Shown here: positions 1 to 64,000 of the stretch, in pieces
Position numbering within the stretch: position 1 is the first letter of the stretch
Layout: the number at the start of each line of letters is the position of its first letter
DNA from: an uncultured Candidatus Rokubacteria bacterium
GTDB lineage: Bacteria; Methylomirabilota; Methylomirabilia; Rokubacteriales; CSP1-6
Direction: 5' to 3'
Assembly (NCBI GenBank): GCA_963841755.1
Contig: CAWJDX010000030.1
Coordinates: forward strand, 78 to 64,077
Length of the DNA: 64,000 bases
Notes under the pieces: model-generated
The model's database searches: none
Told to the model about the DNA's origin: nothing
What the model saw: the letters and a program-made list of their open reading frames with translations, nothing else
Program-made: the position numbers and the translations under genes

Positions 1-10
1 GCGGCCGATC

Positions 11-313
11 ATGGCCCTCATGGACCTGCTCGGCCGGCGCTGGACCCTGCGGGTGATCTGGGAGCTGCGGGACGGCCGGCTCACCTTCCGGGCCCTGCAG
101 GAGGCGTGCGGTGGGCTGAGCCCCACCGTGCTGAACCAGCGGGTGCGCGAGCTGCGGGAGAGCGGTCTGCTCGAGGTGGAGGGCGCCGCGGGCTACGGGC
201 TCACGCCGCTCGGGCGCGAGCTGATCGATCAGGTGCTGCCGCTGGTCGCCTGGTCGACGCGCTGGGCCGCCGCGCTCACTCGCGGTCGAGGAACCCCTCG
301 GTCATCGCGTTGA
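11..313 (+). CDS. HxlR-family winged-helix transcriptional regulator (may start just before the window)
   Basis: LDLLGRRWTLRVIWEL...RF..LQ...LSPTVL.QR.REL...GL...YGLTPLGREL pattern typical of HxlR. Confidence 0.85.
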   Translation: MALMDLLGRRWTLRVIWELRDGRLTFRALQEACGGLSPTVLNQRVRELRESGLLEVEGAAGYGLTPLGRELIDQVLPLVAWSTRWAAALTRGRGTPRSSR

Positions 314-1001
314 TCTCGGGGATGCCGGTGCGCGCGATCGCGTTGATGCGCGCCTTCACCTCGGCCATCGGCCGGAACGGCTTCTTGGCGAGCCCCGCCG
401 CGTAGTCGGCGACCGCGGCGGCGAGCCCGGCGCCCGGCACCACCCGGTGGACGAGGCCCCACGCCTGGGCGTCGGCGGCGGAGTAGCGCGCGCAGCCCAT
501 GATGATCTCCTTGGCGCGCGCGGGCCCGACCATCCGGACGAAGCGGGTCGTGGTGCCCACCCCGAGCGGGACGCCCAGGTCCACCTCCGGGATCCAGAAC
601 TGGGCCTCGGCGGCCGCGATCCGGAAATCGCAGGCCAGGGCCAGGCCCCATCCGCCTCCCACCGCGTGTCCGTTCACCGCGGCGATGGTGGCCTGCTCGA
701 GGTTCTCGAGGACGGCGTTGGCGCGCTCGAAGAGGCGCCGGAACTGGCTCTTGCGCGAGAGGAAGAGGCGCCGCCGCTCCTCCGGGGTGGCCGCCTTGGC
801 GTGGCCCGCGTCGGCGCCGGCCGAGAAGACGGGCGGGGCGCCGGTCACGATCACCACGCGGGTCGCCGCGTCGTCGCGCAGCTCCGCGAAGGCGGCGCCC
901 AGCTCGGTGAGCATGTCGTCGCTCAGCGAGTTGCGGCGGTCGGGGCGGTTGAGCGTCACGGTGGCGATGGGGCCCGAGCGGGTCAGGAGGACGTTGGTCA
1001 C
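276..1001 (-). CDS. Enoyl-CoA hydratase/isomerase (crotonase) family protein
   Basis: TLNRPDRRNSL, FSAGAD, IAAVNGHAVGGG...ACDFRIA motifs. Confidence 0.92.
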   Translation of the reverse strand: MTNVLLTRSGPIATVTLNRPDRRNSLSDDMLTELGAAFAELRDDAATRVVIVTGAPPVFSAGADAGHAKAATPEERRRLFLSRKSQFRRLFERANAVLENLEQATIAAVNGHAVGGGWGLALACDFRIAAAEAQFWIPEVDLGVPLGVGTTTRFVRMVGPARAKEIIMGCARYSAADAQAWGLVHRVVPGAGLAAAVADYAAGLAKKPFRPMAEVKARINAIARTGIPEINAMTEGFLDRE

Positions 1002-1004
1002 GAC

Positions 1005-2515
1005 TCAGCCCTTTTCGTCGGAGAGGAGGTGGAGGCGGCCGGCGCGGATCGTGTCGGTGGAGCGGGCGAAGCCCGCGCCCGCGCGGCGGTCGGCCTCGAT
1101 CGCGGGGCGCGCGGTGTCGTCGAGGAAGCGCGCGAGCGCACCGGAGAGACGGCGCCGGACCTCGCCGTAGCCCTTGACCACGTTGCCCAGCTCCGCCACC
1201 TCGCACGCCAGGCTCTCGTCGAGGGGGGCGGCCGCGAGCACCGTCTCCTCCCAGCGGGCCATCAGGGCGAACTCCCGCTGCCGCCGCAGCGACGACGGCC
1301 GCAGCACGCGGAGCCGGGCCAGCAGCCAGACGCGCAGGAAGCCGAGCACCGTGGTGGTGCGGACGTGCTGGCCGATGGTGGGACGGCCGTCGGGCCACCG
1401 CCGCTCGGCCCAGCGGGCGATCGGGCCGCCGATGGCGGCGGGCAGGATGCCGTACAGCTCGTCGAGGTCGGGCTTGAGGTAGTCGGTGACCACCAGGACC
1501 GAGCCCTCGGGCGCCGCGTTCTCCCGGCGGATGCGCTCGAAGCGCCCGCGGCGGGTCTTGAGGTCGGCCACGCGGATCGCGTCCTCGTAGGTCATCCACA
1601 CCGCGAGCCGGCGCGCGAAGACCCGCGTGAGCCGGTCGCCCGGCGTGCGAGCGCGCGCACCCGCCGCACCCGCTCGAGGAACAGCTCCGCGTAGCGCGCG
1701 TCCTGGTAGTCCACCAGCCGCGCGAGCGCCTCGCCCAGCACCGCGTGCAGCGGCTCGGGGAGCTCGGCCTCGGCCCGGGCGGCCAGGGCCAGGAACGCGG
1801 CGCCTCGCGCGCCGAGGCCGCCCGCGCGCTCGGCCTTCACGTCCGCCCAGGGCCGATCGGGGCGCGGCGCCTCTCCGTCGCCGGGACCGGCCGCGACCAG
1901 CTCCACGCCGGCCTTGAGCCCGCGGACGTTCCGGTCCACCGCGACGCCGCCCTCGCGGATCGCGGCCTCGAAGTCGGCCGCGGTCATCGGCACGATCTCG
2001 CTGGCCGCGAGGGCGCCCAGGAGCAGCGCGTTGACCTCGGTCTGGTGCCGGCGCGCGAGGGCCAGCCCGTCGAAGCCCACGAAGCGGCGGCTCAGCGCGC
2101 GGGCCGCGGCCTCGAGCGCCTCGCGCGGGAACACCCCGTCGCCCGGCGCCGACTTCTCGGCGATCGAGAAGAGCCGGTGCGTGCTCGCGATCACGGTGGT
2201 CCGGCCGGGAGACGCGTAGTCCGTCTCGATCGTGCGTCCCGCCTCGAGCAGCTCGGAGGCGATGATCACGTCCACGTCGCCCGGCGTGGGATAGAGCGAG
2301 AACACCGGCTCGGGGCCTCCCGGCTCCGCGCGCTCGGGGAAGACCTCGACGTAGTAGGTGGTGGCGCCGGTGCGCTGGGCCACCCCCGGGATCGAGGTGG
2401 CCTGGGCCGGGTAGCCCGCGTGGGCCGCCGCTCCCACGATCCACTCGGTGAGCACGCCCCCGCCCTGCCCGCCGAGGGCGGCGATCAGGATCGAGACCGG
2501 GCGGCGAGACGCCAT
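1005..2515 (-). CDS. iorB: Indolepyruvate/aromatic 2-oxoacid:ferredoxin oxidoreductase beta subunit with C-terminal extension; frameshift near 1650
   Basis: ILIAALGGQGGGVL...PGVAQRTGATTYY at N-term; continues in ORF 1005..2444 frame (FARRLAVWMTYEDAIRVADLK...VKGYGEV); TGATG overlap with the alpha subunit. Confidence 0.8.
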
Positions 2516-4615
2516 CACGCCGGCTGCAGCCAGCCGATCACCCGGCGCCGCGCCGTCGCGAGGCCGCGGGCCCAGGCGCCCGGGTTGTGGACGACGCGCG
2601 CCTCGTAGAACGAGGGGCAGAGGACCGCGGCGTGCGCCACCTCGCCGCAGAGCCCGCAGCCGACGCAGGTCGCGTCCACGTGGGCCACCGGGTCGTCGCG
2701 CAGGGGATCCTGGCTCTCCTTGAGGGTGAGCGACGGGCAGCCGTTGAAGCGCATGCACGACTTGTCGCCGGTGCACACGTCGGGATCGACCCCGAAGCGC
2801 GGCACCTCGACGCGCCCGCCCGCCTTGAGCCGCGCCGCGGTCTCCGGCTTCACCCGCCGCTGGCGCTCGAGCTGGCACTCCGCGCGCGCGATGATCACCT
2901 TGAGCCCGCCGGTCGCGGTGGTCATCGCGTCCTTGATCACCTTCAAGGTGTCGGCGACCCGGTACGGGTTCACGGTCTTGATCCAGGACACCCCGAGGCT
3001 CCGGATGGTCTCCGAGATCGACATGGCCACCGCGTCGCCGCGGGGGTTCTTGCCCGACGACGGATTGGCCTGCTGCCCGGTGGCCGAGGTGTAGAAGTTC
3101 TCCAGCACCACCACGATCGAGTCCTGCTTGTTGAAGACCGCGTTGGCCACCCCCGCGGTGAGGCCGGAGTGCCAGAAGCCGCCGTCGCCCAGGATCGAGA
3201 TGACCCGCTTGTCGAAGTTCGGCGCCACCGCGCTCGCGGAGGCGACGCTCATGCCGTAGCCCAGGATGGTGTTGCCCTGGTTGAACGGCGGCAGGGTCGC
3301 GAAGGCGTGGCAGCCGATGTCGGCCGCCACGTGGGTCTCGCCCAGCTCCCGCTGCGCGATCTTGAGCGCGCTGAACACCGGGCGCTCCGGGCAGCCGGTG
3401 CAGAAGGCGGGCGGCCGCTTGGGCAGCGGCGTCCGCAGCTGCGCCCGCCCCTGCCCCACGTGGGCGGTGAGGGCCTGCCGCCGCCGCTCCGCGTCGCCGC
3501 CCAGGAAGCGCGCGAGGGCGCCCAGCACCACCTCGGGCACGTACTCGCCCTGCGCCGCCACCACGTCCTTGCCGTGGATGCGGGTGGTGATCCCGTGATC
3601 GTAGGCGAGCGCCTTCAGCTCCTGCTCGATGAAGCTCGGCATGCCCTCTTCCAGCACCAGCACCCGCTGCTTGCCCTCGAGGAAGGCCAGGAGCTGATCC
3701 GGCACCAGCGGGTGGATCACGTTCAGCACCAGCATCGGGATGCGGCTCTGCCCGTAGGCGTCGGCCGCGCCCAGCAGCTCGAGCGCGCGCAGCGCGGTCG
3801 GGGTGAGCCCGCCCTGCAGGATGATGCCGAGCCCCTTCTCCTCGCCGGGCCGCACCTCGTTGAGCCCGCGCTCGACGATGTAGCGCTGCGCGGCGGGGAG
3901 GCGGCGCTCGAACTTCTGGGCCTCCTGGGTGTAGGTCGACGGCGGGTGGCTCAGCCGGCGAGTAGTCGAACGAGTGGCGCTCGAGCGGGGAGTTCATGCC
4001 GACCGCCGGGCGCACGTTGTCGCGGCAGACCATGCTCCCGCGCATGTGCGCCGCCCGTATCCGCAGGCTGATGACCGTTGGAAGATTCGAGGCCTCGGAG
4101 ATGCCGAAGCCCTCCTCCACCATGCGGGCCAGGTTCTGCAGGGTCGGCTGCGGATCGATCAGGATCAGCGACGACTTGAGCGCGAAGGAGTGCGTGCGCT
4201 CCTGGATCACGCTGGCCCCCGCCCCGTAGTCCTCCCCGACCACGATGAGCGCGCCCCCGATCACCCCGGCCGAGGCCAGGTTGGAGAGCGCGTCCGCGGC
4301 CACGTTGGTGCCCACGATGGACTTCCAGGTCACCGCGCCGCGCATCGGGTAGTTGATGGACGCGCCGAGCAGGGCGGCGGCCGCCGCCTCGTTGGCCGAG
4401 GCGTCGAGATAGACGCCCATCGGCTTCAGCAGCGATTCGTTGGCGTCGGCCAGGACGTCGAGCAGGTGCGAGACCGGCGCGCCCGGGTAGCCGCCCACGT
4501 AGGAGACGCCGGCCTGCAGCAGGGCCTTGGTGATGGCCAGGATGCCCTCGCCGCGCAGCACCTGCCCCTCTCCCAGCGCCAGCTGCTTGACTTCCTCGGC
4601 GAAGGACCGTTCCAT
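2515..4615 (-). CDS. iorA: Indolepyruvate ferredoxin oxidoreductase alpha subunit (TPP, 4Fe-4S); frameshift near 3955
   Basis: GYPGAPVS, ANEAAAAA, RPPAFCTGCPERP, ADIGCH, GDGGFWHSG (TPP), C-terminal CVGCGLCGEV ferredoxin motif; split over two ORFs. Confidence 0.85.
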
Positions 4616-4653
4616 AGAACCCTCTTGTACCACAACCCTCGGGGGAGGAGCCC

Positions 4654-5469
4654 GTGGCGCACTTCACGACGAGCGACGGCGTCCGCATCTACTACGAGTC
4701 CCACGGAACCGGCGATCCGCTGTTCCTGGCCTACGGCATCGGCGGCAACGCGGGGATGTGGCAGCCCAACGTCCACGCCCTGGCCGACCGGCACCGCCTG
4801 GTGCTCTGGGAGCCCCGCGGCCACGCCCGGTCGGAGAGCCCGGCCGACCCCACCCGGGTCACCTTCGGCCACTGGGTGCTCGACCTCCGCGACCTGCTCG
4901 AGCACCTCGGGGTGACCCACGCGGTGGTGGGAGGCCTCTCGCTGGGGGGCGGCATCGCCACCCGGTTCGCCCTGGCCCACCCGGAGCGGGTGCGGGCCCT
5001 GGTGGTGGTGGACTCGTCCTCCGCGGTCGGGCTGCCGCTGTCGGTCGAGAACGTGGTGATGCGGGCCCGCTCGATCGAGGTCACGCTCAAGGGCGGCATG
5101 GACGCCATGGCCGAGTTCGCCATCGCGTCGAACCCGAACGTGGCGGGGCGGCTCAAGCTCGACCCGGGGGCCCGGCAGGAGATCTTCGACTACTACCGGA
5201 TGCTGACCCCCATCGGCTACGCCAACGCGCTGCGCGCCCTGCTCCAGATGGACTACATCACGGAGCGGCTTCCCGAGATCTCGGCGCCCACCCTCCTGGT
5301 CTGCGGCGACGAGGACCCGTCGCTCGCCCCGATGCGGGTGATGGAGAAGAAGATCAAGCAGGCGCGCTTCGTGCTGCTCTCCCCGGCCGGCCACTTCGCC
5401 AACCGGGACCAGCCGGAGGCCTTCAACCGCGCCGTGCTCGAGTTCCTGGACGAGATCGGGCCCGCGTGA
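4654..5469 (+). CDS. Alpha/beta-fold hydrolase (enol-lactonase/RutD-like)
   Basis: GLSLGG nucleophile elbow, PRGHARS, GDED, AGHFAN; GGAG RBS before GTG. Confidence 0.88.
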   Translation: MAHFTTSDGVRIYYESHGTGDPLFLAYGIGGNAGMWQPNVHALADRHRLVLWEPRGHARSESPADPTRVTFGHWVLDLRDLLEHLGVTHAVVGGLSLGGGIATRFALAHPERVRALVVVDSSSAVGLPLSVENVVMRARSIEVTLKGGMDAMAEFAIASNPNVAGRLKLDPGARQEIFDYYRMLTPIGYANALRALLQMDYITERLPEISAPTLLVCGDEDPSLAPMRVMEKKIKQARFVLLSPAGHFANRDQPEAFNRAVLEFLDEIGPA

Positions 5470-5881
5470 CGGTGACGTCCGCGCCCCGCACCCCTTCCCC
5501 GCAGTCCGGACAGTAGTAGCCGACCGAGACCGGGTGCCCGCACCCGGCGTGCACGAGCTTGGTCTGCTTGTGCACGTGGCGACCGCCCCACGCGGCGAGC
5601 GCGCCCACCACCATGCCGAGCTCGCGGCCCTTGTCGCTGAGCGCGTACTGGGCGCGCGGCGGGTGCTCCGAGTAGAACTCCCGCACGATGAGCCCGTGCT
5701 CCTCCATCAGCTTGAGGCGGGCGGAGAGGATGTTGGGGGCGATGCCGGGCAGCGTGGTCAGGAGGTCCTGGAAGCGCTGGGTGCCCCGCAGCAGGTCGCG
5801 CACCACCAGCAGGGTCCAGCGGTCCCCGATGACCTCCAGGGACTTCGCCACCGGGCAGGGCTGGTTGTAGCGCTTCGGCAT
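5423..5881 (-). CDS. HxlR-family transcriptional regulator, probably leaderless
   Basis: CPVAKSLEVIGDRWTLLVVRDL..G..RF; C-terminal H..CG....YCPDC; TATACT 6 nt upstream of ATG. Confidence 0.9.
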   Translation of the reverse strand: MPKRYNQPCPVAKSLEVIGDRWTLLVVRDLLRGTQRFQDLLTTLPGIAPNILSARLKLMEEHGLIVREFYSEHPPRAQYALSDKGRELGMVVGALAAWGGRHVHKQTKLVHAGCGHPVSVGYYCPDCGEGVRGADVTVTRARSRPGTRARRG

Positions 5882-5902
5882 GCGGTCAGTATACCGGCCC
5901 GC

Positions 5903-5941
5903 TTGACAAGGGAGCAAGTGACTATTATTTTAATAGCCACT
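5903..5941 (+). promoter_or_regulatory. sigma70 promoter (TTGACA-17-TATTTT) overlapped by an 11-bp inverted repeat operator
   Basis: AGTGACTATTA-TTT-TAATAGCCACT at 5917-5941 (10/11 match) between divergent hxlR and paaI-like genes. Confidence 0.7.
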
Positions 5942-5954
5942 GGAGGACGACACG

Positions 5955-6392
5955 ATGCCCAAGCACCTCGACATGATCCGGCAGATCCAGCGCGGCGAGG
6001 CGCCGCCCCCGCCGGTCGCCCGCCTGATCGGGTTCACCCTCACCGAGGTCGAGCCCGGCCGCGCGGTCGTCGCCCTCGAGGCGGACCGGCGCCACGCCAA
6101 CCCGATGGGCACCGTCCACGGCGGGATCCTGTGCGACATCGCGGACGCCGCGATGGGCATCGCCTACGCGGCGACCCTCGACGAGGGCGAGACCTTCACC
6201 ACGCTCGAGCTCAAGATCAACTTCCTGAAGCCGGTGCGCACCGGGCGGCTCGTGGCCACCGGCCGGGTCGTGAAGGGCGGGCACACGGTGGGCCTCGTCG
6301 AGTGCGACGTGGTGGACGACAAGGAGCGCCTGGTCGCGCGCGCCTCCAGCACCTGCATGACCCTGCGCGGCGAGCAGGCGGTGGGCCGCTAG
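5955..6392 (+). CDS. PaaI-family hotdog-fold thioesterase
   Basis: ANPMGTVHGGILCDIADAAMG, TLELKINFLKPV; GGAGG RBS. Confidence 0.92.
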   Translation: MPKHLDMIRQIQRGEAPPPPVARLIGFTLTEVEPGRAVVALEADRRHANPMGTVHGGILCDIADAAMGIAYAATLDEGETFTTLELKINFLKPVRTGRLVATGRVVKGGHTVGLVECDVVDDKERLVARASSTCMTLRGEQAVGR

Positions 6393-7789
6393 GTGAGCGC
6401 GGCCGCCGCGGCCGGGGTGGCGGTCGCCGCCGCGCCCACGCTGTCGCCCCGCACCCGCCGGCTGCTCGAGGGGCCGGTGGCCCCGACCCTGCTGCGGCTC
6501 GCCGCGCCCAACGTGCTCGTGATGGTGCTGCAGGCCGCGGTCAGCACGCTCGACGCGGTGTTCGTGGGCTGGCTCGGCTCGGACGCGCTCGCCGGGGTCT
6601 CGCTCGTCTTCCCGCTCGTCATGCTCATGCAGACGATGTCCGCGGGCGGCATGGGCGGCGGCGTGGCCTCCGCGGTGGCCCGGGCCCTCGGCGGCGGCCG
6701 CCGCGCCGAGGCCGACGCGCTGGTGGTCCACGCCCTCGTGATCGCGGTGATCATGGCCGCCGCGTTCACCCTGCTCCTCGAGCTGGGCGGCCCCGCGCTC
6801 TACCACGCGATGGGCGGCGACGGGGCGGTGCTGGCCTCGGCCACGCTCTACTCCCGGGTCCTCTTCGGCGGCGCGCTCGCCTACTGGCTCTTCAACACGC
6901 TCGGCAGCGTGATCCGCGGCACCGGCAACATGGCGCTGCCCGCGTCGGTGATGGTGGGCAGCGGGTGCCTCTACCTCGCGCTCTCCCCCGCCCTCATCCT
7001 GGGCTGGGGCCCGCTGCCGCGCCTCGGCATCGCGGGCGCGGCCGCGGCCAGCGTCACCTCGTTCAGCCTGGGCAGCCTCGCGCTGCTCGCTTCCTGCTCT
7101 CCGGACGGAGCCTGGTGCGGCCGACCTGGCGCGGCCTGCGCCTGCGGTGGCCGCTCTTCTGGGAGATCCTCCGCGTGGGCGCCCCGGGCTCGCTGAACAC
7201 GATCCTCACGAACCTGACCGTGGTGCTGCTCACCGGGCTGGTCGGGCCCTTCGGCGCCACCGCGCTGGCCGGCTACGGCCTGGGCGCGCGGCTCGAATAC
7301 CTGCAGATCCCGATCGTGTTCGGTCTGGGCTCGGGGCTCGTCACCATGGTCGGCACCAGCATGGGCGCCGGCCACCGGGCGCGGGCCCAGCGAGTGGCGT
7401 GGGTCGGCGCGGCGATGGCGGCCGGCGTCACCGGCACGATCGGGATCCTCGCCGCGCTGTTCCCGCACGTCTGGCTCGGCCTGTTCACGAGCGACCCGGA
7501 GGTCCTGGCCGCCGGGACGCGCTACCTGCGCATCGTCGGGCCCTGCTACGGCTTCTTCGGCGCCGGCCTCGCGCTGTACTTCGCCTCGCAGGGGGCGGGC
7601 CGCCTGCTGTGGCCGCTCCTCTCCGCGGTCGTCCGCCTCGCGATCGCGGCGGCGGGCGGATGGCTCGCCACCCGGTGGCTCGGGACCGGCCTCTCCGGGC
7701 TGTTCGCCGCGATGGCGGCGGCGCTGGTGGCGATGGGGATCATCAACGTCGCGGCGGTCCACTTCGGGGCGTGGCGGAGGCGTCCATGA
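6393..7789 (+). CDS. MATE-family efflux transporter; frameshift near 7092
   Basis: LLRLAAPNVLVM, VGWLGSDALAG, IRGTGNM; second half (ILRVGAPGSLNT...ARLEYLQIPIVFG) lies in ORF 5534..7789 frame. Confidence 0.85.
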
Positions 7790-8289
7790 CCACCCAGCAG
7801 ATCTTCGGCCTCCAGGTGCTGCTGAGCTTCGTCCTGTTCACGCTGGTGGCGCGGTGGTACGTGAGCCCGCGCCTCGCCGCCCTGCCGGTGGACCGCGCGC
7901 TCCAGCCCCTGCTGGTGCTCCACGCCACCCGCCACATGGGGCTCGTGTTCCTGGTGCCGACCGTGGTGGGCGGCACGCTCCCGGCGGCCTTCGCGGCCGC
8001 CGCGGCCTACGGCGATCTCCTGGCCGGCGTGCTCGCCCTGGCCGCGCTCGTGGCCCTGCGCGCTCCGCTGCCGCGCGTGGCGATGCCGCTGACCTGGCTC
8101 TTCAACGTGGCGGGCCTGCTCGACCTGGTCAACGCCTTCTACCAGGGGCTCACCCACGACGTGCAGCTCGGCGCCGCCTACTACATCCCCACCTTCATCG
8201 TGCCGGCCCTCGTGGTCACGCACGTGATGATGTTCGGCCTGCTGCTGCGGCACCCGACGTCCGCCCGCCTCGATTTGCCCGCGTCGTAG
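7786..8289 (+). CDS. Hypothetical integral membrane protein (about 5 TM)
   Basis: ATGA overlap with MATE stop; hydrophobic MTTQQIFGLQVLLSFV...AAYGDLLAG...YYIPTFIVPAL. Confidence 0.75.
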   Translation: MTTQQIFGLQVLLSFVLFTLVARWYVSPRLAALPVDRALQPLLVLHATRHMGLVFLVPTVVGGTLPAAFAAAAAYGDLLAGVLALAALVALRAPLPRVAMPLTWLFNVAGLLDLVNAFYQGLTHDVQLGAAYYIPTFIVPALVVTHVMMFGLLLRHPTSARLDLPAS

Positions 8290-8312
8290 CGGATGTGAAA
8301 CAATCGCGGGCG

Positions 8313-9509
8313 ATGAGTCGCCGCGCCCGCGCCATCCTCGCCACCGCCTGCGGGGCGCACTTCATCCACGACGGGTTCTCCGACATCCTCTACATCCTGC
8401 TGCCGGTGTGGGCCACCGAGTTCGGCCTGAGCTTCGCCCAGGTCGGGCTGCTCAAGACCCTCTACACCGGCGGGATGGCGAGCTTCCAGGTGCCGGCCGG
8501 CATCCTCGCGGAGCGCCGCGGCGAGGCGCGGCTGCTCGCGGCGGGCACCGCGGTGACCGCGCTCGGCTTCCTGGCCGCCGGGCTCACCGGCGGCTTTCTC
8601 GCCCTCCTCGTCTGCCTCGCGGTCGGCGGGCTCGGCTCGGGCTGCCAGCACCCGCTGTCGTCGTCGCTCGTGTCACGGGCCTACGAGACCGGGCCGCGGC
8701 GCACCGCGCTCGGCACCTACAATTTCTCCGGCGACCTCGGCAAGGTCGCGGTCCCGGCCGCGGTCGCGCTGGCGCTGCCGTGGCTCGGCTGGCGGCGCGC
8801 GGTGGAGGTCTACGCGGTGGTCGGCCTGCTGGCCGCCGCCGCGATTCTCGCGCTGCTCGGACGCCTGGGCGCCGGCCGCGCGGAGGCGCCGGCACCCGCG
8901 AGCGCCGCGGCCGCCCCGCGCACCGCCGGCTGGGGCATCCGCGATCCGCGCGCTTACCGCGCGCTCTCCGCGATCCACGTCATCGACAACTCGACGCGCA
9001 CCGGCTTCCTCACCTTCCTGCCCTTCCTGCTGATCGCCAAGGGCGCCACCGTGCAGTCGGTGGGGCTCGCCCTGATGCTGGTCTTCATCGGCGGCGCCAT
9101 CGGGAAGTTCGCGTGCGGGGCCCTGGCCGACCGCGTGGGCGTGATCCGCACCGTGGTCATCACCGAGGCCGCGACCGGCGTCGGCATCCTGCTGCTCCTG
9201 ACCCTGCCGCTCGGCGCCTGCCTGCTCGCGCTGCCGCCGCTCGGCATCGCGCTCAACGGGACCTCCTCGGTCCTCTACGGCACGGTGGCCGACCTGGTCT
9301 CGAGCGATCGCCGCGCGCGGAGCTACGCGATCTTCTACACGCTCGGCATCGGCGCCTCCGCGCTCTCGCCCTTCGCCTACGGCCTGCTGAGCGACTGGGG
9401 CGGGGTGCGGCTCACGCTCACCGTCGTCGGCCTCGTCGTCTTCCTCACGCTGCCGTTCACGCTGCCGCTCCGCCAGCCTTCTTCCGTCGCCGCGGCGCAC
9501 TCCGCGTAG
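8313..9509 (+). CDS. MFS transporter (Fsr-like)
   Basis: AHFIHDG..ILYILLP, GCQHPLSSSLV, GALADRVG; about 12 hydrophobic segments. Confidence 0.88.
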   Translation: MSRRARAILATACGAHFIHDGFSDILYILLPVWATEFGLSFAQVGLLKTLYTGGMASFQVPAGILAERRGEARLLAAGTAVTALGFLAAGLTGGFLALLVCLAVGGLGSGCQHPLSSSLVSRAYETGPRRTALGTYNFSGDLGKVAVPAAVALALPWLGWRRAVEVYAVVGLLAAAAILALLGRLGAGRAEAPAPASAAAAPRTAGWGIRDPRAYRALSAIHVIDNSTRTGFLTFLPFLLIAKGATVQSVGLALMLVFIGGAIGKFACGALADRVGVIRTVVITEAATGVGILLLLTLPLGACLLALPPLGIALNGTSSVLYGTVADLVSSDRRARSYAIFYTLGIGASALSPFAYGLLSDWGGVRLTLTVVGLVVFLTLPFTLPLRQPSSVAAAHSA

Positions 9510-9518
9510 GCGTCGAGA

Positions 9519-9678
9519 CACGCAGAGGGGGTGGGCGGGGGAGGGGTCGACTGACCACGGCCCGTTTCGCTCCGGCTACCTTTGGCAGGATTTCCCAACC
9601 TGGGCGGATGGCGGCTTCGGTCACGGTCGGCGGGAACGGGTCAGTTCGACCCCCTCCCCCGCCCACCTCCTCCGCGTG
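9519..9678 (+). repeat. Palindromic intergenic element, family A copy 1
   Basis: G-rich/C-rich inverted arms of about 32 bp around a 94-nt core CTGACCACGGCCCG...GGGAACGGGTCAG. Confidence 0.85.
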
Positions 9679-9777
9679 CCGCGAGCTTGATCACCACCAA
9701 GCCTTCGACTTCAGACCAATCAAAAGAGCGAGCTTCAGAAATCAGATCGGAGGGCCGAAGTGATTGTCTGAACACGG

Positions 9778-9954
9778 GCCGGCGAGGGGACGGGGGTGCG
9801 GGGGGTGGTGGGGGTCCGACTGACCCGTTCCCGCCGACCGTTACCGAAGGCTCCATCCGCCCAGGTTGGGAAATCCTGCCAAAGGTAGCCGGAGCAGAGC
9901 GGGCCGTGGTCAGCGGACCCCCACCACCCCCCGCACCCCCGTCCCCTCGCCGGC
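9778..9954 (-). repeat. Palindromic intergenic element, family A copy 2 (inverted)
   Basis: Perfect ~41-bp inverted arms; core nearly identical to the reverse complement of 9551-9644. Confidence 0.85.
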
Positions 9955-9960
9955 TCTCCC

Positions 9961-10581
9961 TCAACGCGGAACGCTCGGGACGGAGACGCGCTCGGTGACG
10001 GGAGCACGCGCCGCGCCCTGCAGCCACGTGAACGTCAGCCGCCCGTCGGGGTCGAAGTGGATCGCGGTGAGCGCAGCCCGGAGCGCGAGGCCGGGAGCCC
10101 AGTCGCGCGCGATGCGGGCGACCTCGCGCGCCGAGTAGATCTGGCGCACCGCGAGCGCGCGCCCGTCCACCTGCGCCATCAGCAGGCGGTGCGCGTCCAC
10201 CGCGAGCACGTCGGGCTGTGGCGACGAGAGGCGGCGCCGCTTGGCCTCGAAGAAGTACGAGACGTCGCCGGTCGTGCCTCCCGCGAACCGGATCTGCGCG
10301 AAGGTGGGCTCGTGCCAGATGACCTCCGGGCGCGGCAGCGTGGCGACGCCGGGCGGCGGCTCGAGCCAGACCGGCTTCTCGGGATCGCCGTAGTAGTAGC
10401 CGACCCGGCAGTCGCGGTCGGTGCGGCACCGGGAGACGAGGCCGGTGCTGGGGAAGGCGGCGCGGTAGATGCAGTGCGAGGGCTGGTCGGGTGAGCCCCC
10501 GGCGCAGTCTCCCGCGACCGGTTGCGGGGTGGCGGCGGCCGCGATCGAGAGCAGGCCCGCCAGCAGGAGCGCCGACGCCGT
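9961..10581 (-). CDS. Putative secreted hypothetical protein; apparent ACG start
   Basis: Stop-free frame from coxG TAA to 9961 with GC3-type codon usage; AAGGA-5nt-ACG then signal-peptide-like ASALLLAGLLSIAAAA. Confidence 0.6.
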   Translation of the reverse strand, partial: TASALLLAGLLSIAAAATPQPVAGDCAGGSPDQPSHCIYRAAFPSTGLVSRCRTDRDCRVGYYYGDPEKPVWLEPPPGVATLPRPEVIWHEPTFAQIRFAGGTTGDVSYFFEAKRRRLSSPQPDVLAVDAHRLLMAQVDGRALAVRQIYSAREVARIARDWAPGLALRAALTAIHFDPDGRLTFTWLQGAARAPVTERVSVPSVPR

Positions 10582-10590
10582 GGCGGTCCT

Positions 10591-11037
10591 TTACGCCTTC
10601 TGCGCGGTGAGCAGCTCGGTCATGCGGGTGAAGAACTGGTCGAGCATCATCTTGGTGACGCCGCCCAGCATGCGCTGGCCGACGCTCGCGATGAGCCCGC
10701 CGACCTGCACGTCCGCGTCGTAGCTCACCCGGGTGCCGCCGTCCACGTCGGACATCTGCATGCCCGCGTCGCCGCGGACGAAGCCCGGCCCCCCGCTCCC
10801 CTCCACCGCCATGCGATAGCGGTGGGGCGGCTCGAGGTCGCTCAGCTTGACCTTGCCCTCGAACGTGCCCTTGATCGCGGCGACGCCCACCTTCATGGTG
10901 GCCTTGTACTCGTTCGGCCCGATCGCCTCGAGCTTCTCGCAGCCGGGCAGCGCCTGGGCCAGGATGGCGGGATCCAGGAACGCGGCCCAGACCTTGTCAC
11001 GCGCGGCCGGGATGTCGGCGGAGCCCTCGATCTTCAT
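10591..11037 (-). CDS. coxG: CoxG / SRPBCC-domain protein
   Basis: VWAAFLDPAILAQALPGCE...VGGLIASVGQRML. Confidence 0.88.
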   Translation of the reverse strand: MKIEGSADIPAARDKVWAAFLDPAILAQALPGCEKLEAIGPNEYKATMKVGVAAIKGTFEGKVKLSDLEPPHRYRMAVEGSGGPGFVRGDAGMQMSDVDGGTRVSYDADVQVGGLIASVGQRMLGGVTKMMLDQFFTRMTELLTAQKA

Positions 11038-12233
11038 CTACGCGCCCTGGAGCGAGCGGACCGCGGTGTCCATCCGTCGCAGGCCCTCCTGGATCTTGTC
11101 GAGCGACGTCGCGTACGAGAGGCGGATGTGGGCGTCGGAGCCGAAGTCCACCCCGGCCACCGTGGCGATGCGGGCCTCGTCGAGCAGGAACGCGCAGACG
11201 TCGGCGGAGCCGCGGAGCACGCCGCCCTTGCCGCGCTTGCCGAAGAGCCCGGACACGTTCGGGAAGGCGTAGAACGCGCCCTTCGGCATCACGCAGGTCA
11301 CCCCGGGGATCGCGTTGAGGGCGGGCACGATGAAGCGGCGGCGGCGGTCGAACTCCCCCGCCATCTTGGCGACCTCGTCCTGCGGGCCGCCCAGCGCCTC
11401 GACCGCGGCCCACTGGGCCACCGAGGAGGGGTTGGAGGTCACCTGGCTCTGCACGTCGGTCATCGCGCGGATGATCGGCTTGGGGCCGGCCGCGTAGCCG
11501 ATGCGCCAGCCGGTCATCGCGTACGCCTTCGAGCACGTGTTGACCACGATGGTGCGCGCCTTGATCTCGGGCGAGAGCGAGGCGATCGAGACGTGGCGGC
11601 CCTCGTAGGTGAGCGACTCGTAGCACTCGTCGGAGATCGACCCACAGGTCACGCTCGACCGCGAGCCGGGCCACCTGCGCGAGCGCTTCCGGGGAGAAGA
11701 CCGCGCCGGTCGGGTTCCCCGGGCTGTCGAGCACGATGATCTTCGTGCGGGGCGTGACCGCCGCCCGCAGCGCGGCGGGATCGAGGTCGAACCCGGTCGC
11801 CTCGTGCGTCGGCACCGGCACCGGCACGCCGCCCAGGAGCTGCACCTGCTCCGGGTACGAGACCCAGTAGGGGCTCGGGATCAGCACCTCGTCTCCCGGG
11901 TTCACGAGCGCCATCACGATGTTGTAGAGGGTGTGCTTCGCCCCGCAGGAGACGGTCACCTCGTCCGGCGCGTACTCGAGGCCGTGGTCGCGCTTGAGCT
12001 TCTGGCAGACCGCGGCGCGCAGCTCGGGAACGCCACCCGACCTCGGTGTACTTGGTCTGCCCCGTCTCGAGCGCGCGGATCGCGGCGGCCTTGATCCGCG
12101 CGGGGGTGTCGAAGTCGGGCTCCCCCGCGCCGAAGGAGATCACGTCGATGCCCTGCGCGCGCATGGCACGGGCCTTGGCCTGCATGGCGAGGGTGGGCGA
12201 AGGGGCAAGGGTCTTCATCCGGTCGGCGAGCAT
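11038..12233 (-). CDS. aspC: PLP-dependent class I aspartate aminotransferase; frameshifts near 12045 and 11645
   Basis: [52 protein letters not shown] across three frames. Confidence 0.85.
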
Positions 12234-12244
12234 GGTGTCCTCTC

Positions 12245-12739
12245 TCAGCGGCGGCTAGCGAACTTCTGGGCGAGGCGCTCCTCCACCGCCGGCGGCACCA
12301 TGCCGGTGATGGGAGCGCCCAGCAACGCGACCTCCTTGATGAGGCGCGAGGAGATGTAGGTGTAGCGCTCGTGCGGCATCATGAACACCGTCTCCACGGT
12401 GTGGCGGAGCTTGCGGTTCATGAGCGCCATCTGGAACTCGTACTCGAAGTCGGAGACCGCGCGGAGGCCGCGCACCACGCAGTCGGCGCCCTCGCGGTCC
12501 ACCAGGTCGATCAGGAGACCGTCGAACGAGGTGATGCGCATCCGGCTCATCCCGATGCCGGTCGTGCACTCGTCGATCAGCTCGAGGCGCTCCTTGGCGG
12601 TGAACAGCGGCTCCTTCGAGGGGTTGGCCACCACCGCGACGATCAGCTCGTCGAAGATGCGCAGGCTGCGCTCGATGAGATCGAGATGCCCGTTGTGCAT
12701 GGGATCGAACATCCCCGGGTACACCGCTCGCTTGCCCAC
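12245..12739 (-). CDS. coaD: Phosphopantetheine adenylyltransferase
   Basis: [45 protein letters not shown]. Confidence 0.96.
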
Positions 12740-12784
12740 GCTCTTACCCCCGCCTGGCGATCTGGAAATGTCCGAAAACGCTGA

Positions 12785-13342
12785 TCAGTCTACCCTCGGG
12801 ATCAGGAAAGTCAAGGTCGTGTCCCCGAACCGGCGCGCCTTCCAGAGCGCGAGCGCGCCCGGCGACGGAGGCGGCGGCGCCTTCGTCCGATGCTGGAGCA
12901 CGACCACCGCGCCCGGCAGCAGGACGTCGCCCACCGCCACCGCGTCGAGCGCGGCCGCCGCGCGCGGGGCCTCGTAGGGCGGATCGAGGAAGACGACCGC
13001 GAACCGCTCGCCGCCCGCGGCGAGGTCCGCCACCGCGCGCGCGGCGTCCGCGCGGACCACCCGCGCGCGCTCGCCCAGGCCCAGCCGCTCGACGTTGTCG
13101 CGCAGCGCCCGCAGCGCGGCGCCGTCCTGCTCGACGAAGGTGGCGGACGGCGCGCCCCGCGAGAGGGCCTCGATGCCGACCCCGCCCGCGCCCGCGAACA
13201 GGTCGAGAAAGGGGCCGCGCTCGAGATACGGCATCAGGGTGTCGAGACACGCGATGCGGACCTGGTCCGCGGTCGGGCGCGTGGTACGGCCGCGCGGCGT
13301 GGTGAGACGCTGGCCCTTGAGCGCCCCCGCGAGCACGCGCAT
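12785..13342 (-). CDS. rsmD: 16S rRNA m2G966 methyltransferase
   Basis: MRVLAG..KG..L, TRPTAD, DLFAGAGGVGIEALSRGA, FLDPPY; adjacent to coaD. Confidence 0.94.
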   Translation of the reverse strand: MRVLAGALKGQRLTTPRGRTTRPTADQVRIACLDTLMPYLERGPFLDLFAGAGGVGIEALSRGAPSATFVEQDGAALRALRDNVERLGLGERARVVRADAARAVADLAAGGERFAVVFLDPPYEAPRAAAALDAVAVGDVLLPGAVVVLQHRTKAPPPPSPGALALWKARRFGDTTLTFLIPRVD

Positions 13343-13343
13343 C

Positions 13344-13379
13344 ACCCTCTCCCCGATGGGGAGAGGGCAGGGTGAGGGG
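13344..13379 (-). repeat. BoxC/REP-like palindrome
   Basis: CCCCTCACCCTGCCCTCTCCCC-ATC-GGGGAGAGGG on minus strand; same unit at 59952 and 63295. Confidence 0.8.
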
Positions 13380-13417
13380 CGGGACAGGATGAGGGGCGGT
13401 GAGAGGGTGAGGGGCGG

Positions 13418-13861
13418 TCACGGCGTGGTCTCGGAGGCCCCGACCCGCCGGCCGTCCACCTTCCACTGCCCGCTCTCGCGGAGCAGGGCGTACTCCACGC
13501 GCTCCCATATCGGGCTCTGCTCGGTGCCGCCGCTCGCCTCCACCACGAACACCACCCGCGCGGGGCTCCGCCGGATCCGGAGTACGCGGAAGTCCGAGAA
13601 GCGCGGCTCGGCCGCGCCCTTGGCCTGGGCGTACTCGTCGACGGTCCCCCGCCCCTGCCGGCTCCACGCCGCCTGCACCCGCGTGGAGAGCAGGCTCCAG
13701 CACGGCGCGAAGTGGCGCGTGCGCTCGCACGCCTGGTAGTACTCGAGCACCTGGCGGGCGCGGGCCAGCTCGGCGCTGTCCTGGGCGCGGGCGGGCGCGG
13801 GGGCGGCGCCCACCCCGAGGGCGAGCGCGCAACCCAGCGCGCCCCAGCGGCGGGGCCGCAT
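13418..13861 (-). CDS. Hypothetical exported protein (NTF2-like fold possible)
   Basis: TGATG overlap with recG stop; signal peptide ...APARA-Q; C-terminal YALLRESGQWKVD. Confidence 0.7.
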   Translation of the reverse strand: MRPRRWGALGCALALGVGAAPAPARAQDSAELARARQVLEYYQACERTRHFAPCWSLLSTRVQAAWSRQGRGTVDEYAQAKGAAEPRFSDFRVLRIRRSPARVVFVVEASGGTEQSPIWERVEYALLRESGQWKVDGRRVGASETTP

Positions 13862-16011
13862 CAGCCGACGCCGGCCAGGTCGAGCTTGCCGCGCCAGCGC
13901 TGGAGCAGCGCGGTACGCAGCGCGCGGTGCTCGGGGGCGAGGAGCTGCGGATCGTCGCGGATCAGGGCCACCGCGTCGCGGCGCGCGGCCTCGAGCGCGG
14001 CCGCGTCGCGCAGCAGATCCGCGACGCGGAACTCGGGCAGCCCCGACTGGCGGGTGCCGAAGAAGTCGCCCGGCCCACGCAGCGAGAGATCCGCCTCCGC
14101 GATCTTGAAGCCGTCGCCGGTGGCGGTCATCGCGTCGAGGCGCCGCCGGGCGTCCTCGGACGCGGCCCCCGAGAGCAGGACGCAGTAGCTCTTCCACGGG
14201 CCGCGCCCGACCCGGCCGCGGAGCTGGTGGAGCTGGGAGAGGCCGAAGCGCTCCGCGTGCTCGATGAGCATCACCGAGGCGTTGGGCACGTCGATGCCCA
14301 CCTCGATCACGGTGGTCGAGACCAGGATGTGGATGGCGCCCGCCTTGAACTCGCGCATGACCCGGTCCTTCTCCGCGAAGGCCATGCGCCCGTGGAGCAG
14401 GCCGATCCGGAGATCGGCGAAGACCTCGCCCTGCAGCCGCGCCGCCATCTCGGTGGCCGCGCGCAGGTCCAGGGCCTCCGATTCTTCCACCAGCGGATAG
14501 ACGACGTACACCTGGCGCCCCTCGCTCACCTGCTCGCGCAGGAAGCCGTAGATCTGCCGGCGGGCCGACTCGGTGCGGGCCTTGGTGACCACCGGCTTCC
14601 GGCCCGGCGGCAGCTCGTCGATGACCGAGACCTCGAGGTCGCCGTAGAGGGTGAGCGCGAGCGTGCGCGGGATCGGGGTGGCGGTCATCACGAGCACGTC
14701 CGGGCTCTCGCCCTTGCCCCGGAGGGTCGCGCGCTGGTTCACCCCGAAGCGATGCTGCTCGTCCACCACCGCGAGACCGAGACGCCGGAAGCGCACGTCG
14801 CCCTGCACGAGCGCGTGGGTGCCCACCACGCACTTGATGCTCCCGTCCGCGGTCCCCGCGCCCACCCGCTCGCGGGCCTTGCCCTTCACCGCGTTGGTGA
14901 GGAGCGCCACCTCCACCGCGAGGGGCTCGAGGAGCTGGGTCAGGGTCATCAGGTGCTGCTCGGCCAGGATCTCGGTCGGAGCCATCAGCGCGGTCTGGTA
15001 GCCCGACTCCACCGCGGTGAGGATCGCGAGCGCGGCCACCACCGTCTTGCCCGAGCCCACGTCGCCCTGCAGGAGCCGGTTCATCGGATAGGGCGCGGCC
15101 ATGTCCATCCGGATCTCGCGCCACACCCGCTCCTGCGCGGGCGTGAGCGCGAACGGGAGCGAGGCGAGCAGGCGCCGGGCCAGGGCGCCGGGCGGGTTCA
15201 TGGCCAGGCCCGGCTGCCGCCCCTGGCGGTGCCGGCGGATCGCGAGGCCGAGCTGCAGCAGCAGGAACTCGTCGTAGACGAGCCGCCGCCGCGCGGAGGC
15301 GTAGTCGGCATCCGTCTTGGGGAAGTGGCCGGCGCGCAGGGCCAGGCTCAGCAGCTCCAGGTGGTGGCGCGCGCGCAGGGTGTCCGGCAGCGGGTCGTCG
15401 AGGCCGTCCACGTAGCCGTCGACCAGGCGCTTCATGAGCCGACGCATCGGCCGCGCGGTGAGGCCGCGGGTCAGCCCGTAGACCGGCACGAGGCGACCGG
15501 TGTGCAGGGTCTCGTCGCCGGGCTCGCCCGCGCCGTCCCCGCTCTCGTCCTCCACGATCTCGAAGTCCTTGACCTGCATCTGCAGCGGCCCCGAGCGATA
15601 GCGCTGGACCTTGCCGTGGACGATGAGCCGCTGGCCCCGCTGGAACACGCGCTCGAGGTACGCCTGGCCGAACCACACGCAGGTGAGGAACCCGGTGCCG
15701 TCGCTCAGCAGCGCCGACAGCGGCACCCGCGGCCGCCCGCGCGGGGGCGGGCTGACCGCGCGGATCGTCCCGGACACCGTGGTCACGTCGTTGGGCTTGA
15801 GGCTCCGGAGCGGCGTGAGCTGGCTGCGGTCCTCGTGGCGCGTCGGGAGGTAGTAGAGGGCGTCCTCCACGGTGTGGAGGCCCAGGTTGGCGAGGAGCTT
15901 GGCCCGCTGCGGCCCGATGCCCTTGACGAACTGCAGCGCCGTCGCGAGGGGATGGGCCGCCTCCGGGCCCGCGCGGCGGCCCGCGGCGCCCGTCGACTTA
16001 CTCGGGGGCAA
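13861..16011 (-). CDS. recG: ATP-dependent DNA helicase RecG
   Basis: [56 protein letters not shown]. Confidence 0.97.
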
Positions 16012-16015
16012 CGGT

Positions 16016-16044
16016 TTGCCTCATGCCAGTCGCCATGCTATAAA
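16016..16044 (+). promoter_or_regulatory. sigma70 promoter for rpmB
   Basis: TTGCCT-17-TATAAA with extended TG. Confidence 0.65.
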
Positions 16045-16093
16045 GAAACGCTTCGTCCGGCAAACCACACACACAACTCAGCAGGGGATCAGC

Positions 16094-16285
16094 ATGGCTC
16101 AGCGTTGCGATGTCTGCGGGAAGGGTCCGGCCGTCGGCAACCGCATCAGTCACGCCCACAACGTGACCAAGCGGCGCTGGAACGTCAACCTCGTGTCGAT
16201 GCGGGCACGGGTCAAGGGCAGGGTCGAGCGCATGAAGGTCTGCACGCGCTGCCTCAAAGCGGGCAAGGTCGTCAAGGTCGTCTGA
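16094..16285 (+). CDS. rpmB: 50S ribosomal protein L28 (zinc-ribbon form)
   Basis: [33 protein letters not shown]...VCTRCLK; AGGGG RBS. Confidence 0.96.
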
Positions 16286-16297
16286 GGTCCGAGCATG

Positions 16298-16336
16298 AAA
16301 AGGGGACGGGGGGTGTCGCCACCCCCCGCCGTCCTC
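16298..16336 (-). terminator. Intrinsic terminator for the minus-strand AbiEi/microprotein transcript
   Basis: GC-rich stem GGGGGGTG-GCGA-CACCCCCC with flanking GGACGG/CCGTCC, followed by TTTT on the minus strand. Confidence 0.65.
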
Positions 16337-16405
16337 GTGAAGCCTGGCAGTAGCTAGTAAGAGTCCCGGTGGGAGGCCGCCACCCCCCACCGCACGACAA
16401 CAGCG

Positions 16406-16447
16406 TTACTTCTTCTTCTTCTTGGCCGCCTTCTTCTTCTTCGCCAT
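16406..16447 (-). CDS. 13-aa lysine-rich microprotein MAKKKKAAKKKKK
   Basis: ATG..TAA read by hand; AAAGGGGGTGA RBS directly upstream; all Lys codons are AAG. Confidence 0.65.
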   Translation of the reverse strand: MAKKKKAAKKKKK

Positions 16448-16497
16448 GAGGTCGTCACCCCCTTTCCTGAGAAGACTCACAACTCGCGCGCGGCTGA

Positions 16498-16569
16498 CTA
16501 CTTCCGCTTACCCTTCTTGGTGGCCTTCTTCTTGCCACCCTTCTTGACGGCCTTCTTGCGCTTCGGCAT
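16498..16569 (-). CDS. 23-aa lysine-rich microprotein MPKRKKAVKKGGKKKATKKGKRK
   Basis: ATG..TAG read by hand; GGAGGTGA RBS 8 nt upstream; begins 30 nt after the AbiEi-like stop. Confidence 0.7.
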   Translation of the reverse strand: MPKRKKAVKKGGKKKATKKGKRK

Positions 16570-16599
16570 GTGGGGTCTCACCTCCCTCCCCTCTGGGAT

Positions 16600-17646
16600 T
16601 CAGTAGCCCATCGCTTCGCGCCGGAGGTGTGCGGCCTGTTCCCGCCCCCGTCGCTCGTAGTGATAGAGATCGGCGTAGAGCTGCGGCAGGCAGACCACCG
16701 GGAGCCCGCCCTTGGCCATCGGGGCGTAGAAGACGCCCGGATCGTAGGGGGCCAGCAGGTAGACGTTGCCCTCGCCTTCCCCCGGCCGCAGCCCGAGGGC
16801 CTTCGCCACCGGCTCGGGATCGCCCTCGAGGTAGCAGTGGATGGCCGGGAACCGCACGTTGGGCGCCACCAGGGCCGCGCCGGAGTGCAGCGTGAACGCG
16901 TAGCGGCGTCGCGCCTCGTGGGCCGCCCGGCCCAGCTCGGCCACCAGCCCCCGGGTGATCCGCTCCGGCGAGAAGTAGGCCTGCACGTCGCTCTGCCGGT
17001 AGGAGTAGGCCTCGACCCAGGCGTCCAGCAGGTCGCCCGGCCGGGCGAGCTGGATGCGCTGCTGGCCGTTGCGCTCCACCCAGGACAGCTCCTCGAGCCG
17101 CTTGATGACGTTGTGGGCGTGCCCCAGGCTCACCTCCGACGCCTTGGCCAGCTCCTCGAGCCGCCAGGCGTGCTGGGGGTCGACCAGCATGACCCGCACG
17201 ACCCGCGTGGCCCGGGGCGCGAACAGCGACTTGAGCGGCCGGGTGGAGGGGCGCAGGTTCGGCTTCCCCTCCTTCTCGATCAGCACGTTCTCGAAGCTCA
17301 GGTAGCAGTTCCCGGAGAGGTCCAGGTACCCGAGCCCGCTGCGCTTCAGCAGGGCCGCGCTCTGCGGGCTGATGTACGGAGAGACCGCCACCGGGTACGC
17401 CTCGGGCATCTCCCGCCTGATCTCCGAAAGGCGTGTCACCGCCTCCCGGATCTGCCGAGGCTGGCCGAGGGAAGTCACTCCGATCGCGATGGCGTGAGGT
17501 CGATCGCCCATCTTGAATTTGATCAACAAATCAATAGTTTGTGATCCAGACTTCACGTCGACAGACTGCTCCCAGCCGCTGGCCTTGCCCATTAGCTCGC
17601 GCACTCTCTGCGCCGCCAGCATCCTGATATCGTCTGCTTTCGCCAT
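16600..17646 (-). CDS. Type IV toxin-antitoxin AbiEi-family (DUF2186/AbiEi_2-like) antitoxin / wHTH regulator
   Basis: PYISP..AALL...G.GYLDLSGNCYL; central HTH WRLEELAKASEVSLGHAHNVIKRLEE; LLDAW; C-terminal VCLPQLYADLY...RGREQA. Confidence 0.75.
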   Translation of the reverse strand: MAKADDIRMLAAQRVRELMGKASGWEQSVDVKSGSQTIDLLIKFKMGDRPHAIAIGVTSLGQPRQIREAVTRLSEIRREMPEAYPVAVSPYISPQSAALLKRSGLGYLDLSGNCYLSFENVLIEKEGKPNLRPSTRPLKSLFAPRATRVVRVMLVDPQHAWRLEELAKASEVSLGHAHNVIKRLEELSWVERNGQQRIQLARPGDLLDAWVEAYSYRQSDVQAYFSPERITRGLVAELGRAAHEARRRYAFTLHSGAALVAPNVRFPAIHCYLEGDPEPVAKALGLRPGEGEGNVYLLAPYDPGVFYAPMAKGGLPVVCLPQLYADLYHYERRGREQAAHLRREAMGY

Positions 17647-17660
17647 CCCTTCACGTCCAC

Positions 17661-17724
17661 TTTCACTTGTGCCGTCATTTTCAGCGTATGCTGAAACCAT
17701 AGGGACAAATGAAATTCCTGTCAA
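17661..17724 (-). promoter_or_regulatory. sigma70 promoter overlapped by a 25-bp imperfect inverted repeat operator
   Basis: TTGACA-17-TATGGT; arms TTTCATTTGTCCCTATGGTTTCAGC / GCTGAAAATGACGGCACAAGTGAAA (18/25 match, 4-nt spacer) at 17661-17714. Confidence 0.75.
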
Positions 17725-17747
17725 GCAAAAATCTTGCGGATGCGGCG

Positions 17748-18122
17748 CTAGCCCCGCTCCCCGTCGATGCCATCCATGGTCTCGTCGTCGAGGCCGAAGT
17801 AGTGGCCCACCTCGTGGACCACCACGTCGCGGACGAGATCCGCCATCTCCTCGGGGTCGTCGCAGTCCTCCTCGATCGGCCCCTGGTAGATGTGGATGGT
17901 GTCGGGCAGCACGTTGCCGTAGGAGGAGTCCCGGCGGGTGATGTCCACCCCCCGGTAGAGCCCATAGAGGGTATCGGGAGGCTCGATGCCCATCTCGTCG
18001 AGGGTCGCGTCGTCGGCCCAGTCCTCGACCACGACGGCGATGTTGGCGAGCTTGTCGCGGAAGGCGCGGGGCAGGCGGCGGAGGGCGGTGTCGACGAGGG
18101 CTTCGAACTCCCGGCGGGTCAT
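17748..18122 (-). CDS. Zincin-like metallopeptidase (Zincin_1/DUF1025)
   Basis: LYGLYRG, PDTIHIYQGPI, VVVHEVGHYFGLDD. Confidence 0.9.
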   Translation of the reverse strand: MTRREFEALVDTALRRLPRAFRDKLANIAVVVEDWADDATLDEMGIEPPDTLYGLYRGVDITRRDSSYGNVLPDTIHIYQGPIEEDCDDPEEMADLVRDVVVHEVGHYFGLDDETMDGIDGERG

Positions 18123-18151
18123 GCTGACCGCGGGGCGGTCACGGGCGGGCG

Positions 18152-20302
18152 CTAGAGGCCGCGAACCCGCTCGACGTTGACGATGTCCTTCACCTCGCGG
18201 ATGGCCTGCATGATGTCCTGCAGCTGGCGCAGGTCCTCGACCTCCACCACGAAGTGGTTGAGCCCCTTCCGATCGTCGGTGACCGTGATCTCGGCCTTGA
18301 TGATGTTGCCCTGCCGGGACGAGATGGCGGCGGTGATCTCGGCGAGCAGGCCCGGCCGGTCGCGCCCGATGTAGACCGCGATGCGCACCGGGCGCTTGGC
18401 CGGCTCGGCCGCGCCCCACTCCACCGTGACCAGCCGCTCCTTGTCGAGCACGTTCTTGGCCACCGTGAGGCAGTCGCGGGCGTGCACGGTGAGGCCGCGC
18501 CCGCGGGTGATGAACCCGACGATGCCGTCGCCCGGAACCGGGGAGCAGCACTTGGCGAAGCGCACCAGGAGGTCGTCCACGCCGCGGATCCGGACCGCGG
18601 GGCCCTCCCCCTTGCGCGCGGGCCGCGCCGGCCTGGCCTCGGTGGCCGCGTCGGTGTCGTGCACCGCGGCGGGGGCCAGCTTGCCCAGGACCGTCTGGAT
18701 CGAGGTCTTCCCGTAGCCGATCGAGGCCAGCAGGTCGTCGGACGACGGAAACCCGAGCTCGCCGATCAGCTTCTTCATCTCGTCGGAGGCGAGCAGCGTC
18801 CCCGGGGCCAGCCGGTACTTCTTGGCCTCGCGCTCGAACAGCTCGCGGCCGAGGGCCAGCGAACGGGTGCGCTCCTCGATCTTCAGCCACTGGTTGATCT
18901 TGGCGCGGGCGCGGTTGGACTTGACGATCTTGAGCCAGTCGCGGCTCGGGTGCTGGGTGGGCGACGTGACGATCTCGAGGATGTCGCCCTGGCGCAGGGT
19001 GTAGCGCAGCGGCACCAGCTTGCCGTTGACCTTGGCCCCGACGCAGTGGTGGCCCACGTCGGTGTGGACCGCGTAGGCGAAGTCGACCGGGGTCGCGCCC
19101 TCCGGCAGCGCCTTCACGTCCCCGCGGGGCGTGAACACGTAGACCTCGTCCGGGAAGAGGTCGAGGCGCACGCTGTCGAGGAACTCCTTGGGGTCGCTCG
19201 TCTCCTTCTGGGACTCCAGGAGCTGGCGCAGCCAGGTGAAGGCGTCGTCGAACTTGTCGCGGTCGCTCCGCTTCTCCTTGTAGAGCCAGTGGGCCGCGAT
19301 GCCCTCCTCCGCGATGCGATGCATGTCGTAGGTGCGGATCTGGATCTCGACCGGGTCGCCCTTGGGCCCGATGACCGTGGTGTGGAGCGACTGGTACATG
19401 TTGACCTTGGGCATCGCGATGAAGTCCTTGAATCGCCCGGGCACCGGCTTCCACAGCGAGTGCACCACCCCGAGGGCGCCGTAGCAGTCGCGGACCGAGC
19501 TGGTCAGCACCCGGACCGCGGTCAGGTCGTAGATCTCGTCGAACTCCCGGCCGCCCTCGTGCATCTTCTTCCAGATCGAGTAGAAGTGCTTGGGCCGCCC
19601 CGCGATCTTGGACCCGATCCCCACCTCGGCCAGCTTGTCGTGCAGGAGGGTGATCAGGTTGTTGATCTCCGCCTCCCGCTCGAGCCGCCGCTTGGCCACC
19701 CGCCGCATCAGCTCCTGGTAGTCCTCGTGGTGGAGCACGCGGAGGGCCAGGTCCTCCAGCTCGGCCTTGACCTTGGCCATGCCCAGGCGGTGGGCGAGCG
19801 GGGCGTAGATGTCGAGCGTCTCCTGGGCGATCTTGCGGGCCTTGTCGGGAGGCAGGTACTGCAGCGTTCGCATGTTGTGCAGCCGGTCGGCCAGCTTGAT
19901 CATCAGCACGCGCAGGTCGCGCGCCATGGCCACCAGCATCTTGCGGAAGTTCTCGGCCTGGCGCTCTTCCCGGGAGGAGAAGGCCAGCTTGCCGATCTTC
20001 GTCACCCCGTCGACCAGGTCCGCGATCTCGGCCCCGAACTCCCGCTGGAGGTCCCCCTTGGTGGCCTTGGTGTCCTCCAGCACGTCGTGGAGCAGGCCCG
20101 CCGTGACCGTGGTCACGTCCATCTTGAAGTTGACCAGGAGGCCGGCGACCTCCAGGGGGTGGGACAGGTAGGGCTCGCCCGAGGCGCGCTGCTGTCCTTC
20201 GTGGGAGAGCTCGGAGAACCGGTAGGCGCGCTCCAGGAGGGCCAAGTCAGCGGCAGGCTGGTACTTGGGAATCTCCTCGATCAGCGTCTGCAGTTGGGTC
20301 AA
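18152..20302 (-). CDS. rel: Bifunctional (p)ppGpp synthetase/hydrolase (RelA/SpoT)
   Basis: RASGEPYLSHP, LLHDVLEDT (HD), GRPKH.YSI, YQSLHTT, TGS (DFAYAVHT), AKCCSPVPGD, ACT domain. Confidence 0.96.
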   Translation of the reverse strand: MTQLQTLIEEIPKYQPAADLALLERAYRFSELSHEGQQRASGEPYLSHPLEVAGLLVNFKMDVTTVTAGLLHDVLEDTKATKGDLQREFGAEIADLVDGVTKIGKLAFSSREERQAENFRKMLVAMARDLRVLMIKLADRLHNMRTLQYLPPDKARKIAQETLDIYAPLAHRLGMAKVKAELEDLALRVLHHEDYQELMRRVAKRRLEREAEINNLITLLHDKLAEVGIGSKIAGRPKHFYSIWKKMHEGGREFDEIYDLTAVRVLTSSVRDCYGALGVVHSLWKPVPGRFKDFIAMPKVNMYQSLHTTVIGPKGDPVEIQIRTYDMHRIAEEGIAAHWLYKEKRSDRDKFDDAFTWLRQLLESQKETSDPKEFLDSVRLDLFPDEVYVFTPRGDVKALPEGATPVDFAYAVHTDVGHHCVGAKVNGKLVPLRYTLRQGDILEIVTSPTQHPSRDWLKIVKSNRARAKINQWLKIEERTRSLALGRELFEREAKKYRLAPGTLLASDEMKKLIGELGFPSSDDLLASIGYGKTSIQTVLGKLAPAAVHDTDAATEARPARPARKGEGPAVRIRGVDDLLVRFAKCCSPVPGDGIVGFITRGRGLTVHARDCLTVAKNVLDKERLVTVEWGAAEPAKRPVRIAVYIGRDRPGLLAEITAAISSRQGNIIKAEITVTDDRKGLNHFVVEVEDLRQLQDIMQAIREVKDIVNVERVRGL

Positions 20303-20344
20303 CCCAGCGCCTCCTCAGGTTGACCTCAAATTCTGCCACTAAAA

Positions 20345-21286
20345 TCAGGCTTTTGCTACCGCTTTCTTCCTTCGGGCCATCCACCGCTCGCGCCAGCCCT
20401 GCCAGTCCACGATCAGCGAGCCGGCGATGTAGACCGTCGAGAAGGTGCCGGTCACGACCCCGATGGTCAGGACGAACGCCATGTCTTCCAGGACCTTGCC
20501 CCCGAACAGGTAGAGGACGGCGGTCGTGAAGAAGACGGTCAGGGCGGTGAGCACGGTCCGGGACAGGGTCTGGTTGATGGCGTTGTTGATCTGAGTCGCG
20601 AACGACTCACCCTTGCGGCGAGCGCCCTTGGTCCGGTTCTCCCGTACCCGGTCGTAGGCCACGATCGTGTCGTTGACCGAGTACCCGATGATCGTCAGGA
20701 GGGCGGCCAGGATCGGCAGGGACATCTCCCGGTTCGTCAGCGACATGGCCGAGAGGCAGATGAGCACGTCGTGGACGATGGCCGCGACCGAGGCCAGCCC
20801 CCCCAGCATGTCGAAGCGGATCGCGATGTAGGCGAGGATGCCGGCGACGCTCCAGAGGGCGGCATAGATCGCCTGGATCTGGAGGTCGCGGCCCACCTGG
20901 GGGCCCACGTACTCCACGCGCCGGACCTCGGGGGTGCCCAGCTCGGGCTCCTTGGCGAGGGCGGCCAGCGCCTGCTTGGTCACCTCCTCGGAGGCGGCCT
21001 CGACGGCCGGCAGGCGGAGCAGGTACTCCCGCGTGTCGCCGAACTCCTGGATCACGCTCTCGCCCATCCGCACCGTCTCGAGCGCGCGCCGGATGCGGTC
21101 CACCGGCACCGGCTTCTCGAAGCGCACCTGGATCAGGGTGCCGCCCGAGAAGTCGATCCCGTAGCGCAGGCCGCCCTTGGCCACCATGGAGCCGAAGCCG
21201 GCCAGGATGAAGAGGGCCGAGATGATGTAGGCCCAGCGCCGCCGGCCGATGAAGTCGAAGTTGGGGTTGTGGAAGAGCTCGAACAT
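20345..21286 (-). CDS. secF: Protein translocase subunit SecF
   Basis: GIDFSGGT, VGPQVG, HDV, LTIIGYSVNDTIVAYDRVREN, NQTLSRT. Confidence 0.95.
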   Translation of the reverse strand: MFELFHNPNFDFIGRRRWAYIISALFILAGFGSMVAKGGLRYGIDFSGGTLIQVRFEKPVPVDRIRRALETVRMGESVIQEFGDTREYLLRLPAVEAASEEVTKQALAALAKEPELGTPEVRRVEYVGPQVGRDLQIQAIYAALWSVAGILAYIAIRFDMLGGLASVAAIVHDVLICLSAMSLTNREMSLPILAALLTIIGYSVNDTIVAYDRVRENRTKGARRKGESFATQINNAINQTLSRTVLTALTVFFTTAVLYLFGGKVLEDMAFVLTIGVVTGTFSTVYIAGSLIVDWQGWRERWMARRKKAVAKA

Positions 21287-21291
21287 GGCGG

Positions 21292-22848
21292 TCAGATCGA
21301 CAGCGACTCGCGCTTGTGCGAGCCCATGTACAGCAGGTCGAAGAGCAGGCGCGTGAAGAAGACCGCGGTGAAGAGGCTGGCCGCGATGCCGATCATGAGC
21401 GTCACCGCGAAGCCCTTGACCGGGCCGGTCCCGAACTGGAACAGGATGAGGCCCGACACCAGGACCGTGACGTGGGTATCGATGACGGTCTTGAACGCCC
21501 GGGAGAAGCCCGCCTCGATGGCGCCGCGGATGGTCTTCCCCCCGCGGAGCTCCTCGCGGATGCGCTCGAAGATGAGGATGTTCGTGTCCACCGCCATGCC
21601 GATCGTGAGCGCGATCCCGGCGATGCCGGGCAGCGTGAGGGTCGCGTGGAAGCCGGCCATGGTCGCGAGCAGCAGCAACAGGTTGAGGCCGAGCGCCACG
21701 TCGGCGATCAGGCCGGAGAGGCGGTAGTAGGCCATCATGAACACGAACACCAGCGCGGTCGAGGCCAGGATCGCGATGATGCCCTGGCGGACCGAGTCGG
21801 CGCCGAGCGACGGCCCCACCGTGCGCTCCTCGAGCACCTGGACCGGGGCGGGCAGCGCGCCCGCCCGCAGCACGATGGCCAGGTCGGTGGCCTCCGCGGA
21901 GGTGAAGCCGCCGGTGATCTGGGCGCGCCCGGACGGGATGCGCTCGCGGATCTGCGGGGCGGAGTGGATGTTGCCGTCCAGCACGATGGCGAGCCGCCGG
22001 CCGACGTTGGCGTCGGTCAGATCCGAGAAGGCCTTCCCGCCCGCCGCGTTGAAGTCGACCGAGACGTAGGGCTCGCTCGTGTTCTGGTCGATCGAGACCC
22101 GCGCGGTGGCCACGTCGCGGCCGGTCACGTAGGCCTTCTTCTGAACGACGAACGGCACCTTGCGCTCCTGATGGGTCTCCTTGTCCACCCGCCGCTGGTA
22201 GAGGATCTCGTCCCCGTCCGGCACCCCGGAGCGGAGCGCGCTCTCGGGGTCGACCTTGTCGTCCACCAGCTTGAACTCGAGGAGCGCGGTCTTGCCGATC
22301 AACGCCTTCGCCCGCGCCGGATCCTGGACGCCCGGGAGCTGGACCAGGATGCGGTTCTCGCCCTGCTGCTGGATGGAGGGCTCGGCGACCCCGAACTGGT
22401 CCACCCGGTTGCGGATCGTCTCGAGCCCCTGGCGCACCGCCAGCTCGCGGATCTGGGTCGCCTCGCGCGGCTTGAGGGTCATGACGATCCGGCCCGCCGC
22501 CTGATCGGCCTCCTTGCGGTCGAAGGCGCCCAGGACCTCGGTGGCCGTCGTGAGGGCGCTGTCCCAGCTCTGCGGGCTCGCGATCTGGATCGCGAGATCG
22601 GAGATCCCGCGCCGCTCGATCTTGGAGACCGCGATGCCCTTCTTCTCGAGCTCGCCGCGCACCGTGTCCCCCGCCCGCTCGACCTGCGCCTCCAGCGCCT
22701 TGTCGACGTCCACCCCGAGCACGAGATGGATGCCGCCCTGGAGATCGAGGCCCAGGTTGATGCTGGAGCGGGGCGGGTAGAGATACCACACCGACACCGC
22801 GATCACCACGATCACGAGGCCGATGCGAAGACCGAGGTTGCGCCGCAT
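21292..22848 (-). CDS. secD: Protein translocase subunit SecD
   Basis: LGLDLQGG, IRNRVDQFGVAEP, LRAGALPAP, GPSLGADS, GMAVDTNILIFERIREE. Confidence 0.97.
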   Translation of the reverse strand: MRRNLGLRIGLVIVVIAVSVWYLYPPRSSINLGLDLQGGIHLVLGVDVDKALEAQVERAGDTVRGELEKKGIAVSKIERRGISDLAIQIASPQSWDSALTTATEVLGAFDRKEADQAAGRIVMTLKPREATQIRELAVRQGLETIRNRVDQFGVAEPSIQQQGENRILVQLPGVQDPARAKALIGKTALLEFKLVDDKVDPESALRSGVPDGDEILYQRRVDKETHQERKVPFVVQKKAYVTGRDVATARVSIDQNTSEPYVSVDFNAAGGKAFSDLTDANVGRRLAIVLDGNIHSAPQIRERIPSGRAQITGGFTSAEATDLAIVLRAGALPAPVQVLEERTVGPSLGADSVRQGIIAILASTALVFVFMMAYYRLSGLIADVALGLNLLLLLATMAGFHATLTLPGIAGIALTIGMAVDTNILIFERIREELRGGKTIRGAIEAGFSRAFKTVIDTHVTVLVSGLILFQFGTGPVKGFAVTLMIGIAASLFTAVFFTRLLFDLLYMGSHKRESLSI

Positions 22849-23184
22849 CTAGGCCGACGACTCCTTGTCGCCCGCGACGGGCACGATCCGGCCGATCGCG
22901 GAGCGCTCGAACTCCATCTTGACCTGCTCGGCCACCTTCACGGTGACGGTGTGCTCGGACAGGCCCACCACGGTCCCGTAGAGCCCGCTCGACATGACGA
23001 CCCGATCGCCCTTCTTGACCGCGGAGAGGAGGGCCTCGCGGTCCCTCTTCTGCTTCTGCTGCGGCCGGATGATCAGGAAGTACATGATCGCGAACATGCC
23101 GATCATCAGGGGCAGGACGGACATGATGCCGCCGCCGTTGCCGCCGGCAGGCGACGGCCCCATTGCGTATGCGAGATCCACCAT
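22849..23184 (-). CDS. yajC: Preprotein translocase subunit YajC
   Basis: MYFLIIRPQQKQK...KKGDRVV..SGLYG. Confidence 0.95.
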   Translation of the reverse strand: MVDLAYAMGPSPAGGNGGGIMSVLPLMIGMFAIMYFLIIRPQQKQKRDREALLSAVKKGDRVVMSSGLYGTVVGLSEHTVTVKVAEQVKMEFERSAIGRIVPVAGDKESSA

Positions 23185-23189
23185 GAAGG

Positions 23190-24347
23190 TCACGCCTCCG
23201 AGTCAGCGGGTGAGTCGGCCGAGTCGCCCACGGATTCTACCCCATATCGCGCGAGAAACCGAGATCGGAACCGCCCGAACGCGCCATCGGCCACCGCCCG
23301 GCGCATGTCGCGCATGAGCCCCAGGTAGAACGTCAGGTTGTGGAGCGTCATCAGCCGATAGGCGAGCAGCTCGCGGGCCGCGAAGAGGTGGCGCAGATAG
23401 GCTCGCGAGAAGCGGCGGCACCCCTCGCAGGCGCACTCCGGGTCGAGCGGCGCCCCGTCCCGGGCGAATCGCGCGTTGCCGATGTTGATCGGCCCGTCCG
23501 GCGTGAAGGCCTGGCCGTTGCGGGCGTTCCGGGTGGGCAGCACGCAGTCGAAGAGATCGACGCCGCGCGCGACCGCCTCGACCAGGTCGGTCGGCTTCCC
23601 GACCCCCATGAGGTAGCGCGGCCGGTCCGCGGGCAGGAGCCCGGCCACCAGCTCGGTGATGTCGTACATCACCGGCTTGGGCTCTCCCACCGCCAGCCCG
23701 CCGATCGAATGGCCGGGCAGGTCCAGGCCGCCGATCGCTTCCACCGCGCGGCGCCGCAGCGGCTCGTAGGAGCCACCCTGCACGATCCCGAACAAGGCGC
23801 CGGGCGAGCCCGCGGTCCGGTGCGCGGCGATCGCCCGGGTGAGCCAGCGCTCGGTCAGCGCCAGCGAGCGCTCGGTCTCGGCCACGGTGGCCGGGTGCGC
23901 CAGGCACTCGTCGAGCGGATGCAGCACGTCGACGCCCAGCGCGTGCTGTACCGCCACGCACGACTCCGGCGTGAGGGTCCGGAGCGAGCCGTCGACGTGG
24001 GAGCGGAACTCCACGCCCTCCTCCCCGATCCGCCGCAGCTTCGAGAGGCTGAAGACCTGGAAGCCGCCCGAGTCGGTGAGGATCGGCCCGTCCCAGCCCA
24101 TGAACCGATGCAGGCCGCCCAGCTCACGCACGAGCTCGTGTCCCGGCCGCAGCATCAGGTGGTAGGTATTGGCCAGCACGATCTGGGCGCCCGCGGCGAG
24201 CAGATCCGAGGGAGCGAGGCTCTTGACCGAGCCCTGCGTCGCCACCGGCATGAAGGCCGGCGTCTCGACCGCCCCGTGCGCGGTGAGGATCCGGCCGAGG
24301 CGCGCGGCGCCGTCGGTCTTGACGAGCTCGAAGCGGAAGCCGCTCAT
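23190..24347 (-). CDS. tgt: Queuine tRNA-ribosyltransferase
   Basis: TPAFMPVAT, NTYHL, TDSGGFQVFSL, GIVQG, FDCVLPTRNARNG, CACEGC. Confidence 0.97.
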   Translation of the reverse strand: MSGFRFELVKTDGAARLGRILTAHGAVETPAFMPVATQGSVKSLAPSDLLAAGAQIVLANTYHLMLRPGHELVRELGGLHRFMGWDGPILTDSGGFQVFSLSKLRRIGEEGVEFRSHVDGSLRTLTPESCVAVQHALGVDVLHPLDECLAHPATVAETERSLALTERWLTRAIAAHRTAGSPGALFGIVQGGSYEPLRRRAVEAIGGLDLPGHSIGGLAVGEPKPVMYDITELVAGLLPADRPRYLMGVGKPTDLVEAVARGVDLFDCVLPTRNARNGQAFTPDGPINIGNARFARDGAPLDPECACEGCRRFSRAYLRHLFAARELLAYRLMTLHNLTFYLGLMRDMRRAVADGAFGRFRSRFLARYGVESVGDSADSPADSEA

Positions 24348-24350
24348 GCC

Positions 24351-25390
24351 TCAGTGGATCAGCATCGCGTCGCCGTACGAGTAGAAGCGATAGCGGGCCG
24401 CCACCGCGTGGCGGTAGGCGGCCAGGACGAGCTCGCGCCCCGCGAAGGCCGACACCAGGACGAGCAGGCTCGAGCGCGGCAGGTGGAAATTGGTGACGAG
24501 CGCGTCCACCACGCGGAAGCGGTGGCCGGGCCGGATGAACAGATCCGCCGGCCCCGTCCCCGCGCGCACCCGGCCGTCCTCGCCGGCCGCCCACTCGAGC
24601 GCCCGGGTGGTCGTCGTCCCCACCGCGACGACGCGGCGCCCCTCGCGCCGGGCCCGCTCGACCGCCGCCGCGGTCGACTCGGGGATGTCGATGGGCTCGG
24701 CCTCCATCCGGTGCTCCTCCACCCGCCCGGCGCGGAGCGGGCGGAACGTCCCGGGCCCCACGTGCAGCGTGAGGTAGTGGACTTCGACTCCGCAGCGCTC
24801 GAGCCGCGCGAGCAGCTCCGGCGTGAAGTGCAGGCCCGCGGTGGGCGCCGCCACCGAGCCGTCCTCGCGCGCGTACACCGTCTGGTAGCGCTCACGATCC
24901 TCCGGCTTCGGCGCGTCGTGCCGGCCGATGTAGGGCGGCAACGGCGGCAACCCGTGCCGCTCCATCAGCTCCCGCACCGGCCACGGCGCCTCGATCGCCA
25001 CGACGCGCGTGCCCTCGCTCCCCTCGCCCACCACCTGGGCCCGCGCCGCGCCTCCGGCCAGCTCGATGCGCGCGCCCGACCGCGACAGCGACGGCCCGGT
25101 CGCACCATCGCCTCCCACCGCTCGCCGCCGACCGGACGAATCAGCAGCAGCTCCACCGCGCTGCCCGCCCGGCTCCGCCGCACCCAGCAGCCGCGCCGGC
25201 ATCACCCGGCTCCGGTTCGCCACCAGGCAATCCCCGGCCCGCAGCAGCTCCGGCAGCTCGGCGAACCCGCGATCCTCCCACGCCCCCGCCGCCCGATCCA
25301 GCACCAGCAGCCGCGAAGCATCCCGCGGCTCCGCCGGCTCCTGCGCGATCAGCTCGGGCGGCAGCTCATAGTCGAAGAGGGAGCATCCAT
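24351..25390 (-). CDS. queA: S-adenosylmethionine:tRNA ribosyltransferase-isomerase; small indels near 25385 and 25075-25165
   Basis: FDYELPPELIAQEP, PLPPYI, YQTVYA, AAPTAGLHFT, TLHVGPGTF, TNFHLP.S, YRFYSYGDAM. Confidence 0.93.
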
Positions 25391-25470
25391 CGAGACTGAA
25401 GTGTAGCCCACGCGCCCCCGAACCAGAGAGAGCGACCGAGGGAAGAGAATGCCTGGCCAACGAGGGTGAC

Positions 25471-25648
25471 CGGGCCGGGGAGAGGCGCGGGGCGGGGGGC
25501 ACCCCCTCGCCGGGACCGTGTCTTCTGCGCGCTGTCGAAGGCTGAGACCTTCGGTCTCGTGGCCCGATCGAGACGGCGCCGCGGGTAGCGACTCAGCGTG
25601 TCCCGGCGAGGGGGTGCCCCCCGCCGCGCCCCGCCGCTCCCCGGCCCG
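25471..25648. repeat. Long imperfect palindrome (about 46-bp arms, about 83-nt core)
   Basis: GCGGGGGGCACCCCCTCGCCGGGAC ... GTCCCGGCGAGGGGGTGCCCCCCGC plus outer CGGGCCGGGGAG/CTCCCCGGCCCG. Confidence 0.8.
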
Positions 25649-25667
25649 CCTCGCGCGAGAGAGGCGG

Positions 25668-26024
25668 CTACCCGATCCGCGCCCCGGGCAACACCTCGAA
25701 GTCCGGCCGCAGCAGGATGACCTCGCCCCCCTCGCCGTACGCCCCGAGCACGAGCACCTCGGAGACGAAGGGGCCTATCCGCTTCGGCGGGAAGTTGACG
25801 ACCGCCACCACGCGCCGGCCGACGAGCGCCGCCGGCGTGTAGCGGTCGGTGATCTGCGCGCTCGACCGCTTGACGCCGAGCGGCCCGAAGTCGATCGCGA
25901 GCTTGAGCGCCGGGCGCCGCGCCTCCGGGAACTCCTGGGCGTCGATCACCACGCCCACGCGCATGTCGACGCGCTCGAATTCCTCCCAGGCCAGCGCGCC
26001 CCCGGGGCGGGGCTCAGCGGACAA
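25668..26024 (-). CDS. csaA: CsaA tRNA-binding / export chaperone
   Basis: FERVDMRVG, FPEARRPA.KL.IDFG, SSAQIT, VVNFPPKRIG..SEVLVLG. Confidence 0.93.
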   Translation of the reverse strand: MSAEPRPGGALAWEEFERVDMRVGVVIDAQEFPEARRPALKLAIDFGPLGVKRSSAQITDRYTPAALVGRRVVAVVNFPPKRIGPFVSEVLVLGAYGEGGEVILLRPDFEVLPGARIG

Positions 26025-27168
26025 TGGGGGGCGCGCCGGAGAAGGCGGGCAGCGTGGAGAGCATCGCGCCCGGATAGTAGTAGAGGACGATCCGCTGCGC
26101 GTTGTAGCCCTGGTCGGCCATGGTCTTGGCGCTCCACTGGTCGAGGCCGACCCCGTGCCCGTAGCCGCGTCCCACGAAGCGCACCATCGGCCCCACCACC
26201 GCGACCGCGAAGAGCGTGCTCTTGAGCGTGTCGTACCCCACCAGGCGCCGCAGATCGTTGCCCCGCAGGGTCACGGTGCCCGCGGTGCCGCGCACCGCGA
26301 TGCGGGCCACCCGGAGGGACACGCTCCGCTCGAGCACGTCGAGGGCCACCACGCGCCCGATCGAGATCCCGCCCCGCAGCAGGGCCGCCGACAGCTCGGA
26401 GAGCGGCAGCTCGAGGCGCCAGCGCTGGTGGGGCGACTCCGACGGGAACTCGACGCGAACCGGCTTGAGCGCCGGCATGTTCGAGGCCGCGAAGACCACC
26501 CGCGGGTCCTCGGTGTAGCCGCCGCTGTCGGTGTGGTAGAAGGCGGGGAACAGCTCGCCCTGCCAGAGGAGCACCTGGCCCGCGGTCTCCCGGACCGCGG
26601 TCCACACCACCGAGTCGGCCGGCACCCGGCCCACGTACTGCTGGTTCAGCGTCGAGGCGACCAGGTGGAAGGCCTTCTCCGCGTTGAGCCGCCGATGGTA
26701 CGCCGCGTAGGTCCGGGCCACGATCGCCTGGGCCTTCAGCATCTCGAGCGGCATCTTGTCCCCGGCCTCGGCCTTGACCGCGCCGGCCAGGTAGTCCTCG
26801 AGCGGCAGCTCGTTGATCACGGTCAGCCCGTCGCCGCTCTTGACGATCTCGAGCGCCCCGGGATACTCGCGGTTGTTGGTGCGCAGCGAGCCGACGTCGG
26901 CGGGGGCCAGACGCAGACCCTCGACCCGGCGGCCCGCGACCTCGATGGCGCCGTTCTTGAGCGTGGCGCGGAGCCACGTGGGGGAATCGTTCACCACCGA
27001 TCGCCCGGCCAGGTCGCTCACCATCATGGGCCCGCCGCCCACCTCGACCGTCTTGAGCCCGTCGGCGATGGCCACCCGGATGTCGCCCGCGGCCAGGGCC
27101 GGACCCGCGCCGAGGATCACCGAGAGCATCGGGACCAGCGCCAGCAGGCCGCGGAGCGCGAGGGTCAG
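26014..27168 (-). CDS. SpoIID/LytB-domain lytic transglycosylase-like protein (start uncertain: CTG 27168 or ATG 27129)
   Basis: VINELPLEDYLAG, EMLKAQAIVARTYA, QQYVG, YHTDSGGYTE, GRGYGHGVGLDQ. Confidence 0.88.
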   Translation of the reverse strand: MTLALRGLLALVPMLSVILGAGPALAAGDIRVAIADGLKTVEVGGGPMMVSDLAGRSVVNDSPTWLRATLKNGAIEVAGRRVEGLRLAPADVGSLRTNNREYPGALEIVKSGDGLTVINELPLEDYLAGAVKAEAGDKMPLEMLKAQAIVARTYAAYHRRLNAEKAFHLVASTLNQQYVGRVPADSVVWTAVRETAGQVLLWQGELFPAFYHTDSGGYTEDPRVVFAASNMPALKPVRVEFPSESPHQRWRLELPLSELSAALLRGGISIGRVVALDVLERSVSLRVARIAVRGTAGTVTLRGNDLRRLVGYDTLKSTLFAVAVVGPMVRFVGRGYGHGVGLDQWSAKTMADQGYNAQRIVLYYYPGAMLSTLPAFSGAPPIVR

Positions 27169-27392
27169 CGCCGGCCGAAGAGCGAGAAGAGCAGCGTGAG
27201 GACCACCGAGATGACGAGGCAGGTCGCGAGCGGGAAGTAGAGCGACCAGTTGCCCCGCTGGATGTGGATGTCCCCCGGCAGTCGTCCGAGCCATGGAATC
27301 CTTCCCGACAGATTTCCCGCGAAGAGCAGGATCAGTCCCAGGCATACCATCAGGGCACCGAAACCCAGAAGCATTTTCCCGAGATCGCGCAT
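27165..27392 (-). CDS. DUF2905 small membrane protein
   Basis: [30 protein letters not shown]; usual position after ruvB. Confidence 0.9.
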
Positions 27393-27411
27393 CGCGATAC
27401 GCCGTCCGCGG

Positions 27412-28447
27412 CTAGAGCGGGAGCTGCCCCTGCCCGCTCGGCGACGCGGGAACCGTGTGGCCCAGGTGCGCGTAGGCCGCGGGGGTGGCCTTGCGCCCGC
27501 TCGGGCTCCGCACCACGTAGCCGATCTTGAGCAGGAAGGGCTCCACCACCTCGGCGAGCGTCTCCGCCTCGTCGTTGATGGTGGCCGCGATGGCCTCGAG
27601 GCCCACCGGGCCGCCCTTGTACTGCTCGATGATCGCGGTGAGGAACCGGCGGTCGAGCCGGTCGAGCCCGACCTCGTCCACCCCTTCCTGGTCGAGCGCG
27701 CGCCCGGCCAGAGGGGCGGTGACCACGCCGTCGGCCTTCACCTGCGCGTAGTCGCGCACCCGGCGGAGCAGCCGGTTGGCGATGCGCGGGGTGCCCGCGC
27801 GCCCGGCGCGCGATGGCCTCGGCGCCACCCGGGGCGACGTCCATCCCCAGGATCGAGGCGGAGCGGCGGATGATCGCGGCGAGATCCTCGTCGGAGTAGA
27901 AGTCGAGGTGGTGGAAGATCCCGAAGCGCTCCCGCAGCGGCGAGGAGAGCATGCCCGGGCGCGTCGTCGCGCCCACCATCGTGAAGGGCCGGAGCGGGAT
28001 GCGCATGGTGCGCGCGTTGAGCCCCTTGTCCATCACGAAGTTGATCGAGAAGTCCTCCATGGCCGGGTAGAGCAGCTCCTCGACCACGCGGGGCAGCCGG
28101 TGGATCTCGTCGATGAACAGCACGTCCCGCTCGGCCAGGTTGGTCAGGATGCCCATGAGGTCGGCGCCGCGCTCGAGCGAGGGCCCCGCGGTCGTCACGA
28201 TCGAGGCGCCCATCTCGTTGGCCATGATGGTGGCGAGCGTGGTCTTGCCGAGCCCCGGCGGCCCGGAGAGCAGCACGTGATCGAGCGGCTCGGCCCGCTG
28301 CCGCGCCGCCTCGACCGACACCCGCAGGCTCTCCACCGCCGCGCGCTGGCCGACATACTCTTCGAGGCGCTGCGGGCGGAGCTGCCGCTCCACCTGGGTC
28401 TCGTCGGGCAGCGCCACCCGGCTCATCACGCGCGCCTCGTCGGTCAC
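27412..28447 (-). CDS. ruvB: Holliday junction helicase RuvB; frameshift near 27800
   Basis: [55 protein letters not shown]. Confidence 0.93.
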
Positions 28448-29098
28448 GGCCGCACCCCGCCGCGGTAGATCTCGTCGAAGAGCTCCTCGGGCGTGGTCAC
28501 GCCGGGCCGCCGGCTGAGCGCGGCGCTGATGAGCTGCGCCGCCTCGCTCGGGCGGTGGCCGAGCTGCTTGACCAGGATCTCGAAGACCATGCCGCGCAGG
28601 CCTTCCTCGTCCGGCGGGGCGGCGGCCGCGGACGGCTCCGGGGACCGCCGCCTCCGGCCGGGCCAGCGCGAACTTGGCGACCTTGGCCTGGAGCTGGGCG
28701 ACGATGTTCTTGGCCTTCTGCGGTCCGATGCCGGGCAGCCGCCTCAGGTACCCCTCGTCCTGGCGCGCGATGGCGGCGGCGATCTCCCCCACCGGCGCGG
28801 CCAGCGAGCGCGCCGCCACCAGCGGCCCCACGTCCTTCACCGTGATCAGCTTCTCGAAGAACTCGCGGTCGAGCTCCGACGTGAACCCGATGAGCACCGG
28901 CCGCGGCTGGTTCTGGGTGGCGTGGTAGTGGATCGCCAGGGCCACCTCGTCGGCCGCGTCGCCCTCGGCGGCCTTGGCGTGCACCAGCTCCTGCTGGGTG
29001 ACCGGCGGCACGAACACCTCGTACCCCACCCCGGCCGCCTCGACCACGATCCGGTCCTCGAGCTTCCGCCGCAGCCGCCCCCGCAGCGACGCGATCAC
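28444..29098 (-). CDS. ruvA: Holliday junction protein RuvA; frameshift near 28625
   Basis: MIASLRG, GVGYEV, LIGF...[24 protein letters not shown] HhH; GTGA overlaps at both ends. Confidence 0.88.
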
Positions 29099-29891
29099 GC
29101 CGGCCGCCCCGGGTTGACCGCAGGTCGCACCGGATCGACCGCCGGCCGCGCCGGCTTGATCACGGGCCGAACCGACTCCACCGCCAGCCGCGCCGGCTTG
29201 ACCGCGGGCCTGGCCGACTCCACCGCCAGCCGCGCCGGGTTGACCGCGGGCCTGGCCGACTCCACCGCCAGCCGCGCCGGTCGACCGCGGGCCTGGCGAC
29301 TCCACCGCCACCGCGCCGGTCGACCGCGGACATGGGGGAGTGCGGGGGCCATTTCTGGGCCCCCGCAGCTGAAGAGAAGCTTCCGAACGTCCGCCCACCC
29401 ACGGCAGCCGGAAACCTCCCCGTCATCCGGGACATCCCGGTGGCCGCGAGCCCGAGCGCGTCGGCCACGTGCGAGGGGCGCGGCAGCTCCTTGAGCCCGA
29501 GCACGGTCTGGACCGCGCGCTGGACCTGGGCCTTGCCCGCGGCGCCGTTGCCGGTCATGGCGCGCTTGACCTCCGAGGGAGCGAGCGCGACCACCGCGAC
29601 GCCCAGCTGCCGCGCGGCAAGGTAGATCACGCCCCGGGCGTGGCCCATGAGGATCGCGGTGCGCGGGAACTTGTACTCGGTGTAGAGGTCCTCGACCACG
29701 AGGAGGCCCGGGGCCTGCAGCTCGATGATCCGGTGCACCGCCTGGTGGAGCGCGTTGAGCCGGGCCTCGAGCGGCTGGCCGGTGGTGGTGCTGATGACTC
29801 CGGCGTCGCGGACGGTGACGCCGCCCGCGCCCGCTTCCAGCACGCCGAACCCGGTGGCGACGAGCCCCGGGTCCACCCCCATGACGCGCAG
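29095..29891 (-). CDS. ruvC: Crossover junction endodeoxyribonuclease RuvC with long repetitive C-terminal extension (indels within repeats)
   Basis: [42 protein letters not shown]. Confidence 0.9.
29102..29329. repeat. Tandem repeat, about 5.5 copies of a 42-bp unit
   Basis: CCGCGCCGGCTTGACCGCGGGCCTGGCCGACTCCACCGCCAG; reads ([14 protein letters not shown])n on the minus strand. Confidence 0.9.
29335..29375 (+). repeat. 41-bp REP-like hairpin, family B copy 1
   Basis: GGGGAGTGCGGGGGCCATTTCTGGGCCCCCGCAGCTGAAGA; 40/41 identical to reverse complement of 35175-35215. Confidence 0.85.
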
Positions 29892-29895
29892 CGCG

Positions 29896-30648
29896 CTAGG
29901 CCGCGGTGATGGCGTCGATGACCTCGTCGGCGATGTCGTAGTTGGAGTAAACGGACTGGACGTCGTCCTGCTCCTCGAGGGCCTCGATGAGCCGCAGCAC
30001 CGCCGCGGCCTCCTTGCCCTCCACCTTCACCGTGGATTGGGGCACCATGTCCACCCGCGCCTCGACCACCGGCATGCCCTGCCGCTCGAGCGCCTGCCGG
30101 ACCGTCTCCATTTCATCAGGGTTCGCGGTCACCTCGAACACTTTTTCTACCTGACGCACGTCGGTCGCCCCCGACTCGAGCGCCTTCTCGAGCAGGTCGT
30201 CCTCCTTCACCTTCTGGGCGTCCACCTCGATCATCCCGCGGCGGTCGAACATCCAGGCCACGCAGCCGGCGGTGCCCATCCGGCCCTCGTTCTTCTCGAA
30301 GATGTGCCGGATCTCGGGGCCGGTGCGGTTCTTGTTGTCGGTGAGGGTCCGCACCATCACCGCCACCCCGCCCGCCCCGTAGCCCTCGTAGGCGATCTCG
30401 TCGTATGACTCGCCCGGGAGCTCGCCGGTGCCCTTCTGGATGGCGCGCTTGATGTTGTCGGCGGGCATGTTGGCCGCCCGCGCCGACTCCGTGGCCGCCT
30501 TCAGGCGCAGGTTGCCCTTGGGATCGCCGCCGCCGTTCTTGGCCGCGACGGTGATCTCGCGCAGGATCTTCGAGAAGAGCTTCCCGCGCTGGACGTCCGT
30601 CTTGCCCTTCTTCCGCTTGATCTGCGACCACCGTGAGTGTCCAGACAT
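29896..30648 (-). CDS. yebC: YebC/PmpR-family protein
   Basis: MSGHSRWSQIKRKK, NMPADNIKRAI, YEGYGAGG, TDNKNRT, DDVQSVYSN. Confidence 0.96.
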   Translation of the reverse strand: MSGHSRWSQIKRKKGKTDVQRGKLFSKILREITVAAKNGGGDPKGNLRLKAATESARAANMPADNIKRAIQKGTGELPGESYDEIAYEGYGAGGVAVMVRTLTDNKNRTGPEIRHIFEKNEGRMGTAGCVAWMFDRRGMIEVDAQKVKEDDLLEKALESGATDVRQVEKVFEVTANPDEMETVRQALERQGMPVVEARVDMVPQSTVKVEGKEAAAVLRLIEALEEQDDVQSVYSNYDIADEVIDAITAA

Positions 30649-30657
30649 ACCGGTCTC

Positions 30658-31653
30658 CTACCCGCTCGGGGATAGCCGCTTCAATGATTTGACCCGCTCC
30701 AGCCGCCGGGCCCGCCGCTCGAGCGCCAGGGTGAAGCGGCGCTGCTCGGCCGGGGTCTCGGGGGTGAACGGCGGGCACGGCCGCGGACGCAGCGGCGCGC
30801 TCGGGTCCGAGCCCAGGTGGACGAAGGAGAGGTAGGCGGTGCAGGCGTGCTTGACCTCGCCGGTCCACGGCACCTCGCTCAGCACTTTCACCCCTATCTC
30901 CAGAGAAGTTGTCCCGACGTGGTTGAGGCCCGCCTTGAACGTCACGACCTCGTTCGCGTGGATCGGGGCGTAGAAGTCGAGCGCGTCCAGGCACGCGGTC
31001 ATGACCAGGCCCCGGCAGTACCGCATGGAGAGGATACCGCCCGCCTCGTCGATGTCGAGCAGGAGCTTGCCCGCGAACATGGTGTTGCCGAACAGGAGGT
31101 CCTCCGGCAGCACCGACCGGCAGGACTCGAACGTCCAGCGGAGCTGCTCGGGGGTCGCGTCGTCGTCCACCTCGCGCATGCGCTCCGCGCGCCGCTCGAA
31201 GCGCTCCAGCCGGCGGGCCCGCCGCTCACCCGCCGCCGCGTGCAGCGCCTCCTCCTCGGCCCCGCGCGGCATCACCGCCTGCGGAACCGGCAGGGGCTTG
31301 CCGTGCTCGTCCACCTTCACGAAGACCAGGTGGGAGGACAGCGTCAGGGCCCGCTCGCCGGTGGCCGGCTTCTCGGCGTAGACCCGCACCCCGACCTCGA
31401 GGGAGCAGCGGCCCACGTACTCCACCTGGGCCCGCAGCACCGCGACCTCCCCCACCTTCACCGGGTGCAGGAAGTCGATATCGTCGAGGGCCCCGAGCAG
31501 CACGTTGCCGCGGGCCACCCGCGAGGCCGCGATGGTGCCGCAGGTCGCGATCCACTGCATCATGCGCCCGCCGTGGATCTGCCCGGGCGCTCCCGCGTGC
31601 TCGGGGAACACCCAGTTCACCATCTCGGTGGCCGTGTCGGAGATCGAGAGCAT
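30658..31653 (-). CDS. Tandem hotdog-fold acyl-CoA thioesterase
   Basis: Two domains: VFPEHA...IHGGRMMQW and VLPEDL...[12 protein letters not shown]. Confidence 0.88.
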
Positions 31654-31737
31654 GGTCGGCGTCGGATGACGCGTAAGTCTCGCATTTTTCTATCACGCCG
31701 GGCACTCCAAGTCCAGCCGGCCGGGGGCCCGGAGGCG

Positions 31738-31766
31738 TTGACAATCGCAGGTCTCGGCCCTAGGGT
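31738..31766 (+). promoter_or_regulatory. sigma70 promoter for the acyl-CoA dehydrogenase
   Basis: TTGACA-17-TAGGGT. Confidence 0.6.
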
Positions 31767-31818
31767 TGGGGCGACGCGGAGGACCTGCGGACACCCATCG
31801 GCGCCGGGAGGGCCCCAC

Positions 31819-33027
<1,209 letters not shown>

Positions 33028-33042
33028 CTCCTCGGCGTCGAC

Positions 33043-33217
33043 GGGAGGGAGCGGGCGGGGGGAGGGGCGGCGGGGGTGGGCCTCTGACCACGACCCGCTC
33101 CTTCGTTTTCTTTGCGTGAGGAGTTCCCAATCTCTAGGTAGATCGTGTAGGCGGTCGCCGGAGGGAACGGGTCACCCGGCCCACCCCCGCCGCCCCTCCC
33201 CCCGCCCGCTCCCTCCC
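33043..33217 (+). repeat. Palindromic intergenic element, family A copy 3 (diverged)
   Basis: Perfect ~40-bp arms; core CTGACCACGACCCG...AGGAGTTCCCAA...GGGAACGGGTCA. Confidence 0.8.
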
Positions 33218-33303
33218 TTCCGCTTGCTCAATCTCGCGGGTTAAGGCCTCGCGGCTTTGCCGCTCGACTTCTTATTTGAGACTTACTGCGGGCTTGAAGC
33301 TGG

Positions 33304-34185
33304 TTAGGGTTTGAAGCGGGGGTCTAGGAGGTCTCGGAGGGCGTCGCCCAGGAGGTTGATGCCGAGGACGGCGAGCAATAGGGCGGCGCCGGGGAAGAAG
33401 GCGACCCAGGGGGCGGAGACGAGGAAGGTCTGGCCCTCGGCGAGCATGCTGCCCCAGGAGATGGTGGGGGCCTGGGCGCCCAGGCCGAGGAACGAGAGGC
33501 CGGCCTCGGCGATCATGTTGCTTCCGACGCCGATCGTGGCGGCGACGATGACCGGGCCGACCGCGTTCGGGAGCAGATGGCGGAGCAGCATCCGGGTGTG
33601 CCCGACTCCGAGGGCGCGGGCGGCCTGGACGTAGTCGCGCTCCTTGAGCGAGAGCACCTCTCCCCGCACCACGCGCGCGATGGTCGTCCAGCCGAGCACC
33701 ACGAGGACGAGCGCGACCTTGTCGAGGCCGGGCTCCTCGAAGACGGCGATCAGCCCGATGGCCAGGATGAGCGACGGGAACGCCATCACCACGTCGGTCA
33801 CGCGCATCAGGAGCGAGTCGCGCCAGCCACCGTAGTAGCCGGCCAGGAGGCCGATCGCGACCCCGAGCGTCGCGGTCACGATCTCGACACCCAGGCCCAG
33901 CGTGAGCGAGACGCGGCCTCCATAGAGCACGCGCGAGAGGAGATCGCGGCCGAGCGCGTCGGTGCCGAGCAGGTGCGCGGTCTCGGGCGGGCGCAGCATG
34001 GTCTCGCTGAGCGCGGCGGGGACCGCGGCCGGGTCGTACGGCGCGAGCCAGGGGGCCAGGAGGGCGGACGCCGCGAAGAGGCCGACGAGCGCGGCGCCGA
34101 CGATGAGGCGACCTCGCCGGCGGCCGCCAACCCCCGCGAGCCGCTCCGGCCGTACGCGCACGAGCGCGGGGGCGCTAGCGGCCAC
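33304..34185 (-). CDS. Peptide/nickel ABC transporter permease (DppC-like)
   Basis: HLLGTDALGRDLLSRVLYG.R.SL, YVQAARALG, EAGLSFLGLG. Confidence 0.93.
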   Translation of the reverse strand: MAASAPALVRVRPERLAGVGGRRRGRLIVGAALVGLFAASALLAPWLAPYDPAAVPAALSETMLRPPETAHLLGTDALGRDLLSRVLYGGRVSLTLGLGVEIVTATLGVAIGLLAGYYGGWRDSLLMRVTDVVMAFPSLILAIGLIAVFEEPGLDKVALVLVVLGWTTIARVVRGEVLSLKERDYVQAARALGVGHTRMLLRHLLPNAVGPVIVAATIGVGSNMIAEAGLSFLGLGAQAPTISWGSMLAEGQTFLVSAPWVAFFPGAALLLAVLGINLLGDALRDLLDPRFKP

Positions 34186-35116
34186 GGCGGATCCGCGGGT
34201 CGATGACCAGGTAGGCCAGGTCCACGACCATGTTGGCCATCACGTAGATGACCGCGAAGACGAGCACCGCACCCATCACCACCGGCAGGTCCCGCTGGCC
34301 CACCGCGGCCACCAGCATCCGTCCGATGCCGGGCCAGGCGAACACGGTCTCGGTGAGCGGCGCGCCCACCAGCAGGTCGGCGAGCCCGATGCCGATCACG
34401 GTGACGACCGGGATCAGGGCGTTGCGCAGGGCGTGCTTGGCCATCACCCGCCATTCGCCCAGGCCCTTGGCGCGCGCGTTCTGGATGTAGTCCTGGCGAA
34501 CGACCTCCAGGAGGCTCGAGCGTGCCATGCGCGCGATGGTCCCGGTATGGACCGCCCCCAGTGTCAGGGCGGGCAGCACCAGGTTCGCCCAGGCTCCATC
34601 ACCGTAACCGGACACCGGGAGCCACCCGAGCCAGACCGCGAAGAGCAGCGAGAGCATCATGCCGAGCCAGAACACCGGGGTGGAGATCCCCAGCACCGCC
34701 GCGCTCATCAGGAGCTGGTCGAGGAAGCGCCCGGGGCGGAGCGCGGCCAGCACGCCCGCGCCCATGCCGACGACGACCGAGAGCGCGGTGGCGGCCACCG
34801 CCAGGCGCGCGGTGGCGGGCAGCCGCTCCGCGATGATCTCGGCCACCGGGCGCTGCTGGTGATAGGAGGTCCCGAGATCGCCGCGCAGCAGGCGCGACAT
34901 CCAGGCCACGTAGCGCTCGTACACCGGGCGATCGAGCGCGTAGTCGCGCCGGATCTGCTCGACCAGCTCGGGATCGGCGCGCTGCCCCAGCATGGCGCGC
35001 ACCGGGTCGCCGAGCCCCACCGCGGTGAGCGCGAAGACCAGCAGGCTGACGCCGAGCAGCACCGGCAGGAGGGCGAGGATCCGCTTGGCGGCGGGCTCGA
35101 GTAGGTCGGTGAGCAT
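34175..35116 (-). CDS. Peptide/nickel ABC transporter permease (DppB-like)
   Basis: GDLGTSY, RLPAT, STPVFWLG, QDYIQNARAKGL, HALRNAL, ETVFAWPGIG. Confidence 0.93.
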   Translation of the reverse strand: MLTDLLEPAAKRILALLPVLLGVSLLVFALTAVGLGDPVRAMLGQRADPELVEQIRRDYALDRPVYERYVAWMSRLLRGDLGTSYHQQRPVAEIIAERLPATARLAVAATALSVVVGMGAGVLAALRPGRFLDQLLMSAAVLGISTPVFWLGMMLSLLFAVWLGWLPVSGYGDGAWANLVLPALTLGAVHTGTIARMARSSLLEVVRQDYIQNARAKGLGEWRVMAKHALRNALIPVVTVIGIGLADLLVGAPLTETVFAWPGIGRMLVAAVGQRDLPVVMGAVLVFAVIYVMANMVVDLAYLVIDPRIRRGR

Positions 35117-35174
35117 TGGGGCGAGGGCGGTCAGCCGGCGCGCTGGCGCGCGCTTGCTTGTGCTGCCGTTTTTT

Positions 35175-35215
35175 TCTTCATCTGCGGGGGCCCAGAAATG
35201 GCCCCCGCACTCCCC
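35175..35215 (-). repeat. 41-bp REP-like hairpin, family B copy 2
   Basis: Reverse-complement match to 29335-29375. Confidence 0.85.
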
Positions 35216-35276
35216 ACGAACGGCGGGCATCCGGCACGAGCCCGGCCGCGGACAACCGTCGGCGTCACATCTGCTT

Positions 35277-36899
35277 CTACTCCAGGTGGACTTTGCGCAG
35301 GGGCGCGAGGAACTCGGGGGCGGTGGACAGCGGCGAGCGCTCGAGCCCCTTCACGCCGGGGCGGATCAAGGCGCGGCTCGCGTAGTGGTAGAGCGTCACC
35401 CACGCCCCGTCGTCGAGCAGGCGCTGCTCGGCGCCCTGGTAGAGCTTCATGCGGGCGGGCCCCGCCGCCATCGAATCGGCCTGGTCGAACAGGCGGTCGA
35501 GCTCCGGGCTGCGATAGCGGGAGGTATTGCCGGCCGCACCCACGTTGCGCGAGTGGAAGAGCACGGTGAGGAAGTTCTCGGGATCCGGGTAGTCGGCGAT
35601 CCAGCCCTGGCGGAACATGGTGATCGCGCCCGCGTCCACCACCTTCAGATGGGCCGCCCAGTCGAGGCGCCGCAGCTCGAGGGTGATCCCGACCTCGCGG
35701 AGCTGGGCCTGCAGCAGCTCGGCGATCCGCTGGTTGAGATCGCCGGTGTTGAAGTTGAACGTGATCGGTCCGAGCCCGCGGCCGGCCGGGAAGCCCGCCT
35801 CGGCCAGCAGGGCGCGGGCCTTGGCCCGGTCGAAGCCGGGCGCGGTCACCTCCGGGTTGTAGCCGGGGAGCGCGGGCGGCAGGATGCCCTTGCCCGCGAT
35901 GACGCAGCCCTCGAGCAGCCCCTGGACCACGCCGCTCGGATCGATGGCGTGGGCCACCGCCAGCCGGATGCGCCGATCGTTGAACGGCGGCTTCTCCACG
36001 TTGAAACGCACCGCGTGGGTTCCGAGAGTCGGCCAGATCGCGACCTGGGCCTTCAGGGCCGGATCGCCCTTGACCGCGCGGCAGTGCCCGGTCGGGATGT
36101 CGGTCACGTCGAGGTTGCCCGCCTTGTAGTCGTTGAAGCGGGTGATCTCGGCCGGGATGATGCGGAACACCACCCGCTCGAGCCGGGGGGCTCCGCGAAA
36201 GTGGTCCGGGAAGGCCTCCAGCACCAGACGGTCGTCCCGGCGCCATTCCTTGAAGCGAAACGCGCCGCTCCCGACCGGGTGGGTGGCGAAGCCGGCGCCC
36301 AGCCGCTCGGTCTCCTCGCGCGGCACGATCGAGGCCGCGTCGTAGGCCATCAGGAAGAGGAACGGAGCGAACGGCTTGTCGAGGCGGATCTCGACGGTGC
36401 GCTCGTCCGGCGTGCGCAGTCCGGTGATCTCACCGGGCCCATCGGGCCCGCCCTTGATGAACGCGGGGGCGCCCGCGATCTTCTCGAAGACCCACGGTCG
36501 CTTGCCGCGGGCGGCGCGCTCGAAGGAGAACTTCACGTCGGCCGACCGCATCGCGCGGCCGTTCTGGAACTTCACGCCCGGCCGCAGCGTGAAGGTGTAG
36601 GTCCGCTGATCGGAGGAGATCGTCCACCGCTCGGCGAGCGCGGGCTTGGGCTCGAGCCGCTCGTCCAGCTCCACCAGGGTGTCGAAGATCTGGCGCACCA
36701 CCGCGGAGGACGTGGTGTCCGTCGCCTGGGCCGGGTCGAGCGTCGGCGGATCGGAGGTGAAGACCGCGCGCAGCGTGCCGGACGGCGGGGTGCCCTGGGC
36801 GCCGGCGCGGGCCGCCGCGACGAGGACCGGCCCGGCGACGAGGACCGACCCGGCGACGAGGACCGAGAAGACGAGCGGGAGGAGTCGGCGATCCGTCAT
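35277..36899 (-). CDS. Peptide ABC transporter substrate-binding protein (family 5)
   Basis: TLDPA, IFDTLV, PALAERW, YTFTLRPGVKFQNG, GW.ADYPDPENFL. Confidence 0.92.
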   Translation of the reverse strand: MTDRRLLPLVFSVLVAGSVLVAGPVLVAAARAGAQGTPPSGTLRAVFTSDPPTLDPAQATDTTSSAVVRQIFDTLVELDERLEPKPALAERWTISSDQRTYTFTLRPGVKFQNGRAMRSADVKFSFERAARGKRPWVFEKIAGAPAFIKGGPDGPGEITGLRTPDERTVEIRLDKPFAPFLFLMAYDAASIVPREETERLGAGFATHPVGSGAFRFKEWRRDDRLVLEAFPDHFRGAPRLERVVFRIIPAEITRFNDYKAGNLDVTDIPTGHCRAVKGDPALKAQVAIWPTLGTHAVRFNVEKPPFNDRRIRLAVAHAIDPSGVVQGLLEGCVIAGKGILPPALPGYNPEVTAPGFDRAKARALLAEAGFPAGRGLGPITFNFNTGDLNQRIAELLQAQLREVGITLELRRLDWAAHLKVVDAGAITMFRQGWIADYPDPENFLTVLFHSRNVGAAGNTSRYRSPELDRLFDQADSMAAGPARMKLYQGAEQRLLDDGAWVTLYHYASRALIRPGVKGLERSPLSTAPEFLAPLRKVHLE

Positions 36900-38449
36900 C
36901 GCCCGCTGCCCGGGGCGGGCGACGCCGGCTGGGCGGCCTGATCGACCCAGACCCGATCGAGCCGGGGATTGCCGCTCGGGTGCAGGCGCAGGTTGCGAAC
37001 CTCCGGACGTACCGCGGCCCAGTGCATGCGCACGTAGAGCGGAACCCAGGGAACCTCCTCGGCCATGATGCTCTGGGCCCGGGCGTAGAGACGCTGGCGC
37101 TCCGGACGGAAGGAGACCTGGCTCGCGCGGACGAGCAGATCGTCGAGCGAGCGGTTGCGGTAGAAGGACATGTTCACCGCCCCCGCGCCCTTGCTGGCGC
37201 CCTCCGTGCTCGAGAGCGGGTACAGGAGGAAGTGCGGATCGCCCGCCTCCACCCGCGCCTCCAGCAGCGCCATCTGGTGCTGGCCGGTGCGGGCCATCTG
37301 CAGCGCCGCCTCCGCCGGCTCCACCTGGATCGACACCGAGATGCCGGCGGTGGCCAGCGAGGCGCGGATGGCCTCGGCGAGCTTCGCCTGATCCAGCCGC
37401 TTGCCGCCGTCGGCGATGAGCAGGCCCGCCGAGGTGCCGCGCGGGTACCCCGCTTCCGAGAGCAGGCGCTTGGCGTTGGCCGGGTTGGCCTCGACGACCG
37501 GCGAGCCGTCGCGCCGTCCCCAGACCCCGAGCGGCAGGAACGAGAGGAGCGGAACGCCCACCGTCCCGACCGCGGGGGCGATCTGAGCGGGATCGAGCGC
37601 GGCGGCGACCGCCTGGCGCGCCTTGACCCGGTTGAAGGGCTCCTTCTCGGCCTCGAGCGCCAGGTAGCCGATCCGCCAGCCGGGGACGGACAGCACGCCG
37701 GACGGACGCTCGGGCGCGGTATCCATGAGCACCACGTCCGCGGCCTGGGCTTCCAGCATCGCCTCCCCGCGGCCGCCCTCGCCGATCTCCAGGAAGATCA
37801 GCCGCGCCGACCGCGGCGCGCCGCCCCAGTAGGCCGGGTGGGCATCGAGCACCACCCGCCCGGCGCTCGCCTCGGTCAGCCCGAACGGGCCGGTCCCGAT
37901 CCAGCGCTGGCCCAGGCTGCCGGCGAGCACGATCGAGAAGGCGGGGTGGGCGAGCACCGCGGGAAGCGGGGCGTACGGCAGGAGCAGGCTGATCTGGACG
38001 GTTCGCGCGTCGACCGCGCGGACCTCCTTCACGACCCCCGGGGTCCCCCGCACCAGCCGCGAGGCGGCATTCGGGCTGGGCGCGTGGGGGGCGCTCGGCT
38101 GGAGCACCCGGTCGAGGCTCTCCACCACGTGCTGGGCGGTGAGCACGGTGCCGTCCTGGAAGCGGACCCCGTCGCGGAGGCGGAACGTCCACACCAGGCC
38201 GTCGCGCGAGACCGACCACTGGGCGGCGAGGCCCGGCTCGATGTCGCTCGTGATCTCCCGGTACTGCACGAGGGTGTCAAACATTTGCCGCGCGATGACG
38301 GAAACTGGCCCCTCGAGCGCGGTGGCCGGATCCAGCGTGGGCGAGACGATGGGCAGCCCGACCCGCAGCGTGCCGCCTTGCGCCCAGGCGGTGCCGGTCA
38401 GAGCGAGGAGCCAGACGACGGCCAGTCCCATGCCGCGCAAGCGCGCCAT
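36896..38449 (-). CDS. Peptide ABC transporter substrate-binding protein (family 5), probably leaderless
   Basis: Signal peptide, TLDPA, MFDTLV, PGLAAQW, FRLRDGVRFQDG, GTGPF; TATAAC 7 nt upstream of ATG. Confidence 0.9.
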   Translation of the reverse strand: MARLRGMGLAVVWLLALTGTAWAQGGTLRVGLPIVSPTLDPATALEGPVSVIARQMFDTLVQYREITSDIEPGLAAQWSVSRDGLVWTFRLRDGVRFQDGTVLTAQHVVESLDRVLQPSAPHAPSPNAASRLVRGTPGVVKEVRAVDARTVQISLLLPYAPLPAVLAHPAFSIVLAGSLGQRWIGTGPFGLTEASAGRVVLDAHPAYWGGAPRSARLIFLEIGEGGRGEAMLEAQAADVVLMDTAPERPSGVLSVPGWRIGYLALEAEKEPFNRVKARQAVAAALDPAQIAPAVGTVGVPLLSFLPLGVWGRRDGSPVVEANPANAKRLLSEAGYPRGTSAGLLIADGGKRLDQAKLAEAIRASLATAGISVSIQVEPAEAALQMARTGQHQMALLEARVEAGDPHFLLYPLSSTEGASKGAGAVNMSFYRNRSLDDLLVRASQVSFRPERQRLYARAQSIMAEEVPWVPLYVRMHWAAVRPEVRNLRLHPSGNPRLDRVWVDQAAQPASPAPGSGR

Positions 38450-38619
38450 GTCCGTTGTTATACGACGGAACTGCCCGGGTGCGCGATGTGTAGACACGCT
38501 GCCGCTCGACTGCGCATCGCCGCCATGGGCGCGGCTCCGCGGCCGCTCGTCGCGACGCCGCGCGCCACGAAAATCGCGGGCCTCGCGCGGTCTCGCGCGC
38601 GCGAAAGATGCTCGAGACA

Positions 38620-38635
38620 TGGCACTGAAACTGCA
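38620..38635 (+). promoter_or_regulatory. Putative sigma54 (-24/-12) promoter facing arc
   Basis: TGGCAC-TGAAA-CTGCA, exact GG-N10-GC spacing. Confidence 0.55.
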
Positions 38636-38809
38636 CGCATTTAATGCAGCGGGCGATCGTCACCGCGCCCCGGGTGGCCGCGGCGGCGAAGGAACCGCGC
38701 TCGACGGGCCGCGGTTTCTCTCGTGAAGCGATAGGTGATCGCAACGAGAGCAATCGGAGAAAGTGAAATGAAATCAACGGCTCGCGAGGGCAAAATGGGG
38801 CCAATTCGC

Positions 38810-38839
38810 TTGACTTACCGCGAAACGGGCTCCTATACT
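38810..38839 (+). promoter_or_regulatory. sigma70 promoter for the proteasome operon
   Basis: TTGACT-18-TATACT, about 90 nt upstream of the arc ATG. Confidence 0.65.
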
Positions 38840-38927
38840 GAGGTCACCTTTCGGAGGCTTGGGCGGAGCGCCTTACGGAGCGCACGGGGAAGTGCCCGAT
38901 GGTTCACCCGGAAAGGAATGGGCGAAC

Positions 38928-40760
38928 ATGAAGGAGTTCGACAAGAAGGGCAATCCGAGCCGGGACCCCTCGTCCGAAGGGATGAAAGGGCTCTCCAAAT
39001 TCCTCCCCATGACTGACTCGAACTACCGGCGGCGCCTCACCGAGTACGAAGTCCAGGTCCAGGACCTCCAGGCCTACGTCCGCTCGCTCGAGACGGAGAC
39101 CGGGCGGCTCCGCAAGAAGCTCGAAGACGCGCCGAAGGAATTCATGATCCTCGAGAACAAGCTGCGCGAGGCCAACCGCCAGCTCGTGCAGGCGTTCAAT
39201 CAGAACGAGAAGCTCGTCAACACCCTCTACGAGGCCCGCGAGCAGATCACCTCGCTCAAGGAAGAGGTCGACAAGCTCTGCGCGCCCCCCTCGACCTACG
39301 GGGTCTACCTCTCGGTCAACGAGGACGGGACGGTCAACATCCTCTCCCAGGGTCGCAAGGTGAAGGTGAACCTCCACCCCTCGATCAAGGCCGAGGACAT
39401 CAAGCCCGGTCAGGAGCTGATCCTGAACGAGGGCCTGAACGTGGTGGAGACCGCGGGCTACGAGATCCAGGGCGAGGTCGTGATCCTGAAGGAGCAGCTC
39501 GACGCCGAGCGCGCCATCGTCACCCAGCGCGCGGACGAGGACCGCGTCGGCATCATCGCGGACCCGCTGCGCCAGGTGAAGCTCAAGATCGGCGACCACC
39601 TGCTCATCGACGCCAAGAGCGGCTACCTGCTCGAGAAGCTGCCCAAGAGCGAGGTCGAGGACCTCTCGCTGGAGGAGGTGCCGGACATCTCCTACGACGA
39701 CATCGGCGGCCTCGGGACCCAGCTCGAGACGATCAAGGACGCGGTCGAGCTCCCGTACCTGTACGCCGAGTACTACAAGGAGCACCACCTGGCCCCGCCC
39801 AAGGGCGTGCTGCTCTACGGGCCTCCGGGCTGCGGCAAGACCATGATCGCCAAGGCGGTGGCCAACAACCTGGCCGCGCGCATCTCGGAGAAGCGCGGCG
39901 AGAAGGTGAAGGGCTTCTTCCTCAACATCAAGGGCCCCGAGCTGCTCAACAAGTACGTGGGCGAGACCGAGCGGAAGATCCGCGAGATCTTCATCAAGGC
40001 CCGCGAGAAGGCGGCCGAGGACGTGCCGGTGGTGGTGTTCTTCGACGAGATGGACGCGCTCTTCCGCACCCGCGGCTCGGGCATCTCCTCCGACGTGGAG
40101 ACCACGATCGTGCCGCAGCTGCTCGCCGAGATCGACGGCGTCGAGCACCTGAAGAACGTCATCGTGATCGGCGCCTCGAACCGGCAGGACCTGATCGATC
40201 CGGCCATCCTGCGGCCGGGCCGGCTCGACGTGAAGATCAAGATCGAGCGGCCGGACGCCGCGTCCGCGGTCGACATCTTCAACAAGTACATGACCATCCA
40301 GCTGCCGATCAACGAGTCGGAAGTGCGGGAGAACAGCGGGGACATGCAGGCCGCGGTGGATCGGATGATCGCGGCCACCATCGAGGAGATGTACAGCCTC
40401 GGGGAGGAGAACCGCTTCCTGGAGGTCACCTACGCCAACGGCGACAAGGAGGTCCTCTACTTCAAGGACTTCTCGTCGGGGGCCATGATCGAGTCGGTGG
40501 TGCGGCGCGCCAAGAAGCTGGCGCTCAAGCGCTACATCCAGACGAGCGAGAAGGGCATCAAGGTCGAGGATCTCCTGAACGCGGTCCGCGAGGAGTTCAA
40601 GGAGAACGAGGATCTGCCCAACACGACCAACCCGGACGACTGGGCGAAGATCGCGGGCAAGAAGGGCGAGCGGATCGTCTACGTCAAGCCCCTCATGGGC
40701 GAGACCAAGGAAAAGCAGCGCGCCGTCGAGCGCGTGATCAATACCGGCCAGTACCTGTAG
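38928..40760 (+). CDS. arc: Proteasome-associated AAA ATPase ARC/Mpa
   Basis: N-terminal coiled coil, OB domains, [46 protein letters not shown]-terminal GQYL docking motif. Confidence 0.96.
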
Positions 40761-40765
40761 GCCCT

Positions 40766-40800
40766 ACGGCGGGGGGGAGCGCTGGGCTCCCCCCCGCCGT
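40766..40800 (+). terminator. 15-bp perfect stem-loop between arc and dop (weak terminator or mRNA stabiliser)
   Basis: ACGGCGGGGGGGAGC-GCTGG-GCTCCCCCCCGCCGT then GTGTCTTT. Confidence 0.55.
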
Positions 40801-40844
40801 GTGTCTTTCAAACGCCCAGCGCGATCGAAGTTCCGGGGACGTCA

Positions 40845-42345
40845 ATGGCGATTCCGAAGGTGATGGGGATCGAGACCGAGTACGGCATCACGGTCAAGAA
40901 CCAGCCGGACTTCAATCCGATCCTCTCCTCGCTGCTGCTGATCAACTCCTACGAGACCTACCGCTCCTCCCGCATCCGCTGGGACTACGAGGCGGAGAGC
41001 CCGCTGCGCGACGCGCGCGGCTTCGAGTACATGGAGGACAAGGAGGTGCCCTCCAAGGAGGAGTCGCGCCTCATCAACCTCATCCTCTCCAACGGGGCGC
41101 GCTTCTACGTCGACCACGCGCACCCGGAGTACTCCTCCCCGGAGACCACCAATCCGCGCGACTGCGTGATCTGGGACCGGGCGGGCGAGCGGATCCTGAA
41201 CCTCTCGCGCACCCGGGCGGAGGCGGTCTCCCCTCCCGAGCAGCGCATCCTGATCTACAAGAACAACACCGACTCCAAGGGCAACTCCTACGGCACCCAC
41301 GAGAACTACCTCATGGACCGCAAGGTGCCCTTCGCGCGGATCGTCCAGTACCTGCTCCCCTTCTTCGTGAGCCGCCAGGTCTTCACCGGCGCGGGCAAGG
41401 TGGGGGCGGAGAACAACACCGAGTTCTGCGAGTTCCAGGTCTCCCAGCGGGCCGACTTCCTGGAGACCGAGGTGGGGCTCGAGACGATGCACAGCCGCCC
41501 CATCATCAACACCCGCGACGAGCCGCACGCCGACCCCGAGAAGTACCGCCGCCTGCACGTCATCCCGGGTGACGCGAACATGAGCGAGGTCTCCAACTAC
41601 CTCAAGTGCGGCACGATGGCCATCGTGCTGAGCATGATCGAGGACGACTTCATCGACCGCGACCTCTCGCTCGACAGCCCGGTGCTCTCCTACCGGCGCG
41701 TCTCGCGCGACCTCGCGTGCCGCGAGACGATGCGGCTCAAGGACGGGCGCGCCCTGACCGCGGTGGACCTGCAGCGCGAGTTCCTCGACCTGGCCCACCG
41801 CTACTACCGCGACCGGGAGCACGAGCCCTGGGTCGACGACGTGATGGCGCGCTGGGGCTCGGTGCTGGACCGGCTGGCCGTCGATCCCATGAGCCTCGCC
41901 CGCGAGCTCGACTGGGTCATCAAGCGCCAGCTCATCGAGAACTACATGGCCAAGCACTCCTGCGAGTGGTCGGACTCCCGGGTCGCCATGATCGACCTGC
42001 AGTACCACGACATCCGGCCCAGCAAGGGGCTCTACTACAAGCTGGAGGAGTCGGACGCGGTCGAGCGGATGACCACCGAGGACGAGGTGACCAAGGCCAT
42101 CTACGATCCGCCCAAGGACACCCGGGCCTACTTCCGGGGCATGTGCCTGCAGAAGTACGCCGACGAGGTGGTGTCCGCGTCCTGGGACTCGGTGATCTTC
42201 GATCTCAAGGAGGGGCCCGCTGAAGAAGATCTTCATGCTCGAGCCCCTCCGGGGCACCGAGGCCCACGTGCGGCAGCTCTTCGAGGAGTCGGCCACCGCG
42301 GGCGCCCTGCTCAAGAACCTCGGCAAGCCGAGCGGCGACTTCTAG
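40845..42345 (+). CDS. dop: Depupylase/deamidase Dop; +1 indel at about 42217
   Basis: GIETEYG, Dop-loop WDYEAESPLRDARG, NGARFYVDHAHPEYS, KNNTD.KG.SYG.HENYL, ASWDSVIFD; shifted frame gives LKKIFMLEPLRGT...SGDF-TAG. Confidence 0.92.
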
Positions 42346-42346
42346 G

Positions 42347-43154
42347 ATGCTCGACGATCGCTGGAAGCACGACCTTCTTCGACTACTCGACCTCGAGCTT
42401 CGCCGAGATCCTGCAGCGGGCCGCCCCTCACCTCCTGCCCGGCCGCTCCGAGCCCGGGTCCGACGAGGGGAGCGTCCCCTCGGTGCCCCACGGCACCACG
42501 GTGCTGGCCCTGCGCTACCGCGACGGGGTGATCATGGCGGGCGACCGGCAGGCGAGCGAGGGCTACCAGGTCGCGCACCGCCGCATCGAGAAGATCTTCA
42601 AGTCGGACGACCTCTCCGGGGTGGGCATCGCGGGCGCGGCGGGCCCGGCCATGGAGATGGCCCGGCTCTTCCAGACCGAGCTCGAGCACTACGAGAAGGT
42701 CGAGGGCGAGAACCTCTCCCTGGACGGCAAGGCCAACAAGCTCGGCCAGATGATCCGCATGAACCTGCCGATGGCCATGCAGGGGCTGGTGGTGGTTCCG
42801 ATCTTCGCCGGCTTCGACGAGCGGGCCGGAGTGGGACGGCTCTTCAAGTACGACGTCACCGGCGGGCGCTACGAGGAGACCGACTACTTCGCGCAGGGCT
42901 CCGGCGGCAAGGACGCGCGCGACTCGCTGAAGAAGCGGTTCAAGCGCGACATGAGCCGCGACGAGGCGCTCCAGGTCGCCATCGAGGCCCTGATCGACGC
43001 GGCCGACGAGGACCTGGGCACCGGCGGGCCGGACCTGCTGCGCGGCATCCTGCCGTCGGTGAAGACCATCACGAGATCCGGCTTCGCGGAGGCCCCGGAG
43101 GAAGAGATCCGGCGCTACTGCGAAGCCATTCTCACCGATCGCAACCGGCTCTAA
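42347..43154 (+). CDS. prcB: 20S proteasome beta subunit; +1 indel at about 42373
   Basis: Propeptide SSFAEIL...PHG/TTVLAL (catalytic Thr1), [40 protein letters not shown]. Confidence 0.93.
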
Positions 43155-43168
43155 GGTCCGAGGCGCTC

Positions 43169-43861
43169 ATGCCGCTGCCCTACTACGTCTCGCCCGAGCA
43201 GATGATGAAGGACAAGGCGGAGTATGCCCGCAAGGGCATCTCCCGCGGCAAGGCCATCGTCACCATCGAGTACCGGGACGGGGTCCTGCTGGTGGCCGAG
43301 AATCCTTCCACCCTGCTCCACAAGATCTCGGAGATCTACGACCGCATCGCCTTCGCGGGCGTCGGCAAGTACAACGAGTTCGAGAACATGCGGGTGGCCG
43401 GGGTGCGGCACGCCGACGTCAAGGGCTACTCCTACAGCCGCGGGGACGTCAGCGCCAAGTCGCTCGCCAACGCCTACTCGCAGGCGCTCGGCAACATCTT
43501 CACCCAGGACATCAAGCCGTTCGAGATCGAGGTGCTGGTCGTCGAGGTGGGCGACGGCAACGGCACCAAGAACGAGATCTACCACATCCTCTACGACGGC
43601 ACGATCGAGGACGAGAAGAACTACGCCGCGATGGGCGGCCAGTCCGAGGAGATCCGCCGCTATCTCAAGGACAACTTCCAGGAGAGCCTCGACCTCGCCG
43701 CGGCCCTCAAGCTGGGCGTCCGGGCCCTGATGGTCACCCAGAACAAGACCCTGACCGAGCGAGACCTCGAGGTGGCGGTCCTGGACCGGACCAAGGAGCG
43801 CCGCAAGTTCCGGCGCATCCCGGCCGAGGTGCTCCATCAGCTGCTGATCGACACCGCCTAG
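43169..43861 (+). CDS. prcA: 20S proteasome alpha subunit
   Basis: [53 protein letters not shown]. Confidence 0.95.
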
Positions 43862-43917
43862 GGCGCCTCGCCCGAATCCTTGCCCCCCGGCCGCTCCCCT
43901 GTTACCCTGAGACCCTC

Positions 43918-45273
43918 ATGAAGCGCCGGATCTTCGGCCTCGAGAACGAGTACGGTCTCACCTGCACCCTGAACGGCCAGCGCCGCCTGTCGCCCGACAA
44001 CGTGGCGCGGTACCTCTTCGAGAAGGTCATCCCGGGCGCCCGCAACGCCAACGTCTTCCTCGAGAACGGGGCGCGCCTCTACCTCGACACCGGCTTCCAT
44101 CCCGAGTACGCGACCCCCGAGTGCGACGACATCACCGACCTGGTCATCCACGACAAGGCGGGCGAGCGCATCGTGGAGGACCTGCTGCACCAGGCCGAGA
44201 AGCGGCTCCGCGAGGACGGCATCTCCGGCCACATCCTGCTCTTCAAGAACAACACCGACTCCGCGGGCAACTCCTACGGCTGCCACGAGAACTACCTGGT
44301 CAGCCGGGACGTGTCCTTCCAGCGGCTGGCCGAGGGCCTGATCCCGTTCTTCGTGACCCGGCAGATCTTCGCGGGCGCGGGCAAGGTGCTCCAGACCCCG
44401 CGGGGCTTCCACTACTGCCTGTCCCAGCGGGCCCAGCACATCTGCCAGGAGATCTCGGGCGCGACCACCTCGTCCCGCTCCATCATCAATACCCGGGACG
44501 AGCCGCACGCCGACGCCGAGAAGTACCGCCGCCTGCACGTGATCGTGGGCGACTCCAACATGTCCGAGGTCGCGACCTATCTGAAGGTCGGCACCACCGC
44601 GCTGATCCTGGACATGATCGAGGACGGCCACTTCGACCGCGACTACAGCCTCCAGTCGCCGGTCCAGGCCATCCGCGACATCAGCCACGATCCCACGCTG
44701 CGAGAGACGATACGGCTCAAGGACGGGCGGGCCATCACCCCGCTGCAGCTGCAGATGGAGTACCTCGAGCACGCCACCCGCTACGTCCAGGCCATCGACG
44801 CGGACCCGGTCACCCGGGACGTGCTGGCGCGGTGGACCTACGTGATCGAGCAGCTCGCGGACGATCCGATGCAGCTCAACCGGGAAGTCGACTGGGTGAT
44901 CAAGCAGCAGCTCATCCAGGCCTACATGGAGAAGAACCGTCTGTCCTGGCGGGACCCGAAGGTCTCGCTCATGGACCTCCAGTACCACGACATCCGGCCC
45001 GACAAGGGCCTCTACTTCAGTCTGGTACGTCGCGACCTGGTGGACCGCATCACCGACGATGAGTCCATCGAGCGCGCCAAGCACGTGCCCCCGCAGACCA
45101 CGCGGGCCCGGCTGCGGGGCGAATTCATCCGCCAGGCCAACCTCAAGGGCAAGGACTACCGAGTGGACTGGGTCTATCTCAAGCTCAACGATCCGGAGCG
45201 TGAGACCATTCTCTGCAAGGACCCATTCCAGAGCCACGACGAGCGCGTCGAGCGTCTGATTCGCTCGTTCTAG
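43918..45273 (+). CDS. pafA: Pup--protein ligase PafA
   Basis: [76 protein letters not shown]. Confidence 0.96.
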
Positions 45274-45320
45274 ACGACACCGCTCGCTCTCCCGGAGCGG
45301 GTGCGCAGGACCGACCAACC

Positions 45321-47519
45321 ATGCCATACGCTCCGCTCCGCCCCGACACGATCGACGCTGTCGTCACCGGCCAGCACGGTGACCCCTTCGCGGTGCTGGG
45401 CCCTCACGCCGGCCGCGAGGGCATGGTCAGCGTGCGGGCCCTGCTCCCCGCCGCCCGCGCGGTGGCGGCGGTGATGCCCGACGGCACCGTCAGCCCGCTG
45501 CGCGCGGTGCATCCGGCCGGCTTCTGGGAGGGCGAGGTGCCGGGCCGTCGCCTCCCGCTCGCGTACCGGCTTCGAGTGGTCGACGACCAGGGACAGGTCT
45601 CCGAGGTCGAGGACCCCTACCGCTTCCCGCCGACCCTCAGCCCCTACGACCTGCATCTGCTCGGCGAGGGCACCCACTACCGCCTCTTCGAGCGGCTCGG
45701 CGCGCATCCCATCCGTCACGAGGGCGTGGAGGGCGTGCGCTTCGTGGTGTGGGCTCCCAACGCGCGGCGGGTCAGCGTGGTCGGCGACTGGAACGGCTGG
45801 GACGGGCGGCGACAGCCGATGCGCCTGCACCCCGGCAACGGGCTGTGGGAGCTGTTCGTCCCCGGAGTGGCCCTCGGCGCGCGCTACAAGTACGAGATCA
45901 TCGGACGGGACGGCGGGCTGCTCGCGCTCAAGACCGACCCGGTGGCGTTCGCCTTCGAGCCCGACGAGCCGCGCACCGCCTCCGCGGTCACCGACCTCAA
46001 CGCCTACACGTGGGGCGACGCGGAGTGGATGGACGAGCGCAAGCGCCGGAACGCCCTGCACCGGCCGATGTCGGTGTACGAGATGCACCTGGGCTCGTGG
46101 CGGCGCCCCGAGGGGGGCGCCCTGCCGAGCTACCGCGAGATGGCCGAGCAGCTCGCCGACTACCTGAGCGAGATGGGCTTCACCCACGTGGAGCTGCTCC
46201 CGGTGACCGAGCATCCCTACTACGCCTCCTGGGGCTACCAGACCCTCGGCTACTACGCGCCCACCCGCCGCTACGGCACGCCCACCGACTTCATGGCCTT
46301 CGTGGACACCCTCCACCGGCGGGGCATCGGGGTCATCATGGACTGGGTGCCGGCGCACTTCCCCAAGGACGCGCACGGGCTCGCCTTCTTCGACGGCACC
46401 CACCTCTACGAGCACGACGATCCCAACCTGCGCGACCATCCCGACTGGGGCACCCGGGTCTTCAACTTCGGGCGGCGCGAGGTCTCCAACTTCCTCATCG
46501 CCAATGCGGTGTTCTGGCTCGAGCGCTACCACATCGACGGCCTGCGGGTCGACGCGGTCGCCTCCATGATCTACCGCGACTACTCCCGCAAGGCGGGCGA
46601 GTGGGTGCCCAACGAGTTCGGCGGCCGGGAGAACCTCGAGGCCCTCGCCTTCCTCAAGAAGCTGAACGAGGTGGTGTACGGCGGCCAGCCCGGCGCCTCC
46701 ACCATCGCGGAGGAGTCCACCGCGTGGCCGCAGGTCTCGCGCCCGGTCTACCTGGGCGGCCTCGGCTTCGGCTTCAAGTGGAACATGGGCTGGATGCACG
46801 ACATCCTCGAGTACATGCAGCACCAGCCGGTCCACCGGAAGTACCACCACAACCAGCTCACCTTCGGGCTGCTCTACGCGTGGACCGAGAACTTCGTGCT
46901 GCCGCTCTCCCACGACGAGGTGGTCTACGGCAAGCGCTCGCTCGCCCACAAGATGCCGGGCGACGACTGGCAGCGCTTCGCCAACCTGCGCCTGCTCTAC
47001 GCGTTCATGTGGGCCTACCCGGGCAAGAAGCTCCTGTTCATGGGCGGGGAGTTCGGGCAGTCCGACGAGTGGAACCACGACCACGCCCTCGACTGGTGGC
47101 TGCTCGACACCGGCCCGTTCCATCGCGGGGTCCAGCAGCTCGTGAAGGACCTGAACCGCGTCTACCGCAGCGATCCGTCGCTCTACGAGGTGGACTTCGA
47201 GTCGGCCGGCTTCCAGTGGATCGACTGCAGCGACTGGGAGCAGAGCGTGGTCACGTTCTGCCGCTTCTCCCGCCGGCAGGAGCGGCTCCTCCTGTGCGCG
47301 TGCAACTTCACCCCGGTGGCCCGCACCGGCTACCGGGTCGGGGTCCCCCGCCCCGGCTACTACCGCGAGATCCTCAACACCGACGCGGCCCTCTACGGCG
47401 GCGGCGACGTGGGCAACTCGGGCGGCGTGTCGAGCGAGCCCACCCCGTGGCACGGCCAGCCGCACTCGGTGGTGCTGACGATCCCGCCGCTCGCCGCGGT
47501 CTGGCTCGTCCCCGCCTGA
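45321..47519 (+). CDS. glgB: 1,4-alpha-glucan branching enzyme
   Basis: [56 protein letters not shown]. Confidence 0.97.
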
Positions 47520-47532
47520 GGGCGCGGCGGGC

Positions 47533-49698
<2,166 letters not shown>

Positions 49699-49700
49699 CC

Positions 49701-50981
49701 ATGACCGACGCGACCGACCCCACCGACTCGCCCGAGTTCGACTCCGAGCTGCACCGCACCGCGCTGGCCCAGCTCGACCGGGTGGCGGCGCGCCTGAGCC
49801 TCGATCACGACATCCACGAGCGGCTGCGCTTCCCGCGGCGGGCCCTGGTGGTCTCGGTGCCGGTGCGCATGGACAGCGGGAAGACCCAGGTCTTCATCGG
49901 CTACCGCGTCCACCACAACACCGCGCTCGGCCCCACCAAGGGCGGCCTGCGCTACGACCTCGGGGTGAACCTCGGCGAGGTGACCGCGCTCGCGATGCTG
50001 ATGAGCTGGAAGTGCGCGCTGGTGGGGCTGCCCTACGGGGGCGCCAAGGGCGGGATCCGCTGCAATCCGCGCGCGATGTCCGCCCACGAGCTCGAGCACC
50101 TCACCCGCCGCTACACCACCGAGATCATCCTCATGATCGGGCCGGACATCGACATCCCGGCGCCCGATCTCGGCACCGACGAGCAGACCATGGCCTGGAT
50201 GATGGACACCTACTCGATGACCCAGGGCAAGAGCGTCCCCGGGGTGGTCACCGGCAAGCCCCTGATCGTGGGCGGCTCGGTCGGCCGCCGCGAGGCCACC
50301 GGCCGCGGCATCGTCTTCGTGCTCTACCAGGCGGCCAAGAGCCTCGGGCAGGAGCTGCGGGGCAAGAAGATCGTGGTGCAGGGCTTCGGCAACGTGGGCG
50401 GGACCGCCGCGCGCCTGCTGTGGAACGACGGGTGCACCATCGCGGGGATCAGCGACTTCAAGGGCGGGGTGTGGAATCCGAACGGCCTCGACATCCGCCA
50501 GCTCCAGGCCTACGTGGCCGAGACCGGGAGCGTGGCCGGCTTCCCGGGGGGCGAGGCCATCGGCAACGACCAGATCCTCGAGCAGCCCTGTGACGTCCTG
50601 ATCCCCGCCGCGATCGACTCGGTGATCAACGAGCGGAACGCCGACCGCGTCAAGGCCCTCATCGTGGCGGAGGGCGCCAACGGTCCCACCACTCCGGAGG
50701 CCGACGTGATCCTGCGCGACCGCGGGGTGACCGTGATCCCCGACATCCTGTGCAATGCGGGTGGGGTGGTCGTCTCCTACTTCGAGTGGGTCCAGGGCCT
50801 GCAGCACTACTTCTGGAAGGAGAGCGAGATCATCTCGCGCCTGCAGGAGATCATGGCGCGCGCGTTCACCCGGGTGTGGCAGACCTCGCAGAAGGGCGGG
50901 GTGGATCTCCGGACCGGCGCGCTGATGGAAGGCGTCAGCCGCGTGGCCGACGCCCACGTGTCGCGGGGGCTTTACCCGTAG
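49701..50981 (+). CDS. gdhA: Glu/Leu/Phe/Val dehydrogenase (glutamate dehydrogenase)
   Basis: GPTKGGLR, MSWK, PYGGAKGG, DIPAPD, VTGKP, QGFGNVG, EGANGPTT, VSYFEWVQ. Confidence 0.93.
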   Translation: MTDATDPTDSPEFDSELHRTALAQLDRVAARLSLDHDIHERLRFPRRALVVSVPVRMDSGKTQVFIGYRVHHNTALGPTKGGLRYDLGVNLGEVTALAMLMSWKCALVGLPYGGAKGGIRCNPRAMSAHELEHLTRRYTTEIILMIGPDIDIPAPDLGTDEQTMAWMMDTYSMTQGKSVPGVVTGKPLIVGGSVGRREATGRGIVFVLYQAAKSLGQELRGKKIVVQGFGNVGGTAARLLWNDGCTIAGISDFKGGVWNPNGLDIRQLQAYVAETGSVAGFPGGEAIGNDQILEQPCDVLIPAAIDSVINERNADRVKALIVAEGANGPTTPEADVILRDRGVTVIPDILCNAGGVVVSYFEWVQGLQHYFWKESEIISRLQEIMARAFTRVWQTSQKGGVDLRTGALMEGVSRVADAHVSRGLYP

Positions 50982-51783
50982 GCTCCCGCCCCGGCGCCGC
51001 CGGCTCGGCCGGGGCCCCGCGCAGCACCCAGAGCAGCCCCGCCGCCGCGACCAGCACGCCGGCCACGCTCGCGAGCTGCGGCACCCGCAGCGAGCCCACC
51101 CAGAAGCTGTCGAGCCGCAGCGCCTCGATGAAGAACCGCCCCACCGAGTAGAGCCCGATGTAGGCGAAGAAGACCGCGCCCGGGCGCCGGGCGACCCGCG
51201 GGCGCACCCACCAGACGAGCAGGACGAAGACGAGCAGGTCCCACAGCGACTCGTAGAGGAAGGTCGGGTGGAAGTACTCGACGTCGCGCAGCTCGGGCGG
51301 CCGGTGGGGCGGCGAGATGTAGAGCTTCCACGGGAGATCGGTCGGCGCGCCGAACGCTTCCTCGTTGAAGAAGTTCCCCCAGCGGCCGATGGCCTGCCCC
51401 AGGATCATGCTCGGCGCGATGACGTCGAGCGCGCGCCGGATCGGCACCCCCCAGCGGCGCGCGAGCCAGATCCCGACCAGCGGCCCCACGATGAGGCCGC
51501 CGTGCATCGCCAGGCCGCCCTCCCACACCGCGACGATCTTCCCCGGGAAGCGGCCGTAGTAGTCCCAGTTGAAGATCACCTCGTAGAGGCGCGCGCCGAT
51601 CAGCCCGGCCACCACCGCCCACTGGGCCGCGCGCAGGATCTCGTCCGCGGGGAGGCCTTCCTCGGTCGCGCGTCGCTGGGCGAGCCAGAAGCCGACCAGG
51701 ATCGCGGTGGCCATGAGGATGCCGTACCAGCGGACCGTGAGCGGCCCGAGTTGGAAGGCGATGGCGCCGGGCGAGGCGAACAC
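50935..51783 (-). CDS. lgt: Prolipoprotein diacylglyceryl transferase
   Basis: VRWYG, GARLY, WEGGLAMHGG, GQAIGRWGNFFNEE, HPTFLYES; TGgTATCGT 7 nt upstream of GTG. Confidence 0.94.
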   Translation of the reverse strand: MFASPGAIAFQLGPLTVRWYGILMATAILVGFWLAQRRATEEGLPADEILRAAQWAVVAGLIGARLYEVIFNWDYYGRFPGKIVAVWEGGLAMHGGLIVGPLVGIWLARRWGVPIRRALDVIAPSMILGQAIGRWGNFFNEEAFGAPTDLPWKLYISPPHRPPELRDVEYFHPTFLYESLWDLLVFVLLVWWVRPRVARRPGAVFFAYIGLYSVGRFFIEALRLDSFWVGSLRVPQLASVAGVLVAAAGLLWVLRGAPAEPAAPGREPTGKAPATRGRRPRG

Positions 51784-51844
51784 GGAGAGCACGATACCAC
51801 GGCGATGGCGGCGCATCGCCCGCGACGAGCGCCGCCGGGATCGC

Positions 51845-52639
51845 TCAGGGCTTGTAGTCGAGCCCCGCCGCGGCGAACTTCGCCTTGAAGGCCGGCCGCA
51901 CCAGGAACGCCATGAAGGCACGCGCGGTCGCCGGCTGCGTGCTGCGCGCGGCCAGGCCCGCCGAGTAGACGGTGACCTTCTGCAGCTCCGCGGGCAGCGG
52001 GCCGATCATCACCACGCCCTTGACCGGGACGATCTCGCTGATCTGGTGCACCACGATCTCGGCCTCGCCGCTCGCCACCTTCTCGGCCGGATAGCCGCCC
52101 GCCACCAGCTGGGTCTTGGCCCGGACCGCGTCCGCGATGCCGAGGCGCTCGAGCACGCCCTTGAAGTGGATGCCGCTCGTCGCCCCCTGCGCGGGATCGA
52201 CGTAGACCAGCGACTTCGCGGCGAGCAGGGTCGCCTTGAAGGCCTCCGGCGTCGAGATGTCGGGGCGCGGCGCGCCCTCGCGGACGCCGACCCCCATCCC
52301 GGTGCGGGCGAGGTCGGCGCGGCTGCCCGCGACCAGCGCGCCCTCGCGGATCACGTCGTCCACCGCCGCGTCGGTCATGATGACCACGTCCACCGGCTCC
52401 CCGCTCGCGATCTTGCCGCGCGTGACCCCGACGGTGCCGAACGACAGCGTCACGGTGTGCCCGGTCTCCTGCCGGAAGGCCTCCGAGAGCTCGGTCACGA
52501 TCGCGCGGACCGCGCCCGCGCTGAAGACCTTGATCTCATCGGCGCGGGCGGGCGCGGCCCCGCCCAGCCCGGCCGACAGCGCCAACCCCATCGCGAGCCA
52601 CCACCGCGTACCGCGAGCGCGCGTGCGTCCGATGCCCAT
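51845..52639 (-). CDS. ModA-like substrate-binding protein (orphan)
   Basis: Signal peptide, FSAGAV, FGTVG, DPAQGATSG, QISEI, GPLPAELQ. Confidence 0.82.
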   Translation of the reverse strand: MGIGRTRARGTRWWLAMGLALSAGLGGAAPARADEIKVFSAGAVRAIVTELSEAFRQETGHTVTLSFGTVGVTRGKIASGEPVDVVIMTDAAVDDVIREGALVAGSRADLARTGMGVGVREGAPRPDISTPEAFKATLLAAKSLVYVDPAQGATSGIHFKGVLERLGIADAVRAKTQLVAGGYPAEKVASGEAEIVVHQISEIVPVKGVVMIGPLPAELQKVTVYSAGLAARSTQPATARAFMAFLVRPAFKAKFAAAGLDYKP

Positions 52640-52652
52640 GCGTCGTCTCCTC

Positions 52653-54683
52653 TCAGGAGGCCGGGACGAGTCCCGTGCCCGGTTTCAGGTCGAAGAGCTC
52701 CCGCCGCCAGACCCGGCCGGGGACGCCGGGCGACTCGCTCCAGAGCGCCGGATCCACCGGCGCCCCGTTGGCGCGGATCCAGTCCGCGAGCGGACGCCCC
52801 GCCGACTCCGCGCCCATCAGGCGGCTCGCGATCGAGAGCTCGCCCAGCATCACGAAGCGCACCTCCCCCCCGGCCACGAGCCCAGCCAGGCGCTCGGGGG
52901 TCAGGATGGGGTCGAGGCCGTGGAAGCCGCCCATCGCCATCACCGGCAGGCCGGTGGCGACGATGACCGGGGAGGCCAGCTGCGCGCTCGGGGTGGCGAG
53001 CAGGAAGCGCTCGCCGTGGCGGTTGGCCTGGAGGAACGCGATCAGCTGACGGCGATCCGCGACCTCGCCCACGCGGACGCGGGCCCGCAGGGTCGGCGTC
53101 GGCGACGGCGAGCGGAGCCGGCCGATGTCGGCGGACGGGATCACCGCCACCCCGCGCACCAGCACGCTGCTGAGCGCCCACGCCGCCGGCATCACCAGCA
53201 GCGCGCCGAGCCCGACGCCCACCGCGATGCGCTCGGCAATACCGACTCCCGGCCGCTCGCCGCGGCGGAGCAAGCGCCCCAGGAGCACCGCGGCCGCGAG
53301 CACCACCGCGAGGAGCGCCCCGATCGGCAGCCGGCGCTGCCACTCGTCGGAGACCGCGGGGAGCCCGGCGGTGTGCACGTAGACCTGCCACATCGCGGTG
53401 ACCAGGAGGGCACCCGCGAGCGCCACCGCGGCCACGCGGCCGTCGCGGTAGCGCTGCCACAGGTCGATCACGCCGATCGCGGCCAGCGCGGCCAGCGGGG
53501 GCCCGAGCGTGGAGAGGTAGTAGAAGTGGAAGATCCCGCCCGCCGCGCTGTAGACGACCGCGTAGGTGAGCGTCCAGCCGATCCAGAGGAGCAGGCCGAG
53601 CTGCGCGGGCAGGAGCGGCGGCCGCGCGCGCCCCCGCCCGAGCCCGAGCGCGCCCACCAGGGCCAGCGGTAGCAGCCACTCCGCCTGCGCCGCGAGCAGG
53701 CCGTCGCCCAGGCGCAGCGGGCCCACCGGCGCGCGCACGAAGAGTCGCGCGTACCCTTCGGCCGGGCCCGCGGCCGGCGGCGCGCTCGCCCGCCGCCGCG
53801 CCGCCGTCTCGTCCGCGCGCGCCGTCCGTCCCGACTGCCAGAGCCGCACGAACCGACCGACGCCGTTGTGGCCCACCGCGAGATCGATCATGGAGTTCTG
53901 CGGGCTGCTGCCCACGAACGGGCGCCGGGCCGCGGGGGTGAGATCGTAGACGATCATCCACGGTAGCGACACCGCGGCGAGCACGAGGCCCCCGAGCGCC
54001 AGATCGACCAGGCGACGCCGCCACGGCCCCGCCGCGCCCAGCCAGTAGACCGCCGCGAACGTCGGCAGGACCACGAACGCGGCCAGCATCTTCACGTTGA
54101 AGCCGAGCCCGATCAGGGCCATGGCCAGCAGCAGGAAGCCGCGGTGACCGCGCTCGGCGGCCAGCAGGAGCGCCCAGGCCGCCAGCAGCACCACCAGCAC
54201 GAGGCCGGTGTCCGTGTTCCCGGAGCGGTCCACCGCGACCGCGATCGGCGTGAGGGCCAGGAAGAGCCCGGCCAGCAGGCCCGCGGCGGCGCCCCAGTGA
54301 CGTCGCACCAGGTGCGAGAGCACCGCCACCGCGGCCACGCCCTCGATCACCTGCGGCAGCAGCACCGCCGACGGCCGGAAGCCGAAGAGCTTCACGCTCG
54401 CCACCTGGATCCACAGCGCCAGCGGCGGCTTGTCGACGGAGACGAAGCCGGCCGGGTCGAAGGAGTTGTAGAAGAACGCGTGCCAGCTCGCCATCATGCT
54501 GCGCACCGCGGCCGCGTAGTACTCGTTGTCGAACCCGTTCTGGTCGAGCCGCCAGAGGCGCAGGCCCGCGGCCAGCGCGAGCACCCCGACCTGGGCGACG
54601 ATCCCCCAGAGCGCTCGCGACCCGGACCGCGCGGCCTCGGTGGGCGCGACGTCGAATGGAACGGGGGGCTCGCTAGGATCCAT
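52653..54683 (-). CDS. ArnT/PMT-like GT-C membrane glycosyltransferase
   Basis: NEYYAAAVRSM, VDKPPLALW, R.GNTD, GFNVKML, PVMAMGGF.G.DP. Confidence 0.85.
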   Translation of the reverse strand: MDPSEPPVPFDVAPTEAARSGSRALWGIVAQVGVLALAAGLRLWRLDQNGFDNEYYAAAVRSMMASWHAFFYNSFDPAGFVSVDKPPLALWIQVASVKLFGFRPSAVLLPQVIEGVAAVAVLSHLVRRHWGAAAGLLAGLFLALTPIAVAVDRSGNTDTGLVLVVLLAAWALLLAAERGHRGFLLLAMALIGLGFNVKMLAAFVVLPTFAAVYWLGAAGPWRRRLVDLALGGLVLAAVSLPWMIVYDLTPAARRPFVGSSPQNSMIDLAVGHNGVGRFVRLWQSGRTARADETAARRRASAPPAAGPAEGYARLFVRAPVGPLRLGDGLLAAQAEWLLPLALVGALGLGRGRARPPLLPAQLGLLLWIGWTLTYAVVYSAAGGIFHFYYLSTLGPPLAALAAIGVIDLWQRYRDGRVAAVALAGALLVTAMWQVYVHTAGLPAVSDEWQRRLPIGALLAVVLAAAVLLGRLLRRGERPGVGIAERIAVGVGLGALLVMPAAWALSSVLVRGVAVIPSADIGRLRSPSPTPTLRARVRVGEVADRRQLIAFLQANRHGERFLLATPSAQLASPVIVATGLPVMAMGGFHGLDPILTPERLAGLVAGGEVRFVMLGELSIASRLMGAESAGRPLADWIRANGAPVDPALWSESPGVPGRVWRRELFDLKPGTGLVPAS

Positions 54684-57004
54684 GGCGTCGAACGAGATCG
54701 GCGGGCAGGATCGGCAGCCCGGTCACCGCCACCCCGATCGGCTTGACCGCGTCGGCCACCGCGTTGGCGATGGCGGCGGGCGCGCCGATGGTGCCGCCCT
54801 CGCCCATGCCCTTGAAGCCGCCGGGGGTGAGCGGCGAGGGCGTCTCGAGATGGCCGATCGTGAACGCGGGCAGCATCGCCGCGGTCGGCAGCGGGTAGTC
54901 CATCAGGGTGCCGGTCAGGAGCTGGCCGCTCTCGTCGTACACCAGCCGCTCGCCGAGCGCCTCGCCGATCCCCTGGGCGACCGCGCCGTGGATCTGCCCC
55001 TCGACGATCATCGGGTTGATCACCGGCCCGCAGTCCTCGACCACCGTGTACTCGCGCACCGTGACCCGGCCGGTCTCCGGATCGACCTCCACCGAGGCGA
55101 CGTGAACCGCGCCGGAGAACGTGGGCCCCGGAGGATCGAAGCGCTGGGTCGCGGCGAGCCGGGCGCCCCCGCCGTCGGTCGCGTGAGCCCGGCGTGCCAC
55201 CTCGGCCACCGTCATGCCGCGATCGGGCACGCCGCGCACGTGCACCATGCCGTCGGCCAGCACCAGGTCCGCCGGGCTCGCCTCGAGCAGCCCGCCCGCC
55301 GCGGTCAGCAGCGCGCCGCGCACGGTGACGGCCGCCGCGTCGGCCGCGCCGCTCTGGGCAATGGCGCCCCGGCTCGCGAAGGTGCCGGTGCCGGGCGGCG
55401 CCTCGTCGGTGTCGGGCTGACGCACCGTCACCGCCTCGAGCGGCACGCCGAGCTGGTCGGCCACGAGCTGCGCGGTGGTGGTGGCGTGCCCCTGGCCCTG
55501 CGAGGGAAACGACACGAGGCAGGTCACTCCCCCGTCGGCCTCCACGCGCACCGTCGCCGCCTCCGGCCCCGGGATGTCGACCATTCCACGCCGGCGATAG
55601 GTCTCGGAGCCGATCCCGGTGTACTCGGTGTAGCACGCCAGCCCGACCCCGAGCAGCCGCCCGCGCGCGCGTCCGTCCTCGCGCTCGCGCACCAGTCGCT
55701 CGTAGCCGGCCAGGGTCAAGGCGGCCTCGAGCGCCTTGGGATAGTCCCCGCTGTCGTAGACGAAGCCGGTGGCGGAGGTGAACGGATAGGCGTCGCGCGG
55801 GATCAGGTTGCGCTGGCGGACGAGGCCGGGATCGAGCCCGAGCCGATCCGCGAGCAGGTCGAGGGTGCGCTCCATCACGAAGGCGCCCATGGTCATGCCC
55901 ACCCCGCGGTAGGCGCCGAGCGGCGGCTTGTTGGTGGCGAGCGCGGTGATCTCGAAGGCGTAGGCCGGCGTGCGATAGGGACCCGGCAGGATCGACGCGG
56001 CGCCGAGCGCCTCGAGCGCGCCGGTCAGCGGGTAGACGTGGTACGCGCCCACGTCGGAGACGAGCCTCGCCCGCAGCGCGCGCAGCGTGCCGTCGGCGTC
56101 CGCGGCGGCCTCGATCTCCACGCGCTGCTCGCGCGCCTGCGTCGCGGCGGCCAGGTTCTCGCGCCGGGTCTCGACCCACTTCACGGGCCGACCCGCGTGC
56201 CGGGCGAGCGCGGCCACCGCCAGGTCCTCGGGCATGAGGTGCATCTTCTGGCCGAAGCCGCCTCCGGTGTCCGGGACGATGACCCGCACGCGCGACTCGG
56301 GCAGCCCGAAGGCGCGGGCCACCCCGGTGCGGAAGACGTGGGGCACCTGCGTCCCGGTCCAGAGGGTGAGCCCGCCGTCCTCCCACCGCGCGACCAGCCC
56401 CCGGCCCTCGAGCGGCGAGGCCGAGCAGCGCGCGTGGGTGAAGGTCTCGCGCACGATCACCGGCGCGGCCGCGAAGGCGCCGTCGACGTCGCCCCGGCGG
56501 TCGCTCCGCGCGAACAGCACGTTGGATGGCCGCTCCGGATGCAGGCGCGGCGCGTCCGGCGCGACCGCGGCCGCCACGTCCGCCACCGCGGGCAGCGGCT
56601 CGTAGTCGACCTCGACGGCCGCCGGCGCCGTCCACCGCCGCGTAGGGGCTCTCCGCCGCGACGACCGCCACCGGCTCGCCGACGAAGCGCGCCCGCGCGG
56701 CCGCGAGCGCGGGCCACGCGGTGGGAACGAAGCCGGGCGCCTCGAGCCGAGGGGCGAGCGGCGCCACCTCGCCCTCGAGATCGCGGCCGGTCAGCACCCG
56801 GACCACGCCCGGGACTCGACGCGCGGCCTCCGCATCCACCGCGCGGACGATGGCGTGCGCGTGGGTGCTGCGGACGAAGGCCGCGTGCAGCAGCCCGGGA
56901 AGCGTGATGTCGTCGAGGAAACGCCCCTGCCCGGCCAGGAGACGGGAGTCCTCGAGGCGCTTGACGTGGGCGCCCAGGTAGCGGGGAGGCGGAGGAGCGC
57001 TCAC
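54673..57004 (-). CDS. Xanthine dehydrogenase/CoxL-like molybdoprotein large subunit; frameshift near 56625
   Basis: REDSRLL.GQGRF.DD-like N-term, RSTHAHA, GGGFGQK, AYRGVG, QGQGH.TT, GTFASR, EGQIHG, KGMGEGG. Confidence 0.88.
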
Positions 57005-57011
57005 TCGCCCG

Positions 57012-58187
57012 TCACGGCCTGGCCACGCGCGGCAGCACCTCGTTCGCCAGCAGCTCGAGCTGCTCCACGCTCCAGTCGAGCGGATTGAGCACGATGTGCT
57101 CGCAGCCGCCCAGATTGGCGACCTTGGCGCGAATCTTCTCGGCCAGCTCCTCGGCTTCGCCCAGGAGATAGAACTCGCGCCAGTAGGGCAGATCCATCCC
57201 CGAGAAGGTCTTGAAGTGGGGGATCGCGCTCTCCGGCTTCTGCCCCTTCCGGAGCACCCAGACGAAGTTCGAGTACACCTTGCTCATGTCGCCGGGACGC
57301 CGGCCGAAGTCGCCCATGAAGCGCTGGATCTTCTCCCAGTCGCCCTTGACCATGTCGGCGGTGGCCGAGGAGTGCGGCACCCAGGTCTTCGCGTACTTGG
57401 CGATGCGCCGCAGCACCGGGTCGATGTTGGTGACGGTCTGCCCGTAGACCTTCTCGAAGGGCTGGCTGCCCCCGCCGATCCAGATGGGCGGGTGCGGCTT
57501 CTGGAGCGGCTTCGGATCGATGGTGAGGTCGCGGAACTTGTAGTACTTGCCGTCGTAGCTCACCCGATCGCCGGCCCAGAGCGCGGTGACCGCCTCCAGC
57601 ATCTCGTCCATGCGCCGGCCGCGCTCCTTGTGCGGCACGCCCATGAGCCCGAACTCCTCCTCGTGCCAGCCCACGCCCACGCCCAGGATGCTGCGGCCGC
57701 CCGATACGAGATCGAGCGTGGCCCACTCCTTCGCGAAGTAGGCCGGGTTGCGGAGCGGCAGCACCAGCACCATGGTGCCGAGCTTGATGGTGCGGGTCAC
57801 CCCGGCCAGGGCCGCGAGCAGCGCCACCGGCTCGAGCCAGGTGCACGCGTAGGCGGGCGGGGTCAGCAGGAGGTGGTCGATCGACACCGCGGAGTCGAAG
57901 CCCAGGTCCTCCGCGCGCCGCAGGTACGCGCCCATCTCGGCGAGCGTCGCGGTGCGGGCGCCGAGGGCGAAGCTCGGGAGGCGGAGGCCGAACTTGATGG
58001 GGCTGGCTGCGAGGGGGGGGTTGGCGTTGCGGCTTCTCCTCGCTTCTGGGGGCGCGGGGGTGCGGCTAGTCCCACTGCTCTTTTTTGAGCGCGCTGTCGT
58101 GCCGCCACCGGGACTTCTCTTTTTTGAGCGCTTTGTGGCGATCTTCCTCGCGCGGCGATTGGGCCTCTTCGCGCCTTTGGCGCTCAT
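57012..58187 (-). CDS. LLM-class flavin/F420-dependent oxidoreductase with basic N-terminal extension
   Basis: RAEDLGFDS..SIDH, IKLGTMVLVLPLRNP, ATLDLVSGGR, GVGW..EEF, PKPLQKPHPPIWIGG. Confidence 0.9.
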   Translation of the reverse strand: MSAKGAKRPNRRARKIATKRSKKRSPGGGTTARSKKSSGTSRTPAPPEARRSRNANPPLAASPIKFGLRLPSFALGARTATLAEMGAYLRRAEDLGFDSAVSIDHLLLTPPAYACTWLEPVALLAALAGVTRTIKLGTMVLVLPLRNPAYFAKEWATLDLVSGGRSILGVGVGWHEEEFGLMGVPHKERGRRMDEMLEAVTALWAGDRVSYDGKYYKFRDLTIDPKPLQKPHPPIWIGGGSQPFEKVYGQTVTNIDPVLRRIAKYAKTWVPHSSATADMVKGDWEKIQRFMGDFGRRPGDMSKVYSNFVWVLRKGQKPESAIPHFKTFSGMDLPYWREFYLLGEAEELAEKIRAKVANLGGCEHIVLNPLDWSVEQLELLANEVLPRVARP

Positions 58188-58753
58188 CGGAGACCGTCTT
58201 CTTTCTTGGCGTCGGCGACGGTCAGTCCGCCGACGCGGGCGTGGGGGCGGCCGCCGTCGGTGACGACGAGGGCGACCAGGATCTCGGTCGCGCGGGGCGC
58301 GTCGTTGAGGCGCACCTCCATCGCGTCGAAGTGGGTGCGGACGAAGGCCGCGTCCTTGAAGTGGAGCGGGACGTCGATGGTGGTGCCGGGTCCGCCCAGC
58401 TTCTTGGCGGAAGGAATGATCGCCTTGCCCCCGTGCACCAGGGCCCGGAACGGCGTGCCGAGGGTGGGGTGCAGGATGGCGGCGGCGTGCTCGTACTCGC
58501 CGTCCACGCCCACGATGGCCGCCTTGCCGTAGGAGTGCACCGCGCTCCCCAGGGCCATCACCGCGCGGCGGCCGAGCAGGTCGCCCAGCTCCTCGCCGGT
58601 CTTGATCAGCTCCTGCAGGTCGTCCACGAAGCGGCCCGCGAACGGGTTCTCGATCACCGCCACCGCGGCCACCTTGCGGAGCGGCTTCTCGAGACGCCGG
58701 CCGCCGTCCTCCTGGATCTCCTCGATCACCGTCGCCAGCTTGCGGATCTTCAT
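58184..58753 (-). CDS. DUF1185 / 'amino acid synthesis' family protein
   Basis: AAVAVIENPFAGRFV.DL, SYGKAAIVG..GEYEH.AA, DVPLHFK.AAFVR.HFD. Confidence 0.88.
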   Translation of the reverse strand: MKIRKLATVIEEIQEDGGRRLEKPLRKVAAVAVIENPFAGRFVDDLQELIKTGEELGDLLGRRAVMALGSAVHSYGKAAIVGVDGEYEHAAAILHPTLGTPFRALVHGGKAIIPSAKKLGGPGTTIDVPLHFKDAAFVRTHFDAMEVRLNDAPRATEILVALVVTDGGRPHARVGGLTVADAKKEDGLR

Positions 58754-59929
58754 CAGTGCCCTCCTGCGGCGGGGCCCTGGCCTCGGACCACTTCCGCCGC
58801 GCGCGTGGCGGGCGGGGTGTTGCGGCTCCGCCCGATCTTGATCTGCCCGTCGATGAGGATCATGGAGACCCCGAAGAGGTCGCCCACCTGGAGCGCCTCG
58901 AGCGCGGTCCGGCCCTGCGAGCCGATCGGGGCGTCCACGATGCAGAGGTCCGCATCGCGCCCCGGCGCGATCACGCCGGTCGACAGCTTGTAGACCCGCG
59001 CGGTGTTGCCGGTGGCCATGCAGATCGCCTCCTCGGGCGCGACCCCGCCCAGCGAGACCAGGTGGGCGAGCACGCGCAGGATGCCGAGCGGCACCACCCC
59101 GGTGCCGGACGGCGCGTCGAGCCCGATGATGATGCGGTCGGTCGCGCTTCGCCTCGCGGGCGCGGCGGAGGGTGTGGAGCGCGGCCTTGCCGTTGCCGCA
59201 GTGGACGATCTCGAGCGCCATCCGGGTCGCCACCAGGGCGTCGATCTCGCGCTCGCTCATCGCGGTGGTGCCGCCGTTGATGTGGCCGACCACGTCCGGG
59301 TCGGCCTCCAGCACCACCTCCCCGCTGATCGCGTTCGAGCCCGCGATCGACGGCCCGCCGGTGTGGATGGTCACGGTCATGCCGTGCTTCTTGGCCCACT
59401 TCACCATCGGGGCCGCGTCCTTGCCGGTCCGCACCGAGCCGAGGCCGATCTCGCCCACCAGCTTGACCCCGGCGCGCGCCATCTCCGCGAAGTCCTCCTC
59501 CACCATGCCGAGCTCCAGGATCGGCGCCCCCGCGTGCATCTTCACCCCGGCCGGCCGCTGGTTGGCGTAGGACTTCGCGGCCACGATCGCCAGGGCCTTG
59601 AGCCCCACGATGTCCTTGGGCCGCCCGGGCAGGTGCACCTCGCCGGCCGAGATCATCGTGGTGATGCCCCCGTTGAGGCCGGACTCGATGAAGTCGATCG
59701 TGCGCTGGCGCGGCGTGAAGTCGCCGAACACCGGATGGCAGTGCGAGTCGATGAGGCCCGGCACCACCGTGCTGCCCCGGGCGTCGATGACGGTGTCCGC
59801 GTCGTCGTCGAGGCCCCGCCCCACCGCCACGATCTTGCCGTCGGCGGCCACGATCGAGTCGCCGTCGAGCAGCGGCTTCGCGATGTCCCCCGACACGATC
59901 TGCCCGATGTTCCTGATCAGCACTTTCAA
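58753..59929 (-). CDS. Enamidase-like amidohydrolase; frameshift near 59150
   Basis: PGLIDSHCHPVFGDFTPRQ, SAGEVHLPGRP.D..G.KALAI, GEIGLG, HTGGPSI, HINGG, PSGTGVVPLG; GGAGG-5nt-TTG start. Confidence 0.85.
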
Positions 59930-59951
59930 TGGTGCCTCCGGCCTCCTCATT

Positions 59952-59987
59952 CCCCTCTCCCCTCAGGGGAGAGGGCAGGGTGAGGGG
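59952..59987 (-). repeat. BoxC/REP-like palindrome
   Basis: CCCCTCACCCTGCCCTCTCCCC-TGA-GGGGAGAGGGG on the minus strand. Confidence 0.8.
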
Positions 59988-60008
59988 TGGTTCCCGCTCA
60001 CCGACAAC

Positions 60009-60698
60009 TCACACGGTCAGATACTTCCGCCTCAGTCCCTCGTCCCCCATCAGCGCCGCCATCGGCCCTTCGAAGCGGATCTCCCCCTTCTCGATGATGT
60101 AGGCCCGGTCGGCCAGCCGCGCCGCGAACTTGAGATTCTGCTCCGAGAGCAGGATCGTCAAGCCCTCCCGCTTGAGCGCCGCGATCTGGTCCCCGAGCGC
60201 GCGCACGATCACCGGGGCCAGGCCCTCCGACGGCTCGTCGAGGAGCAGCACCCGCGGGTTGCCCATCAGGGTGCGGGCCACCGTGAGCATCTGCTGCTCG
60301 CCGCCCGAGAGGCTGCCGGCCCGGCGGCCCGCCATCTCCCGGAGCTTGGGGAAGAACTCGTAGACCCGGGCCGTGCCCCAGGCTCCCCCGCCCTTCTGAC
60401 CCACCAGGAGGTTCTCCGCGACGGTCAGGTCGCTGAAGATGCGCCGCTCCTCGGGCACGTAGCCCACCCCGAGGCGGCTGATCTCGTGGGTCGGGCGCCG
60501 CGTGATCTCGCGGCCGTCGAAGCGGATGCGGCCGCCGGTGACCTCGACCAGCCCCACGATCGACTTGAGCGTGGTCGACTTCCCGGCCCCGTTCCGGCCG
60601 AGGAGCGAGACCACCTCCCCCGCCTCCGCCCGCAGGCTCACCCCGTGCAGCACCTGGGAGAGGCCGTAGCCGCCCTGCACCGCCTCCAGCTCGAGCAT
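60009..60698 (-). CDS. livF: Branched-chain-type ABC transporter ATPase
   Basis: GRNGAGKST, YVPEERRIF, LSGGEQQML, LDEPSEGLAP, EQN. Confidence 0.92.
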   Translation of the reverse strand: MLELEAVQGGYGLSQVLHGVSLRAEAGEVVSLLGRNGAGKSTTLKSIVGLVEVTGGRIRFDGREITRRPTHEISRLGVGYVPEERRIFSDLTVAENLLVGQKGGGAWGTARVYEFFPKLREMAGRRAGSLSGGEQQMLTVARTLMGNPRVLLLDEPSEGLAPVIVRALGDQIAALKREGLTILLSEQNLKFAARLADRAYIIEKGEIRFEGPMAALMGDEGLRRKYLTV

Positions 60699-61459
60699 CA
60701 CGCCTCCTCGCCCAGGTACACGCGCTGCACCTGCGCGTCCGCGCGCACCTCGGCGGGGCGCCCCTCCGCGATCACCCGGCCCTGGTGGAGCACCATGATG
60801 CGGTCGGCGACCGCGAAGACCACGTCCATGTCGTGCTCGGTGAAGAGCACGGTGAGCCCGCGCGCCCGCGCGATGCGCTCGGTGAGGGCCATGAGGGCCC
60901 CGCGCTCGGCGGGGGCCATGCCCGCGGTGGGCTCGTCGAGCAGGAGCACCTCGGGGTCGTTGGCGAGCGCCACCGCCAGCTCGAGCTTCTTGAGATCGCC
61001 GTACGCCAGGACCGCGGCGACCCGGTCCGCCTGGTCGACCAGGCCCACCTGGTCGAGCAGCGCGCGCGCCTCGTCGGCCTGCAGACGGGCGGCCGCCTCC
61101 AGGAGGGAATAGGTCTTGCCCGCGTGCGAGAGGCGGGCGACCCGCACGTTGTCGAGCGCGGAGAGCGTGGCGAAGGTGGCGGTGATCTGGAACGTCCGGC
61201 TCACCCCGCGACGCCAGACCGCGTACGGCGGCAGCCCGCTGAGCCGCTCGCCCTTGAAGAGCACCGATCCCGCGTCGGCCCGGAGCTGGCCGGTGAGCAT
61301 GTTGAAGAACGTGGTCTTGCCGGCCCCGTTGGGGCCGATCAGGGCGCGGATCTCCCCCTTCGGCATCGCGAGGTCGACCGAGCTGACCGCCCGGACCCCG
61401 CCGAAGGACTTGGAGAGCCCGCGCGTCTCCAGCACCGGCCCCGTCCCGGGCCCGCTCAC
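60698..61459 (-). CDS. livG: Branched-chain-type ABC transporter ATPase
   Basis: KSFGG, IGPNGAGKTT, SRTFQ, LAYG..K.LE, LDEPTAGM, EHDM. Confidence 0.92.
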   Translation of the reverse strand: MSGPGTGPVLETRGLSKSFGGVRAVSSVDLAMPKGEIRALIGPNGAGKTTFFNMLTGQLRADAGSVLFKGERLSGLPPYAVWRRGVSRTFQITATFATLSALDNVRVARLSHAGKTYSLLEAAARLQADEARALLDQVGLVDQADRVAAVLAYGDLKKLELAVALANDPEVLLLDEPTAGMAPAERGALMALTERIARARGLTVLFTEHDMDVVFAVADRIMVLHQGRVIAEGRPAEVRADAQVQRVYLGEEA

Positions 61460-63282
61460 GGTCGCCGGCCGTCGAGCACGCCCGCGATGCCCCGCGGGAA
61501 CGCGAGCACCAGCACCACCAGGATCGCGCCCAGCACGAGCTGCCAGTAGTCGGTGTAGCGCGTGATCACGGTGTCGAGCAGCTTGTAGACCGCCGCGCCG
61601 ATGAGCGGACCCGAGGGCGACGCGATGCCGCCCAGGAGCACCATCACCAGCGGCTGCACCGACATCGGCGACTCGGTGTAGACCGGGAACACGCTGCCCT
61701 TGAGGAACGCGAAGACCGCCCCGCCGATCCCGGCCACGAAGCCCGCCACCACGAACGCGGTCCACTGCAGCGCCCGGATGTTCACCCCCAGCGCCTCGGC
61801 GCGCCGGGCGTGATCGCGGGCCGCGCGCAGGGTGAGCCCGAAGGGCGAGGCCGCGACCCGGCGCAGCAGCACGATGCCGGCCACGGTGGCCACCAGGGCC
61901 CAGTAGTAGTAGCGGCCGGGAGTCGCGAGCCAGGACGCGGGCCAGACGCTCAGCACCCCGTTGTCCCCGCCGGTGACGTCGTCCCACTGGTGGACGATCG
62001 CGTAGACGATCTGGGCGAAGGCCAGGGTGAGCATCGCGAAGTAGATGCTGGTGAGCCGCACGCAGAAGTAGCCGAAGACGGCGGCGGCGAGCGCGGCCAC
62101 CAGCGGGGCCACCACGAAGGCGGCCGGCATGGGCAGGCCCGCGAGCTTGAGGAGGAGCGCGGCCCCGTAGGCGCCGAGGCCGAAGTAGGCCGCGTGCCCG
62201 AACGACACCATGCCGCCCACCGCCATCAGCAGGTGCAGGCTCGCCGCGAAGAGCGCGAACGCGAAGATCTCCACCGCGATCGAGATCCAGAAGGTCGGCA
62301 GGGCGAGCGGCAGGGCGGCCAGGATCACGAGGGCCGCGACCGTCCAGCCGGGGTGGAGGCTCAGCGCCGGGCGGTCGGCCACCACCCCGCTGCCCGGCGG
62401 CCGGAGCTGGATCTCGGGGCGGCCGAGCAGACCCCACGGCCGCACCACCAGCACCACCGCCATCACCACGAAGATGAGCACGATGGCGGCCTTCGGCAGC
62501 AGCAGCACCCCGTAGGCGTTGAGCACCCCGATCAGCAGCGAGGCCAGCAGCGCGCCCCACACCGAGCCCATGCCCCCGATCACCACCACCACGAAGGCCT
62601 CCACGATCACCGAGGTGTCCATCACGGTGGTGAGGGCCAGCCGCGGCACCTGGAGCGCGCCGCCGAGCCCGGCCAGGAACGAGCCGAGCACGAAGACGGA
62701 CGTGAAGAGCCGCGACTGGTCGACGCCGAGCGCGGCCACCATCTCGCGGTCCTGGGTGGCCGCGCGGATCAGCACGCCCCAGCGGGTGCGGTGGAAGAGC
62801 AGCCAGAGGCCGAGGGCCACCAGCGGCCCGAACAGGATGATCGCCAGGTCGTAGGAGGGGAAGAGCTGGCCCGCGATCGGCACCGAGCCGGCCAGCCCCG
62901 GCGCGGCGGGGCCGGTCTTGTTGTCGGCGCCCCAGAGGTAGCGCACGAGGTCGGCGGTCACCAGGACGAGCGCGAAGGTGAGCAGGAGCTGGTAGAGCTC
63001 GGGCGCGCGGTAGACGCGGCGGAGGAGCAGCACCTCCACCAGCCCCCCGATCGCGGCCACCGCCAGCGCGGCGAGGAGCGCGGCCAGGTAGAAGGCGGCG
63101 GGGCCGCCCGGCAGCGTCGCGGCGAGGGAATAGGTCAGGTAGGCGGCCAGCATGTAGAAGGAGCCGTGCGCGAAGTTGACGATGCGGGTGACGCCGAAGA
63201 TGAGCGAGAGGCCCGACGCGATGAGGAACAGGAACATCGCGTTCGCGAGCCCGCTGAGGAGCTGCACGAGGAGGAGGGACAT
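61456..63282 (-). CDS. Fused LivH-LivM ABC permease
   Basis: GLSLIFGV..IVNFAHG (LivH) and GMVSFGHAAYFGLGAY...YFAMLTLAF...TGGDNG (LivM) in one frame. Confidence 0.9.
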   Translation of the reverse strand: MSLLLVQLLSGLANAMFLFLIASGLSLIFGVTRIVNFAHGSFYMLAAYLTYSLAATLPGGPAAFYLAALLAALAVAAIGGLVEVLLLRRVYRAPELYQLLLTFALVLVTADLVRYLWGADNKTGPAAPGLAGSVPIAGQLFPSYDLAIILFGPLVALGLWLLFHRTRWGVLIRAATQDREMVAALGVDQSRLFTSVFVLGSFLAGLGGALQVPRLALTTVMDTSVIVEAFVVVVIGGMGSVWGALLASLLIGVLNAYGVLLLPKAAIVLIFVVMAVVLVVRPWGLLGRPEIQLRPPGSGVVADRPALSLHPGWTVAALVILAALPLALPTFWISIAVEIFAFALFAASLHLLMAVGGMVSFGHAAYFGLGAYGAALLLKLAGLPMPAAFVVAPLVAALAAAVFGYFCVRLTSIYFAMLTLAFAQIVYAIVHQWDDVTGGDNGVLSVWPASWLATPGRYYYWALVATVAGIVLLRRVAASPFGLTLRAARDHARRAEALGVNIRALQWTAFVVAGFVAGIGGAVFAFLKGSVFPVYTESPMSVQPLVMVLLGGIASPSGPLIGAAVYKLLDTVITRYTDYWQLVLGAILVVLVLAFPRGIAGVLDGRRP

Positions 63283-63294
63283 GCGATCGAAGGT

Positions 63295-63332
63295 CCCCTC
63301 ACCCTGCCCTCTCCCCCGCGGCGGGGGAGAGG
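63295..63332 (+). repeat. BoxC/REP-like palindrome
   Basis: CCCCTCACCCTGCCCTCTCCCCCGCGGCGGGGGAGAGGG. Confidence 0.8.
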
Positions 63333-63354
63333 GTGATCACGAGGGGTGGGGCGC

Positions 63355-64000
63355 TCAGTTGGCCGGGCGGAGCTTCTTCACTTCGTCGTCGGACGGCAGC
63401 ACCTTCTCGCCCGGAATCAGCTCGTGGTTGACCATGATGCCGACGCCCCGCTGCGCGTCGAGCTTGGTCGTGCCCACCCACGCGCCCATCGTCGACTGGC
63501 CGTCGGAGGCGCGGAAGGTGACCGGCCCCATCGGGGTCTCGACCTTGAGGCCCTTGAAGGCGGCCACCAGCTTCGGGGTCTCGGGCGCGCCCGCCTTCTT
63601 GAGCGCCTCCGCCACCGAGAGATAGGTCACGTAGCCGATCAGCGAGCCCAGCACCGGGTTCTTGTCCCCGCGCTTGACGTAGCGGGCGACCCACTCCTGG
63701 TGGCCGGCGATCTTCACGTCGTACCACGGATAGCCGGTGACCAGCATGCCCTCGGGGGCCTCGAGCTTGAGGGGATCGATGTACTCGGGCTCGCCGAGCA
63801 GGATGCCCACCACGAACATCTTCTGGAAGAGCCCGCGCTTGCCCGCCTCGCGCACGAAGGCGAGCCAGTCGCTGCCGAAGAGCGAGACGTAGAGCGCGTC
63901 GGGGTTCTGGTTCAGGATCGCGGTCACGAGCGGGCCCGGCTCGATCTTGCCGAGGGTCGGCCAGTGCTCGCCCACCACCTGCACGTCCGGCTTCAGCTCC
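63355..64000 (-). CDS. Branched-chain-type ABC substrate-binding protein (5' end outside window)
   Basis: PDALYVSLFG.D, TGYPWY, KAG..ET.KLV.A..G...ETPMG...FRA.D.Q; lies upstream of liv genes. Confidence 0.85.
   Translation of the reverse strand, partial: ELKPDVQVVGEHWPTLGKIEPGPLVTAILNQNPDALYVSLFGSDWLAFVREAGKRGLFQKMFVVGILLGEPEYIDPLKLEAPEGMLVTGYPWYDVKIAGHQEWVARYVKRGDKNPVLGSLIGYVTYLSVAEALKKAGAPETPKLVAAFKGLKVETPMGPVTFRASDGQSTMGAWVGTTKLDAQRGVGIMVNHELIPGEKVLPSDDEVKKLRPAN

Follow-up and report, generated by a model that had tools for sequence, protein, structure and literature searches.

The closest described relatives of the locus analysed here are the AbiE systems (Streptococcus agalactiae, Lactococcus; mycobacterial MenA/MenT), type IV toxin-antitoxin and abortive-infection modules in which the antitoxin gene abiEi forms a bicistronic operon with a gene for a nucleotidyltransferase toxin (AbiEii/DUF1814). 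Autorepression by AbiEi is described as acting on the promoter through inverted repeats there (PMC7319586, PMC3985639). We analysed a stretch of 64,000 nucleotides (the window) from an uncultured Candidatus Rokubacteria bacterium. A first-pass annotation, made from the letters alone, had proposed that it contains an AbiEi-type module with two tiny poly-lysine ORFs in the place of the toxin. All elements that it listed were found in place, and the whole unit lies on the minus strand:

17696..17724, minus strand: sigma-70-type promoter, with -35 element TTGACA (17724..17719), 17-nt spacer and -10 element TATGGT (17701..17696), preceded by a T-tract
17661..17714, minus strand: putative operator, a long inverted repeat with four TTTCA/TGAAA half-sites
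17696..17679, minus strand: perfect core palindrome TTTCAGC-N4-GCTGAAA, overlapping the -10 element and the transcription start region
16600..17646, minus strand: regulator ORF, encoding a three-domain AbiEi_2-family protein of 348 aa
16578..16585, minus strand: Shine-Dalgarno site GGAGGTGA of ORF1, conserved in orthologue loci
16498..16569, minus strand: micro-gene 1 (ORF1), 23 codons, MPKRKKAVKKGGKKKATKKGKRK, stop TAG
16455..16462, minus strand: Shine-Dalgarno site GGGGGTGA of ORF2, conserved in orthologue loci
16406..16447, minus strand: micro-gene 2 (ORF2), 13 codons, MAKKKKAAKKKKK, stop TAA
16367..16392, minus strand: G+C-rich hairpin after ORF2
16296..16330, minus strand: intrinsic terminator, an 11-bp stem followed by the T-run CCCTTTTCA, facing the end of the convergent rpmB

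The next gene beyond the unit is this rpmB (L28), which ends at 16285.

Within Methylomirabilota, the gene for the 348-aa protein belongs to a single order (Rokubacteria; Rokubacteriales), where it occurs in one copy and is inherited vertically. Orthologues of at least 54% identity are present in 121/125 genomes of one family (f1), 16/16 of a second (f4) and the single genomes of two more (f3, 1/1; f5, 1/1); the remaining families of the class hold sporadic matches of at most 43% identity. The genome of the window has one copy. In a FastTree phylogeny, 74 orthologues group in one clade with a support of 100, together with the database representative P0124, which is 55% identical and comes without genomic context. 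Synteny is fixed, with a convergent rpmB downstream in 72 and recG in 66 of the 74 orthologue loci. In all five sister-family genomes (5/5) relA and rpmB adjoin, separated by 19–125 nt, and the block of regulator and micro-genes is therefore an insertion. The adjacency of rpmB, considered as a clue to a ribosomal role, is explained by this insertion between relA and rpmB and lends that role no support.

A bicistronic operon with an AbiEii/DUF1814 toxin was found at none of the orthologue loci (AbiEii-like gene in 0/74), whereas nine of ten loci of a paralogue (~40% identity) carry such a gene in the same slot; the paralogue-locus toxin gene scores 27.2 bits against PF08843 (cut-off 22.5). The genome of the window, which is 84% complete, contains neither a PF08843 match nor a match to the paralogue's toxin. 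The view of the unit as a module lacking its toxin gene thus holds in the window and at the 74 orthologue loci, where no nucleotidyltransferase follows, and the counter-argument that orthologues might normally be followed by AbiEii falls away (0/74 against 9/10 paralogue loci). The further suggestion that the antitoxin has been domesticated fits these data because all orthologues, none of them followed by AbiEii, form one clade.

Database and structure searches uphold the AbiEi-type identity that had been assigned to the 348-aa protein. Its C-terminal part (residues 199–342) matches Pfam AbiEi_2 (PF09952) above the gathering score (26.5 bits, cut-off 21; 28.5 bits when the whole genome was scanned), and residues 233–348 of the predicted structure (pLDDT 95.7) superimpose on the AbiEi antitoxin 6y8q (Z 8.8, rmsd 2.8, 103 residues aligned). 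Structure comparison also relates the model to MenT1 8an4 (Z 10.2). Residues 139–214 of the model resemble the winged helices of CRP, MarR and IclR (Z 8–10); at the level of sequence, helix-turn-helix matches (IclR, MarR, GntR) on residues 159–197 are all sub-threshold, and a search of solved structures by sequence returned weak helix-turn-helix matches only, the best at E 0.035. The N-terminal domain of the model resembles the nucleases AF1548, NucS/EndoMS and PaqCI (Z 9.6–10.5, AF1548 10.5). The fold is thus that of PD-(D/E)xK nucleases, but the catalytic D...(D/E)xK motif is incomplete in the orthologues: the lysine of D..ExK, a motif that the family consensus keeps, is gone in 73/74, and in the genus of the window Gly stands in place of the acidic residue as well. 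As modelled, the protein is composed of a degenerate PD-(D/E)xK nuclease-like N-terminal domain, a winged helix and a nucleotidyltransferase-like AbiEi C-terminal domain. Judged from sequence, the lost nuclease-motif lysine is a mark of domestication.

The sigma-70-like site at 17724..17696 is the sole one detected by a promoter scan of 15800..18000 (shuffled sequence, mean 0.1). The arms of the inverted repeat comprise 25 nt each (17661–17685 and 17690–17714) and are 72% complementary. Across the 74 orthologue loci, promoter and putative operator are almost invariant throughout the order. TTGACA is present in 71/74 upstream regions and lies 28–29 nt from the core palindrome in 67 of the 69 regions measured; the core palindrome is exact in 69/74 loci and differs at no more than one position in all 74. 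The 4.97-Mb genome contains it a single time, and we rejected on this ground a regulon in which the operator would also serve other sites, including a stand-alone micro-gene copy. Being conserved, promoter-overlapping and unique in the genome, the inverted repeat is a candidate operator to which the regulator may bind. Its invariant stems could equally form a 5' RNA hairpin, a reading limited by the position of the outer TTTCA, which lies upstream of the -10 element and hence outside the transcript.

Conserved Lys-rich ORFs, which the first-pass annotation had named as the feature to look for downstream of orthologues, were found in every case. All 74 distinct orthologue loci contain one to three of them, 10–25 codons long and each with a near-perfect Shine-Dalgarno site (two in 62 loci, one in 10 and three in 2; 140 ORFs in total), and none of the ten paralogue loci has a Lys-rich ORF with such a site. 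The distance from the regulator stop to the first micro-ORF is ~30–70 nt in most loci. Because Lys-rich ORFs with Shine-Dalgarno sites follow the orthologue in 74/74 distinct loci, the arrangement is far above chance; the unit is neither a chance arrangement nor a decaying toxin-antitoxin remnant.

The 23-codon form of micro-gene 1 is confined to the genus of the window and its relatives; other lineages have 11–15 codons. After the initiator, the 140 ORFs encode only K, A, R, G, T, V, P, S and H; acidic, aromatic and large hydrophobic residues are absent, as is the hydrophobic transmembrane segment typical of small type I toxins. Start and stop codons and the Shine-Dalgarno spacing are kept, length differences amount to whole codons, and exchanges are of the K/R type, which conserves charge, or among A, T and G. 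The identical peptide MAKKKAAKKKKK is encoded by 17 distinct DNA sequences. In the 12-codon class variation is greatest at third codon positions (67 versus 24 and 26); the 11-, 13- and 23-codon classes show little or no such excess. With just two codons for Lys, of which AAG is the one expected at 71% GC, this codon evidence is modest. The evolution of the ORFs nevertheless suggests that the oligolysine peptides are real translated products. Gene callers had been expected to miss both peptides; for the 23-aa peptide this is incorrect, as a pipeline had called it before and the exact sequence is on record from JGI/IMG, unnamed, on 11 contigs. A search of the NCBIfam models with the 23-aa peptide gave no match at E up to 1; the 13-aa peptide is below the length that such searches can handle. 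We also considered read-through of the regulator's TGA, by which the regulator would acquire a Lys tail. In the window, ORF1 continues the frame of the regulator without a further stop between them, but the frame is not conserved, since the offset from the last regulator codon to ORF1 varies among orthologues (33, 34, 36, 37, 52, 53, 62, 68 and 73 nt).

Metatranscriptomes provide a view of transcription. A soil contig covering 16407–16740 with three differences joins the 3' end of the regulator gene to ORF1 and ORF2, a second (16519–16869) runs from the regulator 3' end into part of ORF1 only, and a 43-nt contig matches 16406–16447 (ORF2) exactly. Co-transcription, which the first-pass annotation had named as a point to check, is suggested by these bridges between regulator and micro-ORFs; contigs from RNA libraries may include DNA, and a gene-spanning contig is not proof of a single transcript. 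Peaks of contig depth over ORF1 and ORF2 were discarded as evidence, being sums of Lys-rich contigs from other organisms. At the 3' end, the scan of the window placed the terminator hairpin and its T-run at 16330..16305; a crude test for these two features was positive in 42/74 orthologue loci only. A structured 3' RNA was also rejected, the fold of 16296–16605 being unremarkable (z -1.78), and no Rfam family was found in 15800–18000 at E up to 1.

Oligolysine micro-genes also occur outside the module. In the same genomes a further, stand-alone copy has a consensus-like promoter of its own and no operator, plus a hairpin, and is followed in several genomes by a convergent gene. ORFs of the MAKKKAAKKKK type, 11–14 codons long, are found without an AbiEi neighbour in several phyla of bacteria and in DPANN archaea, and low-GC organisms write the MAKKKAAKKKKK peptide with mixed AAA and AAG codons. 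The peptides are thus not specific to the AbiEi-type module. Literature searches of the main text of papers returned no description of the peptide strings or of oligolysine micro-genes, which look like a widespread, previously undescribed class. In the genome of the window, an ABC-F ATPase gene is immediately preceded by a 19-codon, leader-like Lys-rich ORF.

We consider it reasonably probable that a domesticated AbiEi autorepressor provides conditional extra expression of oligolysine micro-proteins, with the regulation, the translation and the polyanion target all putative. A former AbiEi/AbiEii pair would have lost its nucleotidyltransferase and become a vertically inherited Rokubacteriales operon. 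The 348-aa winged-helix repressor, with its degenerate nuclease-like domain as a possible sensor, would sit on the four TTTCA half-sites, which overlap the -35 element, the -10 element and the start region of its gene, and so keep its own promoter off until some cue relieves repression and one mRNA is made. From this mRNA, translation of the regulator would be low, its gene being without a Shine-Dalgarno site in most cases (an SD-like motif precedes it in 22/74 orthologues only). The two oligolysine peptides, 11–25 residues long and with a net charge of about +9 to +14, would be made in quantity thanks to the near-perfect Shine-Dalgarno site and the TAA or TAG stop of each micro-gene. A constitutive stand-alone copy would then coexist with a regulated pair; since the stand-alone copy is present in the same genomes, the pair would represent conditional extra dosage. 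The operon layout, the conserved putative operator and the bridging metatranscriptome contigs suggest that the regulator may control the peptides. As a guess from composition, these are most likely small diffusible polycations acting on RNA or ribosomes, less likely on DNA.

Other readings assign the peptides or the pairing a different role. That the module is a rewired abortive-infection or toxin-antitoxin system, its repressor silencing a new toxic oligolysine effector until phage or stress arrives, would account for the position of the ORFs, exactly where AbiEii sits in 9/10 paralogue loci, for the retained AbiEi-style autorepressor layout, and for strong Shine-Dalgarno sites that would deliver a burst of polycation upon derepression. 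Toxicity is, however, hard to square with an operator-free copy behind a consensus-like promoter in the same genomes; the locus stays at a fixed site, single-copy and vertical over the whole order, with no signs of mobility, and micro-ORFs that are nearly the same are found by themselves in other phyla and in the small genomes of DPANN archaea. We therefore regard this reading as unlikely, and with it the first-pass suggestion of a new kind of effector; a specific tie of the peptides to the toxin slot is likewise weakened by the near-identical ORFs of unrelated bacteria and archaea that lack an AbiEi neighbour. Runs of Lys codons are classic stalling and sensor sequences, and translation rather than its product might be what matters, be it as a sensor of Lys-tRNA or stalling or as protection of the regulator mRNA 3' end. 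The leader-like ORF before the ABC-F ATPase gene would suit such a cis-acting role, which we nonetheless judge improbable: leader-peptide attenuators precede the gene they control, whereas the ORFs here end the unit, with the terminator and convergent rpmB next and nothing downstream to control, a separate promoter and hairpin serve the stand-alone copy, which a convergent gene follows in several genomes, and the exact peptide is kept across phyla under different codons.

That micro-genes occur independently, both elsewhere in these genomes and in other phyla, would also be expected if they were the functional unit and an AbiEi-like gene had landed upstream once, sharing a transcript without a regulatory link. 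Against such mere proximity, the pairing is kept in 74/74 loci down to 54% protein identity, the gap remains short in most loci with no promoter-like site between the genes in the window, and sister lineages have neither part at this site; we give it a slim chance. Finally, AAG repeats and GGA-containing Shine-Dalgarno motifs make a low-complexity RNA that could bind proteins, so that the region, its ORFs untranslated, might be a small RNA rich in purines or a sponge for proteins. This is very improbable given the starts, stops, Shine-Dalgarno spacing and whole-codon length changes kept in 140 ORFs, K/R exchanges that preserve charge, the lack of an Rfam match and the unremarkable 3' fold.

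Under the favoured reading, a domesticated repressor with micro-proteins as its cargo, the locus is a clean, order-wide natural case of the domestication of a toxin-antitoxin regulator: the toxin was lost, the operator kept, the nuclease motif decayed and the cargo is new. The module also offers a tractable handle on oligolysine micro-genes of 11–25 codons, because two copies behind a dedicated repressor with a unique operator bring ordinary reporter, EMSA and peptide-binding work within reach for uncultured organisms. If the peptides are bound to ribosomes or the nucleoid, they would be an overlooked basic cell component of many uncultured bacteria and archaea. More speculatively, and with considerable doubt on our part, micro-genes of the MAKKKAAKKKK type may rank with the shortest conserved protein-coding genes known and form an unannotated class in bacteria and archaea, reduced DPANN genomes included, whose product would serve translation or the nucleic-acid machinery as a general polycationic cofactor. 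In Rokubacteria, an antitoxin once used in phage defence would have been recruited so that two additional copies became inducible, which would make it the first toxin-antitoxin regulator rewired to micro-proteins.

Several known systems share parts of this design. Tiny basic ribosomal proteins include bL37 (24 aa), bS22 (33 aa), Thx (26 aa) and eL41 (25 aa); papers on bS22 and bL37 include PMC10081302. Like the oligolysine peptides, these proteins are very short, extremely basic and lineage-restricted, and their genes are often unannotated and carry strong expression signals. The peptides reported here differ in being shorter (11–13 aa in the common form) and composed nearly entirely of Lys and Ala, with few Arg, no aromatic residues and no sequence match to these proteins; they are not known to associate with ribosomes, and each genome has several micro-gene copies, of which two stand behind a repressor. 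Lys/Ala-rich, histone-H1-like nucleoid proteins or tails are found in chlamydial Hc1/Hc2, AlgP and the actinobacterial HupB tail. These have the same AKKA-type composition and presumed polyanion affinity, but there the repeats lie inside proteins of ~100 aa or larger, whereas here a single unit of 11–25 aa is the entire product. In layout only, the combination of one constitutive copy with repressor-controlled extra copies recalls the zinc-free ribosomal paralogues described as Zur-regulated (PMC6094098).

The AbiE systems share with the Rokubacteria operon the AbiEi_2 C-terminal domain, the winged helix and the first-gene position. Both also have long inverted repeats over the promoter, as described for the autoregulation of AbiEi (PMC7319586, PMC3985639). 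The Rokubacteria operon differs in having no AbiEii/DUF1814 toxin, either at the orthologue loci or elsewhere in the 84%-complete genome, in the extra N-terminal nuclease-like domain of its regulator, which has lost the catalytic lysine, and in the order-wide inheritance of a single copy at a fixed chromosomal site. In Rokubacteria, the second position of the operon is filled by oligolysine micro-genes.

All of the elements listed in the first-pass annotation (promoter, inverted repeat, regulator, two ORFs, hairpin and terminator) were found on the minus strand at 16296-17724. The module and its neighbors are as follows.

Upstream of the module: a Zincin_1 gene and relA
Minus strand: promoter TTGACA-17-TATGGT, the sole sigma-70-like site within 15800-18000
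Minus strand: 25-nt inverted repeat overlapping this promoter
Minus strand: regulator ORF, 348 aa, matching Pfam AbiEi_2 above the gathering score, with a winged helix
16498-16569, minus strand: ORF1, 23 codons, encoding MPKRKKAVKKGGKKKATKKGKRK, with the Shine-Dalgarno (SD) sequence GGAGGTGA on its 5' side
16406-16447, minus strand: ORF2, 13 codons, encoding MAKKKKAAKKKKK, with the SD GGGGGTGA on its 5' side
Minus strand, 3' of ORF2: a hairpin, then a hairpin-plus-T-run terminator
Downstream of the module: rpmB (convergent), then recG

ORF1 and the regulator share a frame across the regulator TGA with no intervening stop (16569-16602), so read-through would append a Lys-rich tail to the regulator. 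This frame relation is not kept in other genera, and we rejected read-through.

The micro-ORFs are a constant companion of the regulator. Lys-rich ORFs with an SD are present at each of 74 distinct orthologue loci, with two at 62, one at 10 and three at 2 loci; none lacks them. The 140 ORFs start with ATG (125), GTG (14) or TTG (1), and residues after the initiator are restricted to K, A, R, G, T, V, P, S and H. Most frequent among the peptides are MAKKKKAAKKKKK (30 copies), MAKKKAAKKKKK (29) and MAKKKAAKKKK (11); the 22-25-codon version of ORF1 is confined to the source genus and some relatives. Stops are TAG (77) or TAA (63) and never TGA, which terminates 1082 (60%) of the long ORFs of the genome (TAG 615, TAA 99) and is likewise absent from 87 short ORFs of other lineages. 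Identical MAKKKAAKKKKK peptides are encoded by 17 distinct DNA sequences. Third positions are the most variable in the 12-codon class (67 versus 24 and 26); this excess is weak in the 11- and 13-codon classes and nil in the 23-codon class. Lengths change by whole codons and charge is preserved through K/R exchanges. Together, these patterns argue for translation of the micro-ORFs, although the case loses strength because Lys offers a choice of just two codons and the genomes are related. In a protein collection, 11 JGI/IMG contigs carry the exact 23-aa peptide, without a name. Neither a description of oligolysine micro-genes nor the peptide strings were found in the papers searched; supplementary files may list such ORFs.

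Paralogues (~40% identity) with the same three-domain architecture reveal what formerly occupied this slot. None of 10 paralogue loci contains Lys-rich ORFs, and in 9 an AbiEii-like nucleotidyltransferase gene lies directly 3' of the paralogue, at some loci overlapping it; PF08843 scores there are 27.2 bits (L056) and 22.0 bits (L057), against a cut-off of 22.5. In contrast, no AbiEii-like gene is present at any of the 74 orthologue loci, and the source genome (84% complete) contains no match to PF08843 or to the paralogue's toxin. The comparison of loci indicates that the toxin is the family's usual partner and was lost by the Rokubacterial clade.

The regulator, near-identical versions of which are annotated at NCBI as 'AbiEi family antitoxin [Methylomirabilota bacterium]', is single-copy in the 4.97-Mb source assembly. 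Of 41 related genomes, 39 have orthologues (54-98% identity). Across 201 genomes spanning the phylum, the source genome included, they are present in families f1 (121/125), f4 (16/16), f3 (1/1) and f5 (1/1); other families yield only scattered matches at ≤43% identity. In a FastTree phylogeny that also included 10 paralogues and 72 database representatives, the 74 orthologues all group with P0124, a 55%-identical representative, in one clade (support 100). Synteny is fixed, with convergent rpmB downstream at 72/74 loci and recG beyond it at 66/74, the shortfalls arising because contigs end. In five genomes from five sister families (L212-L216), relA and rpmB are directly convergent, separated by 19-125 nt without a Lys-rich mini-ORF. 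This arrangement indicates that the Zincin_1 gene and the module of regulator and micro-genes entered this site, together or successively, by insertion in the ancestor of the order, the module only once.

Regulator upstream regions are strikingly conserved although the proteins can be only 54% identical. The elements run in the order T-tract, TTGACA, spacer TTTCA, -10, TTTCAGC-N4-GCTGAAA, (G)TGAAA and start codon. TTGACA is present in 71/74 regions. The core palindrome has a single occurrence in the genome; among the orthologue loci it is exact in 69/74 and departs at no more than one position in all 74. Wherever the core is exact, spacer TTTCA is present too (69 of 69), and in 67 of 69 measured the palindrome lies a constant 28-29 nt from the -35 element. 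An SD-like motif precedes the regulator start codon at only 22/74 loci. This layout predicts a single mRNA from which the regulator would be translated poorly and the micro-ORFs efficiently. Soil metatranscriptome libraries from separate studies contain contigs that match the locus: a 451-nt contig spans 16407-16740 (ORF2, ORF1 and the regulator 3' end) and has three differences, a 351-nt contig spans 16519-16869, and a 43-nt contig is identical to ORF2. Such libraries can contain DNA and a contig across genes does not prove one transcript, so these matches are weak support for expression.

Micro-genes also exist apart from the regulator. A third copy in the source genome, MAKKKAAKKKKKK, lies on another contig (L219:2015-2056, contig C5, minus strand) flanked by a phosphoribosyltransferase-domain gene and a gene for an EamA transporter. 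It carries a separate TTGACA...TATTGT promoter, an SD and hairpins; unlinked equivalents are found across the order. The conserved stand-alone unit comprises CTTGACA-17-TAGCAT, a 5' leader, GGAGGTGA, the ORF and a hairpin GGCCCTGTCG...CGGCAGGGCC, often followed by a convergent gene. The strict DNA pattern for MAKKKA[A/T]KKKK is present in 91/125 f1 and 15/16 f4 genomes, frequently at an additional, unlinked site, and in none of 57 genomes of the class's other families; the reversed-pattern control gave no matches. Four genomes are flagged as unpublished (G068, G084, G095, G132). G132 supplies one orthologue locus (L066) and one paralogue locus (L057, a row of alignment A1); G068, G095 and G132 enter the family tallies of orthologues and of this pattern, and G084 is flagged for the orthologue tally only. 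With these genomes removed, the counts are 73/73 orthologue and 8/9 paralogue loci, and the conclusions are unchanged.

A prokaryote-wide scan (one genome per species) returned at least 119 stretches. The 80 loci examined among the matches listed hold 89 matches, 87 of which end within 14 codons. They include Nano-, Woese-, Pacearchaeota and other archaea (27-52% GC) and, among bacteria, Brocadiales, Bdellovibrionales, Spirochaetia, FCPU426, Eisenbacteria and Armatimonadetes. Many are preceded by the SD-like GAGGTGA, and low-GC copies mix Lys codons (AAA 89, AAG 102). Neighbors vary by lineage (Peptidase_M50; DNA ligase and a DHH protein; phosphoglucomutase and FtsK); among the matches listed, an AbiEi_2-like neighbor occurs only on Rokubacteria-type contigs (63-72% GC).

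In DPANN and other archaea, an 11-13-codon ORF for MAKKKAAKKKK(K/R) follows a GAGGTGA-type SD (L097, L116, L118, L127, L134, L136-L138, L142, L152 and L156, among others), adjoining a Peptidase_M50 membrane protein at at least five loci and a DNA ligase/DHH pair at others. Four contigs titled Nitrosocosmicus, Acidoferrum or Deferrimicrobiaceae (L133, L147, L151, L163) combine 67-73% GC with micro-gene loci of the Rokubacteria type, L151 also carrying the AbiEi-like orthologue (65% identity); they are probably mis-binned. Separately, a 19-codon Lys-rich ORF with a strong SD, MAKGQNMKKEKKKPKKEKK (L218:2400-2459, source-genome contig C21, minus strand), lies directly 5' of a gene for an ABC-F type ATPase, whose domains are two ABC_tran, ABC_tran_Xtn and ABC_tran_CTD. 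The ORF looks like a polybasic leader for this ribosome-associated factor.

The AlphaFold model of the regulator is confident (pLDDT 95.7). Residues 1-125 adopt a PD-(D/E)xK nuclease fold matching AF1548 (Z 10.5), NucS/EndoMS and PaqCI, residues 139-214 a winged helix, and residues 228-348 a nucleotidyltransferase-like fold common to ANT(2''), the MenT1 toxin and AbiEi antitoxin 6y8q. The D...ExK motif is retained in the wider family; its lysine is lost in 73/74 orthologues and, in the source genus, its glutamate is also replaced by glycine. With its motif decayed, the nuclease-like domain probably is not catalytic and acts instead in sensing or binding. The C-terminal domain (window 16600-16920) matches ANT(2'') (Z 10.5) and MenT1 (Z 10.2) no less closely than AbiEi itself (Z 8.8), with no D-x-D motif evident by eye in residues 228-348, suggesting that this antitoxin domain may represent a degenerated duplicate of the toxin fold.

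The best-supported reading is that a domesticated AbiEi-type autorepressor would conditionally provide extra dosage of translated oligolysine micro-proteins, added to that from the constitutive stand-alone copy. The comparisons show directly that the unit is conserved and linked, that it has a single origin and has lost the toxin, that its operator is conserved and unique, and that the micro-ORFs evolve like coding sequence; repression, co-transcription and translation, along with the cue and target, are what we infer. Were the peptides themselves a toxin, a stand-alone copy lacking the operator and a locus inherited vertically at a fixed site would be hard to accommodate, and we disfavor this explanation. 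We also disfavor a role of the micro-ORFs as a cis-sensor, given their 3' position and the existence of free-standing copies. As for the target, our leading guess is that the peptides bind ribosomes or RNA, in which they would resemble bL37, bS22, Thx and eL41. The layout of promoter and putative operator in the Rokubacterial regulator mirrors AbiEi autoregulation as described in PMC7319586 and PMC3985639.
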